DNA from: Orbicella franksi
Taxonomy: Eukaryota
Direction: 5' to 3'
Length of the DNA stretch: 64,000 bases
Assembly: GCA_964199315.1 (NCBI GenBank)
Contig: OZ116703.1
Span: forward strand, 18,538,001-18,602,000
In this document: positions 1 to 64,000 of the stretch, in pieces
Layout: the number at the start of each line of letters is the position of its first letter
Position numbering within the stretch: the first letter of the stretch is position 1
Notes under the pieces: generated by a model
What the model saw: only the letters and a program-made list of their open reading frames with translations
What the model was told of the DNA's origin: nothing
Database searches by the model: none
Program-made: the position numbers and the translations under genes

Positions 1-1100
1 TGCCACCAATACTGTTCCTAAGGAACTCGGAGAGGAATTTGCTAAACTCACCTCCCCTTTGGCCTTTGCTAAGGCTCTGCTTTATTATTTACAACCACTC
101 TCAATCAGCAGAGTAGCAAAAATATGCATTAGAACGTGATGGCCTATGGCCTATGGTTCATGATTTCTCTAACTCGGGTTTATCTAATCCCAGCTCCTTT
201 GTTCACCTCAGTAAGGAATTCCAAAAAGATCTGGATATGCATACTTCCTGGCTTCTTGGGGTGAGTTTCACCTGTTTTGACCCCTGTTTTCTTTCTGTTC
301 CAATTTTGTTTCCCTAGGCAGCGATGCCTCTAGGTTAATTGGTGAGGGAACATACCTCAATGACCACTGATTTAAAGGTGAATGGTTCCCTCAGCAATGA
401 TGTGCATCTTCCTCAGAAGTAAGCATTGCCTTGCAGGAACTTTTCCCTCTACTTAGCTTGTGCCATATGAGAAACTTTGTGGCACGATAGGCATGTGCAT
501 TTAGTTGAAGAGTTCAGCTGCAACCTTGACTTTGCCCTTGGGTTATCCAGACGAAACTGTCAGCTCATTGCTTTTTTGTTCTCGAAAGCATTCTTAAACT
601 TTTGCCCTTAACCATTCACTCGACCTTCAGACAGTGATGCTTTGGGCGGCTTTTGCTCTAGCCTTCTTTAGCTTCTTTTTGGGTGGTACGGTGGCCTTAT
701 GGTTGGTGGGCTGGACCCTAGATCGAGCGGTCCAGGTTCAAGCCCTGGTAGGAGACATTGTGTTGTGTTCTTGGACAACACACTTTACTCTTCCAGTGCC
801 TCTCTCTCCATGTAGGACCTGTGCTGGGTACCTGTGGACTAGCATTCCATCTAGCAACAACCCTTCGATCAGGCACTAAAATGATGCCTGGTTTGCCTTA
901 GCTTGGGTGAGAGATGGTGGCCACACCCACTTTTCCAAGGTATCATTCCTCGAGGAGCTTAGCATAGGTACACGCCATTCTTCCTGAGTGCCTCATGACA
1001 CCCATCTCATGGTTTTATTACGACTCGCTGACATTAGCCCCAAGTACAGGATGCACGCGCAGCAGGAAACTTCCAGGTCCAGGACAATCCCCTGCCTTCT
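1..1100 (-). mobile_element. Decayed retroelement gag-like remnant (possibly DIRS/tyrosine-recombinase type), interrupted by a SINE
   Basis: Minus-strand translation gives fragments ILVPDRR...W, KKKLKKARAKAAQ and a partial zinc knuckle CLSCHKVSH (Cx2Cx4H, ~490-530) among many stops and frameshifts. Family assignment is tentative. Confidence 0.3.
682..831 (+). mobile_element. tRNA-derived SINE fragment
   Basis: A-box-like TGGCCTTATGG (692-702) and B-box-like GGTTCAAGCCC (735-745), followed by a body (ttggacaacacactttactct...gtgcctctctctcca) typical of invertebrate SINE2 elements. Confidence 0.65.
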
Positions 1101-1610
1101 CCCACTTAAGGTTATTCCCCAGTATTGCATTGCGCATCCCTTCTGCGCATAATTTCACGCGTGATTAGCGCGCGCGCATTACAAAATGGCGGCTTTTTCT
1201 TTACAGCTGGACCTCGCCATAGAGGTAAATCGTCATTTTCTCGCAAACGAGTATGGTGATCTATCATTTTTTCTGTTGTTTTGAATTGAGTAATAAATTT
1301 CTCTGTGTAAAATAAATATGGACCAATTCTCAGTGTAGAACAAAAAGCAATCGTCGGAAACGTAAATTTAGCAAGCAATCGTAACTACAATCATGGTGCT
1401 ATTATAAGGATTTATATGGGTATATACAAGGTGCTTTTGCTCCTAAACGAACATGGGAACCCCTCATTTTTATTTCAAAATTTAAGTTCCTATAATGTAA
1501 ACAATCGATAGACAAAGTTTCACAAAAATCTCAGTGCAGGTTCTATTTCAGCGGAATGACCTTAAACTGTCTTTTTGTTGTGCGTGACATTAAGTTGGTA
1601 TTCTCAAGAC

Positions 1611-2045
1611 CTGAGGGGTACTCCTTTATTCAGGCTATACGGGAACGTGCCGCTGGGCAGGGTATGATTTTTTGGCCCCGTTGTCCTGAACAGGGTATAC
1701 AATTTTACTCGCCTCTGTCCTAAACAGGGTCAAGACCTGTCTTTAACAGGGAATGGTGTTACGAGCAGGGAGACTTTAACCGGCCATTACAAGGTCATCA
1801 GTCAACATCAGATCATTTTCTAACCAAGGATGCCATTGTTGTCGGTAGATTTTTTTTCCAGTTATCAGTATTATAGCAAGCGCGCATTGACAGAATAGAT
1901 CGTAACAGTAGGTCTAGTTTCTGTGTGTTTCTTTGTCCTACACAGGGTAGGGTTTTTAGAGTATTTTTGTCCTAAACAGGGTCAGGATTTCAAACCCTCA
2001 GCCGCGCCCCTATACCCAAACATGGGTCAAGTACCCCCCCCCCCG
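1611..2045. mobile_element. Non-autonomous DNA transposon (MITE), Mutator/MULE-like by TSD length
   Basis: Termini ..GGGGTACT / AGTACCCCCC..G. Exact 9-bp flanking duplication TCTCAAGAC at 1602-1610 and 2046-2054. Internal repeated (c)taaacagggt motifs. Related copies at 43.6 and 53.3 kb. Confidence 0.7.
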
Positions 2046-2166
2046 TCTCAAGACAACATTTTTGAAAATATGGTCTTGAATGGGAGCATTTGCTATTGAC
2101 TGCTGTATTTAATTACGCAAAATATGACAATAAGTTTCTAAGCACATTATTTTACAATTGCCGCAG

Positions 2167-5100
2167 GAAATAACCGACGAGTCGATAGCTCAAATGGTTT
2201 GTCACAGGATCCGTCTTCCCAAACAGAGAACGTTCACGATGAAAAAGTTATAAATCCACGTGCAATTGATACATTGAAGCATCCTGATCCTTTAGGAGTT
2301 CCTGGTAATAAACAAGGCAGTGAAAATGCTCGTAAACATCGTCGGAGCAACAGCCGTTCCTCTGGGGCTTGTGGTCCCGTCAGCAACCCCACCGGCAAAA
2401 GTAAAGATCCAGAACGTAGAAAGACTTCTGGTAAAGTGTTGGCAATAACTGCAGAAACGTTACTGGCTAACTGCCAAAAGGAACTTCAAGAAAAGATGAC
2501 AGCCGTAACAGAGCAACATACTAAAAAGATCGATGGAGTAAGTGGTCTTCTAGGTCGGCTGCGTGTATTGAAACACATTCGTTTGGAAGATTATGAACGA
2601 ATATGCTCAGAGAGAGAAGCTCTAAAGCAAAAGAAAGATGAGCTACAGCTACAGAAGGATGAATTTCAACGCTTTAAAGCTCAGATAACTTCTTGTCTGC
2701 TTGACCAAAGCTCTCAGCCGTTGTCACGTGTAAAGGGTACAATCAAGGAATTGAGGACTGCTGTTGGTAGAGAATGCCACAGGCTTGAAGCAGCCCTTCC
2801 AATGTACGCACGAAAAACCACCATAACTGACACTGTCAAGCAAAACCAGGTTTGTGTTGTTCTCGGAGAAACTGGATCAGGCAAAAGCACTCAGATGACC
2901 CAGTATCTCTACGAAGCTGGGTTTGCTAAGAACGGCCTAATCGTTTGCACTCAACCACGAAAAGTTGCAGCCACTAGTTTAGCAGCCCACGTTGCTGAGG
3001 AAATGAGTGGGGTTGTCGGACAGGTTGTTGGTTGCCATGTAGGAGGGAACATCCAAGCAAGCAAGACAACTGGTATTATCTACGCAACAGATCACATTCT
3101 CCTCAATGAATGCCTGAGAGATCCTAATCTATCCAAATATTCTTGCATAATTATCGATGAGGCACATGAACGCAGTCTTTACTCAGACCTACTTCTTGGA
3201 ATGATCAAGAAAAGCCTTGTACAACGTCCCGAGCTGCGAGTGGTCATCACTTCAGCTACCATTGATCCTGCTATCTTTGTGGCGTATTTTGATAAGTGTC
3301 CCGTTTTGAAGGTGTCTGGTAGAATATTCCCTGTGGATGTCATATGGAAAGATGGTCCAACAAGCAATGCAGAAAACTATCTGCAAGAGGCTGTTAATGC
3401 AGCTCAGGAAATTCACCGCAGGGAAGGTCCAGGAGACATTCTGGTGTTTCTTACTTCCCCGGTGGAAACAGAACGTGCGTGTGAAAAGTTAGGAAAGATT
3501 GAGCCTGATCCAAATCTGGTTTGTCTCCCGCTTCATGGAAAGCTACGTCAAGAAGAGCAGAGGAGGGTGTTCAAGGAAGGCGTAGGCAAACGAAAAGTAA
3601 TATTTGCAACGAATTGTGCGGAGACGTCCATTACAATTCCTGGGATAAGGTTCGTGGTGGACACTGGCATGGTAAAAGAAATGACGTTTGACCCAAAACG
3701 CAACAAAAGTTCTTTGGAAGTAACAACCATTCACAAGAGTTCTGCTGAGCAACGCAAAGGACGAGCGGGAAGGACACAGGCTGGAAAGTGCTATCGACTT
3801 TACAGTGAGGACGAATATGCAGCAATGGAAGATCGGTCCAGACCAGAGATTTTACGAGTCCATCTGGGCCAGGCAATGTTGAAATTAATGGAACTGGGCA
3901 TCGAAAATGTGACAGAGTTTGAGTTTGTGGAATCACCACCACTGGAATCAATAAAACTTGCCTTAGAGGACTTGGAATTGCTTGGAGCCACCGCTAATGG
4001 ACAGCTTACAGAGCTTGGCCACAAGATTGCTCGAGTTCCATTGGAGCCGCGCATAGCAAAGCTCTTATTTGATGGCATTTATCAAGGAATCGGTGCTGAA
4101 GCTTTGGCGTTAGCAGCCATTGCAACTGTAAGTGGTAGCGTATTTTTCCGCATGGGTAGCGAAGAGGAAAAGCATGTGGCTGACAGTAGGAAAGTCGGTT
4201 TCTGTCACAATGGTGGTGACCTGTTGACGTTGCTGGAAGTGTACAGACAACACCTGAAGCAACCTAAAGGAAAGCGAAACAAGTGGGCCTTTGACAACAG
4301 CTTGAACGCAAAATCGCTTCGCTTGGCAGATGAGACAATCAAAGAGCTCAAGCTGGCTTTGAATCACGAGCTGAACATTAGAGTAACAGATGCTATTCAA
4401 CAGAATGAGAGTACTGACCTGAAGCTGCAAAAGATTTTGGTATCATGTTATGCCGCCAATCTTTGTGTGTTCACTGGCCACCAGAAGGCAGGGTACAGAG
4501 TGGTGGCATTCAATCACTGTGCGCAGTTGCATCCTTCTTCAGCACTCAAGTTCCTTGGAGAAACACCTCAGTTTATCGTTTTTGAACAACTCCTTAAGAC
4601 ATCTCGAGACTTTGTCATCAACGCAACCCCTGTGGAAGAGACGTGGCTTCACGAAATGATGTCAGCAGGAGCTGTTAAGTGTGATTTCGAACAACTGATG
4701 TCAACAGTGCTGACAGAGGTTGCTTTGCCCTGTAGTCGAGACCTGATGACTTCAGCGTTTGGAGGATTCCGAAGACGAATGATTGATGCAGTTGAAGAGA
4801 AAGTGTCGAAATGTTGTGATGGTAGTTTGGTTGTGCTAGAGAAGAACGAAGAATCAGGCCAAGTGAAAATCTTTGTGCCACCAATCCACGTAGTCAAGGC
4901 TCTCTCTGTTGTGGGACAACACTTAGAGGAAAACAGGAAATTGCTGAGGGGCGAGCGAAAAGAAGAGTATCTAAAAGAAGATTGTCAGAGCAGCAGAATT
5001 GTTTGGGGACAAGGTGGGGAAGTGCAGGAATTGCTAATGCCTCATATGTATCTAACCGTGACAGTCGGTGAGATACAAGACGGTAACGCCTTGGTCGTCT

Positions 5101-7124
5101 TAGATTACTTGAAGTCGTTTGGAGAGATTGTGAAACACAATTTCAAGGAGCAGAGATGCAAGATGCGATTGTTTGCCACTTTCAAACATTCTGAAGACGC
5201 GGCCATGGCAGTTAAAAGCTCCTCCAGTAACCCACTGGGCATGGACGAAAAAGTGAAGCCGTCCCAGGCAATGTCTGATAACACACATTCACAAGTCCCT
5301 CAGTTTAAAGTGAAAGCCAAGTGGCTCCGACGTCCTGGTAAAGGTACAGGTTCCATTGAATTTTTCAACGCTGATGATTTTGCGTTTACACTTAGCAGTC
5401 TTTCCTTCCAGTCGCTAATGATAACATCGAATCGGGTTACATTTCAAGCGGACAAGCTTCGCGAAGGGCAGCTATTCATGAGAGGACTCCATCCCGAAAC
5501 TTCAATGGAGGATGTGAAGTCTGCTATCGAAAGAAGATTACCTAGTGTGAAAGTGAAAAACGTGTTTATCCATCGATTAGCAGAATTTCCTACTAGCGAT
5601 GAAACCCTTGATTCACAGACGTTATCCTTTCAAGAACGTCTCTACACCTTTGCTACAGAAGGCCAATTTTCCGTTCATTTGAAAAGACCTTCACCTAAAG
5701 ATTTTGATGGGCATGCCTATCTGACGTTCCAAGACGCTGAGGAGGCTCAAGCAGTCGTGAGAGGTCTTAGTGGCCAACGTATCTTTGACATCGGGATCGT
5801 AACCCTGGAACCCATCCTTTCAACTTTCTTGTTGTGTTCAAGAAATGTCTTCACTGTCATCGAAGATGAGCTGCGCGCAGTTGTGAAGGAACTAGATATG
5901 ACCTTTGACAAGAGGTTAGTTTTGAAAGTAAACTGTCAACGCAAAGACCAGCGAGTCTCCATCGAAATCCAAAGTGACTGTACGGAGCACTTTATTCGTG
6001 CAACAACAGCATTCAATGAGATCCTCAACGGAGACCGGATTGACTGCAAAACTTCGAAAACCTTGGAAATATTAATGACCAATCAGGTGAAAGACGTCTT
6101 GCAAGCCATCGAGAAAGATACTGGAACTGTAATCAATCAAGATTGGAAGAACAAAGTTGTCCGAATACATGGAAACGAGGCCAGTCGAGAATCAGCCAAG
6201 TGCGCTATCAACAAGTTTCTTGATGACTCCATCGCAAGTAACAGTCACCCATGGGAGATTCAGCTTCGGGGACCAGGCAAGCCACGCGGGCTGCTGAAAA
6301 CTCTTTTTAAGAGATTTGGCGTAGATCTCAAAGGACTGCAGGATATTCCTGGTGTCCAAAAGATCCATGTTGAATTCCGCAACCACGTACTTAAGATTCA
6401 GAGTTCCGATGAAGCTCGGGAAACAATCAATTCCTATGTGGAAGAGTGTTCCGAAAATCTTCCCAAGGAATCATCCCTTTTACCATCCGAAGGTCAAACC
6501 CAGCTGACTTGTGGCATCTGCCTGTGTGATGTGGACGACACAACTGATTTGTATAGACTTGCCTGCTGTGGCCATAGCTACGACAAGAGCTGTGTTATCC
6601 AGCAACTGAAATCTGCAGAGTTTCCACTTAAGTGTGCCACAGAGGATTGTGAAGAGCTCCTTGTGTGGAAAGATTTGCAGAATCTGTTGAGCGAAAAGGA
6701 GAGAAGAAAGCTCGCTATCAGTGCGTTGGACGAGTACGTCAAAAAGAATCGCGAAATTGTCAAGTATTGTCCAACTGCCGACTGCGGTATGGTGTACCGC
6801 GTCTCGACGGAAGGAAGACGCTTCACTTGTTGCGCATGCCTAGCCGAAATCTGCACGTCTTGCCACGTGCAGTGGCACAACGGGCTCACTTGTACCATGT
6901 TCAAATCAGGAGAGCAGGTAGAGGGATGTTTAGAAGACTGGATGATGAAGGACCCAAGCAATAGGAAGATTTGTCCCAAATGTAAGACGCCAATTGAAAA
7001 GATTGATGGCTGTAATCATATGACATGCTCTGGGTGTAAATCGCACATGTGTTGGCTGTGCCTGGAGGTGTTCCCAACAGGAGACCAGGTTTATGATCAT
7101 CAACGACACTGTCCGAAGCGTTAA
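2167..7124 (+). CDS. ATP-dependent DEAH-box RNA helicase fused to RRM/KH-like domains and an RBR (RING1-IBR-Rcat) E3 ubiquitin ligase; DEAH11/DEAH12-like. Large terminal coding exon; start codon probably in an upstream exon
   Basis: Uninterrupted 1641-codon ORF. Helicase motifs GETGSGKST, TQPRKVAA, IIIDEAH, SAT, TNCAETSITIPG, QRKGRAGR, followed by HA2/OB-like region. RNP-like HAYLTFQD. C-terminal CGIC..CGHSYDKSC..CATEDC (RING1), CPTADC..CCAC..CTSCHVQWH (IBR), CPKC..IEKIDGCNHMTC..CWLC (Rcat). The ORF-track start is TTG; splice acceptor ttacaattgccgcAG ends at 2166 and the frame is open from 2142. ATTAAA at 7309-7314. Confidence 0.93.
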
Positions 7125-8424
7125 GAGTGTGAACCGATTTCTTCTCTGCAACTTAAGAGTGTGTCCTCTTTTGTGACGTTTACGACCGACGATACATTGT
7201 GTTCTAGCTATACATTGTAAGCTTGTTGCCACTGGTAACATCCTAGCAGTCTGTTATTATTAGATTTGTGTAACGTTTTCCTAGATGTCCTCTGCCTTTA
7301 TTTCAAGCATTAAAACTTGCTAAATAGAGAGCGCTTAACGTGTTTCGGCACAAGAGGATACTGAGGAATGAAATCGTAAAATTCTATGCTTATCTAGATC
7401 CGCCATCCAGACCATATGGTGACAGTGTACTGTTTATACTTGATGTTTTAGCTTCAAAAAGAAGATATATCAAACGCGCAAGACAGTCTTTTACATTTCA
7501 AAGACCTCGAAGGATTCCGAATACTCCGCTGCGCATCGAAAATGTAACTTTCTTCTTGTTTTGGAATAGCCTGCTGAGACTGCGTCAGTCTAGACCGCCG
7601 GTATTATATAGACCCCCGGGTATCGACCATATCGAGGATTTTGTGGCACGTTCGGCTGCACCGCTGGTTAGGTTCGGGAAAGTGGTAAAACTAAGTTTAA
7701 CCTTACAGCTGATAGTCGTGACCAATACGATTCAAAAAATGGGGTATGTCTTTATCTCCATTCCTAAGAACAAGAATTTGTTTCCAAAACTTCCACACCT
7801 TACACGAGTAAAATTATTCGAAGGCAAGAGGTGACGCATCATGACGACCTAGTTTTACAAGGGCAAATATTAAAGAGCGGAGTTATTATTTGATTATCTC
7901 AAGGGTGTTCCAAGCACCCATGGTGCCTCCCACAATCTGAGAAAGAAATAACTTATATGGCCTCTGAAGTGCTTTTATAGCCGTAAGACCCTCAAGAGTG
8001 CAAAATGGGACATCACCTTCAGTTAGTCAGTACTTTGTCAATTTATTTGAATATCTGGCAGCACAATTTTTAGGAAGATTTGCTTTTCGAAATGATGAAA
8101 TTGGACCTCCACTTATATCTGACATCAAAGACCATTTCTGTAGCCTTTTGGAACTTTTTTGTGGATATATTGAACTGTTTCTGGTAACGGTGTAACTTTT
8201 CAGGTTTGATGTGATTTATGTGATAGTCTGTAACTTGTGATCAGCTGTTCTTTTTTCACACGGAGGCAGAAGAGAGAGAGGAAGTGGAAGGGGCACATTC
8301 GTTTGACAAGTCGTCTGCTTTCCCCAAATTTAAGTCTGTCATCTGACATGTCATATATGTCGTAATACGTTTGAGCCAGTCAGAATTTACCAGAGATCAT
8401 GTTTGTTTCTGGTTACATTTCCTG

Positions 8425-8532
8425 TAGCCTGATTCTCAGACGTCTGAGGTCATTCGCGGTCCCTCTTTCTCCTCTCTCTCAAGGGGTAGCGAAGGGGCTG
8501 CGAATGACCCAGAATGTCTGAGAATCAGGCTA
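8425..8532. mobile_element. TAGCCT...AGGCTA-type MITE
   Basis: Perfect 17-bp terminal inverted repeat TAGCCTGATTCTCAGAC (8425-8441) / GTCTGAGAATCAGGCTA (8516-8532). Confidence 0.75.
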
Positions 8533-8632
8533 CATTTTCCTCCTGAATCATCAATGGAGGATGTAAATTTACTGGAAATGGCATGTCTCTAGTTAACAAA
8601 TAAATTCCATGTTGCTGTGTGTCTGTTCAGTA

Positions 8633-8930
8633 AAGCTGGGTTCCCACTAGTGATGCAAACATAGGCATAAGCATAAAAGAAGCTAATGCTAGTGAGGATG
8701 GTTGCAAAATGAGCATAAGAATATCAAAACCTTAAGTTCCTCTTATGCTCATGTTGCTGTTGTGTCGATCAGTGAGGACTTTATGCTTATGTCAACCATG
8801 TTCTCACTGAATATAAGCGTAAGCGTAAGAAGAAGGCTTAGGCTTATGTCTTGGCCAGGTCTTGGCCTTCCTTACTAGCGCATATGCTTCTTATGCTTAT
8901 GTTTGTGTCACAAGTGAGGACTGGGCTTAA
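8633..8930. mobile_element. CATAAG-rich MITE (family copy 1)
   Basis: Imperfect inverted ends (aagctgggttcccactagtgatgcaaacataggcataagcata / tatgcttatgtttgtgtcacaagtgaggactgggctt) and internal GCATAA/TTATGC units. Homologous to 55178-55490. Confidence 0.55.
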
Positions 8931-9943
8931 TACATCACAAATTGCACCAAAATGTGTTAAGAGCAAGTGTCTCATGAGGCGATATTGAATGTACCACTGA
9001 TCTTACACACATTTTGACGTCTTCTATAATCTACTACTAAACAGATGCACAGCAACATGGAAACTACTTGTTTTATATAACAAAGAAACAAAATGGGATG
9101 TTTATGATGCCATCTATGCATCTGTCCTCCAATAGATCATAAGTAAGAACCAATCAAAATGCAAGAATTAGTAAGTAACAACCAATTAAAATGTGAGAAT
9201 TATTTATATATAAAAGCCCAATTGATGTCATTTGAATGTTGGCATTTGGATAAGTTAAAACAGGGGCCCTCATGGAAAATGACATGTCAGTATAAAAGGG
9301 GGTTGCCAATTAGTGACATTTACCATCTGTTGGCTGCTCTCTAATTTGAAATTTGGTCTTTCAGCCTATTTTGCTTCACAATTTTGACGTTTTCCCTCTC
9401 TTCCACTGCTGCGGAAAAAGAAAAATACCTGATTGCAGGTTACACAGATCAGCAGAGAGACAAAAAAATATTCCTATAGATGGCATTTAGATTACAGACA
9501 TTAAGGAAAGAAAGGAAAAGGATTTGTATGAGGAGAGGTGCAGGAAATCCTCTATTTTCAGGCATTCTAGTTTGCACACTCATCATTACAAGTTCAGGAA
9601 AAAGTTAAAACTACATGTAGTAAGAAAAGAATAAGATGATGCCAAGGCATGGCAAGATAAGACACACCAAACTGTGAACTACATGTATACAATCACATTT
9701 CAACAAAAAAAATTAATATTAGAACTAGACAATAAAATGTAACAACTTATTAATTGCAAAGTTATTTGTTTTATTTTAAGCTGATCTAGCCTTCTCAACT
9801 TTGAGGAAACCCAAACTCCTGAAGAATAAACTACAATACCAGAAAGACCTCAACTGTAGCAGAAAAGGGTCAAGATGGTAGCACATATGAGTAAAAACAT
9901 GACAAAACGGCAATCAAAAGTTTATCCCATCTTTACAAAGAAC

Positions 9944-12900
9944 TTATTTTCCTCTGATCCAAGCTTCTTTTAGTACTGTGGCACTTTTTGGTGCTTTATA
10001 CCTGGGTTGAAAAGATCTTTTAGTTGCTGCAGGTAGTGATGGAAAGTCCCTCTCAGATATATCATTAGTTTTTGCCTCCATGTTCCAAGCTGTGGCCCCA
10101 CTTTGCCACACCGCAGGTGTAGCCATCTTTTTATGAGATTTTCCAGCTTTACTTTTGTGCTCTCCTTGTTGCTTTGCAGTAATTTTGGCATCTTGATGAG
10201 CAATTAACAGTTCTTTTTTTCTTTCTGGGTCAGGCAATAAATCAACAAGTTCTGAAAAAAGTTGTGAGAAATTTGACCCAAAGAGTTCACAACAGTGGGA
10301 ATAATATTCTGTAGCAGTACAAGCATTTTGTCGAAATGTCCCAGACAATGCCTTAAACTCATCAAATTTAGACTTATCATGTCCTAGTAAACCTCTTATT
10401 TTATCAACTAGCGCTTGATTTCTCTCTTGAACACTGTTCATTTTCACCTTGGGTTTAGGTGCTGGCACCTCCTGTAAGGGTGCCACATTTTCCTTAACCT
10501 TTTCTTTTGCCACCAAGGGTGTCTGAAAACCTGGAGGTGGCTTAGCACGATAAGTCTGCTGTGAACCAGCTAATGATGGTTGACAAGCTGCTGCAGCAAA
10601 CCCAGGAGGTATAGCTGATGATTGCTCTGGTACTTGTGCAGAGGCAGCCAAAGTGGGAAATTCATCAGCAGAGTGCAACTGTGCAGCACTGGCAGCTTTA
10701 CCATATATACTAGGCTTACTGGGTTTCTTGCTATCCTTGGCCACCTCACCCACACTTTTAACCTCCAGAGAACCAAGTAAGGCAGGAAATTGTCCAAGTT
10801 CCTCTGTGCTTTTAGCAACTGGCTCTCCAGTAGTTTTGCTTTCCTCAGGTTTGTATTTTTTGGGGTCTTGTGGTTTAGCCGATGGTGAAGGCAGCTGAGA
10901 AGGGTCTTGTGATGATCCACTTAATGAACGAGCCATTGCAGTTTGCAGATCTAGAGCTTCTTTCCTACAAATAAGACAACCGTTTGATAGTGAAAACAAT
11001 ACTGTACAAAGCTTGCAAAGTGACTTGTAATCACAGTGTTTGGCTGAAAAGCTACAGTACAAGTAGAACTTTTTCATCTAAGAGAGAGCCAAGGGAAGTA
11101 GCACTTTTCACATGCAATCTTGAAACACATTTAGTAGTGGCCAAGCAATTAACAGCCTACAGCCACTGGTGAAAAAACTATAAATCAATTTAAACAGGAA
11201 AGGTAAACCAGCAAAAGAAAGACTCGATAGGTTTTTAATCTGTTTGCCAAAATTGGAGAGTCTGCTCTGTTGTCATTCTCACAGTAATAATTATTATCAT
11301 TTGATGCATTTTTTTCTTCCTTTTCATTGGCCAAGAGCCAACCATGAGACATTCAAATTACTGCCTACAAAATAATGGTCTGTTCATGTGTAATTGTAAC
11401 CTTGCTCTCAGCTGAAAAGTGGCAGATCACCTCCCCTGAGCTGTCAGAGAGTGATTTAAATATGAAACAAACTTGGTGATCGAATGATAAAATAATAATA
11501 ATTATTGAACTTGGTTATTGCAAAATGTAATGATTTGTCACTGACAAATCAAAATACTTTGCTCAAACTTGATCAATGATTGTTAATTGTGAGAATTATT
11601 ATCACATATATAATTATTATTGTGAGTAACCTGTTAGCTATATCCTTTCTATTCCCTCCTTTTTCTCTCTTTCCCTTCCGTTGGTCTGAGGCTCTCACTT
11701 CCACGAAATCCCTGCCTGTAACAACTGAACCTTGATTTGCCTGCGGCCTAGGACGAGGTGCAAATGTGATGTCAATATCTAGTTGCCTAGCTTGGCGAGC
11801 CTGGGCTTTAGTTAAGTTTCCTGAGTGCTTTGCTGCACGATGGGCTTGAAGATCAACCTTCGTGCGAAAGACAGAGGTGAACTGCTCATGGACACAGTCA
11901 TCTTCCTCACAAAGGAAGTGAAAATCACGGAAGTGGACCCTGAGATATTCATAATTAGGATAGTAATCTTGACTGCCATCCCGCTCACAGAAGTGACACC
12001 AAAAATGATCCTTGCGCAAGTGCTTGTGTAGTTCATCATTGTCTAGATAACGGTGGTCACAAAATTCACACAAAGGATGCCCCTTGTGCGATTTGTCATC
12101 TGCATCACCAATTCTGCGGTGTCGTGCCAGTTCTGGACGAGTGTACACTTTCAACTCACAGCTGAATTTCTGTAAATGGGCAACACAAAGATCACAAAAG
12201 AACTTTTCATGTTCTCTCTTCATGTGGTCACGAAGACGATCAAAGCATCTGTCTGGTGGGCGATCTGGGCAGAGCTGGCAACGATACTCCAGGAGTTCTT
12301 TTACCCTCATTTGGATCTCTTTCCGCTGGTAAAAAATATGCTGCCTCTTATCAACCACAAAGGAACTCTTTCTGGCAGCAAGTTTAACATAGGTGGTGTT
12401 ATCTTTGGCCATAAATACCTGCATATAAGGACACAGAACATTGAAAAACACTGATCAAAAAATGTAACAGTATTTACTCTTTGGAATTTATCTTTTGCAT
12501 GGTCACATACATGTGTACATATGTAAATTTTCCAAAAATAGCCTTGTTTTAAGAGAGTATCCTTCCACTTCAATTTGGCTGTTGGTTTTCGTCACACTAA
12601 GCTGTAAAGTTCTAAAAATAGGTTTTCTCTGCCTGTTCACGCTTCTGGAAACAATGAATGAAATTGTTTTGGAAGCTTAACTTTGCTAATTATGTGGCCG
12701 TCAATCATTCAAGAAGCAAAGTGGTTAAGAAGTATTTAGTAGGCTTTGTCTACATAATCACAAGGCTAACAGATGAACGAAACTACGTCACAGATCAAAA
12801 TGCCGCTACAAGCAAATTTTACTTTCGTTTTAATCACTAACCAGTAGCGAGTTAATTTTCATAAGATAACCAACCACTCCTACTCAAAAATGTCGTAAGG

Positions 12901-13123
12901 CGTCTGAACTACAATGGGTAAAAACGTTCTCCTTAACTCATCTCACCTCTGGCAAATCACTCCGGCAAACAGGACAATAGGTTTCCTTTCCCAACACACG
13001 CATTCGAATACAACACTTGTGGCACACTGGATGGTCACATGCTCCAATGGCGAAATACTCGACGTCCTCGCAGCAAACAACACAAGTAACCACAGAATCT
13101 TTTCGAGCATGTTTAGAACTCAT
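9944..13123 (-). CDS. ZNF598: E3 ubiquitin-protein ligase ZNF598 (Hel2 ortholog), 3 coding exons, 661 aa
   Basis: Exons (minus): 13123-12947, 12418-11631, 10964-9944, joined by GT-AG introns of phase 0 and 2; total 1986 nt. N-terminal RING CVVCCE..CDHPVCHKCCIRMRVL..CPVCR, C2H2 array (CQLC..HMKREH; HPLCEFCD..HLRKDHFWCHFC; HFLCEEDDC..F..DLQAHRAAKH), C-terminal helical domain ERNQALV..FKALSGTFRQ. AATAAA on minus at 9770-9775. Confidence 0.93.
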
Positions 13124-13423
13124 ATTTCTCAAGAATAAAGCACAGTTCTAGCGACAGAATAAGCGTAAATCACGCAGTAAAGATACCGATTAAGATCCGG
13201 TTAAAATATGGCCGCTCGATCAAAGGCTGTGATGATGCGGATGTCCAAATATAGATATTGGCAATGATTGCATCACAACTCCGCCACCGGAAATACGTAA
13301 TATTTTGTTGCTTTGAGGAATCGTTACTACTGATCAGCGGATAAAGATAAAAAACTATTATGGTCTATTACTGCCCGGTCTCTTCTGAAAACAGTAGCAG
13401 TCACAGAGGACAAACCGGTGAAA
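13124..13423. promoter_or_regulatory. Bidirectional promoter/5'UTR region shared by ZNF598 and UQCRC2
   Basis: Divergent ATGs only 300 bp apart (13123 minus, 13424 plus). Contains ATTGCATCA (13267-13275), ETS-like CCGGAAAT (13287-13294) and a YY1-like AATATGGCCG (~13205). Confidence 0.7.
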
Positions 13424-16400
13424 ATGGTGCCTTTATGGAGGAGTGTGTCATCAGTTTCGAGGAGTTTAACCTGTAGAACCTTACCCGTGGTAAGTAAATA
13501 TCTTTTTTCCTTGTCTTGTCCTATTTTGTTTTAGAATTTAGGCCGAGAATAACTTTGACTCTCTCGGTTCCAATTCCCCTCTGTGATATTATTGCTTTAG
13601 TTCCATGCCAAAAATGGTCTTGATTTATTTGCAAAGTTCGAATTTCTGTTTAATTATGGCAGAAGAGGTTGTATGCGTATGCAGCTTCACCTCTAAGTGA
13701 GCCATTAGTGGATTTACAAGCTGAAACTGCGGAGGGAGTTGATCTATCTCCACAAAGTGTTCAGGTTTGTGAAACTAGGCACGATATATAATGCTTATTA
13801 TGAGCTTTGAGATGTAAGAGTTAGTACGATTGAAACCTCTTGCAAGGGTCTTGTATTGGGGAGAGCAAAGGTTCTTTTGTGAATTAAGAAGCAAGAAAAC
13901 AAAAATTAGGAAAGTGTCCATTATAAGGCTCTTCTCATGGGATTTCAGTCATCATTATCATTATAGTTGTTTTCTTATTTGTAAAGAGGTTGACAGTTTG
14001 ATGAATCCTTTAAATCAAGCATTTTCTGTGCATGTACATGTAAATTTCAGTCATGTATACTGGTTACAAAACCTTTGCTTGTTATTAAAGTAAAACACTT
14101 TTACAGGTTACTACATTAGAAAACGGTCTCAAGGTTGCCTCACTAGAGACTCATTCTCCTAAGAGTAGAGTGGGGTTATTTATCGATGCTGCCAGTCGTC
14201 ATGAAACACCAAACACACTGGGTATTAGCCATGTCTTGCGAAATGCTGCGTTTATGGTATGTGTCAAGTGTACTGTCTTCACCTACAGTAAATTTGTAAA
14301 GGAGTGCAATTAATTTTGCTACATGTGTAGATCTGCATTTCTCGAGAGTAAATGAGATGGTGTTGAAGATGGGCTAGCTGCAGGAGCCAAGTCACTTTTA
14401 TGCATGTTGATACTGCTTTGAGCTTAAAGTAGTTTTTTATACACTATAACTCTTAAGTTTGCTAAAATTAAACAGGTGAATATGTTTGTTGATACTTGCT
14501 CTCTTTCTTTCTTTCTTGGTATCTTTAGGGTAACTTGGACCATACAGGATTCAGAATTTCAAGAGAGCTAGAACATACTGGTGCAAGTTTAGAGTATGTG
14601 TGTTTAATTGTTTCTTGTTGACTATCTTACATCAAGTAGTCATCTGGGTACAGTTGGTTATTTTGCATGTCTGGCATTCACAAAAGTCTTACATGTTCAT
14701 ATTTAATCAAATTCAGTTTAGCGAGGGTACAGTACTATGAATGTTTCTTATTCTCATCCATATATTTACAGGGCAGCTTGCAACAGGGAGCATCTCATTT
14801 ATTCATCAGAGTGTCTTCGTAATGGCTTGTGAGTTTTGCATAGTAACAATGTATACTGTTAGATTACAATTAGTCCCACTTTCAGATAGTGAACTTAAAG
14901 GGTGAGTGAAGAGAAATGAGGATCAGTTGAAACTAACTGAAGAAGAAGAGGGAAAGAGGTTCTTTCTATGTTCCAGTTCTGAATGCCATCCATTTCTTCC
15001 CACTCTCCTTTTGGTACATTTTGCTTGTGTATGAAGTTGTTTCCTTGAAGTTATGGTTAGGTTAAGCACACACTTTCTTGAAGGGGTACATTAATTTTCA
15101 TGAAATGTTAATATTTTCACATTTTTTTCAGTAATAATTAACATAATCCAAAGTCAATTAATTATGTAAGCCATAATTCTAATATTATTCCTTTTGAGGT
15201 ATTACTATTGAGAATTTCGTAGTGGATCAATATATCAATATTACCCTAGTTGATTATTTTGCTCTATTCTTATCCTTTTTGTTGTCTTTATCTTTTTTTC
15301 AGAGCACTGGTGATTGACAACCTTGCTAATGTTGTAAACAAACCAGCCTTCCTGAGCTGGGAGGTGAGATTGTTGCAAAAATATTGTAACCAAACTTAGC
15401 CTCGTGTAGGGGAGGTTCTGTGACCTAATGGTTATTGTAACCACTGCCTTTCCAGGTGGAATGGGGTACAAGGGAACTGAAGATTCACTCAATCTGTGTT
15501 CATATGCATGCTGGTCTGTGTAGTAACTAGGGTCTGAAAAAGTTGTTGGCCTTTTTCAGTACTTCAGTTCAATTTTTTCACAAGGCACCTCGTTTAAAAT
15601 GATTGCATAAGGTAAATTTTGGTCGCTAAAATTAAAGTGCTTTCAATGTGAAACACATTAATTATGGGTATGTCACGGGTTAAAAAACATAATTATAATT
15701 ATTAATGAAATTGGTTCAAGGTACTCTTCTATGCAGTTGTTGTCATGCTTGTATTCAATATATTTTTTGTCAAATTGGCAGCCTATTTGAAAAAATTAAT
15801 TTAGTTTCAAAATTTTCTAACCCACTATAGTGACCAAAATGGTTGCACATTTGATCCCTGTTTCTTCCTCCTTTACCTGCCTTTCCATGTAAAAAATTTA
15901 CCTCCTTGAACTATTGCCTGTTCAATGATACTGGAATTCAAAACTATCATTTCAATATTTGAAATGTTTTACAGTTGTACTGTGTGTATCACAAATTCAC
16001 TTTGATTAATACTACTGTACATGCATAATATTAATTATAACATATCACAGATGTTTAGGAAATCAGGTTGGGTTGCCTTTTTTATATAATTAAGCAATTT
16101 TTTTATATATTATGTTTTCCTTTTCATTGTACCATAAGCTGAATGTAGAAAATTATTGTATTCATTATAATTACATGTATCTTTCAGCTTGAGGGTGCAA
16201 TGAATCGTGTGAAGTTAGATCTTGCAGTGAAAGACTCCCAACCACAAATAAGTATGTGCATCATTATCTGTTGTCAGTTACAGTAAATGGATTGTATAAT
16301 AATCCTGCACATTTGTTGTGTTTGAGAAATCTTGTCCTTTTTCCTCCTTTCCTGCTTGCAGTTTATGAAAATATTGTTGTTTTTCATTTCATTTTGTGTA

Positions 16401-19400
16401 GATGTTGTTGAAGAACTGCACAGAGTTGCCTTTAGGTTTGTTTGTTTGTTGTTATGATTGTGTTGAGATTATGTATGTGCACGCTCATCTGTAATCTTAG
16501 TGGAGAACTTTAATATTTCAGTTGGAAATTGCTGACCATGCAGCCCATCCATGGGTGTTTCCTTTAAGGGGGGGGGGGGGGGGTGAATGGTATCTGGCAG
16601 TCTTAGGCTTTGGAAATTTTCATCTCGTCTCAAAATCGTGGAAGCCTTTATGATGAGTCATCAAGTCTCATTTTGCTTCTTTTGTTTTTTTTTTTTTCAT
16701 TCGCTCTGATTGTAAAATCATTTAACTCTTCATCTTGGATTTTCAAACAAGGGAGTCAGCATTTTGGCAAGACTCAGATTTCACCATTTTAATGCCCCTC
16801 TTTGTCCTTATAATGTTCAGCCTCAAACACACCTTCCTTGAATGATGTTTTGAGAAAACAAAGGGCCTGTCAACTGTCTAGTGTTTGTGAGGCTCTGAAC
16901 CAAGTGGAATCCTTGCATTAATTCTTATTACTGTTTTACTTTGTTTCAATTTTAGGAGAACCCTTGGAAATTCCCTTTACTGTTTACCCCACAGAACTGG
17001 CAGTTTTACTACTGATGTGGTAAGAGCTTGTGTTGACTACTGTATATGATAAGCTAGTTACCATAGCAATGTATCGACTTGCACTATAAAATATCAAAGA
17101 AGTGCCAAGGGGCTTATTTGGTACGTGTACGTGGTTCAGTCAATAACATTTGAGAGCATAGCTGTCATTAAGGGCTGTAATCCAACAGATGCACCTGCTA
17201 TGACTGAGTATGACCAATAGGCCCTTGATGTTACAGGTGAACTTGCCCTTTGTTGATATGCATGTAATTCATCTAAAATGCATTATGGTATGAGTGTGAA
17301 GATCAAGGCGACAGCTTACTCAAAACCTACATGTACATGTAATAACAAACAGGGCTTTCATTAACATTTTCAGCAGGAGGGCAACTGGTTTTCACATGCA
17401 AGCAAAACTATTTGAACTGAACTTCTTTTTAAGAAAAACTAGCCACTAGATGGTCAAACCAGGTGGGTAAAATCATCCTCACAGCCGGTCAAATTGCCCA
17501 GTACCCAACCCTTAATGAAACCCCTGATGACAACACAGGAGAAGATTTCCATACAGTCACAACCAATGTAGTTTTCTATCTGAACAAAGGTTTCACTCAA
17601 GATCAATTAAAAGGTGTCAAAAATGCTAGCTGATATTAGGGAAGTTGTTGGAGCTGAAAAGAGAAAAGCCTAATTGTTGATTCACACTTGGCTGTAGAGT
17701 ATATAGTGTTTCAGTGCAAAATCAGAATAGGAAATGGGAAAGTCTTTGTGTGTCCATGACTCTTACCACATATTTTTGGTGAGTTGTACAGCTGTGCAGT
17801 CTTTCTGTTCTGTTGTGCCAGTTATTGGTGACACAACATTGTAAACAACAAAAGGACCAAAGCAACCATCTGTTGTTGAAAGTATATTTATTAGAAGAGA
17901 AGAAAGGAACTAACACTTATGATCTGTTGGCTGAAAATCTTTGATCAGTTGCCTGATAATGCCTGACCATTGCCTATTGCTTCACTGTCTATTGGCGCAT
18001 ACATGTAGAATTAAAAAAAATCTGTTAGATAGAGAGGTAAGTTACAAAGTGTTTTGTGAATTAACTCTTGCTCGTATTGTTGTTGTTTAGATGAAAGATT
18101 ATACCCAAAACTCTTACGTGGGGCAGCGTATGGCTCTTGTCGGAGTAGGTGAGTTTTAAAATACTGATCAAGTTCTATCAAGTGTGTATTGTGCTGTAAA
18201 TTGCTAAAACTTGACTACTCAGTGGGCTTTGAGCAGAATGTCAGTTGCAGCACAATTAAAATAGCTACTTTGCTTGTTACTGTTTCCAACTTTTGAATGT
18301 GTTAGCAGTTCTTTCCTTTGATGCTGTTTTTGCTATTTTACTCTGAAAATGGGATCAACAGAGGCCGTGTAAGCACAAGTGCGTTTTACTCAAGGATCAT
18401 GTTTTTTTCTACAATGTATTCTTTCTTGAACTCCTACTTATGTTTATATCTGTGGCTATTTCTATGTCTTTGTCTGAGACCCTAATGCTACCTGTACATG
18501 TACATGTACATGCTTGTGTTTAACCCATGGTCTGTTTCCAGTAAATTCAAATAAGAAGGTTGTTTGTTTTTGTAATGTTTATGACTGTCTATGCCTATCT
18601 CTATATAGTTCTGTATTTGTATGTCTGTGTCCATGTCTATATCTATGTAATATATCAAACAAGAGAGACAGTGTTTCATCGGGATATCCAAACACCAAGA
18701 AGAGAGTTGAAAATAGGACGTGCAGCAGAGTATTTTTGACGAAATTCGAGGTGTTTGGATAGCGGATAAAACACAGTCTCGAGAGTTTGATATATCTTCT
18801 TAATCAAAACAAAAACTAAAGAGTAAATGGAGAAGTAAAATCATCAAAATCTATGCGAATTAAGAGCGGGTATCCAAACTTCCTTCACGGTTGCAATTTC
18901 CTTTGTTTTAACTTGATGAATTATTAATGAGTTTGAGAAGTCTATGTCTATGTGTGTCTATGTCTGTCTTTGTCTATGTCTATGTCTATGTCTATGTCTA
19001 TCACAATGTGACCCAAGAATGCCACATGGCGATAACTGTGCTTGTGTGTAAGCTGTTTGTGAAAACTGAACTAAAAGGTTCTGTTTTTCTGGACAGGTGT
19101 TGATCACAGCCAGCTGGTAGACTTGGCCAAAGCAGCATTCTCCTTTCTGCCAAAGGGTGAAGCTGCTGCTAAAGAAGCTTCAAAGTACCATGGAGGTAAT
19201 GCATAGTCAATTTCTGTGAACTTATGGAGTAGAGATATTCCAGAGAAATACTATACATTTTAACTGTGCCTTCTACAAGATCCAATCCTGTGGTGGTGAT
19301 CTACCAACTGAGTTAGAATCCACTAATGAGTTTGATTTACATTGTATATCCACATAGTTTTCCCCCAGCATGTCTGAAAGGTTTCCCCAAGAACAGTTTT

Positions 19401-22400
19401 TGGGTGTACCAACAAATTAAAGTGTGGTTGTCAGTATCCACTTTTGTATCCCTGGATAGAGCTTTAAGTCACTGTTAGAGTGAAAGTTTCTATCCAAGAA
19501 GACACAAAAAGGTCTTTCGGTAGGTTAAAGTTTTCTACCTTAAAGTATTCAAGGCTAATTGGAGTCATTTTACAGAGACAATGTTGACAATTTTGATGAT
19601 CATGATTTTTCAGTTGTACATGCATGTATCTTATCTAGCTCCTTTTATTTCCTTGTTTATCTAAAGTTGGCAGATTTTTCGCTTATTGGCTGCTAATGAG
19701 AAAGCGATGATTCAAAACCATACTGACTTTTTTTGTAAAATCTTTTTTGAATGCAGGAGAGGTGATGAATTTTAGGGCTGGCCCTCTTGTTCATGCAGTT
19801 CTGGCAACAGAGGGAGCTAGGTAAGTAACTGTTTATGTCAGTTTCCCTGGCTTTTAGCCACTCACTGTGGAGAAAATTATTGTTTCTCTTTTGTTTTGGC
19901 AAATTTTGAAATTTTTCAATAAATATGACATTAAAACCACAGAAAACACACTTGGATGCTTAAAGTTTGCTATCAATTTTCTGGGTAAGCCTATTAGTAG
20001 ACCTCCTAGAATGATGAGGCATTCAGCACTTCTCTAATCCCAGCCATACAGCCTGCTGCATTCCCAAACATGATTTGTCCTAAATGTGGGCTGGTGCAAT
20101 AGTGTGGATTGTGAAAATACTACATGTAAGCCCATTGACTGGTGTTTGGGCGTAGATGTCCTCTGGGGTTCTGCGGTAGTTTTTGACAAAGCTTACGATT
20201 TTATTATTGACAAAAAAGGAGAAAAACGATAGGAAGAAAACAACAAACAAGCTTACCTCAGACCTATTGACTTTTTCAGCTTAGGAAGCAAAGATCTTCT
20301 TACATTCTCTGTTTATCAGGTGAGGATTAATTTGCTTGTTTGTACTATGATATCAAATCTTTGTAAGACGTAAAAACATACTTCCTTGCTCATCGCTTTT
20401 ACACATGGTTATCAGTCATTTGTGATATAAAGGATGTATGCAAAAAGGTTGTCACTGAAACTCTGTCATACAATATGAAAACATTGCTTGTCTCCAGGAA
20501 AAATGCCTCTCATTATTTGCATCAAGAAACTGAATCAGTTATCAGCTCAAAATTAATTAACTGTCACCACTTTGCCCATACTCCATAGTTACCTAACATA
20601 GCATGTTTCTTAATTGGAACCTAATCCCCCTGACAACAGGAGAGTTTTAACAGCAAAACATTGTAACTAAACCTCTCTTGAGCCCTAATCAACAGATAGT
20701 CAAAGTGCACCAAAATTAGTAACAGTGGTTTGTTTATTAATCTTGGTTTTAGTTGTGGTATTCTTACATAACATACTTGTAGTTTTCCATTGACTGAGCT
20801 TCATACACTGTAACTGGTTCACATAATTGATGCAATGTCTGTGTTCAGTTAGATCACAGAGTAGCAAGTCTTTAGAAGTCTTTCTTGCGCTATGTGCCAG
20901 AGCAATAATATCACTCTGAGTGAGTGAGGAAACTTATTAAAACACTCCTATTTTAATTTTAAAGAAGTTAGCAGAAAGAGGAACTGCCTTTTAAGATTGG
21001 AAAGCTGATGTTTATGGATTAAATTTATTGTTACCAATTTACAGAAACTTCTTGGTGCAACACCTTACATCAAGTGGGGAAGCAACATGGCATCAAACAG
21101 GTACCTGGTATATAGCTGTTTCAACAAAGGTTGTCCCACACAAGCGTAAAAGTGAGCGGGACAATGCGGATTGATATTATGGGTAGTAACAGTCTGATGT
21201 TCCTTGATTGAAGTTAACTGTGTTTCAGGAAGGAGAAGCATACATTTGTAAATACACATGTTTGTGGTGTTTCCTTCTGTAATGATAAAATGCCTTTAGC
21301 TTCAATCAAGCAATCTCTGGCCACCATTACCCATAGTACTTTTTGGCATTGTCACATGTGCTTTTACACTTTTGTAGGACAACCTTCCTTGAAACAGCTG
21401 TATGTAAAGTGTCATTCATGGTCACTGTTAAAGGAAATTGCTCATGTTAAGATGGCTCTACTTTGTTACATTGTTTATATAATTTGTGCATGAATTTGTC
21501 AAGTGTGTCCATTCTGATGAAAGCTATGGAGCTCTGGTGTTACTTGTTTCTTAACTATTTTTCAAATACCCTAATTTTATTATCTATATTTTCTGTAATT
21601 AGAAGGCAAGAGAGGATACAAATAAAGATTGTTGTTGTTGTAAGATACTTACATCAATTTTTTGGGTGAAAATTGAAAACTTTGACATTTTGAAATCAAG
21701 GATTTAAAGAAGAGAGACTTTATAGAGATGTCCCCCCCCCCCCCCCACACAAAAAGTAAAAACTGTGTGAAGTACTGATATCTATGTTCTCCCTAGCCAG
21801 CCAGTAGTTTTTGTATCAAAATTATTAGTGCTAATCTTTAATTTACAGATGTTCCTAATTCTATATTGTGCAGGTCCAGAAAATATCCATACTCCCCCCA
21901 CAGAAGGGATTGGAATTTCCTGGGGGGTGGGAGGTTCTGTGAGACCAAAAAATTTAAAGAAATGTGTGAAGCTTTATAGGAATTTCCAGAAGGGAGAGGG
22001 GGGGTCTTAGAAAAAATCCTTTCCGTGGGGGAGGTATGGATGTTTTCTGGAACTACACATTACTGATTTTTTTTTTTAAAGATCTATTCTTTATTATATT
22101 TTGCAAACTTTGCTGCTGTGAAACACTTCTAGGCTACATACTAATATAAATTATACCTCCAAGTAAAGATTATGATGTTTACAACTCAAAATATCTCACT
22201 TCACTGACGTTACAACATAAAACTTCAGTGGTTTGACTTTGTTGCTGACAGTGAAATTGTTCATTTTAATTTCCAGGCTATTTAAGGCTGCCGCTGAATC
22301 TGCTGATGGAGCCTTCTCAGTAAGTTCAGTGTCAGTTGTAACATTTTTATTAGCAAGAGTAAATGGAAAGACCAAATTTATTAGCCCGCTATGCAGACGG

Positions 22401-25400
22401 AAGTTCTAAGGCTTGTCACACAATCTTTCCTCTTAAGAAAAGTTGTGTGACAAACTACTGCTTTGGAGACAACACGTTTGCTCGGTAACAGTGTTTTTAT
22501 TTTGAATTTTAGGCATCAGCTTTTAATGCAAGCTATTCAGATGGTGGTCTTTTTGGATTTTATGTTGTTGCAGAACCTTCAAATGTAGCCAAGGTATTTG
22601 AACTCTCTTACTGATATGTGAATCTTAAATGCATTTGGCCCCAGTTGTTCAAGGATACATTTTGCGGTCCATCCAACGAATTACTACCCAGTGGATAGTG
22701 TGGGTTTTTCTTATCAACACATCCACTGGACAGCCATTTATGCGGTGAATAATGTTATCCACCCTTTAAAAAACTACGACCTGAAGTCTAAAGATAAACT
22801 GGAGACCAAATGGTGATTGTTGAAAAGCACCGTGGACATACAGGTTGCTTGACCTTCTTGAATGAAAAAAAATACACAGTGCCCAAATAAGTGAGTGTTG
22901 AAATCGGGATACAAACGCACTTAAATTGCAGTAAAAGTAAACGTTCACAATTCTCACGTCTAATAAAACTGTTGTAATTACAAAATGGTTACTTTGAACC
23001 TCGCATACTGTATGACCTCGATCGACAGCCCAATAATATCGGAAAACTTATAAGAGAAAAAGTTATTTATTGCTCCTACGAAAACTTCAATAAAAACGTA
23101 AAAACGGTTCTTGTCAAGGCCACCACAAAAACGTCTTGGTCTTCGTTCGCTTAGATTCTTTTGTCGTTTTGTTGATGGGAAATTTGGAATGGAAATACAG
23201 GTAATATCCATATCGTGGATTTCCACGATACACATTTAACCGATGCGTCAGCCTACAAGCCTCGAGACCTTTTGGAATGTTTACTCGCAAGTACTGTCAC
23301 AATTTCCGAAACTCGGGGTCTGCAACGTCCTCCTCCTCCTCCTCCTCGCCCCGCCCCCAAGCCCTACGCCTGTGGAGGGCATAGTGGCCTACTGTGCCCT
23401 GCCTCTAAACTGTTGTCTTTTCTTGATAAGACTTAAGTCAGCTGGAATGACTTGTGTGCATTTGTTACAAAAAGGTTACGAAAAGGTTGCAGATTGTTGT
23501 GGCTTCCTTCCAGTAGCTTTCATTAGCTTGCATAGTATTTATGCATTGTTATAATTATACAACGGATAGAACATATTGATTTCAGATTAATACCAGACTT
23601 GGAGATTTTTAGTACGGTGTGTTCCGTAAGCTTTACGACAGCATAATTTATAAATAATTATCTCCTGCAGGTAATGAAGTCTGTAGTTGGCCAGTTTTCC
23701 AAAGCTTCAAAGGGAGACATCTCTGATCAGGACATCACACGAGCAAAGTGAGTCTGCGTGGAAACAAATATCAGCAGAGAGCTATTGAAACTCTCCACGT
23801 GCACTGTGAAAGAGTGTCCTTTTAAAATGTTTTTGGGATTGGTTTTGCTGTGATGGTAGGCTTTCTGCCCTGGGGCCCGTTTATCGAAGGTCCCGAAAGG
23901 TTTTCGCACCGAAAAGCTGTAGCAAAATCTCAAACCTTATGATTACAGTAACAACAACAATAACTTTATTTACTTTTTTGTTTTCATATCAGTGAAATTT
24001 AAAGACAAAGAAAACAGTGTACTGTTTGAGTCTGGAGACTGAAGTAACCAAGGGTTTTCTAGTCAGCCTCCAGTTATTATGTTTCTATGGAGATTTAAGA
24101 GAAGAAAAGCTATTAAGAGAATGAGATATGTACATAAAATTGGAAAAAAGGAGCATATAGAAATATTACTTGTTTTCAGAATGTTGTTCAGACAGTAAAT
24201 AAAGTTTCAGATGTTTCGAGAAGTTGAAGGTATTGAGGTCTTTAAGATGAGTAGGGATATTGTCCCAGAGAATAGTCGCCGTATAAGCAATTGTTTGTTT
24301 ACCAGAATTGGTACGCACTTAGTAGTCTATAAACATTATTTACTGTGAGAACATCTCGTAAGTTTAGCAAGAGGAGTGTGTTTTCGGTCTGGTCACCAAA
24401 AGTTCTTGCAAAGAATATAAGCCTGATGGAATGATTTTGTTTAGATTTTGTTTTAGATTACAGAGCTGTTTTATTCCCATATTCTTAATATGAACAGAGG
24501 CTCTCTTCATAAACGAAGTTTCAGGCGTTTACATTTCTCTGTTTTTAGATACAGATTAATTAACTAAAAATGGCTTTGGGGGCCCGAAACTTTTCCGGGA
24601 CTTTCGAGAAACAGGCCCCTGGAATGAGATACTTACGCTGTTGTTAATTTTACCTTAGAAATCAGATGAAAGCGCATCTTCTTATGAACAGTGAAAGTCA
24701 GGATACGATGTTTGAAGACATTGGCTTTCAGGTGAGTTTTTTTACCTCTTGGAATGCAGTTGTGTCGTAAAGTGGCCTAAAAACCTAGCATTACAAAAGT
24801 ACCGTTTGAAGAAAAATCTTTAAAAAAAATGATAGGAAGTTGCAGTGGCACATTCCACGGAGAGACTCTTCGTCCACTCTTTCCAGATCGAATTGAAATT
24901 TAAAAATGTTAGCTTTTGTGGACGGAGAAAACCGGAGAACCCGGAGAACCCGGAGAAAAACCCTCGGAGCAAGGATGAGAACCAATAGCAAACTCAACTC
25001 ACTTATGACGCCGGGCCCAAGAGTCTTGGGCCCGACGCGAGTGCTCTAACCACTGCGCCACCGCGCGTGAGAGAAAAACCTCCGGTACCCAGGGTACCAT
25101 CCCTGCTGCCTAAACGAAAAGATATTGTTCACGTCGCTCTTTGATTTTTCTCATTAGATATCAACCAAGGGAAGTTACACATCACCTCTAGAAGCCGCCA
25201 CGGCTGTTGATTCTATTACCAAGACCGATGTCTTGACGGTAAGAAATACTTCATTTGAAATGAGATATTCCGCGTGTAAGAAGTTGTTACATGGGGAGAA
25301 CGTCCATTTTAAACAGCAACTTCGAAACTGTTAATTTAGAAAGTTTAAAGGAGGTAATTTACGAGTAAACTTTACAAATTTATTTAGTCTAAACTGAGTT

Positions 25401-25468
25401 TTCAAGGTCGTCTTTGGTAATCAGTCTCAGTCTTACCAATTTTAAGTATCCCTGCTTGGTTTTGTTTT

Positions 25469-25514
<46 letters not shown>

Positions 25515-25974
25515 GTTTTTCTGCTTTGGAAACTTTATTTTTTGCGTTTTTAGGAGGGACAAAATGACCTCAGTTTTCAATGTCGCATCGTGTGCACTGC
25601 TCTGGCACACTGTCTCCGCTGCAACACAGAAATGAACCAATATTCGCTTCGTATGCACCAGCTTGCGTGCTGTCCCTGGTGCATGTGCCCTGTACGTACA
25701 CAGGGAGGTGGTTGTCCCCGCAATATATCACCGCAATCCATGTCCCTAAGTGTGCGCCGTCCTTTATGCGCGAGCTTTGATCCATTTCTGACCAGTCCAT
25801 TGACCATCTCACCCCACCCACCCCACCCACAGTGACCAGAGGTTTCAAAGATCGGCTTATTGTTAATCGTCGATGTCGTCATTGCAGGTCGCCAAACGTG
25901 TGTTTTCTGGCAAACCTTCACTGTCAGCCGCAGGCGATGTGTCTACAATGCCGGGTTTGGACGAACTCTTCTAA
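13424..25974 (+). CDS. UQCRC2: Cytochrome b-c1 complex subunit 2, mitochondrial (core protein 2, M16 family), 20 exons, 473 aa
   Basis: Exons: 13424-13489, 13663-13764, 14107-14256, 14529-14593, 14772-14828, 15303-15363, 16188-16251, 16402-16435, 16956-17019, 18091-18148, 19097-19195, 19757-19820, 20280-20319, 21045-21100, 22277-22319, 22513-22593, 23671-23747, 24659-24731, 25158-25238, 25888-25974. All GT-AG and phase-compatible, 1422 nt. Arg/Ser-rich presequence, VTTLENGLKVAS, GISHVLRNAAF (no HxxEH, so core 2 rather than core 1/MPP-beta), SAFNASYSDGGLFG, C-terminal GKPSLSAAGD..LDELF. AATAAA at 26127-26132. Confidence 0.93.
18650..18795. mobile_element. Palindromic MITE in UQCRC2 intron, flanked by (TCTATG)n-like microsatellite
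   Basis: Inverted arms atatatcaaac..gacagtgttt..tatccaaacac / gtgtttggata..aaacacagtc..gtttgatatat. (TCTATG)n tracts at ~18570-18645 and 18940-19000. Confidence 0.55.
21867..22059. mobile_element. MITE in UQCRC2 intron
   Basis: Imperfect ~30-bp TIR TGTGCAGGTCCAGAAAATATCCATACTCCCC / GGGGAGGTATGGATGTTTTCTGGAACTACACA. Confidence 0.65.
23872..24619. mobile_element. GGGGCC-ended MITE (Harbinger-like) split by a nested LINE fragment
   Basis: TIR GGGGCCCGTTTATCGAAGGTCCCGAAA / TTTCCGGGACTTTCGAGAAACAGGCCCC. The interior is interrupted at the duplicated GATTACAG. Confidence 0.65.
23949..24455 (-). mobile_element. 5'-truncated CR1/L2-group (Crack/Daphne-like) LINE 3' end
   Basis: Minus strand encodes KQNHSIRLIFF..LNLRDVLTVNNVYRL..RTNSGKQTIAY..LWDNIPTHLK..FSKHLKLYLL*, typical of a CR1-group ORF2 C-terminus. 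Followed by 3'UTR, AATAAA and a (TTG)n tail. 8-bp TSD GATTACAG at 23941-23948 and 24456-24463. Confidence 0.75.
24810..25108 (-). mobile_element. tRNA-derived SINE (antisense in UQCRC2 intron)
   Basis: Body ggagaaaaccggagaacccggagaaaaaccctcggagcaaggatgagaacc and reverse-complement tRNA-head remnant gagtgctctaaccactgcgcca. Confidence 0.6.
25473..25511. repeat. (CT)n microsatellite
   Basis: About 19 perfect CT units in the last UQCRC2 intron. Confidence 0.95.
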
Positions 25975-28900
25975 CCTTGTTTTCACACCGTTCAGTGATT
26001 GTTCCGCAATGTGCTTGCTGTGTTTATTGATTGATGCTGGGTCATTGGTATAGACAAATATTATTTTTAACGAAGACTGATTGTTCATGGCGCCAGTGGC
26101 TCGTTGTAAAGAAATGAATGTTCGTCAATAAACGCGTCACCTTGCTCTTGGCGCTTTTAAGCTATGATCACGTGACTAATTTGCTCTCGGCTTAAGCTTG
26201 ACGTTCACGAGGCTCTTACGAACAATTGTTGCCACTTAAACAATACACTCAATTTTAATGAATGGCGTCCAAAACCGTTAATACTGTATGAGGCCACCCA
26301 GAATAACTATAGCAGCTCAGTGGCTTAGTTGGAGGGTTCCTGTTCACAGTTGGTGATCGAAGAAAAGGAAATGAACGGGACACACAACTAGCTCACACAG
26401 GGAAACAGACTAATGCTAAGGATTTTTTTATGTGAAACTACCCACACGATGATATCAACGGCAGTGTGCGGCAATTTGTTTATAAAATATTTATCCAATA
26501 ATGTCTTGGAAAGAAGAGGGGAAAAAAATGCAAACCTTGATGTATAACTGTAGCCCGCTTTCTTTGATGTTTTTTTTTTTTTAATGATCTATGCATACAG
26601 CTGTCCCTTTATACCATAAGTTAAGTTTACCATAATTTTCTTAGACACTGTTGTAAGCCACGATATCAACTTGCACTCATCATACTCTGCCTGATCACGC
26701 TATCATCGTACTGGTCTGATGCCTTTAACTATGAGCTTCAACATGACAGATTTTGGTCTCTTCTGCCGGTGAAATCTCGACAACTGTAAAGAACGAGTCA
26801 GAAGTATGGAGGAAGGAGGAATCTTGTGCAAGTACTGTTCATAGACAACTGTTTCCAGTTGTTTCGAGGTCATAGGTGTTTCGTTAACTAAACCTAAACA
26901 ACCGGACATATGTTGTCTACTTAGGAACATAAACGTGTCTTTCCGCTCCCCAGGGCGCGTATCCGCTTTCTGTGGGCTAGCTTATATAAACTAATCTAAG
27001 GAATTATGTGTTGCAACACAATTTCTGGCAGATTCCAAGGGAACCCGAGCTACTGGTCTCCAGATTGTAATGCGTTTCCATGCTGTGTTAATCATCTTCA
27101 TGTTCAAAATGGAATAATGAAATTTGGATTTAGTGTTATAGGTATGTTGTAGCATAGGACCTCTCGAGGAATCTTGCAAAACATCCGTCGCGAAATAGCA
27201 ATTTAAAATATTCCAACAACACCTCAAAGTTTTCAATGTCAAAGATACCGAAGGTCACGAGAAAATATTAATGTGATGAAAACAAGAAACGCGTTTTCAA
27301 AACGGCGTAACAAATTCCTATTCAATCTGTTTTCGATATCAAGAGTTTATTCTTGATAATCCCTTGTCGTTATTTATTGTCTGGCATATTTAGATTTGGA
27401 GCCTCGTGCAAAATGTGGATCAAATTTGATGACCCCAAAGAACCCACCACAAAGTTATCGACTCGGAATTAAAGACTTAGCCAGGATGATTTCCACCGCC
27501 GGGCCGACACAAATCCGTTTGAGTCCTTTGTTCTTTTGTTTAGCTCACTCGTGCCCTTTCAAGCTGTTATCCGATTTCTGGATGGTCCCGTGCACAAATG
27601 AGTAAACCCGTAACATGGTTACGTAATATTCAGCCCTGAAAGTAACAATTAGATTATGAGCTCGAGATTTCTATCACGCAAAGAAATCGAGAGCGAATAA
27701 TCTAATTGTTTTAGTATAAATCCACTAGTCGTTCAAAACTTTATCTAAATCCTCTTCACAGACGCTTCGAAAACGTAAAGAAGCGGCCGTCATTTTGGCT
27801 ATGGTCTTCCCGACCCCTTGGAATTTTCTCATCCAATTATTGCTCAAACGAAACCAGACATGATCTTATTACACATACTAATATTTCATTTACGTTTCTA
27901 GAGTTTGGGAGATTACACGGCAAGTCTAACGAAGCGTGAACTGTAGTGTTTTTCCCGGGAATCTGATGCCGAATTATTACGGTCAAAATTAGGCAATTTA
28001 ATTTAAGCGCGACCGAGTTCTAATCCGTTTACTTTGTAAACTTGTTATTTTATACGGGCTGGGATCGGAAGCACCATGCAGCTAAAAGCTGAGAATTCTT
28101 GAATACGCATTTTGAATTATTTAGAAGGAACATTTCGTAATTGTCTCTGGCACCTCTTCGATTGTTGAAAAATTAGACATGTCCTGGAAAACCTTAAGCT
28201 TTAGTAGTTATGATTACGCCATAGTGTGATGTTTGCCACATTCATCATAATCTTACATAGTGAGTCTGTTATGTAATCTCCTGAAGAGATTGAATTGAGA
28301 TTTACACGTGATGGCTTTTTGAAATCTTTTTGTTTTATGGTTTCATCAGATTAGCTTTTCCCCGTGGCTGACAGTCGCTTTTGCCATTTAACAGGAGTTC
28401 GGTGATGGGTTCTTGATGTATCATCAATGGCATCACGTTTTTGTATGATTACTCGATAATTTCAAAACCAAGAACCTCCAGCAATGGCTTCTGATTTTGG
28501 AAATGAGATGATAAAAGTGGCAGAGACAGAAATGCATTGCTATATGGAAAGGTTTGGCTTGTGATCTCTTCAAGTGATAAATCAATACACTCCCTAATGG
28601 TGGATTTCCACCGTCGCGTTAGTATTTTACGTCCGTCAACGGGCGTGAGTTTTAATGACGTTACCTGCACAAAATAAAATAGAACATTTATTTTACATAG
28701 GAAAGACCTCAAGCCCGCTGACAGACGTAAAATAGCGCGACAGTGGCTAGTGGAAGGGCGTAAAGCCATGTTTATTTTATGAAGAAATTTGAAAACAGTT
28801 TGTCTGTTTATCTTGTCACTAAAACACCCATGACTTCTAAACAACTGCAAACATTGGATAGTGTTTTAGTCAAATTCCCTTTTCTTTCAGATTTCGGACT

Positions 28901-29764
28901 CTAGACTCTGTAGAGAAACGGAAAAAACTTATAACTGGTCTTAAACTGGAATTGGACTTCACAAGATAGTAATGGATAAAAAACTGGAGAAAATACAAAA
29001 CAGATTTATTTGCAAAGCAAAAGAGCACAAGTCTGAATGGCGAAAACTAAACAAAATGGACAACAGATTGCAAAAACGGTTTGCATGAAAACATTGTCTG
29101 TGATGGGTACAGAAGTGATCTTTTTTAAATTTTCTTTACTTGGCATGTAAATATTTTCATTGTGTTCCCGACCTTTTGTTTAAACAGGATTGCCAAGCAT
29201 TACTAAAAATACCTTGACCTCACCCTTTTAATAGGCAGAGTATAATCTCTTTGGGTAAACATTCGGTGTTTCTTTCAAGTTGAAATCTGGGTTCCGGATG
29301 GGTGGTGTAAGGTCATTGACATCGACTTGCTGCAGAGTTGTCTCGAGTGTTTGTAAAAAGACCTAAAAAGGCAAACGTTTGTTTCAACAGCCGGCTTTTG
29401 ACAGTGTAACAGTATGCCGCAGATTTCAAGCTTGCTGCGATTTAGTATGTTAAAAACATGAAGAATCAATCCAAGGTAAACGTCGAGGAACTCGAAGATC
29501 ATCCCAAGTTTGAAAAGCATGCCAAAATAAACTCCCACTGTAGGGTTTTAGCACGAACTGGCGACGTGTTTTCGTGCAGTTGACCAGATCAGCGACTCTG
29601 CATGTCCACGTGGAAGCTTATATTACCAGCGTTACGCGTTGTGTAGGAGGCAGTGTGATTTGAAAATTACCCCCTACTTACCTAAAAGTCGAGGCTTGCA
29701 ATGCAGCCATGTTCTTATATAAAATGTCCTGCAGAAAGCGTAGTTTAAGCCCTCGGAATGGCTC

Positions 29765-29985
29765 AGAGCCGGGTTGTTCAAAGTCCAATTGAGCAAACCC
29801 AGTGATCAACGAGAATTTTGATTTGAGTTTTACAACTTTGCGGTGAGATTTTCTGTTTATATCGTTTGTCCTTCAGATTGAGCTTGATTAATCTTGAAAT
29901 ACTAGCAACATAAGAAGTGAAACCATTTTTATACAGAAAAATGAATACTCCAACTTTTAATCCTGGGTTAGCTTTACCCACAACA
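29765..29985. mobile_element. Degenerate GG(C)CCGGTTGTTCAAA-type MITE (related remnant at ~22620-22770)
   Basis: Left end gccgggttgttcaaag and right-arm remnant taatcctgggttagc. The 22620 copy begins ggccccagttgttcaag. Confidence 0.45.
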
Positions 29986-32017
29986 AGGCAGACGACGAAC
30001 TGACCTCCACGGCAAAAAAAGGAAAAGAAAAAGAAAAAGAAAAAAGAAAGAAAGAGAAACTAAAAGCACAAAGTAACTGTCCCAATTGTAATTTCCACCA
30101 AGAATACGTTTCTATTTTGCATTTTACTCAAAACTTGTCGTTTTGGTCGGACAGCAAATGAGGAAGGCGGAGATTTCACTTTAGTGAGTTAAGACGGAAG
30201 ACTTGCCTGCCTTAACTTTACTCCGAATAACTGGCAACAAATTACGCTGAACCAAATCTTCTACACTCCACGGCATGCAAACATCACGATACGACGTCCT
30301 GTTGAAATTGGCTTATGCCTGAAGACATTTCCAGTTATTTAAAACATTGCGCGAAGAACATTTCCACATACGCTTTTTATTAGCGAGAATATAGTCATCG
30401 ACGAACTTTGCAAAATGTTGGGCTTGCACGTGACTCTAATGCTCCCAACTGATTGGAGGATCAGACTAGGTATGAAGCAGTCGAAGGAATAACTTATACC
30501 TCGTTACGTTCGATGAAGCAATTCCACTCAGCTCTGTGAGTGGTCATCCGGTTGGAAATTTGTTTCTAATGAATCAAAATTGCACGCAGCGTTGACGAAA
30601 TTGACCTTTCAGGATCTTCTGCTTCGAAGCAGTTGTATGCTCACAAAGTTCAATCTTCGGCTACTGTGGTTTGATGGTGTTATCACTGATTCCTGTCTCT
30701 TGTAAAAACAAGGCGTGGGAGTATAGGTGAAATGGGGTAAGGAGAGCATTTAAACTGTCCACCCCTTTGGATCCATTTGGCAGTATTGCTATTTTAAAAA
30801 CGTGCGAGCATGTGAAAGAAAAACCGGATGGTACGCTATATGCTATACTCTTGGAGATTAGCACAGATTTCATCGGAAGTCAACTCGTCATAACAGATGA
30901 TTATTCTATCTACTTGGCTTCTGATTTGACGAGCGTTTTGCAAAACTAATTGCAACATTCTAGAAGTCGGCATCGCAAATAGAATTTCAACTTGAAAACG
31001 CCAGAGGCAAGTGAGAGCAATTCTCTGTTAACTTTTCTGAGTAAAGGTCGCTTGGTGTATTAAGGGGGTTATCTCCCTGCTAATGACAGACTGTTTGGAA
31101 CTTTGCACCATTTACGCCGTTTTCTGTGAGAACCCTTTCACGAGATTACTTTAATATGCTCGCCCGTATCGATGTCGTATGCATTAGAGTAGTCAAAGAA
31201 CAATGGAATCTTCGGGTGTTTAATCTGTTCTTTTGAGTTGCCATTACACAGTGTTGATTGTTGACCTTTGAAAAGGGCTAAATTAATCACTTATTTGTAT
31301 GCCAAACAAAATACTTGCAAGAGCGTGGGAAAAATTGCCGAGTCAAACGACCGTGACGCAGCTGATTCGTCTGTCTTTTATTTACAACTTGTGTCAAGGA
31401 AAATAATACAACACAATGTGTATAAATGTAAGAAAAATAACAGGAAAAGGATGTATAGACATGTGCTTTCCCTTCGCGTAATAACTCTTTCGTACTCTTC
31501 ACAGATTTACGACTAAGTTCTCCTTAGTTTATTGTAATACAATCAAGCAGGCAAACTAGGAGAATGAATTCCCTGATCTGAAAATATAATTGAAGCCGGC
31601 TTAATTATTTTTAGCGGTGCCGGGTAATTGGTACCAGTGCTACCTTAACTATACATTGCCACCTTAACGATGAAAACAGTTATTTACAGGCAAATAGGTC
31701 AGTGACGATGCATTAGAAAATAGTATTCTTTGTAATCCTGCAGTCTTTGATATTGCCTCGAGGACTTAAAGGACCTCCACGTTAATACCGCCCGTTATTA
31801 TTTCAAACTACGTCACAGTACTAACGTAAAGATTGATGTTGTTTCCGTTTTCTGAACATGACGTTTACATATTAGGGCAATATACCGAAGAAAGTAAAAA
31901 GAAAATTATCAGCAGCTTGAGCGCAATTAAAAGGTCAGCTTTTTGATTGCTGTGTCTCTAGTTTTGATAAGAATACCTTTGTATACTATGGACCATGAAC
32001 TAAATTTTGTGTCTCTT

Positions 32018-32628
32018 CTAAGAGATCCCGTGCTCAACCGGAAGGCCTCCCTCGTCGTTAGAACTTCCTTGATCCTCTTCGACTTCGTTCTTCCTGACTT
32101 GCTTCAAGTAATGCTTGATCTTTTTCTTGGCTCTGAGAAGATCGGCTTCGATAAGGTGGTATTCGTAGCGACAGCATTTCTCGTAGAAAACTTTAAAAGG
32201 TTTACACTTTGGAAGCAGACGCTGGTTGATAGGGTGGCTACGACGGGTCCACACTGCTGTTTTCATTTGGTGAAAGTGCTTATCGGGAGAAATATGGTCC
32301 ACATTGGACGTATAATCACACGTTTCTCCTATTTTGGCCACTTCTCGCCCTAGATTGCAGCATTTTTCCCTTCGAGTGAGTTTTACTTTGGGGGGCTTCT
32401 CGCTTTTTGTTTCCGATGTCGAACTCTCAGTGAGGCGAGCTTTCCCGGGCTTCGAAACAAAATCTGAAAACGGTACAAAATGACTTATGTTAAATCGAGA
32501 AAGAAGTAAAGGCGTATTGCGTATAAAAATTACCAACCTTCCTCACTCCTGTTTACGACAACTGCTCCGTTTATCAGAACGTTAAAGACCACCAGAAATA
32601 GAACGCAGTAAACTGAGAATTGCTTCAT
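32018..32628 (-). CDS. Secreted protein with stand-alone anaphylatoxin-like (CC-x12-C...C-x9-CC) domain, gene A; 2 exons, 178 aa
   Basis: Exon 1 32628-32538 encodes signal peptide MKQFSVYCVLFLVVFNVLINGA-VVVNRSEE. 74-nt phase-1 GT-AG intron. Exon 2 32463-32018 encodes D..KLTRREKCCNLGREVAKIGETC..LLPKCKPFKVFYEKCCRY, a basic helix and an acidic tail. Total 537 nt, in frame. Confidence 0.8.
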
Positions 32629-35222
32629 TTTTACGGTAGTATGGTTGGCGTACTATAAACTGCGTGAGTGTCCCGTGGCAAGAGGTTTTGTTTTGAAACT
32701 GCACCCGGTAAAACCAGTTCGATATGTTGACGTTATTGTTATGGTATTAGTCACTGTGCAAAAGCAAACAAAGTGTTAAATGCCATCACTTGTCATTCAC
32801 CAACGAGAGTTAGCGTGATTGACAGCTGTAGACACAAAAGCAAGCGAGGACAATTGAGCGCACAATAGGCTTGTTTTGCTTCTAATTGGGCTATGTCGCC
32901 CCGAGGCGTCAGGGGTCTTTTTGTTTTTGCTTTCGAAAACGAAAGAACAGCTAGAAACCGAAAGCATATCACACCCTGGATTCTAGAAGATGCCAAAATG
33001 GCTCTCTCTCAGATTCAACCCATACAAAGGCTGTTGTGTGGTTGTCTTGTATCTGCTCATTAACACCTTGTTCCAGAAATCCGTGGGAATGTTTACTTTA
33101 TGTGTATGGACTAATTAACGAAAGCTTCCAAAAGAGTGCTCTAGTTTGCCGGTTTACCGGAGAATGGAAATTATACCGTTTAATCCCGGAAAAATCTAAA
33201 AATGTCATTTCTTGTATTTGGCCCGTTTGAGAGGCTAAGCCCACACAAAGCAATTTGCGGGAGGTCACGATTCTGGGGTGTGTTTCATGGCTGAAATCGA
33301 ATGCAATGTCTTAAAATTTGCCAGGCGCCGAAATGTCTACAAAACGTGACATTTATATTGCAGTGTTGGCATAAAGTTTAAAAGGGAACTTGTGTCTTTG
33401 TCGCGTACCGTTGAACACGAAGGCACATGCGCACAAAGCTTTACTGACTTTGATTGTTGGAGATAAAGATCTTGTATTTCCATTGTAGCCTCTTCCATCG
33501 TGTATACTTCATGTATAATCACTATTGTTCGTTTTTTCACAGCTCGAGTACTTGAAAGATTTAGGACTTCCGGAACAGAAGTATTTAAATATTTCAGCTA
33601 AAAGACCCTTTAAAATTCCGTTTTTATTTTGTTTTGTGTAAGCCTCAGCTGAATCCAGTGGTTTGTTGGAATGATCTTGGCAAGTTAAACTGATCAACTT
33701 AGTAAAATTTATCCGCCATCACTCTTGCTTGGAGAGCGAGGTAGGTCAGCTCACTTAACACGACCTACAATGGTTGACAAGTCCGGTGGAAGAGATGTCG
33801 AAAGTACTTGAAACCCTTGGTCTTGGACTGAAGCCATAATTAAGTGGATATGTTAGAGTACATAGTTCAAAATCAATATCTCCACAATCATATGGCATGT
33901 CGCCACCATTGTGCTGTTAATTAAATACCATTGTTATCTTTCTGTTTTCGTTCACGATGAAAGGGAAAAGCGCAGGAACTGTCTTTTAACTTTTGGTCCA
34001 CGTAGTTGTTTTTTTTTACTTTAACAAAAGGTCCAACTCAGGTTCCTGCGTGTGGTGTTCGTCACGTACCCAATTCGTAAGGTAGATTAGCTTTACAGAA
34101 GAAGATAAACAAAATGGAGCAATCACACCTTGTGGAATTTCATCCCTCGAGGTCAAAACTGATTATTACTACCGATACAATTGTTTCCAGACTGTTCTCA
34201 AACAGCTCCACTGCCTGCAGATTTGTTTGCCACCTGCCTTTATACGCAAGTTGGAATCTTCAGCATGATCCCTTCACACACGGCATGATCACATGCCCGT
34301 GCACTGCTGTGCGTGGACCAAATTTGAATCGACTCAATTTTTAATGTATTCTGTGTTTACAAATTGAATGAGATTGTTTACCGTGTTTGCCGTGGCAAAC
34401 AAGCCCCTTGATAGCAGTTATTTAGAAAGAGAAATAAAGCAGGCGGACGAATGTATCACTTACTCATTACGAAAGAATTCGGTCTATTTCGGGATGGCTG
34501 GAATTTGGGGTGCGGCGCTGTGGCTTTCTAGATGACTTTGCCTAAAGAATCCTCTCTAATTATTCAGGCGTTGATTATGAAATAAGTCGCTTGACAGGTC
34601 AAGAGTTTAAGCAACGACGCCTTCCATTGAAATTTTGAAAAATGACATTTTGTAATAAGCATGTTGTTTTGCATGAGTGCGCATGCATGAAAATGTTTTT
34701 AAACCCCAGGAGCCACCCCCTGATCCGCCTACTAGTTCCAGGTGATCATATGACAGGAGACCGGTGACCATATATTTTCCCGCCTTTTTTGACGCTCCGA
34801 CGCTCGGCAACATTTAATTTCCGTCTGCCTGGGTAATCGAAATGAGATTTGTTTCTCTTTATCACTGTTTTGTTTGACCATATCAGACGAAACGCACACC
34901 GACGCAAGGAAAGAAACAACAGGCAAGATGTTTCTCAGAAAGAAACCTTTTTCTGAATTTAAATTTCTCTTTAGTTGGCACAGATTTGATAAGCTTGGTC
35001 AGAAGCGTATCACCTCGACGAGGTGATATGCTTCTGGCTTGGTTGAATGACGAGATAAATGGTAAAGACAGCTCCATGTTGAGGCAATTTCGACGCTGAT
35101 CAAAGGTTTTAGAGAGCTCCCCCAAATAATTTAACAACTCAGGGAAGGCTTTTCTTACGACTTCTCCCGGTGAAACTGCGCCCGTACACTGCGCCATTTT
35201 GAAAGTGAAGGCAACCACAATT

Positions 35223-35278
35223 AAGAAATAGAAAACATGTACCATGTTTCTATCGAGTTATGGAAACACGAGTGGAAG

Positions 35279-35309
<31 letters not shown>

Positions 35310-35356
35310 GAGCCGCAGGCAAGTGTTTCCACAGCTTTTTCGAGTTCTCCCAAACT

Positions 35357-35390
<34 letters not shown>

Positions 35391-35400
35391 GAGAACATGT
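35223..35400. mobile_element. Palindromic MITE
   Basis: Near-perfect hairpin: acatgt..tgtttctatcgagttatggaaacacgagtggaagtttgggagaacgaga / ..ttctcccaaactttcacgagtgtttctataactcgatagaaacacggagaacatgt. Confidence 0.75.
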
Positions 35401-36811
35401 TTACACGTTTACACGTTTACACGGTTTTCTGCAAATGTTGACACGACCCAATATGGGGAAAACTTAAAACGCGGGTGCATATCTCAGGGCGTCTGAATCC
35501 TTCACATTCTGCTCAGTAACACATCTTATCTGATATCTTTATAGTATTGTAGTCAAAATTTCTAATTTAATGCAATTTATGCAAATTGTTTAATATGGAA
35601 TTCGCATTCACTCTGCATTCTCCAGTCTTATAGTTCACCACTAAATTTTCTCCGATTTCTATTGGTTTAAATTGATCGCGTGAGGCGATAATGTTCGTTA
35701 TCAGCTCATAATGCCCCTCCGAGGAAATTACCCGTATGGATAGTACTCGTCCATGAGCATTTTTTTGTAAACAAGCGGGCTTATAAAAAATAGACAACAT
35801 AAGTGGGGTTTTCAAATTTTATACTTGGCTTTAACGGCTTTCATCTAAAAAAAAAGAGTTGAAAATAATTAACCGCGCGGCCATGGGCCGAGCGCGGTTC
35901 ATGTTCTACCCGGGGCTTATTTTTTGTTTTGTTGGTGACCAGACGCAGACCTCCGCCCGCCCAAATCTCGAATAACGCAACTTATGATCTTTGTTCGCCA
36001 AAGCTGTTAAAACATTACTGTACTGCAAATTTTATGAATATTCCACTTTTTATTTAGTAAAGAATATATCGCCTTTTTATGTTATTGACGCGCTTGATTT
36101 GAAGCGAGTATTGAATACATAAAAAAGCAATTGCATCATTCATGGAATGTGTCGACGTTGCAACTTTCTCTTGGGCAGCGTGTTGATTAATATCGTGCTT
36201 GTTTGAAACTTTTATTTCGCCAGGAGCGATAAACATTGATCTAACTGTAATTTTCCGAGTATTTTTCGTATTTTTAGACAAGAGAAGTGAATTGTCGCGC
36301 TGTTTTATTGAAACGAGTTCAGAGATCGCACGGAAAATTAACTATTCGCCAGCCAAGCGAAGAACGTGTCAGAACGTGCAAGGATTACGTCATGGGTAGG
36401 GAAATAACCACCATACTAAAGATAGCCGTGGATAACGTAATTGTTGAATTATTTGACTCGTGCGACTTCTTTGCTAGCCCTTTACTCAAGGAAAAAAGAA
36501 CAACTAAATTTAATCCTGACTTTTAAGACAGAAAGCTGTTGTTAATATTGGTCGTATCCTCATGCCCATACGTATCCTGAAGAAAGTTCCAGATTAAGCT
36601 TACGTCATCGGAGATTTCACAATAGCTACGACTGATGGTGCAATAATACAGTTTGTGTTGATCGAGTGATGTGGTGTCTACAGTAATCAATGAATCATCC
36701 AGGACTGTTTTGGAATGTACACTGCATTGCGACTGTAGTGCTAAGATCTAACAGATCTTCTTGTTCAATATGATTTTTGAAGTGTCGCGCGGAAGAAATT
36801 TAGTGGTGAAC

Positions 36812-37010
36812 AATAAAGACAGTGAAGTGTTGATGTCTCGAAACTATTGGTCTGATAGTTGCCCTTGGAAATTTGATGTTCTTAAAACTAATATTTGCCC
36901 GAGAATTAAGCGAAGCTTCCAGGGCAAATATGCTAGTTTTAAGAACATCAAATTTCCGCGGGGCAACTATCAGCCAATAGTTGCTCGACAGAAACACTCT
37001 ATCGTTTACA
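36812..37010. mobile_element. Palindromic MITE
   Basis: Arms ctattggtctgatagttgcccttggaaatttgatgttcttaaaacta..atttgccc / gggcaaat..tagttttaagaacatcaaatttccgcggggcaactatcagccaatag. Confidence 0.75.
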
Positions 37011-37617
37011 TAGACTATTAGTAAGACACGTAACAGACGCCAAGAGCGGAAAAACGCGCGATTGGGAAATCACGATTTGACTTGTTTATTCCAAACTGTT
37101 TGAAAAACAGCAAGTTTACTCCAATTGATTGGATCATTTTCATCAAGGTTTTATCATAGTTAAGAGAGGAAATGGTTAAGATCTAAGAAGCAAACAAACA
37201 GGCAAAGTTTTATGTTGGAAGGTCCTTGATCCTGCACATATTTTGTGTTTTGCTCATTGGCTATGCATGAATTACATGCTTGCAATGTTTCCATTGGTTG
37301 GTTGCACAAGCACACACAACCAACTTTTGTATTTTGCCAGTTTTTTTTCGCAGACCCAGCCCTTAAAACAGCCAACAAAAACAGACAACAAAGAACTTTG
37401 CCAGGTTTCATAACCATTTCCCTCTATTAACCATGGTTTTATCTCCCAATGGAAGAACTTGAAAGGGAACACTTCCATGGAGCCAGCGCTGCAGCCAGCG
37501 CTGCAGCCCCAGGGGAGATCCTAGATGGAATCGTCCCCATGAAAGCCTCCATGGACAACGTTACTACCCTACCCTCTGCCGACTCAACGAGTTCTTCACC
37601 TGACGCTTCATGACGGC

Positions 37618-37699
37618 TAGCCTACGTGTAGCTGTACCCACCCCCCCCCCTGAGGAAAAACGTTTTTCCTCAGGGGATGGGTACGGCTACACTAGGCTA
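37618..37699. mobile_element. TAGCCT...AGGCTA-type MITE
   Basis: TIR tagcctacgtgtagctgtaccca / tgggtacggctacactaggcta with a perfect internal palindrome ccctgaggaaaaacgtttttcctcaggg. Confidence 0.7.
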
Positions 37700-37949
37700 C
37701 ATGATGGCCAATCCCAAGAGGGCCGTTTAAGTCCCAAATGTATTCCTGCTGGGTCTGTTGTGTGCTCTATCCTTTGCGGGTACATGAAACCTGCTCAACC
37801 GACTCAACTAGCTCTTCCTTCTCCTGATGCCGAATGACGGCCAAGCTAAGAAAGCAGGTCAATTTCCAAATTCAATTAAGACTGTTAAAAGCTCTAGATC
37901 CCTAATTATGTCTTCTTGGAAGCGCTGGGGGTAGGGGGTTGAGGGGAAT

Positions 37950-38530
37950 GGGGTGGTGTACTTGTCACCTCTCGCCGGCGGATCACTGAGAAACTTAGTC
38001 CTCACGCTTAATCAGCATAGAAACCGACCCCTGAGGGCTGACTCGCGATTTTGGACTACTAGTGCTTTATGCTGCATAACAGAGCGAGATACTGTATACG
38101 TGGACGTGATTTCACCCTCAAAGAAATGTAGACGATAAATATAAATCCACTAATAGTACCTCCACCTTTTCCAGTTCACGAAACGTACCTCATTTGAACT
38201 TCGTAAAATAGCAATAAGGGCGCGAAAAATTAGCCTGATCGGCAGTCATTACGTCCAGTTTTACGTCTTTTTGATAATGCTGGCAAGTTTTTCGACGATG
38301 TTTTTACCCAGCGGAGTCTGGGGAGATTGCAAGACTACTCGAGGTATGGGGGTGGCCGGAGTGGACGGGGGGAGGGAGGGAGAAAGGGAGGAACGTTGAT
38401 CACGGACAAAGCAGCTTCAAGATCGGGTCGAAAGAGTGAGCATAGATAGCTGGCCCTGCGACCAAAAGCACAGCATGTCTCAATGGAATTTAGATCGAAT
38501 TGTTTGTCAAGAAACTTGCTTTCATCCTTC
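37950..38530 (+). repeat. Interspersed repeat, copy 1 (unclassified)
   Basis: Colinear with 44720-45240; shared blocks tgtcacctctcgc, gagcgagatac..gtggacgtgat.tcaccctc, cacctccaccttt, tacctcatttgaac.tcgtaaaata, caagactactcg, gcacagcat.tctcaatggaat, agaaacttgctttcat. Confidence 0.75.
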
Positions 38531-40258
38531 GTTGTTTTCAAGAAAACATTTATGTACATGTTAACATAAATACGAAATGTAAACCTCCCTTCGCTATCAA
38601 CGAAGTCTTAATTTTTTTCCCTCTCTTTTGCTTTAATCAGGTGGTCTGCCTAGTATGGGGACTTTGTCTCTTTTGCTGACCATCCTTGTGACTATTTTAT
38701 TCTTTTATTGCTTGTATTTTCCATGTTATCTTCGCCATTAAATTGTAATAAGTAAATAAATAAATAAATAAATCAAAAATTGCTCGTTTAAAACTGAAAT
38801 AGCTTCTACAGATTTTTACAACAGTTTGCTTTTTGCGTCTGGAATCTCCATGAGTTGTTTGGTATAATTTTCAGGTAATTTGAGGACAAAAACAGCTTGT
38901 CACGAAAATCTACTCTTCCAGCTCCAAATGCTTATATGTATTCCCTCGGTTATACTCGTGAAGCCCTTATCTCTTGTTTTCCATTTGTCGTTGGTTATAT
39001 AAGTTGTTACGATCATTTTTCTGCAATATATCCATATTTTAGATCTTTTCAAAAAACGTATTATTAGTTTTCTGACGGTATAAACTATAGAGTTGGTTAA
39101 TTTTTCAATATATATCAGATTAAAAACCGAGCAGCTTTCTTGAAAATGTACGTACAAAAGGTACACCATGTACACCACTTTGCCTTTGATAGCACGGTTT
39201 GATAGGTTTCTCCAACTGACTTCTAGATCATATCCATCTTAAATATGTTAAAAGAATGTCTCTGCACTCAACAGCACGCTTTATGATTTTATACCGTTAA
39301 AAACAGAACGAGAAATAATAATCAAAAGGCACTATTAGAATTTAACTCCCTCCTAAAAGGCGAATACTGCCTGTCAATAATTATCTAATTCTACGTTAAT
39401 AATATTTATTGTGGCAGCTGCAGAAATATGCACCCCCTTCGTGACAAGAATAAAATTAAGGCAGCCTTTCCCCTTTCTTCGTCTAAAGGGCTGTAAAATG
39501 ACAGCTATCCCTTTTCTTCTCAACCACGCTGAGTTAGTGTGCTTAATGGGCACTCGTATAATGTAGTCCATCACCCGGCTCAAATGTTAGCTTCTGTTGT
39601 CAATGTATTCATTCTGTTATGCTAAACAAATGATGAAATTTGAGACGCAATACAGCTGCTCTCCGCCGCTCTGTCGAGTCCGTTCTATGTTCCTCCCCCC
39701 TCCCCACCAGCTCCTTTCCCAAACGGCGGCTAGTCATCTATCTCCATCTAAAAGTCATAACATGGCTTTTTACTTGTGTTTTGCACCATCCTCATCTCTT
39801 TATTCACAATTACGAACAAATCCTCAGTACAACTTTATGATTTACCAAGAAGGAATTTTATAATCGCTTTTACTCCTACAAAAGCACGTAAGGCGTCAAC
39901 ATACTTATAGACTAAACTGAGCGTAGCTCTTAGATGAAAACAGCTTTCGGAAAATCTCAACCGTATCGGTTTTACTTTTTTCTTGTTAAGTTCAAGGAAC
40001 TACATCACGACTTGCGCATCTTGAAAAGTTTCGCCTAAATTTTTCAAGTTCGTCATTTGTAATCCGTGTCAATCTTGTCTATCCTTCCCTCTTCCTTTAT
40101 GGTTTATTAGTATCTCTTTGATTTCTTCCGTCATAGGAACCTACTATTTTAAAGTTTCCTTCAATCTAAAGGTAATTCTGTACGCGGCCAAAATAATTTA
40201 AAATACAGTGACTGAGCTCCTTTAAAGGTATGATATAGTTCCACAAGAGTTTACTCGA

Positions 40259-41198
40259 TCAACAGCAAAGTGCTCGTCTGATTGTGTCCTTCACTGCCTG
40301 TTTTACATCGTCAATTTTCCAGCAGTAGAGAAGTGGGTTTAATGACGGGTTTAAGAAAACTAAAGTGGATGTATAACTGCCAGCGACTAAAAGTAACGAA
40401 GATGGCTCAGTGAAAATGGTCAAAGTTACCGTTATTGCATGTGGTAGATAACAAGCGACTAACGTGAACTGCAACCACAGTGCACTGGACAGTACTTTTT
40501 TGTATCGCGCTATGTTCAGTTGATTTGTTTTGCTCGGTTGCTGAACATGGTCCTGTGTTTGATGTCGCTGATGACGAAGGGTGAAGAAGATCTTCGTGTA
40601 ACAGAAGATCGAGGTTGCTGTACACAGTGAAGCAACTATAATGGCGTACCCTAAGGCTACTGGGGAAATTTAAAAATGCCTGACCGTTGAAAAGACCGTG
40701 GACACAGTCCAAAAGGAAACAATGACCAAGAAGGCACGCTTCAAAGTTACAACTTGTCTGTATCTCAGTCCTTACGACAGGGCGAGAAGTCTGTCCACGC
40801 TAATCGCAGTCAGTGTCAACGAAGAAATCGTACACAAAATAATTCCTGCTGCAGGCTGCAACTGCTCTATGGCGACAAATCTTCCAATGCCCATTCATTG
40901 CAGTCACCCACTGAGCAACAAAGAGGGGCTGTGGAATAACTCCAGTACATAGATCAGTAACTGCAAGGCTGCGAAGCAAAAGTTTGGACGGCGGATGAAG
41001 TGAAGACTCCTTGCGAAGAGCAAAGCAGATCAGAGTATTTCCAAGAAATGCAGTGACGGACGGAGAAGAGTTTAAAACTGAGACTAATGTGTACTGGCCA
41101 TGTATTCCAGCAGTTAAATCTGGTGGGCAGTAGACTTGTTCAAGCGTCGTGGCAAATAAGGTCTGGTTTTCGTCTTTAGAAACGTTTGCTGTAGCCAT
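40259..41198 (-). pseudogene. Intronless class A (rhodopsin-like) GPCR pseudogene, adenosine/melanocortin-receptor-like orphan family
   Basis: TM1 AFLGNTLI, TM2 SLAVTDLCTG, TM3 TAISVDRLLAL, ICL2 LRYRQVVT, TM6 CYLP, TM7 NPSLNPLLYCW. One frameshift at ~40850-40870 and in-frame TAA stops at 40774-40772 and 40672-40670. Confidence 0.88.
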
Positions 41199-42009
41199 TA
41201 CTCTGCAATATGACTAGCTGTATGTAGGCGCTAGCTACTGCTCTGAGCTAGAATGCCTTGATTAAAATTCATGCTTTTTAATTGTCAAAAATGTCATCCA
41301 TGAGCTATCTGATTTAGAAAAACAATTTAACTAGCCGCCCGAGCAGATGGTTTTACTGCCAAAGACAGACTTTCTACAGTTTAGCACTATTTAGTTTTGA
41401 TAAACATCGAAATAAGGGCAAAAATACAAATTTATAATCCCAACTATTGGACTCAAACCTCTTACTTTCGTACCTCCTGAGCACAAAGTATGAGTTAAGT
41501 TATTTCTTGAAAGAGGAAATTTAAGGAAACAAATTCTAATAGGGATTGATATCATGAACAGTTCAAGACAGAACAGTTTGACTTTTGTTTTAATTCTAGG
41601 AGATGATATCTTAACTTGACAGTTCTGTTCATATTTTTTCCGTGACTTTTCAAGCTATCAGAAAAATGGAATTAATGGTCGCGCATTTAATGAGTAAAAC
41701 TGTTGATCAAAAAAAATGGCATCTATTTTCTGATTTTCAGTCTCATGTCAGTCTATCATTGCAGGTTTTTCGCGAGGAGCTACAGGTATCTTACCAAATT
41801 TATTTAGTTTCAGCGAAGCTACCCCACTTCACATGATATGAACCCTAGCGAGAAGGGAGAGGTCGGCAAGACTTAAAGCTGCATTTCAGAGAACGCCATT
41901 GCTAACTTCGATGTTCTCAAGAAAGGGGCATATTAATATTAGGAAAGACCTCATTATTTGGAATTAAGTTCTCCATCTGCCCTTTCTATCAACGTTTTTC
42001 AGCATTTAA

Positions 42010-42888
42010 GGACGGTGCCTACTTTTGTTAGTGCGCACATGTTCTGCGCATCACGCAAGCATGGTTTAAGTGCCACGCGCGCGCTGGGTTGACAGTGAAG
42101 CAATCAACTACGCTACCAAGTACACGACTAAAATGAAAGCAAAGTTTTCCTACTGTGACCAAATCAAGTTTAATAAACCTGTACTTAAACCAGGAATACC
42201 AGACTAGCAGCGTATCGCTAACCACTAACTGTTAACGTCTTCAAGCTGAAAAACTAGCCGTTATCTGTCGAAAATTATACTGAAATCCAATTGTAAACAT
42301 GTACCTGCACATGGCGTAGTGCGCGCGCGAAACAAGCATGAGATACGCCATTGTTTTACTTACTAGGGAGGTGACAGGAAAAAATGTTACGGGCACCGTA
42401 AAAGTTTTCAAAAAAGATCAATAACTTTAAAAAACGCGCGGTTACCCCTACATTTTATGTTATGAAATGGAAGTGGTAAGCCTATTCAACACGTGATTAG
42501 TTTCTGATTGTGAGCAAAAGGTATTTAGACTGTATTTTAGCTGAACCAGAGGAAGGTTGTCAGAGACGCTAAAAACGCTGTGGCAACGATTTTGTTATTA
42601 AAAACATACCAAAAATGGTTTTTATGTTACCATTTACCATGTAGTTTTAAGATCTTTATAAATGTGTTTGTTTTTCTGTATATAAAGGCGAATTCTAACT
42701 ACATCTGTGAAGAAATATCCTTTCCTTCTTTTTTCAGAAAAATGCTGATGTCAGCATTTTTGTTGAGAAAAAAAATGCGTGGCTTCCCCAATTTTTCTTT
42801 GTGGATGCCAATAACCTTTACAAAGATCTACTTTTTCCGCGTGGTCCTAACCTGGCGCAAAAACCTCTGTATTTAGTAGGCACCGTCC
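42010..42888. mobile_element. Non-autonomous TTAA-inserting DNA transposon (Kolobok-like)
   Basis: Perfect 14-bp TIR GGACGGTGCCTACT / AGTAGGCACCGTCC flanked by TTAA (42006-42009) and TCAA (42889-42892). No transposase ORF. Confidence 0.7.
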
Positions 42889-43556
42889 TCAAGTGGTTGT
42901 TTCGTTTAGGTCGAAGATTCAAATTAATTTCGTGCAATTCATTGATGTGTTTTTCGTTGAAAATGACAGCTACATTCTTATCTTTTTGTAAGAATACATT
43001 TTACAAGTGTCGAACCTGAAATTTGCGAAATTTTAAGAATATTTCAAGATAAACCCTAGGCCGAGACTTTGCAAAGAATATACTTTTGTGTGTTGAACAG
43101 TTGTAAATACATTGCATTAATATGTTTCTAACCGAACCGTATAAAATTCGTCCTCTCTCTAGACCGCAAAACTTGCCAAAAACCAACAAAAACAGCCCTG
43201 CAGCCGTATGTTCGATGCTCAGTATACTGAACGTAAGGAGTTATGTGTGTCATACACACTTGTAGTTGACACCCCAATACATTCTAAGACAGAAATGTCG
43301 TACGCTATAATCTAAGAATGTTGACAGGAGTATTGTCAGCCTAAAATCGGCAGAAAAATAAGAATGCTAAGTCTACGCCGGAAAAACCATATTTTAATAA
43401 ATAAAAGAGTGTACTTTGCCAGAGCTAGTATATAGTTTCCGCAGCTTTTATCTTTCCTTGTTCATAAACAACTGGCAACTCTCATTTCATTCAAGCTGAA
43501 AAACAGATCTTTGTTTAATTTACTCTTCAATTCAACATTTGCTGTCTATATACTCT

Positions 43557-43917
43557 CCCGGGGTGGAGTTCTCCCAGAAAAATTGTGTGGGGGGTACGTA
43601 CGTGCGGCCCGCTTCCCAAAACCCTTACTCTATTGTTAAATACCAAAATCTGCAATTGTCCCAACTCTTTTATGATCTGACCAAAAATTCGAAACCCTAT
43701 CTAAGACGTGACACTTAAATCAATACACTGTTTCAGACCTGCCTTGTAATGAAAAAGTAGCTTTTTCTGAAAAAACATACCGGATTCAAGACTAGAGTGC
43801 ACTGGAAAACCATACCTTATTTGAGACCAAAATTGCTCAAAAAACATACCCTTTGGGGCCGCATATATTTATACAGCCCATTTTAAGGAGTACCCCGCTC
43901 CCACCCCCACCCCCGGG
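43557..43917. mobile_element. CCCGGGG...CCCCGGG MITE (related to the 1611-2045 element)
   Basis: Termini CCCGGGG / GGAGTACCCC..CCCCGGG. 8-bp repeat CTATATAC at 43546-43553 and 43918-43925. Confidence 0.65.
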
Positions 43918-44062
43918 CTATATACCCAACATTAGAGCAAAGAAAGCACGAGTGGACATCTACTTTAATTCCCATTTACGAACAGTTGGAAATTCTAAAG
44001 AACCTACTTCCTGGGCGCCCAATTAACAACTTATACTTGATGCTATCTTTGTTCGTATATAT

Positions 44063-44135
44063 TGAAAGTGAAGAAAGATCATCGCAGTAAATTTTCCAAC
44101 TTAAGCAACTGGAAAGAAGAAGCCTGAAAAAATCA

Positions 44136-44169
<34 letters not shown>

Positions 44170-44243
44170 GAATACCGGTGCGATTGCTTAAACTGGATTG
44201 CTTAAATTGGAAAATTGTTTGCGATGATCATTCTTCACTTTCA
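44063..44243. mobile_element. Inverted-repeat element enclosing a tRNA-derived (B-box) segment
   Basis: ~46-bp imperfect TIR (44063-44108 / 44198-44243). Interior read on minus strand is GGTCACGGGTTCGAATCCCGTTGAAGCCC, a T-arm/B-box. Confidence 0.7.
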
Positions 44244-44719
44244 TCTACAACCGCAGTTCAAATATGAATTATTTCATATATACTCTCATATATACTTTGT
44301 TCATATTCATAGATGCATTAGATATCGAAGGTTTTAGATGTGCAAATTTGCTAATAGAGTTTGAATTCAGCTTAAATAACTCGTCAAATTAAAGCAAAAG
44401 ATGGAAATCCTGAACGAAAAATTCAAACTAATTTTTCTCGTGCATGCGCTACACAGTAACAGTTCCGTCAATGGTAAAATTTAAAAACGTTCTAAAAATA
44501 TAGAAAAACACAGACATACACAAGCTTTCGACTGCCTAAACGATAGTCTTTTCTTGCATTTTTTTTCAGTGTTGGGTATCCTTTATTTCTTGGAAAAGGT
44601 CAAAGTTCTGCCAGTTTTATGAGACAGTTAAAGCTTTTACGAATTTGAGAGTCTTTAAATGCTTGTTCACAGATGTTGCCCATTTGCACACGTCCTCTCG
44701 GGGGTGGTGCGGTGTGAGT

Positions 44720-45240
44720 TGTTGCGTACCTGTCACCTCTCGCGCCTCAAGCGTTTATCTTAGACCTTCGGGTCACTAAGAAACTCTGCCTCACTCATAC
44801 TCAACAGGGAGACCGATTTATCACGGCTGACTCGTGAAGTTGGACCACTAGGGCCTTAAGCTAAACAAGAGAGCGAGATACCAGCTGTAAATGTGGACGT
44901 GATATCACCCTCGTACACTATTTACTATACATATAAAGCCACCATTATTAGCACCTCCACCTTTTACAGCTCACGAAATGTACCTCATTTGAACCTCGTA
45001 AAATAAGAGCGCGAAATAACCAACCCCATTGCGTCTAGTTATACGATTTTAGGTAATGTTGTTGGCGATTTTTGACGATTTCTTTGCCCGGCGGAGTCTT
45101 GAGAGAATACAAGACTACTCGGGATACGAGGGACACCGCAGTGGGTCAGCCCGGCGGCCAGACGCACAAATAAATCAAACACATTTATGCACAGCATCTC
45201 TCAATGGAATGTCTGTCGAGAAACTTGCTTTCATTCTTAC
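44720..45240 (+). repeat. Interspersed repeat, copy 2 (unclassified)
   Basis: Diverged colinear homolog of 37950-38530. Confidence 0.75.
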
Positions 45241-45433
45241 TTAAGTAATTTAATTTACGTGAATAAGAGAAGTAATGAACAGTTACCAAAGTCAAAGAAA
45301 GGGACAAAGTGGACACCAAACCAAAGAGATGATTGGCGCTGTTGGACCAGGAAGAGCAGGCCTTCGCCAGTCAGGCTCCCACTACTGGGTGTCACATCAC
45401 ACGAAGCCCCTAAGGTGCCCGTAAAATGGTAGT

Positions 45434-46318
45434 TGGTGAGTTGCATTTCTAGGAGAAGAAGAGGCACTGAGCAGCAGCAGCAGCAGCTGCAGCAGCTGGT
45501 CTTGCTATTGAAACAATGTGCTTAGAGTTAGAGGAGTAGTCCTAGCCCAGAGTGCTTTCCTTGCCTGCCCTGCTGGGTGCCGCTCTGGATCAGCTTGCTT
45601 ATACGACCCTTTTCTGCCTTTTTCCAACTCCCATCACTGATCTTAAGCAGTGGGGCCTTATCGAGGATGAAACCTACTAAGTCTGCTAATTGCCGTGCAG
45701 TCTTCGAGCGTATACCGTGGCTAACTTCACGAGCTCAATCAAGTGCTCAAATTTAAGCCCTTACAGAGACCAGAAAAACTCAGTGCTCATTGGCGAGTGC
45801 ACGTGCGGAACAGGCATGGGGACAAGCCCACTAACATCAAGTGCCGCCCTGTTGGAGTCCTTCTTTCTCTGATGTCATCACGAGCCACCATCTTTCATCC
45901 TAAGTTACTCACCACCACCCCTGACTGGCATGTCTCGGTTGACCATTTTGAACCCATGGTGCTGCCTGCACACAGTGCCATTACCATGCAACATTCGGCC
46001 AGGTATCATTACATGGTCAGACTTAACCGATCGTGTGTTTCTGATATTTGTAGTACTCTGGGAAAAAGAGGGAAGTTTGAGTTTTCACACGAACTCAAAC
46101 TAACCAAGTACGTCACCCTCTCAGCTGATTGTGAGAATAGAGGCTGGCCTTGAAGTGTGCTGGCCATCGAGATCATTGATCTACGATGATCCTTCTCTCT
46201 AGCCTCGGCATTGCCAAGATCCATCAAGGTATTGTTATCAAGGCTATTCAGAGTGAAGTGTAAGCTGCCAACGCTAGCTGCCACGTGCCTCTTCTTCTCC
46301 TAGAAATGCAACTCACCA
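45434..46318. mobile_element. Rearranged remnant of an RLE-type non-LTR retrotransposon (HERO-like) bounded by a 34-bp inverted repeat
   Basis: Plus strand has LNQVLK, LLTTTPDWHVSVD and HELKLTKYVTLSADCENRGW*SVLAIEI (restriction-like endonuclease C-terminus). Minus strand 45480-45690 has SWKKAEK..IQSGTQQGRQG..GLG. Perfect IR at 45434-45467 / 46285-46318. Confidence 0.6.
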
Positions 46319-49300
46319 GGCAAACGAATTGATTTACCAAGAGAAATGAGAAAAAAGATCGAACGTAACGGGTATTCTTGAACGTGTATCCGGAATTACG
46401 CAATTTGTAGGTAACTTTGTCACGAGGTCCAACTTCGATTCTTTGGACAAAGCGGGTTCATCTTTCCACAGCTTACATCTCTGCAACTGCTCCACTGTAG
46501 TTACTTTTGACATACTTGAGTTTTCCAGTAAAGCCTGAAAAACTGGAAAACGAGATAACACATCAAAAACCTCACACGACGAACACATCACCCGATCATA
46601 TGTGTGGAGACATTCTTATTTCCTTGAGAATTAGCCCTATGGTAAACGCGACCAAGGTTAAAACTGAACTGATTCCAAACATGTCTTACTGCATGACGAA
46701 AACAGTGTTTTGCCTAAAACAAGAGATGATGAAAATAGGTTGCTACATCACAATGAAAAATCACTCAGAAAAATTAAGATTTCACAGCCGAAAAAAGAAA
46801 TTTGGATCAGCGCGTTCCAAGACGTATTCACGGTCTGGACAGAAATCTCCGCCCTTACTACTGTCGGATATTTCGTCATCAGGTATGAGTTTTGTTATTT
46901 TTTCCAGCTGTTCTAAGATTTAACTTCGGCCCAGTCATACGCTGTGTTTCATATGCGTCGAACACAACTTTAATCCTTTAAACTCGCTAAAATCGTTTCA
47001 AATAAGTACAATTTCCACTCAAGTAATAATGCGCCTGTCACTAGAAACCCCACCCCTCCACCATAGAGGGAGCAAAAATTAAAAGAGAACATTGACCACA
47101 CAGACAACTACGTTAAGATAATACTACACATGCGTATAGAGGGCTATGCGTGGCTATAGAGTGCTATGTTCCACATGTCTCGCTATGTAGGACTGTATTT
47201 CCAGTAACAAGTGCATAAAGCGTACCAGTAACTAAGCAGGATGATTCTATGATCTATTACCATGTAGTCGAAATCAAGTATCAGCAGCGATGTTTCTGCG
47301 GTTTGGGTCTCACTCGACGCGACTTAAATGCGTCGTCTCAGTTAGACCTTACTTTATTCAGAGAGGTAATTTTCTTGCGAATTCATTTTACCATTTCCTC
47401 GAAGGGGGAAAACGTGCTTCAACTGGCGTACATTAATTTTACCACAATCCGACGGTGGTGTGCGCTCCTGACCAAACCAGTCGCAGTTTGAAACGTTGGC
47501 CAACTTGTGAGTTATATACTTGATGAGCAACACGTTTTTTAACAATTAGATGATCAATCACCCACTTTTCAACCCACCGCGCATTTATCGTAGGTATATT
47601 AGGCGGTATTAGTGATTCTCACAATCCGATTATTGAGTAATAAACGAATACATTAACAGGTCGGAATAAGAGTGAGGTGTTTTGGAGTGTTACTGATAAT
47701 TTTTTTTTTTCACTTTAAACTGCCTCCAGACGTGGACTAAACTCTGGTTTCGGAGTAGCCTAGGATATATTTGAGTTGTTTAAATTATCACTTTTAAAAA
47801 ATTATTGGCTTTTCCAAAACAAAATAACTGGATCCTTATATCATTTGACGTTAACTCCGTTTCGACAAGGCAAACGTCAGAGAAAGTAGTCTATACGCCT
47901 GGCCTTGACTGGCCTCTGGCCTCTGTAAGGTTTTCCGCTTTAGATAAGCTGGCATTCCAATAGCTTCAAGGCTGTAGCCGGAAACCCAGAAAGGATTGAT
48001 TTTCTCATACCGACTTTGAACGTGTGATGCGGAAGTTTGAAGAAGGAAGTGTTAACTCATTAAGGAAGTCAAATCTATAGTAAAGAGACATGCAGATTGT
48101 TTCAGCATTCCAGTGTGACGCTCGAAGAAGCTTAGCTTCTAATTTCCAAATTTTACCTTTTCATTTTCTATGTTGGTAGGCATACCCTTTTCCTGATCTA
48201 ACAGATTTGACCTAGATTCAGGTTATACTGAACAGGGGGTCATGAAATCCGTTGTAAAAATTGGAGACTTTCCCTACCCAAACATTTGAAACAATAGCCA
48301 TAGGCGAATTTTGTCAAAGGCTGCAGTCAGAAAAATTAACACTGATTCATTTGGATTTATTTTATTCACAAGTGGATCTCAACCGGAGCCAACTTCCTCA
48401 GCCAGGTTACATGAGAGAGAAGACCGTACTTTGCTCATCCAGAACTGTCACGTGGTCTTGTAGGGCAGTAGCTGCTAGAGATAATAATTGGTGCGTCACG
48501 AAATCTTAGAACAAAGCTTGCGTGACGAGTCAATGGAACACATCACTTCAGTGGTCGCGGGTTTCACAATACAGCAAGACCCTCTTTCAAAAGTCAGCAG
48601 TTGCTAAGTGTACTTTAGAAAGCCTATAGCTGTTGTTCTCTGATGTTCGATTATGTTCATATGGATTGCCGTTAATAAGTACGAGTGATTATTGACTCTG
48701 ACAAACTGGTAATAGGATTTATTTTAAATTACCTTTAATCCAATTTACACTTAAAATATTTTTGTCTTTCAATGTGACTTTATAGTAGTATGATCCATGC
48801 TCGGGATACTTTTCACAGCTAAGACTTCTATAAAACAATATCGTTATTGACCTCGAGGAGTGCAACCTGATTGGCTAGGCGTACACCATATATCTCTAAA
48901 GCGCGCGTAACCAATTGCAAAAAAATACCTGGGTAATTACTTTTTCTCTATCTTTAAAACGTGCCTCTTACAAAAAAGATGCCTTAGCTTGTTAGAAAGA
49001 ACTGTGGCTTATGCTTTATCCTGTTAAATGAATAAGACTTTCTGAAAGTGTTTCCTGACGAATTCAACAACAGCCTTGGAGCCTCGTTCAGTTGCTGTTG
49101 TGCATCAGTCGATACTTATGTAAGTGTGCTTATTTCAGAAACCGCGTGTCAATATTTGGTACCCAGAAAAGCGAATCACATGTGTAGCCTGAGTACCCGT
49201 GCCAACCACTTGACTCTGCGTGCAGACGTTAACTTCCTTCCTGCACGAAAAAATCTTACGCAAGAACCACTTGAACAAAGAGGGGACAAATTGTAAGGCA

Positions 49301-49584
49301 GAAATATCGGAGCGAATCTTAATTAACTTTCGATTTTCAACACAGGAAGGATATTCGACTTTAAAATTCGGGCTACCTCCGAGTTAATAGCATTTATTTT
49401 TTTACGAGGTATGTCACTACAGTTTTTTTCTTGGTCCTTAATTAACCTATCTTTCTCCAGTCAAAAAAAAGTGTGACACAAGGTAGCGTTGTGATTCGAT
49501 TTTGTACAGGAGGTGCTTATTATATTGTGGGTGCCCTAGAAACAGAAAGAGAGAGCATTTTATATTCGGGGACTGGGGCTCGTG

Positions 49585-49587
49585 CAT

Positions 49588-49626
<39 letters not shown>

Positions 49627-49630
49627 TTTT
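49585..49630. repeat. (TTTA)n microsatellite
   Basis: About 11 TTTA units. Confidence 0.9.
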
Positions 49631-51246
49631 CAACTTTTCTGCAGTTATCCAGTTTCAACTGCCTTCGTCTGGCTGCAACATTTCCTTGAAAACAAATCGT
49701 TCTCAAAACTAAGCTTATCTCGGTATATTCTGAGTATTTATCAGTATTGGACGTGGGCAGATATATTGTGTATGCCATGGAGCGCTCGATTCTTTTGAAA
49801 AAGGGGGCGTGGGCGCTAAAACAAATCTGTTCGCTTGAACGACTGCAACCGGAGACCATAAAACAAAGTCGATTCTCTTTGTATAAGTCATCTAATCGCT
49901 CAATTCACAAGTTTCATCGGTCGTTAACTTGCACTCTCAATTTTTTTATTGCATGCGGATGTTTTGCCTTGTTGATTGCCACAGTAATTGCTTTTAAGAC
50001 ACTCAGAACGGATTGCATGCAGTTTTATGCGTCTAAATGCACTTAAGATCTACTTGAAACTAGAAGTACAATATTCCAGCACACAAATTTCCTTTTTCCA
50101 AGCTCCTTTTACTCCCATGATAAGTTATTCTTTGCACTTATTACCATGTTACCTCTTGAATCTGGTTATAAAAATTTGGCAGTGCAACGTTCTTAAGTTA
50201 ACGACTGTCTTTGCATTCGTTACTTGTCTTCGCTGGTATGGGATATGGGCAAGCCTAAATGCAATCTAGAGCTTAACAAGTCAATATTGGCGCGTTCAAT
50301 AACAATAACAGTTTCTTTGATCGCGTGATAAGTAATTCATCGGCTCAGTATAATCATGCTAAATGGACAGTATATGAACATCTGAGCTCCGCCCACCACT
50401 TAAAATCCACTTTGCTCCTCGCCCTCATGCAAATGACTTTTAACACATCATTATCGCATTTCGAGCTGGACGGAGTACCGTGGTATAAACTACAGTAGAC
50501 TGCTGTTCACGTGTTTCATTGCTGCTGATACATTTATTTCACTCATCATTCACAAAGTTGTGCGATACTGACAGCTCGCAGTACAAACCTACCTACATGT
50601 TATTAAGTGTTTTTGCCATCATTATCCTGCAAAATTGACAGGAGGACTATTCAAATTAGCAACAATTATTTTGTTCGCTTTGTGAAGAGCTTATTGCCTC
50701 CGGGAAAGAGCTAAAGTTTCAGTTTCTTTCAAGTGGTTTGTAAATTCTACTGAACTCATTTGCAGGGAAATGAGAGTTTTCCTGTACTTATGACGTTTTT
50801 CTACCGCCGCTATATAGCGATATACATTTCCAAAATCTTTTTTTAGAAAAATTATACCATTTTTTTGTTTTCGAGAGCAAATGTCAGTCTGCGAAGACAG
50901 GCAATACTAAGATGCCAGACATTCCTCTGAACAAAAAAAGTTGATCGATGGAAGCCTCGTGGCATTTGAATTACAAATACCTTAAATACTATGTCATTCT
51001 GATTACTTTTTGAATAAACTACTTTGAAAATTACTCTCACTATTGCATGGTAAACACCGGCCTCGAATCGGCACTGTAATGGGCCAGTCGCAACACCATT
51101 TTAAAATGCCTTTTTGCAAGATTCTGATGGTTCTTGCGTAACTATCTATTTTTAACGTCTTTAAAATATATTTACAAAATACGCTTTTATGTTATCTAGT
51201 GTTGATCATAAGCCATAGACCTGGGATATTTTTTCTTTTACTTTGC

Positions 51247-52475
51247 TCACGGAGTTTGCTTTTTCCTCTGGGCTGTTGTTTTTGTCCGTGCCTGCTCCTC
51301 ACGTTGTTTCCTCTCGCAGCAATCTTGAAAGCAACGCTTTTGCTCCGTGCCCTGAGACTCGCATAACTTCAGCCTCCAGCGAAATCCGTACGACATACGA
51401 AGCGAATTGGCAGCATCCATTCTGTCCGTTTGCCCATCGCTGGACTTAAGCGATAGCCGATGGCTTGCGGATGTGTGGTATTTTAATCCTTGCGACAGGG
51501 CTTCGATTTTGCACGTGTATACTGAAGCCGTGTAGGACAGACGAACGGCTTTTCTACCCAGTCTGCAGCATAAAGCGGTATGTTGACAGGCTACAGACGA
51601 CTGTTTATCTACCAGGAAAGAAGAGGAAGCAATATAAGGCAAATCTGTTGTAAACGCTAGTCGAAATATTCGTAACTGTTTTAAGTCCAAACGCTGATTT
51701 TTACAGTGCTAAAACCTTTCTCAATCGATTAGTTAGCCGTAAAAACTGTAAAATTACACTGTAAGAAAGCCAGCCAAAACATCAGGCATATGCATATCGA
51801 ACAATACTGAAGGAACTCGACGAATTTGATCAAATTGAGAACGGTACTTTAGAGTCATAAATCAAGGAAAACCACAAGCAAGAGATATTAATCTTAGTGC
51901 TACAGGATAAATTGTACACGTACGCCGCCTTCTCGGAATAAACTAATTTTCCGCCTTTCTTTGACTTCCTTTGAAATGGCGTTCGAACCACTTGCTACCA
52001 AACACACAATAAAACGAAACTTATAGTATATTTAGAGTATTGTGGGCATCTTGTGACTTGTCTGCCATACTTTGCAGTATTATATCGGAAGCGATAAGAA
52101 AACATTAAACAGTTGAACAATTCTCGTCTTAGCTAGCAGACATGACTTGTTTTCCTATAGCAATTTTCATCAGAATGGCTCTCAGTTTTTCTAACTACCT
52201 GGCACAACGCAGCAATATTAGCTATATATTACGCCATTACTTTGTTAGCTGCTGGAAAGGGTTGTGAATAATTCCTTTAATGACAAGACACGTTTGGACA
52301 CATGCACAAAGTGATCATGCACAGAACAGATGAAGGTCCTCGTACCTTGGTTCTGCCCTGTCGCCTCAGCAATTGCATTGCTGCTGCCGTTTTGCGTTGA
52401 AAAGTTCCCGTTGCCAGCCGAAGCGACCACAAGTAAACTTAGAAGTTCAATTACAAAAAGAGTGACTCGATCCAT
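51247..52475 (-). CDS. Secreted protein with stand-alone anaphylatoxin-like domain, gene B; 2 exons, 163 aa
   Basis: Exon 1 52475-52346 encodes signal peptide MDRVTLFVIELLSLLVVASA-GNGNFSTQ... Phase-1 intron (gtacga..cttcctggtag). Exon 2 51608-51247 encodes DKQSSVACQHTALCCRLGRKAV..TC..LKLCESQGTEQKRCFQDCCERKQRE... Total 492 nt, in frame. Confidence 0.8.
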
Positions 52476-53307
52476 GGCTGGTTCAGTTCACATCACTTAG
52501 TTGACTTAAAATTATGCAGCAAGTGCGGAATGGCACGCTCGCGCGCTCGTTCGGAATGGGTCAACTGCAAATGACTTTCCACTCAGTCTCCGCTGCTACA
52601 ATTGTAGTCTGTACATTAAACAGGGCCGTATGATATGATAACAGTTCTTTGGGTCACGTAGATTGATGACTGGGACAAAATATCTCCTTAGCCAGCACTG
52701 AGGGCGATTTGGATTAAGGATAGCTGCGACCTTTAAGATGTGTTTAGACGCTTCGGCGGTGAAAGTTTGATGTTATATTGCCGGACGGTACTGTGATGTT
52801 GACGAGTGGTTCTCGAGGACGATTTGTACGAAAGCCAAGTACGATACAGTTGCCAGTTGATCGTGCCAACTACGAGTCAAAAGTCCACCTTGATAATTTT
52901 ACGCTTTTCAGATGAGTTGAAACGTCTGCGCATTCGTTCTGTCTAGTCTGCTGCCAAAGAAGCGCTGTTGCATGACCCGACGTGACTGAATGACGAAAAT
53001 CCTTTGCTGGTCTCCAAGCGTTTGACCTCATCCGTACCCACTTTAACTGATGCGCAACTGCCACCTTAAACTAGAGATGGCAGAAACAAATCGTGGATGC
53101 GACGCAAGGCGAAAAATGCCTTTTATCTGAAAAATCAACATGGCCGAAGCGTTTCCAAACAAACCAAAATCTATGGTAACAGACCATTACTTAAACGCGA
53201 ATTACTTGATTCAGTCTTTTGTTTTGTCTTTCAGGTAATTTATATACCAAATTATCACAGCCAGTGAGCTGTGACTGTTGATCTGTCTAACCTGTCCAGC
53301 CATGCAA

Positions 53308-53705
53308 GGGGAGGGGGAGGGGGTATGGATATCTGTATGGTTTTTCAGTTTTTGAGCTGTTTTGGTCTGCAAAAGACCATAGATTTTGACCATTTTGGTC
53401 AGAAATAGGGTATGGTTTTTCACTCTAGCTTAGTATTTGGTAGTTTGTCAACAAAAACAAATTTGTAGCCCTTTTCAAATGTTCACGCTTATGGAAACCA
53501 TTTCTGGTTAGCTGTGGGTCATAAATTGGAGTCGTGTAACAATTTTAGATGTCTGAAATGGGGTATCGATTTTTGGCTCAGGTCTGAAATAACTATGAAC
53601 AATCACAGATTTGGGTCTGAAATAGGGTAAGGGTTTTCAAGGTTCGGGTTTCACACCACCACTAAAAACGTTGAGGAATACCCCCTCTTCCCCTCCCCCC
53701 CCCCC
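53308..53705. mobile_element. G/C-ended MITE related to the 1611 and 43557 elements
   Basis: G-run left end with gggtatggttttt, repeated ggtctgaaatagggta motifs, right end ggaatacccc plus C-run. Confidence 0.55.
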
Positions 53706-55177
53706 ACCCCCCAACACACACACACGAGCGACCTGTCTAGTCTTGTCAGTGCCATCCCATTGCTAAAGTTACTCTGCACGGGCTGAGAAGACGTAAGTCG
53801 AAATGTAAAATCAATAGGTTGTATCTGTTTTGTTTGTAAGCCGATCCTGGAATAAATGTATGAAATTTTGTTTAATTTTTGACAATACAAGTGCTAACCA
53901 AACAGTGACACAAAGGTCACCGTTAGTCGGCAGTTTATTGTCTTGCACTGTTAATAGAAGCTAATAGAGACAAAAGAGTGTATTGTACAGAAAAGCAATT
54001 AAGCCGCTCTAAAACAAAAGACTTATCCCTTTTCTCCCGTGCGGTTATCTGAGTTATCAAATGCGTCGCCGATACATTCAAATGATGATACTAATAAGAC
54101 CATCCGTTGTCTTACAGCCTGATTGCCGCAGTACTAATCTGTATGGAATTATAATTTACAACCTCCTCGAGCATTTTCATTCATTATGCTAAAATGTTAA
54201 AATCTCTTTACTAACAGGTCAGTAGAAATCCAATGATGTGATTGTTTGAAGAGAGTTAAACAGCGCAGCGAGAGTCATCTAATGTAATTCGTTTTTGCTG
54301 TACTCTGAAGATGTCGCCATTACCAAACAATCATACAAGGGCTTTCTACTATTCAGGTCCTCTGTTTGACTTTTAAAAATGAGTCTTACACAAGCTATTG
54401 TCCACCAAAAAAGAAAATCATGCACAACCCGAAAGTGGGAAAAAAAATTTCGACCCCACCCCTCTTCAAAAAATAATTGTCCGTACCTAACTTTGGCCCA
54501 GACCATTATCACCAATAAGATTTCTGAAACACGACATTTTATATCATTAAAATACCTTGTACCTATGCAGTGTTGTCATTATAAGTATTTGGCTTGCGAG
54601 GGGATAGTATCTTTAAGTACCCTCTCGGTTGCGACTATTCGGTTCAAACACGGAAATACTTTTTCTTGTTACCAATGACATAAGATGGCCAATCAAAGAC
54701 TGAATGCTATGAATTTCTTGAGAATTGTTGCAGTAGTACTGTAGTGAGAATCTAGATACACATCAAGGGAGTATCATTTAGTTGATAATTCAATTTATTC
54801 TCGTTAAGCCTGCCTTTGGCTCTTGACAATGCAATATTATAACGGCGAAATTCAAAAATAGTCACTGTTGAGTTTTAGCGCTAAAATGATGTAAATATGA
54901 ATGCTATTATTACAGACGATTGGGAGAACGATCAATATGGCAGAAATAACCCATAAACACGCGGAATAAAGAGAGGAAAAATGCAATTAACGTCATATAT
55001 AATTAATAGGTTATTCTGCTTTGTACGGTTGCATGTTCGTGTAAACATGTTAGGAGAATATATTGGAACTTCATATTAGATACAGTATTTAAATGTTGCA
55101 AATTTCTGTTATAACGGTAGAGGAATTAGAGAAGCAGTATCTACAAGGCTTCAGTGTCTGCCGCAGGGATCTCAATC

Positions 55178-55490
55178 CTGGTCCTCACTAGCGACGCGAC
55201 CATAAGCATAAAAATAAGCATAAAAGAAGCTTATGCGCTAGTGAGAAAGGCCGGACATAACCATAAGCATAAGCATAAGCATAATCATAAGCATAAGAAT
55301 ATTGTGTCCAGTAAGGACATGTTGACATAAGCATAAACACAAGCATAAGCGTAAGACTATCAGCCAATCAGCGAGCACTTTATGCTTGTGTCAACATGTC
55401 CTCACTGAACATAAGCATAAGCATAAGCATAAGCATAAGAAGAAAGCTTATGCTCATGCTTATGTCACGGCTGCCCACACTAACGCGTAA
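55178..55490. mobile_element. CATAAG-rich MITE (family copy 2)
   Basis: cctggtcctcactagcgacgcg.. followed by (CATAAG)n arrays. Homologous to 8633-8930. Confidence 0.6.
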
Positions 55491-56764
55491 GCTTAGTTTA
55501 GCACGATTGTGCATGACGTTTTGGGTGGAGACAGTCAAAGACCTGTGTGTTCGGGCATTTGTTTTAAATATTACTTTTGATGGTGATATGGAGACACTCT
55601 CCGGTAGTTTTTAGACTCATTTCCAATTGTATGAGTTTGCTTGGTGATTTATTGTTGTAATTTTAGTTTTTTCTACATTCAGATTAGAGATAAGATTTAA
55701 TTTATCGGTTGAAAGTTGAGTTGTTTGTCTGTTTTGATGATAAAGTATTCATTGGTCAATTGTTGCTTTGGGTCATAAGTTGGTCAAGACACCAGGTGGA
55801 ATTTAACTCCCTTTTTAGTTCGGATGATGAATTACTGATAGAGATGCAATCTGTCATTAAAATATTGACTAAGTTGTGTCTCAACTTAGAAGATTAGGTA
55901 CGACTGTTAGTATGGATAATGTATTGAAAACAATACTTCAGTGACAGTATTGTTCGAGACTTCGTCGTTTGTTTGACGGTTTGGAATGATCAGATAGAGG
56001 TCATTTGTCGTTCGCTTTCACGCGGTTTTTTGACACTTGTCACAGTATAGATGTCGACGCCATAATTTGCATCTTATTACTTAGCTCGAGTGTTTTCCTT
56101 ACCAACTTAGTGCCCTCAATACTGTTTTAGGTCTTTCGATCTGACTGATAATTTTGAACCGTACAATATCACTTACGCGTGTAACACCATGATACTCTAA
56201 AAATAATTTTTGACTCGCTTCTCGCTGTTATTCTCCCCGAAAAATTACCTTCACTCTTCTAGTCTATTGTTTAGTCAATAAATTATCAGAATTAAATCCT
56301 CTTTAGATCCATTTATTGACATACGGTAAGAATTAGTCTCTGATATGATTAATAGCCCTGACACCATGACTAATCGCTTCAAATACGCGAAAGCACGAAC
56401 GTTGACAGGATTTGTCAGGCTGAAGAACGATTTGTTCCAAAGCTGACCTGTCTTCATATATATCTGCTAAACATGGCTCAGTATGTTCCAGTATAGCGCA
56501 TTTTAATAAAACAAGCCTTGCCAAACGTCATGAGCTTGTGGTCAAACTTAAACAGGGATTAATTCTCTAATTTAATTAACACTATAAAACAGCAAAGTGT
56601 GAAATTATATCAAATTATTTTTTTTTTCATGTCACGCGATAGCAGAACGGATCATATAAAAAGGATTAATTATTTTAGTGCCGCGATTTTTTACCTCTTC
56701 CCTTTGGACAATACATGTGTAGTTTCGCTGACTAAAATAGTTCATAAAAAGACGTCTACATTCG

Positions 56765-56925
56765 TTACTGTAATACGGCCGTCTCGTTATTATGGCCACT
56801 TTATTCTTGCCCGAACAAAGGCTCAGTCATGTTCTTATTAAAGAACCCCTTTAATACGAGCATTCCGTTAATACGGCCAGATATTTTGGCTCGTTGGTGA
56901 CCAGATTAACGGGGTTCCACTGTAT
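56765..56925. mobile_element. 3' portion of a Tc1/mariner (pogo/Tigger-like) MITE
   Basis: Repeated taatacggcc motifs, ending GGGGTTCCACTG followed by TA. Confidence 0.5.
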
Positions 56926-58279
56926 TAGCAGCGGATCCAAGTTAAACACGACGGAAATACAATATTTGCCAATGAAATCTTCTGAGAATGATCTGTTGAT
57001 CTTAGCTATCGCTTTCAGTGTTTTGATTTATCATGGTCACTCTACTAAAGTCCTAAACGGATTTCGGAATTTCCGACTTATAACCTTTTACTTCTTTGGT
57101 AAACATGAAAGCAAAATATACGTACCGAGAAGAGAAGTAAATACTCGATAGCACGCAATGTAGGTGTGTTGATTTTGTTGGATTTCATTCTAAATATATT
57201 TAAACCGGCCGCATGTAAGAGGTACATACATCCTTTCCAGTTTGATATTTTCAAATCCAAATTGGGTAACGAAAATTACCTTTTCCTTCTTCATCTTTTG
57301 TTATTTCAAATTAACGGAACATGTGCCTGATTAAAAGAAATGTAATAAGAATAACGGAACATTGCTTTGTATCTACCCCCTCTTCCCCCCACCCACCTCC
57401 CACCCCCAAAATCGGGAGCTTATTTGTTACCATTTGTTCTCCACCCAGGGATACTTGACCCCGTGGGGGGTCAAGTATCCCTGGGGCGGGGAGAAATGAC
57501 ATTTGGTAAAAGCACCTGGCGCTTAAGATAGGGTCGACTTTTCCTGTTGAAGATTCCAACCCATTTTCCTTTGATATTCCACAAATTATACTTCCATATT
57601 TCTATCATCCCTGACCATCTCTATTAATATCCTCTGAAATGCTCCGTTTTCCACAAACTCTGTCCTTCCACCTTGTTCCCTGTACTCCCATTCCAAGAGT
57701 ACAGAGCGTAATTTTTTATGAGCCCGTTTTGTAAAGGTAAAGTCCCTTGTTACCATGTTCCATGTCGTTTGCCTTCAAGCCAGAGAAGGGAAAGAGTCCC
57801 TAGTTGTCAGCCTGACAAATGGGAAATGGGGGACTGTGTTTTCCCCTTGTTCCTTCAAGTTAACTTTTCTTTTTTCAGTGCTTTGCAAATTAGCGTGTCC
57901 CAGTTCCTCTACTGTAAAGAACTATTTGCAAAGCCCTTGGTTACTTCCCAGTTCCTTGACAGTAATGATGCCCGCTTTTCAAGATTCCCGGGCCTGGGCC
58001 TTGACTACTCGATTCTGTTGTCACTTGTGACCTGTCTGTGCCTTTTGTGATGTATCTTCTGCTTTAGGTAAATAACAACTGGATGTATACATTGGAAAAA
58101 AATAAAAGATATGAAATTAATGCAACTTCTTCAAAGAATCCCTCAGTTATTAGGGGCCGGAACGGTGCTGGCCATGCAGCACAGACTTCCAAAGTCGACG
58201 GCGCAAGAGTCGAAAGCCTGGGTTTTTTTTTGTTTTTTTTTTTGCGCTTTCCTTCTAATTCCCAACAGTCCTTATACGC

Positions 58280-58411
58280 TAGCCTGTAAACAGGCTCCGG
58301 GTGGAATGGTCTGGCCGCGGCTGGAAGAGCCAAGAAGAGAACTCAGTGGCTCCTCTTTCTTTCCGCTTCGTCTTCGCCCGATCCTCAACTTGAGAGCCTG
58401 TTCACAAGCTA
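58280..58411. mobile_element. TAGCCT...AG(G/A)CTA-type MITE
   Basis: TIR tagcctgtaaacaggctc / gagcctgttcacaagcta. Confidence 0.7.
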
Positions 58412-60692
58412 TTGTGCACGGGCAAGCCCGGAATCAGGTAATGCATTAAATATGAAGTAAACAGAAAAAAATATAATCGATTTTGATAAACCCATGTGAG
58501 TGAATGTAAAACCGTACTGCGTTGTATTCATAGGCTCGGACATGTGAAAAGATCATGCCTCTCAATTGTCCGACAAGGATAAAAAGAAACACATTTTGGT
58601 AGAATTATTCATGATAAGCGAGAGTAAATAATGACAGACTTCTTATGATGGAAAGCGGATGAAAATTGTCCACCTTTATGGGTTGCAGATAATAGTGCTT
58701 TTGAAGTTAAAAATGGAAAGAAGCCCATTTATATTTACACGCAAGCATTTATAAATTATTTATCCCGAACATTAGTTGCAAATATATGATTTTGCTCTTT
58801 CAAATTACGGCCTGTATATAAAGCAATTGGTTTCTTGCATCCGGCCATTGGTTTTCATCAACTGGAGTAGAGTCTCTTTGTGGATTGTAAGTCGCCCTGG
58901 TGTATGGCATTTAGTCTTGATTGGTTCTTCGAATTTGAGTTTATTGTTACCGCGTTGTTTGATAGCGAAAAAGTTCACCCCCTATTGAGTTTTTATTCAC
59001 TGTATCACAAAACATACCCCTGGCGCTTGAATGAACCACGGGTTACTGTCGAAGAAAGCTTTGAATGCGGGGCAGAGCATTTCTTTTTTTTCTGTTTAGG
59101 CTTGCGTTAATTGTCTTCCTTGTCTTCTAGAAAACTTTATGATCTCACGACAATGGTCGAGTTCAAGTGTATCACGAATGCCGCGTATCCAGTGGAAAGA
59201 GATTTGTAAAAGATTCCTGTCGGATCTCCGCTACTAAATAATATTAGACTTTGCGGTAAGTACTCTTCTTGGCATAAAATTACTTCCCTACTGCTTCTGA
59301 CTGCTTTATAGTTACTTTGCCTTGATCACCACCTAAACTTCACTCATACCGAAAAACTTTCTCAAATCAATTATTTGTGGCGATTTTTGTGAGTTCAGAA
59401 CCATTAAATTTAAACTATTCTCCTCGGTCTAATTTTGGGCTTAAAAATGTGTATTTTATTTGTCACAATATGCTAATTAATCGTAACTAGATCGCGCAAT
59501 GTTTATTTTTCTTTCGTTCACATCAAACAAAACACAAAACATTCTATTTTTTTTCTTTCAAAGCTCTTGTAAAATCCTTATCAGCGTTCAACTTGATTTT
59601 TATCCTTGCAATATTTTTGCGTCCGTGTTAAACACCTGTCATCCATGGTAAAACCGCTGACCGTTGTCCTCAGGTGACCTCATGCAGTGAAACACGAAGT
59701 TGGTTTATTGTTTTAAAAGGTCGTACAAAGTCTGTACTAGTTTGGAGAGTTATTTATCATGTTTATAGTACCGTAGATTTCAAAAAATAATCAGAAATAT
59801 GTCACGTTTTTAGCCGATCATTTCTTTTCTTGTTTACACAAAAATATTGTACTTCAAAACGTAAAACGTATTTTCAGGCAAGGCGGCATCAACTTCCAGT
59901 AAGGTGGAAATATATTCAACCGCATCATTCTGAGATCCAAACGAGACTTCCTTATAGTGTTTGAAATCCAAGGGCTTTCTTATCTTTCCAGCGAAGAATT
60001 TTATGTTGATGTTCTTGTTTATCTTGGTTGTTATCCTGGATATACTTTTGTAACAGCAACAACAACAAGAATTTATTTCAGTATTCCCGTACGAGTACAT
60101 GGTATTGCCTAAAATATAATAAGACTAATGTAATGTAACTAAATTACAATAATTTAATAGATTAAGTAAGAGCAAGAGACCATAACTGGCACAGTAGCAT
60201 TCCATCTGTAATCCATGCACGAATGGATCTGGGCAGCTGTAAGTCTGCAGATAAAGGGATCAAAATTATTAAAAAGAAAAAGAATTTTTAATTTATCATT
60301 TAGAACATCAAAATGATGGTATTTTCTATTTGTGTCTTCGAAAAAAACTTCAATCGTAAGTTATCGTAAAGGTGCCAGGAAAGTATAAAATACAATTCAT
60401 GTACAAATTCATCCACGTGACAAAAGGGCCAAATTCTGAGATTTTGAGATTGTATGTCTGCCAATTTCAATATCCGAGACGAAATTTATTTATCGCTTTT
60501 TTGCAAGGGATCGTTATAAAAGTAACTGAGATACTACACGCACTCTCATTGGTCGATAGGTGTGTTTAGGTGAGAGTATGTGAACGCGGTTGTGTTGGTT
60601 GAGATTCGCGCGCATTTTTGACAAATATTTTATAAAAGCAATAGAGTACTTTTTCCGTGTTTACATATTACATAGCCTCGCTCCGGGGGTTG

Positions 60693-60855
60693 CAGTGGCG
60701 GATCCAGACCTTGAACTGAGCGGGGGGGGGGGGGGGAGGGAGGGGAGTTGGCAGTTTGTTTTTGCTTGCCCTACCGGCTTCTCTGCCTTCTGTGATTTTT
60801 TCTTTTTTTACCCAAAATAAGGGGGGCGCGGGCCCCTCCCTTAGATCCGCCACTG
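60693..60855. mobile_element. CAGTGGCGGATC MITE with 5-bp TSD, nested in another palindromic repeat
   Basis: TIR CAGTGGCGGATC / GATCCGCCACTG. TSD GGTTG at 60688-60692 and 60856-60860. Confidence 0.75.
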
Positions 60856-61345
60856 GGTTGGGGGAATTCTTGAAAGTTATGCAAACCCTCGAATGCGGTT
60901 TGCATAGCTAGCTGTCTCCAATTCTCCTACACTTCATTATGTGTTACATGAAGAACATGGCGACCATCAACCTATTTCCATAGAGGACAATGACAAGACC
61001 TTGTTATTTTTCGATCTGGAGGATAAGGCACTTATTTTAAACTTCATGTTTTTGCTTCTCACATTCCGTGTACTGCTGGCCGTTGGACCCTGGGAGAAAA
61101 GACCGGATGCACTTGATTCGTGAACGTGATCGAACTGGACAAAATGGGTTGGTTCGTCCCAATTTTCGCCTCATATTCCCTGCCTGACTTCTATCGAGAG
61201 AAAAACAGACTGCCAACAATCTACATATTTGGTGATTTCACATACTCTTTTCTAGAGTCCCTCTCTTTGGAACCTCTAGATGCCATATAAGTAGGTCAGC
61301 GCCACAGCAAGCAGGTTTACTGGAATAAGCAAAACAATAATTTCT

Positions 61346-61543
61346 AATAGGCCACGTTCGATACATGAATATTCTAAAATGGCTCCGAGGCTTTCAGTAC
61401 AAACTTCTCTATTTGGTGTTGCTTTCTCTGTATTCAAGTCTCTTTTGGGAATTGAGAGACAAAAGAAACTCAAAAAATTTGCGATTTTGACCCGAAAGCC
61501 TTGGAGCCATGTTAGAACATTGATATATCGAACGTGGCCTATT
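61346..61543. mobile_element. AATAGGCC...GGCCTATT MITE
   Basis: Perfect 18-bp TIR AATAGGCCACGTTCGATA / TATCGAACGTGGCCTATT, extending imperfectly inward (tggctccgaggctttc / gaaagccttggagcca). Confidence 0.8.
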
Positions 61544-64000
61544 CCTAATTTGGCAATGTAGTTACCGCGCGGGTCAGGCCTGTTATGCGCAGCCTCGGGC
61601 GAGTTTCTTCAAAACCAAGCCCGCCTGACCTGTAAAACCAATTTAACATTCAGTGAGCCTTATAGCAAAATGCTGATTTCGCACAGATGGTTCCACAATC
61701 GTGGTCAAATTTAGTTGGAATATGTTTATTTCCTCAGTGAAACGTCTTTTAATGTCCTTATTGCTTCACTAGAATGCTTACACTAGTCATGCAAGAGAGG
61801 CAACTGAAATTATCCGCAGAGGTCGTTTAAACTGAATTTACGAAGTTCTTGGGTTTCAGCAACGGGGCCTTTCGTCGCGGATTAGTCAAGGAAACTGAGC
61901 CTAATGGTTTGACTAATGAGTTAGCTTTAATTTTCCTTAAAATGTAAAACTCTCTTTTAAGTTTACCTGAAACAGTCTCCAAATGCAATACCAGGCGAAA
62001 ACGTCACTAATTATGCAAAAGTAGGAAAGAAAGAGTCTTCGTCCTAACAGGAAAGTTATACAAAGGTCAGTGAACAGGTTGTGTCCTGAACTTTGTCGGA
62101 AAAATAGCCCAGTTGTTCAGTGAAATGAACTAATTCTTCGCAACTGAACTGTTTGCGTGTCAGATTCACGAGATAACTGAGGAGCCACAAATTAGAACTG
62201 GCATCTTCTTTAGCTAAATTTCTGCTAGCACATCTTGAATGTACTCGGCTACGAATTCTATCATTTCTTTCTAACATATGCTTTCTTTGAAGCTGACAAA
62301 AATAAAAGATTGATTTCCCGTTTCAGAAAGTATTTTACTGCGGTATGTGAATAACACAATGAGTACTTCATATTGAAATTTCATCTAGAAAGAGAAGACA
62401 GTTTCTGGAAATGGTCGATAAGTACAACTCTCAGGATCATGTTTTGGCTGATGAGGATACGGACAAACTGAAAAAATATAAACACTGATATGCAATATGT
62501 GTGTCTGGTGTATATTTTCACTGTCTGTTTCTATTTTACGGGTCCGCAATGAACGAAGCTCTCTGTTGATGTGCTTTGTCTTTTCAAAATGGCCCAAATT
62601 GGTTGGAAGTAGAACACAAAGGCACTTCTTTAGTAAAAGCTTTTATTAGTATCAAGAGAGCAGAAAACCCGAACCAGAAACAACTTGACAAGCTGTAAAT
62701 ATGGGTGTTCATCTTTTGTTTATAAATACAATCTTTTAATTTTTGTCTCGCTAACCGCTCGCTATGATTGGTCCGTGTGACATTTTTCGCGTGTTTTGTT
62801 GAAGGGCTTTCGAGTAGCGCTCTTGATAGTCTCCGACCTCTGAGAGATTGACATGTAATAAGGGCACTAAACGAAGTGAACTCAAAGCTTGATAAATTTT
62901 GCCAGGGAGATTTGCGACGCTGTCCCATGTTTTCCATCCAGTGTGGGCTTGTTGCTGGAAGGTAAGAACTCATAATGTCTTATAAGATCTGCTTCTGACA
63001 GCATTTCAGTGTGAATAGCGAAGTAATATCGCGTATCACATCCTCGGACCAGGCTGCAGAACACAAATTTTGTGATCGATCGTCACGCGAAAACTGGTGC
63101 ACACATGTTTGTTGGTTAGGCATGTTTAGCTATGCCATTGGACGCAGAAATAGGTTAAGTCCTTGGAAATTTAAACCTGCGTCGAAAGCAACGGTGAAAC
63201 ATTTGGTGGAAGTTAATTTCTATGCCATTTACGAATGGGACAGTTCCATTAGTGGTCGGTCACACAAACAGGTCGGTTGATAGTAGTTATGTCATTTCTA
63301 GTCTAAATAAGCATACAAAAACAGCCTTCTGTGGAGAGGAGCTTTTACGATTGTTGAAAGACTTGGAATTTAAAATCATCATAGAGAATCAGTGTCTATA
63401 AATATCGACCGCTGAGTGTGTTGAAAGTAAGAAAGCCAAATCATAGCACATTGCCCTTGAAAATGGTCAGATGATTGAATTTATGGCTTTTAATTCGCTT
63501 TTACTAACACATTAAGAGCCTTAAACTACGCTTTTAAGTCTTCATACTGTCTTCATACTCTGGTGTTAAGAGGTAGTCTTTCGAATATATTTTTATTAAG
63601 CGCATTTAGTCAAAACATATCGCTTAACAGCCCAATCTTCTTAGCTTTTTTAACACGCGCGCTCGATTAGTTTCGATGAACTATTTTTCCGGCATACGGT
63701 TGATGGTCGTTGATCCGGTACATATTATAATAACATATCGTCGTGCTTTGCACACTGGTAAACAACTGTTTATGGGAAGAAGAAAAAAACAAACTATCAA
63801 ACTGTTTTGGCACTTTCTGATAAAGGAATTTCTTTTAGGAGAAAAAAAAAAAGGTCGCGAGCAAAGAAATCAGCCGGCTCGGCCGACCTCAGCTGACATT
63901 GAATGTCAAGTTATGTCTGTTTCTTCAAGTTCACTCTGCTAGAATCGCAAGAAATGCAGAGAAACGGCCAAGGAAGCGAGAGTTTCTATGTTATATGCAT

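Follow-up and report, generated by a model that had tools for sequence, protein, structure and literature searches.

The left end of the 64,000-nucleotide Orbicella franksi window (the whole stretch of DNA that was analyzed) carries a mega-exon of 4,958 nt at positions 2167 to 7124, in a single uninterrupted frame that includes the TAA stop codon at 7122 to 7124; it and all features given with window coordinates below are on the plus strand. The frame is free of stops from 2142 to that TAA, and the AG splice acceptor at 2165 to 2166 sets the start of the exon at 2167, so that the single intact exon of about 5 kb proposed in the original prediction stands. A GT..AG joint from window position −32 to 2167 is present in one assembled RNA contig (RNA run X2) and connects the mega-exon to a 309-bp exon whose last base lies at −32. 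The last intron thus starts at −31, outside the window, and its 3′ part occupies positions 1 to 2166. Beyond the window's left edge lie four 309-bp exons, all AG/GT-flanked and compatible in phase; with these four upstream exons and the spliced last intron, the gene as a whole, unlike the 5-kb exon described as such earlier, is not intronless. The assembled gene model encodes 2,069 aa (about 230 kDa) and agrees with Orbicella isoform X2, with the start codon and repeat exons one to three placed by homology to the automated Orbicella model. Residue numbers used here (1 to 1651) refer to the translation of window positions 2169 to 7121. A candidate polyadenylation signal read from the sequence, ATTAAA, lies at 7309 to 7314, 185 nt past the stop.

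The mega-exon was found in 11 RNA runs from many studies, and contigs assembled from RNA runs X1 and X2 span it with 0 to 2 differences; depth was very low in two raw-read RNA runs. The last intron contains a dispersed high-copy repeat of ~460 bp (about 1105 to 1566), for which a first look at the genome gave at least 1,622 candidates, 40 of which were scored and were 95 to 97% identical. The high copy number of the repeat accounts for the RNA depth, which reaches the thousands across this part of the intron. We regard it as probable that the mega-exon forms the large 3′-terminal exon of a scleractinian DEAH11/DEAH12-like gene that is intact, is expressed, and belongs to the Helicase/Plant I RBR subfamily.

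The 309-bp repeat unit recurs at the start of the mega-exon, giving a fifth His/Arg/Ser-rich repeat (2167 to 2453; tblastn of Orbicella repeats) that is probably disordered. The four upstream exons encode repeats of the same composition, all five can be aligned to one another, and upstream intron sequence was duplicated along with the repeat unit. The N-terminal 510 residues are basic (pI 9.75). A helical stalk follows at 2457 to 2792, where the AF2 model of residues 96 to 840 has three long helices, H2-35, H44-83, and H90-113, of 34, 40, and 24 residues, respectively (pLDDT 80 to 93). Of the N-terminal coiled coil claimed earlier, the long helices preceding RecA1 are borne out by the model; the coiled-coil label itself is a prediction only.

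The helicase core of RecA1 and RecA2 spans 2784 to 3848 (Pfam DEAD and Helicase_C). SF2 motifs I, Ia, II, III, V, and VI were all found in it—GETGSGKS (2865 to 2888), TQPRK, DEAH (3156 to 3167), SAT (3252 to 3260), TNCAETSIT, and QRKGRAGR (3750 to 3773)—and none of them varies among 41 family members. Positions 3849 to 4688 encode the winged-helix, ratchet (HA2), and OB-fold domains characteristic of DEAH/RHA helicases, as indicated by Pfam (OB_NTP_bind, 1.4e-9; HA2_N, below cut-off), by alignment to DHX8, and by Foldseek. A PDB sequence search matched DHX8 at 3.8e-135 over residues 208 to 833, and Foldseek matched the AF2 helicase model to DHX8 (E = 7e-56) and to Prp43-ADP-BeF3 (TM 0.76). Two AF2 models were used, one of the C-terminal half (pLDDT 85.8) and one of residues 96 to 840 (pLDDT 87.6). 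Pfam, the SF2 motifs, and the DHX8 alignment agree on the full DEAH ATPase expected from the first reading, and the protein is, by its domains and motifs, predicted to be a catalytically complete DEAH/RHA helicase.

Downstream of the helicase is an RNA-binding array whose RRM/KH-like modules, also anticipated, were seen in both Pfam and AF2 domain mapping. One alpha/beta domain and then three RRM-like domains cover 4689 to 5813 (AF2; Pfam Nup35_RRM_2, RRM_1, and a weak RRM_DEAH11). Three KH-like domains cover 5817 to 6458, corresponding to AF2 secondary-structure elements 377 to 590 (model numbering), and include the family-specific KH_DEAH11 (Pfam, 2.3e-20; KH_DEAH11_2nd, 8e-5).

The chain ends in the three domains of an RBR ligase. 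RING1 (6510 to 6650; Pfam zf-RING_2), the predicted E2~Ub docking domain, has C1448, C1451, C1467, H1469, C1475, C1489, and C1494 invariant in 48 sequences. The fifth zinc-ligand position is Asp1472 (codon 6582 to 6584) in all corals sampled; across the 48 family sequences this position is Cys in 38 and His in 4. Asp is able to bind zinc, Asp1472 is a plausible ligand, and we count the RING1 cross-brace set of eight zinc ligands as complete with Asp1472 as its putative fifth. The IBR domain (C6HC; 6723 to 6893, residues 1519 to 1575; Pfam IBR, 7.5e-16) has invariant Cys and His ligand columns. The Rcat (RING2) domain at 6972 to 7112 (Pfam IBR_1, 1.2e-9, and IBR_2; Foldseek) reads CPKCKTPIEKIDGCNHMTC. 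RBR ligases form a ubiquitin thioester on the Rcat Cys, and the predicted catalytic residue here, Cys1615 (codon 7011 to 7013, inside GCNHMTC), is kept in 47 of the 48 family sequences. In Foldseek the C-terminal model resembles HHARI, ARIH2, RNF216, HOIL-1, HOIP, and Parkin. A complete RING1-IBR-Rcat module with its GCNHM Cys had been claimed; all three domains and the Cys are there, with the qualification that RING1 carries Asp1472.

In Foldseek, the C-terminal 811 residues matched Arabidopsis DEAH11 and DEAH12 (E = 3e-51 and 9e-50; query residues 8 to 806), and the next-best match was near 1e-9. This collinear match, together with KH_DEAH11, confirms that the architecture is that of plant DEAH11/DEAH12. 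As indirect support for grouping the RBR domain with this subfamily, a sequence search with the C-terminal half retrieved DEAH12-annotated proteins at E ≤ 1e-66 and Ariadne (ARI7) only at 1e-9. The family comprises 379 representative clusters at E ≤ 1e-30, with named members from Nematostella, Lingula, oysters, scallops, abalone, Elysia, a spider, and cotton, and the gene tree puts the window gene among coral and other animal DEAH12-like orthologs. NCBI names the coral, anemone, mollusc, and brachiopod orthologs "ATP-dependent RNA helicase DEAH12, chloroplastic-like"; "chloroplastic" has no meaning for an animal protein. Marín described the Helicase ("Plant I") RBR subfamily as ancient and repeatedly lost in animals (PMC2904391). 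The coral gene is a new member of an old family that is already catalogued and annotated. A literature search found no paper characterizing the function of the DEAH11/12-like family in animals, in line with the original prediction.

Pairwise dN/dS was 0.25 to 0.35 overall (0.25 to 0.32 versus syntenic orthologs) and well under 1 in every segment, indicating purifying selection on the gene as a whole. The helicase core had a dN/dS of 0.15, and the alpha/beta and RRM-like segment (4689 to 5813) was the fastest evolving at 0.39 to 0.50, the RNA-binding array evolving at two to three times the rate of the core. Local copies consist of a tandem paralog that is intact and two others that are decayed and carry internal deletions, which agrees in kind with the rapid family turnover suggested earlier; its extent is modest. 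Directly upstream of the paralog's mega-exon are exons whose products match a DZIP3-type HEPN RNase (5e-56) and, weakly, TRADD-like_N, and an Oculina paralog has TRADD-like_N at 8.9e-7.

For the physiological role, the reading that fares best is one we hold tentatively, at somewhat less than an even chance: a constitutive RNP-remodeling or quality-control ligase. It would ubiquitinate proteins on mRNPs, ribosomes, or spliceosome-like complexes that have stalled or are aberrant, and the RS-like repeats would direct it to nuclear speckles or RNA granules. Among helicases, the spliceosomal DHX8/Prp22, Prp2, Prp16, and Prp43 come closest, the N-terminal repeats are basic and rich in Arg, Ser, and His, the helicase core is strongly constrained, and the gene has been kept from plants to animals. 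The adjoining convergent gene is ZNF598-like, an adjacency also kept in another coral, which adds a little weight. The overall dN/dS, together with the transcript's presence in RNA runs of many unrelated studies, leans somewhat toward such a constitutive role; that same dN/dS is, however, high compared with housekeeping helicases. Repeated losses in animal lineages, from which the family appears dispensable (PMC2904391), would also be unusual for core RNP machinery, and the HEPN and TRADD-N modules at the tandem paralog do not fit a constitutive function easily.

Those modules hint instead at immunity. An immune role is plausible, and we consider rather unlikely its specific form as an antiviral or innate-immune sensor-effector, in which foreign RNA bound by the helicase and RRM/KH array activates the RBR ligase against viral or signaling proteins. 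In its favor are the HEPN and TRADD-like_N exons next to the paralog's mega-exon, the TRADD-like_N of the Oculina paralog, and the fusions of TRADD-N to RNA-targeting immune modules reported in cnidarians and brachiopods (Kaur et al. 2021, PMC8195603). The tandem duplication and decay are lineage-specific, the RNA-binding array evolves faster than the core, and ZNFX1 provides a precedent for a helicase with E3 activity acting against viral RNA (bioRxiv 10.1101/2025.09.05.674436). However, the window copy itself has a disordered basic repeat rather than an immune adaptor domain at its N terminus, and no immune domains were seen at the N termini of 10 distant animal members. Pairwise dN/dS below 1 in every segment, retained synteny with orthologs, and transcripts in RNA runs of many studies also argue against an immune specialization, as does a family common to plants, where the reported phenotype is developmental (PMC13407882). 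As a broader conjecture, to which we give a low probability, invertebrate DEAH-RBR proteins could be ATP- and RNA-gated ligases that serve as cell-autonomous sensor-effectors against foreign or aberrant RNA, convergent with ZNFX1, and robust corals would swap the N-terminal modules of these proteins between tandem copies. If this were true, the tandem copies would diversify the output or targeting end, with His/Arg/Ser-rich repeats here and HEPN RNase plus TRADD-N next door.

A recent retrogene or horizontally acquired gene, an origin raised by the lack of introns in the helicase-to-RBR part beside a multi-exonic UQCRC2-like neighbor, is very improbable: four exons lie upstream and an intron is spliced out, in Lingula and Ostrea one exon holds the entire CDS (5,229 and 7,884 nt, respectively), so that the layout is old and ancestral rather than the result of a recent acquisition, the gene tree follows the species phylogeny (Cnidaria, Scleractinia with robust versus complex corals, and Lophotrochozoa are recovered), synteny is kept from coral to coral, GC content is near that of the flanks, and the subfamily is ancient. 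In the tree, coral genes did not fall inside a plant or protist clade, and sister cnidarians did not lack the gene. This member of the Helicase/Plant I RBR subfamily was inherited vertically.

For this inherited helicase-RBR protein, the likeliest mechanism would be that of an RNA-coupled RBR ligase. Considering DEAH enzymology, the helicase and RRM/KH array would place the protein on single-stranded RNA within an RNP, with ATP-driven 3′-to-5′ translocation on the RNA. RING1 would recruit E2~Ub of the UbcH7 or UbcH5 type, as expected from RBR enzymology, and ubiquitin would pass through a thioester on Cys1615 either to the ligase itself or to some protein that sits on the bound RNA or close to it. 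Autoinhibition is probable, as in other RBRs, and RNA or nucleotide state would be a likely release signal; in ZNFX1, RNA binding raises both NTPase and E3 activity (bioRxiv 10.1101/2025.09.05.674436).

An ATP-driven RNA motor coupled directly to a thioester-forming ligase in one chain would offer a clean system for studying how RNA state is turned into ubiquitination of proteins. To our knowledge, just three RBR subfamilies are common to plants and animals; the helicase-RBR subfamily is among them and is missing from the standard animal models. Our literature search found no mechanistic study of this subfamily. The specific finding is largely ordinary, in that the family is annotated and the exon structure ancestral. 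What the coral locus adds is that both predicted catalytic centers are conserved and the gene is transcribed, and that tandem copies differ chiefly in the modules at their N termini, with one module of immune type.

Among known proteins, the auto-annotated orthologs from Orbicella faveolata, Acropora spp., Nematostella, Lingula, Haliotis, and Pecten show no difference in kind. The O. faveolata protein, an ortholog from another robust coral, spans the whole model, with the same five N-terminal repeats and 89% identity in the C-terminal half. Arabidopsis DEAH11 (P0CE10) and DEAH12 (F4KGU4) and cotton GbDEAH12 have the same order of helicase, OB, RRM, KH, RING1, IBR, and Rcat and share the catalytic Cys and helicase motifs, although identity in the C-terminal half is only 24 to 28%. 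Two features set the coral protein apart from these plant proteins, an Asp as the fifth RING1 ligand and an extra N-terminal array of exons encoding His/Arg/Ser-rich repeats; the cotton CDS has 3 exons in comparison with the mega-exon of animal members. Work on GbDEAH12 describes a developmental phenotype and is silent on ligase mechanism (PMC13407882). The coral helicase cassette resembles DHX8/Prp22, Prp2, Prp16, and Prp43 (38% identity in the sequence match at 3.8e-135), with every helicase domain and motif kept, whereas those helicases carry neither a C-terminal RNA-binding array nor a ligase. Conversely, Ariadne-type RBRs (HHARI/ARIH1, ARIH2, RNF216, and HOIL-1 gave the best solved-structure RING1-IBR-Rcat matches, E = 1.5e-7 to 4e-6) would share the Cys-thioester mechanism but have no helicase or RRM/KH array, and they are autoinhibited by an Ariadne domain that is missing from the coral protein. 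In ZNFX1, too, a single chain unites an RNA helicase with a transthiolating E3, but the protein is nonhomologous, pairing a Upf1-like SF1 helicase with an RZ finger rather than a DEAH/RHA SF2 helicase with an RBR, so that the likeness is one of analogy.

The gene under study (copy A) carries a DEAH helicase, an RNA-binding array, and an RBR (RING1-IBR-Rcat) ligase in a single mega-exon at window positions 2167 to 7124, as originally predicted and as borne out by the open frame, Pfam, and sequence motifs. On the plus strand, the reading frame stays open between 2142 and the TAA stop (7122 to 7124), and an AG at 2165 to 2166 sets 2167 as the first exon base. Pfam was run on the translation of 2169 to 7121 (residues 1 to 1651), and all matches lie on the plus strand. 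The helicase part comprises DEAD (residues 221 to 366), Helicase_C (411 to 536), HA2_N (598 to 625), and OB_NTP_bind (753 to 831), with residues 208 to 833 matching the DHX8 helicase cassette (E = 3.8e-135). It is followed by Nup35_RRM_2 (972 to 1015), a weak RRM_DEAH11 (1054 to 1134), RRM_1 (1165 to 1205), KH_DEAH11_2nd (1295 to 1344), and KH_DEAH11 (1362 to 1431; E = 2.3e-20), and then by zf-RING_2 (1447 to 1483), IBR (1519 to 1575), and IBR_1 (1598 to 1638). The SF2 motifs (GETGSGKS, DEAH, SAT, TNCAETSIT, and QRKGRAGR) are all canonical, and the Rcat reads CPKCKTPIEKIDGCNHMTC, with the catalytic Cys1615 encoded at 7011 to 7013.

AF2 models agree with this layout. The model of residues 96 to 840 (pLDDT 87.6) begins with a stalk of three long helices (34, 40, and 24 residues), followed by RecA1, RecA2, winged helix (WH), ratchet, and OB domains, and in Foldseek it matched DHX8 (E = 7e-56) and Prp43-ADP-BeF3 (TM 0.76). 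The model of residues 841 to 1651 (pLDDT 85.8, pTM 0.72) contains an alpha/beta domain, three RRM-like domains, three KH-like domains, and the RBR; the RBR part matched HHARI, ARIH2, RNF216, HOIL-1, HOIP, and Parkin in the PDB. Among diverse relatives (41 to 48 sequences compared), the helicase motifs were invariant, and the Rcat catalytic Cys was present in 47 of 48. The fifth zinc-ligand position of RING1 (window 6582 to 6584) is Asp1472 in all scleractinian members sampled; across the 48 sequences it is Cys in 38 and His in four, and Nematostella, molluscs, and plants retain Cys. Copy A has both catalytic centers intact and conserved, with a predicted seven-domain RNA-binding array between them.

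The original description "intronless" holds only for the part from helicase to RBR. The Orbicella faveolata protein annotated as "DEAH12, chloroplastic-like isoform X2" (2,046 aa; 89% identical to copy A over the C-terminal half) begins with five repeats of ~103 residues, and tblastn with these repeats placed four AG/GT-flanked exons upstream of the mega-exon. These lie at −6304 to −5996, −5819 to −5511, −5337 to −5029, and −340 to −32 (negative positions being upstream of the window); each is exactly 309 bp and of compatible phase (−6320 to −32, stretch L016). The fifth repeat forms the start of the mega-exon (2167 to 2453). The first repeat exon has an in-frame ATG 16 nt upstream of it, and the full model is 2,069 aa, with a His/Arg/Ser-rich repeat region of pI 9.75. 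Within the array, intron ends were duplicated together with the exons. Since every unit carries an in-frame ATGGATTCATTTACAG, several of them could act as alternative first exons.

RNA contigs from runs X1 and X2 tile the mega-exon with 0 to 2 mismatches, and an X2 contig contains a GT..AG joint from −32 to 2167 (368 to 2567 in the copy A stretch, L019); together, contigs and joint indicate that copy A is transcribed and spliced. Eleven RNA runs contain the mega-exon; depth at copy A was very low in the raw-read runs X22 and X24. Loose read ends at 2451 (L019 position 2851) hinted at an alternative acceptor or isoform, but these reads were cross-mapped, since their loose sequence matches a truncated paralog ~49.7 kb upstream. 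High RNA depth at ~1000 to 1600 in the last intron reflects a dispersed repeat rather than a hidden exon or RNA gene. For this young element of ~460 bp (about 1105 to 1566), apparent RNA depth is very high, a first look across the genome yielded at least 1,622 candidates (95 to 97% identical in the 40 scored), and Rfam gave no match.

Full-length relatives in the genome are confined to one cluster on OZ116703.1, and the family turnover originally suggested is evident there locally, in an intact tandem paralog and two decayed copies. The paralog, copy B, has an intact mega-exon of 1,643 codons 20 kb upstream (OZ116703.1 18519555 to 18524483; window −18445 to −13517), is 74% identical to copy A in the C-terminal half, and has DDAH in place of DEAH and an Rcat reading GCYHMTC. 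The decayed copies, at about −50075 to −48357 and −41137 to −40105 (stretches L015, L018, and L014), both carry frameshifts and have an internal deletion in common; with the helicase and RRM/KH array gone, the stalk runs directly into the last KH domain and RBR. The copy at −49.7 kb is still transcribed, since loose RNA read ends match its sequence exactly. In the tree, copies A and B separate within robust corals. Copy B clusters there with P0016, a protein of another species that lies on one contig with two A-type genes.

Nei-Gojobori dN/dS, computed on four coding DNAs, was 0.25 and 0.32 for copy A against two coral genes, one of them syntenic (ZNF598-like and UQCRC2-like genes downstream), and 0.35 for A against B. 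By region, values were 0.15 in the helicase core, 0.17 to 0.24 in WH/ratchet/OB, 0.39 to 0.50 in the RRM region, and 0.18 to 0.29 in the RBR. These ratios indicate purifying selection on copy A, relaxed in the RNA-binding array. Synonymous divergence between A and B was 0.16 in the helicase core (2784 to 3848) versus 0.43 to 0.53 in the RRM/KH region (4689 to 6458), a hint of gene conversion confined to the helicase.

Downstream, a convergent ZNF598-like gene occupies 9944 to 12451 on the minus strand (PAH_ZNF598, 2.2e-28; zf-C2H2_13, 4.4e-8). ZNF598 is a ribosome-collision E3 ligase. The neighbor is kept beside the gene in another coral (L020), although adjacency by itself is no sign of a functional link. 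The UQCRC2 gene originally noted nearby was confirmed by a plus-strand UQCRC2-like (Peptidase_M16) exon at 14014 to 14298, which shares 83% identity with its syntenic counterpart in another coral (L020).

Copy A might be an antiviral or innate-immune sensor-effector, a reading that draws only indirect support. Exons upstream of the copy B mega-exon (L017 positions 7898 to 8764 and 9417 to 9887) code for a HEPN domain of the DZIP3 type (E = 4.9e-56) and a weakly scoring TRADD-like_N, and modules of this kind also occur on an Oculina paralog, a context described for TRADD-N by Kaur et al. 2021 (PMC8195603). The local turnover of copies and the faster evolution of the RNA-binding array point the same way. 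However, copy A itself has no immune domain and is broadly detected in RNA data, and the N-termini of 10 distant animal members had no immune domains either, with RRMs in two only. A recent retrogene or horizontally acquired origin, also raised in the original prediction, is contradicted by the exons found upstream, by the splice joint seen in RNA, by single-exon coding sequences in Lingula (5,229 nt) and Ostrea (7,884 nt), by a species-congruent tree, and by conserved synteny.

The single-exon coding sequences of Lingula and Ostrea instead indicate that the mega-exon is long established among the animal genes and does not in itself argue for recent retroposition or horizontal transfer; the cotton gene has three exons. 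In the maximum-likelihood tree, Nematostella and Scleractinia form a cnidarian clade, within which robust and complex corals are separate, and a lophotrochozoan clade is also recovered. A search of 1.84 billion proteins with the C-terminal half alone gave 379 representative clusters at E ≤ 1e-30, with named members in Nematostella, Lingula, Tegillarca, Saccostrea, Ostrea, Elysia, Haliotis, Pecten, Ylistrum, Parasteatoda, and Gossypium, most labeled "DEAH12, chloroplastic-like" by NCBI. A protein atlas search returned only RBR and KH-RBR clusters, mainly fungal, with lead-level scores, and a profile search with a family alignment, run under a length filter, gave fragments only. Copy A is an orthologue of genes already annotated, in a published but functionally uncharacterized subfamily, the Helicase/Plant I RBR ligases, which Marín describes as ancient and as having undergone multiple independent losses in animals (PMC2904391). 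A literature search found no functional study of animal members; a plant study concerns cotton fiber development, ligase mechanism not being its subject (PMC13407882).

Extrapolating from DEAH/RHA and RBR enzymology, the helicase of copy A would load onto RNA and translocate 3′ to 5′ along it, driven by ATP; E2~Ub would dock on RING1, and ubiquitin would form a thioester on Cys1615 before being passed on to one of the proteins of the RNP to which copy A is bound. The ligase would probably be autoinhibited until released by RNA or nucleotide state. The closest known architecture is that of plant DEAH11/DEAH12, as originally predicted: in collinear Foldseek alignments against Swiss-Prot models, Arabidopsis DEAH11 and DEAH12 matched the C-terminal half of copy A end to end (E = 3e-51 and 9e-50; query residues 8 to 806), and the next matches were all near 1e-9. 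A precedent for coupling an RNA helicase and an E3 ligase in one chain comes from ZNFX1, which is non-homologous to copy A and in which RNA binding enhances both NTPase and E3 activity (bioRxiv 10.1101/2025.09.05.674436).

Follow-up and report, generated by a model that had tools for sequence, protein, structure and literature searches.

Two protein-coding genes, here called A and B, lie 19 kb apart on the minus strand of the window, the stretch of 64,000 nucleotides of Orbicella franksi DNA analyzed here (Table 1). Gene A (32018–32628, ATG at 32628) encodes a protein of 178 amino acids and gene B (51247–52475, ATG at 52475) one of 163 amino acids. Both are real, intact, and transcribed two-exon genes. 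In each of them exon 1 stops after the first base of a codon, G, and exon 2 opens with AT, together giving Asp. The shared strand, two-exon plan, phase-1 intron, and split Asp codon described in the initial annotation are all borne out for both genes, and its CC-based Cys skeleton and basic post-domain helix are likewise present in A and in B.

Table 1. Coordinates of the features of genes A and B, counted from the first nucleotide of the window.
Feature	Position	Strand	Remarks
Gene A exon 1, coding part	32538..32628	-	Start codon to first base of the split Asp codon; signal peptide included
Gene A intron	32464..32537	-	74 bp, GT..AG, phase 1
Gene A exon 2, coding part and stop	32018..32463	-	Exon 2 found in 10 RNA runs
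Gene A six-Cys domain, CC..C..C..CC	32171..32362	-	Family alignments; conserved 37-residue Cys3-Cys4 stretch
Gene A post-domain basic amphipathic helix	32072..32170	-	Predicted from AF2 model and charge
Gene B exon 1, coding part	52346..52475	-	Start codon to first base of the split Asp codon; signal peptide
Gene B intron	51609..52345	-	737 bp, GT..AG, phase 1
Gene B exon 2, coding part and stop	51247..51608	-	Found in 8 RNA runs
Gene B eight-Cys domain, C..CC..C..C..C..CC	51316..51588	-	Predicted all-helical
Gene B basic C-terminal helix and tail	51250..51315	-	Predicted from structure model and charge

Removal of the gene A intron is seen in RNA contigs from 4 runs in 3 studies (junction 32463|32538). 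Spliced contigs extend the gene 5' to ∼32654–32691, and RNA contigs carry its 3' UTR past 31800. Exon 1 encodes a signal peptide of about residues 1–22 and a conserved N-x-S site, whereas exon 2 encodes, in this order, a variable pro-region, a mostly conserved dibasic site, the Cys domain, the basic helix, and a conserved acidic tail with GIS as its last residues. The dibasic site stands two residues ahead of the first CC and is missing from family member P0052. The six Cys, at residues 65, 66, 79, 117, 127, and 128, are spaced CC-x13-C-x37-C-x9-CC. The AF2 model of A is poor overall (pLDDT 56); its helix H84-130 starts within the Cys domain, and pLDDT is 92 in the post-domain segment.

The exon junction of gene B agrees with full-length ortholog contigs and with the NCBI model LOC110046586 (P0019) of Orbicella faveolata. 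Compared with this model, the spliced B model is identical in exon-1 sequence and splice junction and 97% identical in exon 2. Exon 1 of B encodes two N-x-S/T sites, the eight Cys are spaced C-x5-CC-x17-C-x49-C-x9-C-x3-CC, and the protein ends in QTP. Its structure model is all-helical (pLDDT 72, pTM 0.63). The domains of the two proteins share a CCxLGR opening (CCNLGREVAK in A, CCRLGRKAVR in B) and are equally basic (+8 each, pI ∼9.3), and in both a basic helix then follows. Both proteins are predicted to be secreted and to form disulfide bonds.

Searches of the coral's own 497-Mb genome found A and B each in a single copy. Weak B-profile matches on contig C4 (E 0.06 and 0.4) resemble repeat noise and were dropped. 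Two open reading frames between the genes, at 38335–38559 and 45185–45319, contain ‘CCAFGRR’ and ‘ERCCA’ but lie inside two copies of a dispersed repeat (74–89% identical) and are not family members.

Relatives of A and B are few. Among 1.84 billion representative proteins we found 19, and every named one comes from a stony coral; orthologs at 54–97% identity include those of Pocillopora meandrina, Stylophora pistillata, and O. faveolata, with LOC111340393 as the Stylophora locus. No family match with an NCBI or UniRef name came from a cnidarian outside the stony corals, so that the attribution of the family to cnidarians at large in the initial annotation was too broad. Its description of the family as uncharacterized stands: a Pfam search (E ≤ 10) returned no family for A or B, literature searches did not find the proteins, and an ESM Atlas feature search gave no usable match for A or for P0019. 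In joint and widened alignments, members share a signal peptide, a CCxLG[RK]xxA[KR] opening, Y-T near Cys3, a conserved H and M, R-L before Cys4, an [FY]-x-x-CC end, and a basic post-domain helix.

Several comparisons bear on whether A and B descend from one ancestral gene. Pairwise identity between their cores is ∼24%, and BLASTP links the two families at E 1e-4, as do cross-family tblastn matches among divergent members (e.g. P0053 against the A gene of L020, E 1e-4). Profile–profile comparison by hhalign gave a probability of 46.8% with narrow alignments and 89.1% with widened family alignments (E 2.3e-6, score 38.7, 72 columns). Against that score, the best of 200 column shuffles, which kept the Cys columns in place, reached 20.9, and the reversed alignment 18.7. 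Beyond the Cys, the joint alignment shows shared positions at L, G, R/K, A, Y-T, H, M, and R-L. In the phylogenetic tree, the A and B clades separate at 100/100 support, and the divergence falls on the old branch between them.

Gene order tells a similar story. A-like and B-like genes recur as neighbors in two other genomes that are much more divergent from this coral, 9.9 kb apart on the same strand in L019 and 9.5 kb apart on opposite strands in L020, and both genomes contribute members to each clade of the tree. Close linkage is not universal, since L005 (Pocillopora) and L010 lack a B gene in the 10 kb around A, and L009, L017, and L018 lack an A gene at that distance from B. No partner was found within 10 kb in L021 or L024–L035 either. 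In the near relative L011, a spacing of 19 kb as seen here would exceed the flank examined.

The profile–profile match, the linkage recurring in two divergent genomes, and the two fully supported clades together support A and B as old, divergent paralogs of one predicted secreted family, as the initial annotation had proposed. It is very improbable that they are instead unrelated families that converged on a disulfide-stapled helix and became neighbors by chance. The low pairwise identity and the 46.8% of the first hhalign run would fit such convergence, and genes for secreted proteins often have a phase-1 intron behind the signal peptide. Shuffles that retain the Cys columns, however, do not approach the observed score, and the shared non-Cys positions and the repeated linkage also speak against it.

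The proposal of fast divergence was not upheld. Within the A family dN/dS is 0.13–0.20, indicating slow evolution; within the B family dN is 0.18 with saturated dS. Core motifs are nearly invariant within each family alignment, and the Cys3-Cys4 stretch, with many invariant non-Cys residues, ranks with the best conserved segments in both. These substitution patterns indicate that both families evolve slowly under selective constraint, and slow evolution in single-copy genes argues against a fast-evolving defense family.

Fold searches placed B no more closely. Its model returned only generic helical bundles from PDB Foldseek, Swiss-Prot AFDB, VIA-align wide, AFDB clusters, and the Atlas, with a best Foldseek E-value >0.9 and a best VIA Z of 5.8, which is in the noise range for helical bundles. 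Because the B model resembles no structure beyond a generic helical bundle, ‘cytokine-like’ describes its shape only. Two uncharacterized AFDB-cluster entries, LOC109485571 and a ‘PDZ domain-containing protein 8-like’ entry, match the B model at a probability of 0.72. PDB matches of the four family profiles to CGH-1, CHCHD5, and a designed protein were at chance level (E 0.3–0.7). A predicted complex of the A and B cores scored 0.01, with the fold of each core itself uncertain, and speaks neither for nor against an interaction.

The initial annotation also called the pair anaphylatoxin-like, a label drawn solely from the Cys pattern and the CCxLG motif. Anaphylatoxin (ANATO) domains are defined by six conserved Cys (PMC8960428), whose order CC..C..C..CC is exact in A and present in B with one extra Cys pair. 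The A and B of the window have no match to Pfam ANATO (PF01821) at E ≤ 10, and neither is among the ANATO matches of this genome. Three of the 16 A members, all divergent, do match, at 12.4–14.6 bits against a gathering cut-off of 21.4 bits and over only positions 1–20 of the 36-position profile; no B member matches. Four family profiles (A1, A2, A4, and A5; E ≤ 10) matched no C3a, C5a, or fibulin PDB chain. The fold of C3a and C5a is a bundle of four helices with three disulfides; fold searches with the all-helical B model (PDB Foldseek, VIA-align wide, AFDB, and Atlas) returned no anaphylatoxin. An hhalign comparison of A4 and A5 with two ANATO domains of this coral scored 13.7 and 15.7, inside the shuffle range, although the poor two-sequence alignment gives this comparison low power. 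Anaphylatoxins such as C3a and C5a are cut from a C3-like precursor by a convertase and carry a C-terminal Arg (PMC8960428), whereas A and B are each encoded by a separate gene, signal peptide included, and lack the terminal Arg. The two proteins are thus not demonstrable anaphylatoxins, and the link to ANATO is weak.

What these proteins do can be read in several ways. We regard it as unlikely that they are stand-alone ANATO derivatives, descended from a C3- or fibulin-type domain in which a long, conserved insert came to separate Cys3 from Cys4, and now acting as complement-independent inflammatory or chemotactic mediators. The Cys order of A and the standing of ANATO as the Pfam family matched by the largest number of A members (three of 16, best E 0.063) speak for such a descent, as does the likeness of the CCNLGREVAK and CCRLGRKAVR openings to CCSKGRLKAK and CCSLGIKAK, with which fibulin-like ANATO domains of this coral begin. 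Set against these are the sub-threshold, half-domain matches, the failure of profile and fold searches to reach C3a, C5a, or fibulin, the hhalign scores within the shuffle range, the missing terminal Arg, and a Cys3-Cys4 spacing of 37 residues in A and 49 in B, compared with 20–21 in the coral's fibulin-like domains.

A role as cationic host-defense (antimicrobial) proteins, whose basic helices would attack microbial membranes, appears less probable still. Small, Cys-braced, predicted secreted proteins with basic domains and helices would suit it, but antimicrobial families are usually multi-copy and fast-evolving, and A and B are single-copy, have low dN/dS, and keep long stretches invariant across corals; the conserved acidic tail of A also counts against this role. 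More improbable again is a structural function in the extracellular matrix or skeleton of calcifying corals. The restriction of named members to stony corals and the acidic tail of A would agree with it, yet the proteins carry neither repeats nor long acidic runs, are for the most part basic, and would form small globular helical domains; they did not surface in the literature searches, and the divergent members may belong to non-calcifying relatives.

The reading that we consider somewhat probable as a whole is a duplicated, constrained, and linked gene pair encoding secreted, disulfide-stapled helical ligands. One ancient tandem duplication would have given rise to A and B within a lineage-restricted family of stony corals and some more divergent relatives, and the two genes would have stayed linked, with purifying selection acting on both families since. 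In each product, a spacer of low conservation would link the signal peptide to a basic, all-helical domain of ∼65–90 residues, braced by six (A) or eight (B) Cys in the order CC..C..C..CC and followed by the basic helix. A may be freed from a pro-form at its dibasic site. Our best guess is that both are conserved extracellular ligands of the hormone or cytokine kind, and that each has a binding partner that is likewise conserved. A bolder version, which we think doubtful, would make A and B a co-inherited ancient ligand pair, perhaps remote ANATO derivatives with a new insert, with receptors of their own or a joint action, and thus an undescribed signaling axis of stony corals and their closest relatives.

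Few among the many taxon-restricted secreted proteins of corals combine single-copy status, strong conservation, and expression with retention as linked paralogs over deep divergences. A pair that does so makes a good candidate for an undescribed ligand system, which might act in development, tissue homeostasis, symbiosis, or calcification. The analysis further corrects the ‘anaphylatoxin’ label, attractive though weak, before it enters annotation.

Among known systems, the ANATO domains of complement C3/C4/C5 and the fibulins are likewise small, basic, helical, and extracellular, and share with A and B, besides the Cys order, a CC-x-x-G opening that leads into a basic or Ala-rich helix and a hydrophobic or aromatic residue 3–4 positions before the last CC. 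They differ as modules of ∼36 positions that belong to large proteins and are released proteolytically with an Arg end (PMC8960428), whereas A and B each have a two-exon gene to themselves, with a longer, conserved Cys3-Cys4 segment, eight Cys in B, scores below the cut-off, and no detectable fold match. The coral's own fibulin-like ANATO repeats (G000:C9, ∼30.996–30.997 Mb; L012, L022/L023) resemble the pair in their openings and differ in their shorter Cys3-Cys4 spacing, in belonging to a multi-domain gene, and in profile comparisons that do not rise above shuffles. Helical cytokines and hormones, to which A and B show no match in sequence or structure for any family, have in common with them a signal peptide, a compact bundle of helices stapled by disulfides, and single-copy orthologs under strong purifying selection.

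Genes A and B are real genes, and each matches exactly the two-exon plan proposed in the initial annotation: in each, the hydrophobic signal peptide is encoded by exon 1, whose last base is the G of a split Asp codon that exon 2 completes with AT. Exon 2 of gene A is present in 19 public runs from 8 studies (10 on record as RNA), and that of gene B in 20 runs from 10 studies (8 on record as RNA). RNA contigs from four runs in three studies, aligned to 31800–32800, lack the gene A intron, and the spliced contigs extend from beyond 31800 to ∼32654–32691 (4 runs). The spliced B model is identical in exon-1 sequence and splice junction to the NCBI model LOC110046586 of Orbicella faveolata (P0019), with 97% identity in exon 2; window proteins are 97% identical to those of O. 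faveolata. In Pocillopora meandrina, the A gene spans 639 bp of genomic sequence (L005), whereas two Logan contigs (L006 and L007) carry its 186-aa product in an uninterrupted 561-bp frame, so the A intron is spliced out in this species too. A 2344-nt contig from an RNA run starts at 32639 and extends upstream past 32800, overlapping the 5' end of gene A; this contig may come from a neighbouring transcript or from a divergent one, strand not being shown by the contigs.

Features of genes A and B, of the sequence between them, and of the fibulin-like gene used for comparison
Feature	Position	Strand	Details
Gene A exon 2	32018–32463	minus	product 178 aa
Gene A intron	32464–32537	minus	74 bp, GT..AG
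Gene A exon 1	32538–32628	minus	ATG 32628
Small ORF	34883–35245	minus	signal-peptide-like N-terminus; no Pfam match on 34886–35245
Small ORF	37160–37417	minus	signal-peptide-like N-terminus; Cys-rich
Dispersed repeat, copy 1	37934–38560
Rhodopsin-type GPCR, probable pseudogene	40259–41198	minus	Pfam 7tm_1 at N- and C-terminal ends
Dispersed repeat, copy 2	44702–45320
Gene B exon 2	51247–51608	minus	product 163 aa
Gene B intron	51609–52345	minus	737 bp, GT..AG
Gene B exon 1	52346–52475	minus	ATG 52475
Fibulin-like gene (L012, L022/L023)	G000:C9:30996414–30997336		at least two ANATO-type exons

Alignment, gene order, and phylogeny indicate that A and B are very probably paralogs. Pairwise BLASTP detects the CCxLGR region alone (E 1e-4), and hhalign of the first, narrow family alignments gave a probability of 46.8% (E 2e-4). 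With divergent members added and the alignments trimmed to the core (A4 for A, A5 for B), this rose to 89.1% (E 2.3e-6) over 72 columns from the first to the last CC, with a score of 38.7 against a maximum of 20.9 in 200 column shuffles of A5 that kept every Cys column, and 18.7 for the reversed alignment. Apart from the cysteines, the two families have in common L and G following the first CC, one basic position, Ala, Y-T next to Cys3, single His and Met residues, and R-L ahead of Cys4. In the window, B lies upstream of A on the same strand with a gap of 19 kb; at locus L019, whose A and B are 58% and 54% identical to those of the window, the exons are 9.9 kb apart, with the B-like one again upstream and on the same strand, and at L020 (44% and 37%) the A and B genes are on opposite strands, 9.5 kb from each other. 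A maximum-likelihood tree separates A-like from B-like members by one very long branch (support 100/100), and L019 and L020 are each represented in both clades, so the A/B duplication is older than the split of these taxa. The initial annotation's view of A and B as old, divergent paralogs is supported by profile comparison, synteny, and phylogeny.

The GPCR between the two genes has a single frameshift near 40880 and two in-frame stop codons that interrupt it, so it probably represents a pseudogene; neither L019 nor L020 showed a counterpart between its A-like and B-like genes. The copies of the dispersed repeat are 74–89% identical and spaced ∼6.78 kb apart; their minus-strand ORFs with ‘CCAFGRR’ and ‘ERCCA’ mimic the A/B motif and are unrelated.

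This undescribed family has a restricted distribution. Homologs of A (54–96% identity, including an unnamed P. meandrina protein and Stylophora pistillata LOC111340393) and of B (57–97%) carry no Pfam domain or functional name, and each gene is single-copy in the 497-Mb coral assembly, of which the window is G000:C6:18538001–18602000. A joint-profile search (A3) of 1.84 billion representative proteins returned only 19 at E ≤ 0.001; new members, unnamed proteins drawn from ENA, JGI, or Logan assemblies, were A-like (P0050, P0051, P0052, P0054, P0055, and P0058) or B-like (P0049, P0053, P0056, and P0057).

After their old split, both families have evolved slowly under purifying selection. Gene A has dN/dS of 0.13–0.20 against three orthologs, gene B compared with its counterpart at L009 gives a dN of 0.18 with saturated dS, and the segment from Cys3 to Cys4 contains long runs of other residues that are almost invariant within each family. 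Continuing fast divergence, which the initial annotation had likened to that of ligand or defence families, is contradicted by the low dN/dS of A and by these near-invariant runs. The AlphaFold2 model of B, built from the family alignment, is all-helical (pLDDT 72, pTM 0.63); that of A is poor overall (pLDDT 56), with a confident post-domain helix. Both mature domains are basic (+8 each), with C-terminal tails acidic in A and basic in B. Most A members carry a dibasic pair two residues upstream of the first CC, behind a variable spacer, which would suit pro-protein processing; P0052 lacks the pair. Both proteins carry secretion signals and compact helical domains braced by cysteines, their orthologs are single-copy, the residues between the cysteines are strongly constrained, and the two paralogs have long stayed linked. 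These features would suit extracellular ligands that bind specific partners more than they would suit an antimicrobial or a matrix role; the defence reading is not supported. We tentatively regard A and B as candidate conserved extracellular ligands, possibly a coral-lineage pair.

An anaphylatoxin-like identity, also suggested initially, is not supported. Pfam gave no match to the window's A and B proteins. The anaphylatoxin-like domain (ANATO) is the model matching most A members, yet just 3 of 16, at 12–15 bits (cut-off 21.4) and only over profile positions 1–20 of 36; no B member matched. Family profiles retrieved no anaphylatoxin or fibulin chain from the PDB, and five structural libraries returned generic helical bundles only. 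The top-probability neighbours of the B model (0.72, non-significant) were the AFDB-cluster entries A0A6P4ZTL3 and A0A6P5A5L8, small proteins of 162 and 176 aa, one named ‘Uncharacterized protein LOC109485571’ and the other ‘PDZ domain-containing protein 8-like’. A six-frame search of this genome found no C3-type ANATO, and the sole match above the Pfam cut-off was the fibulin-like gene, whose ANATO domains start CCSKGRLKAK and CCSLGIKAK, resembling CCNLGREVAK in A and CCRLGRKAVR in B; a profile of these two sequences only did not score the family above shuffles. Six cysteines define ANATO, and anaphylatoxins are set free by proteolytic cleavage and carry a C-terminal Arg (PMC8960428); of these features, A shares only the cysteine order. 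With matches partial and below cut-off, no such chain retrieved from the PDB, and, for A, cysteine order alone in common, the family is not assignable to ANATO; at most, it resembles an ANATO-type disulfide-braced helical module in its working.
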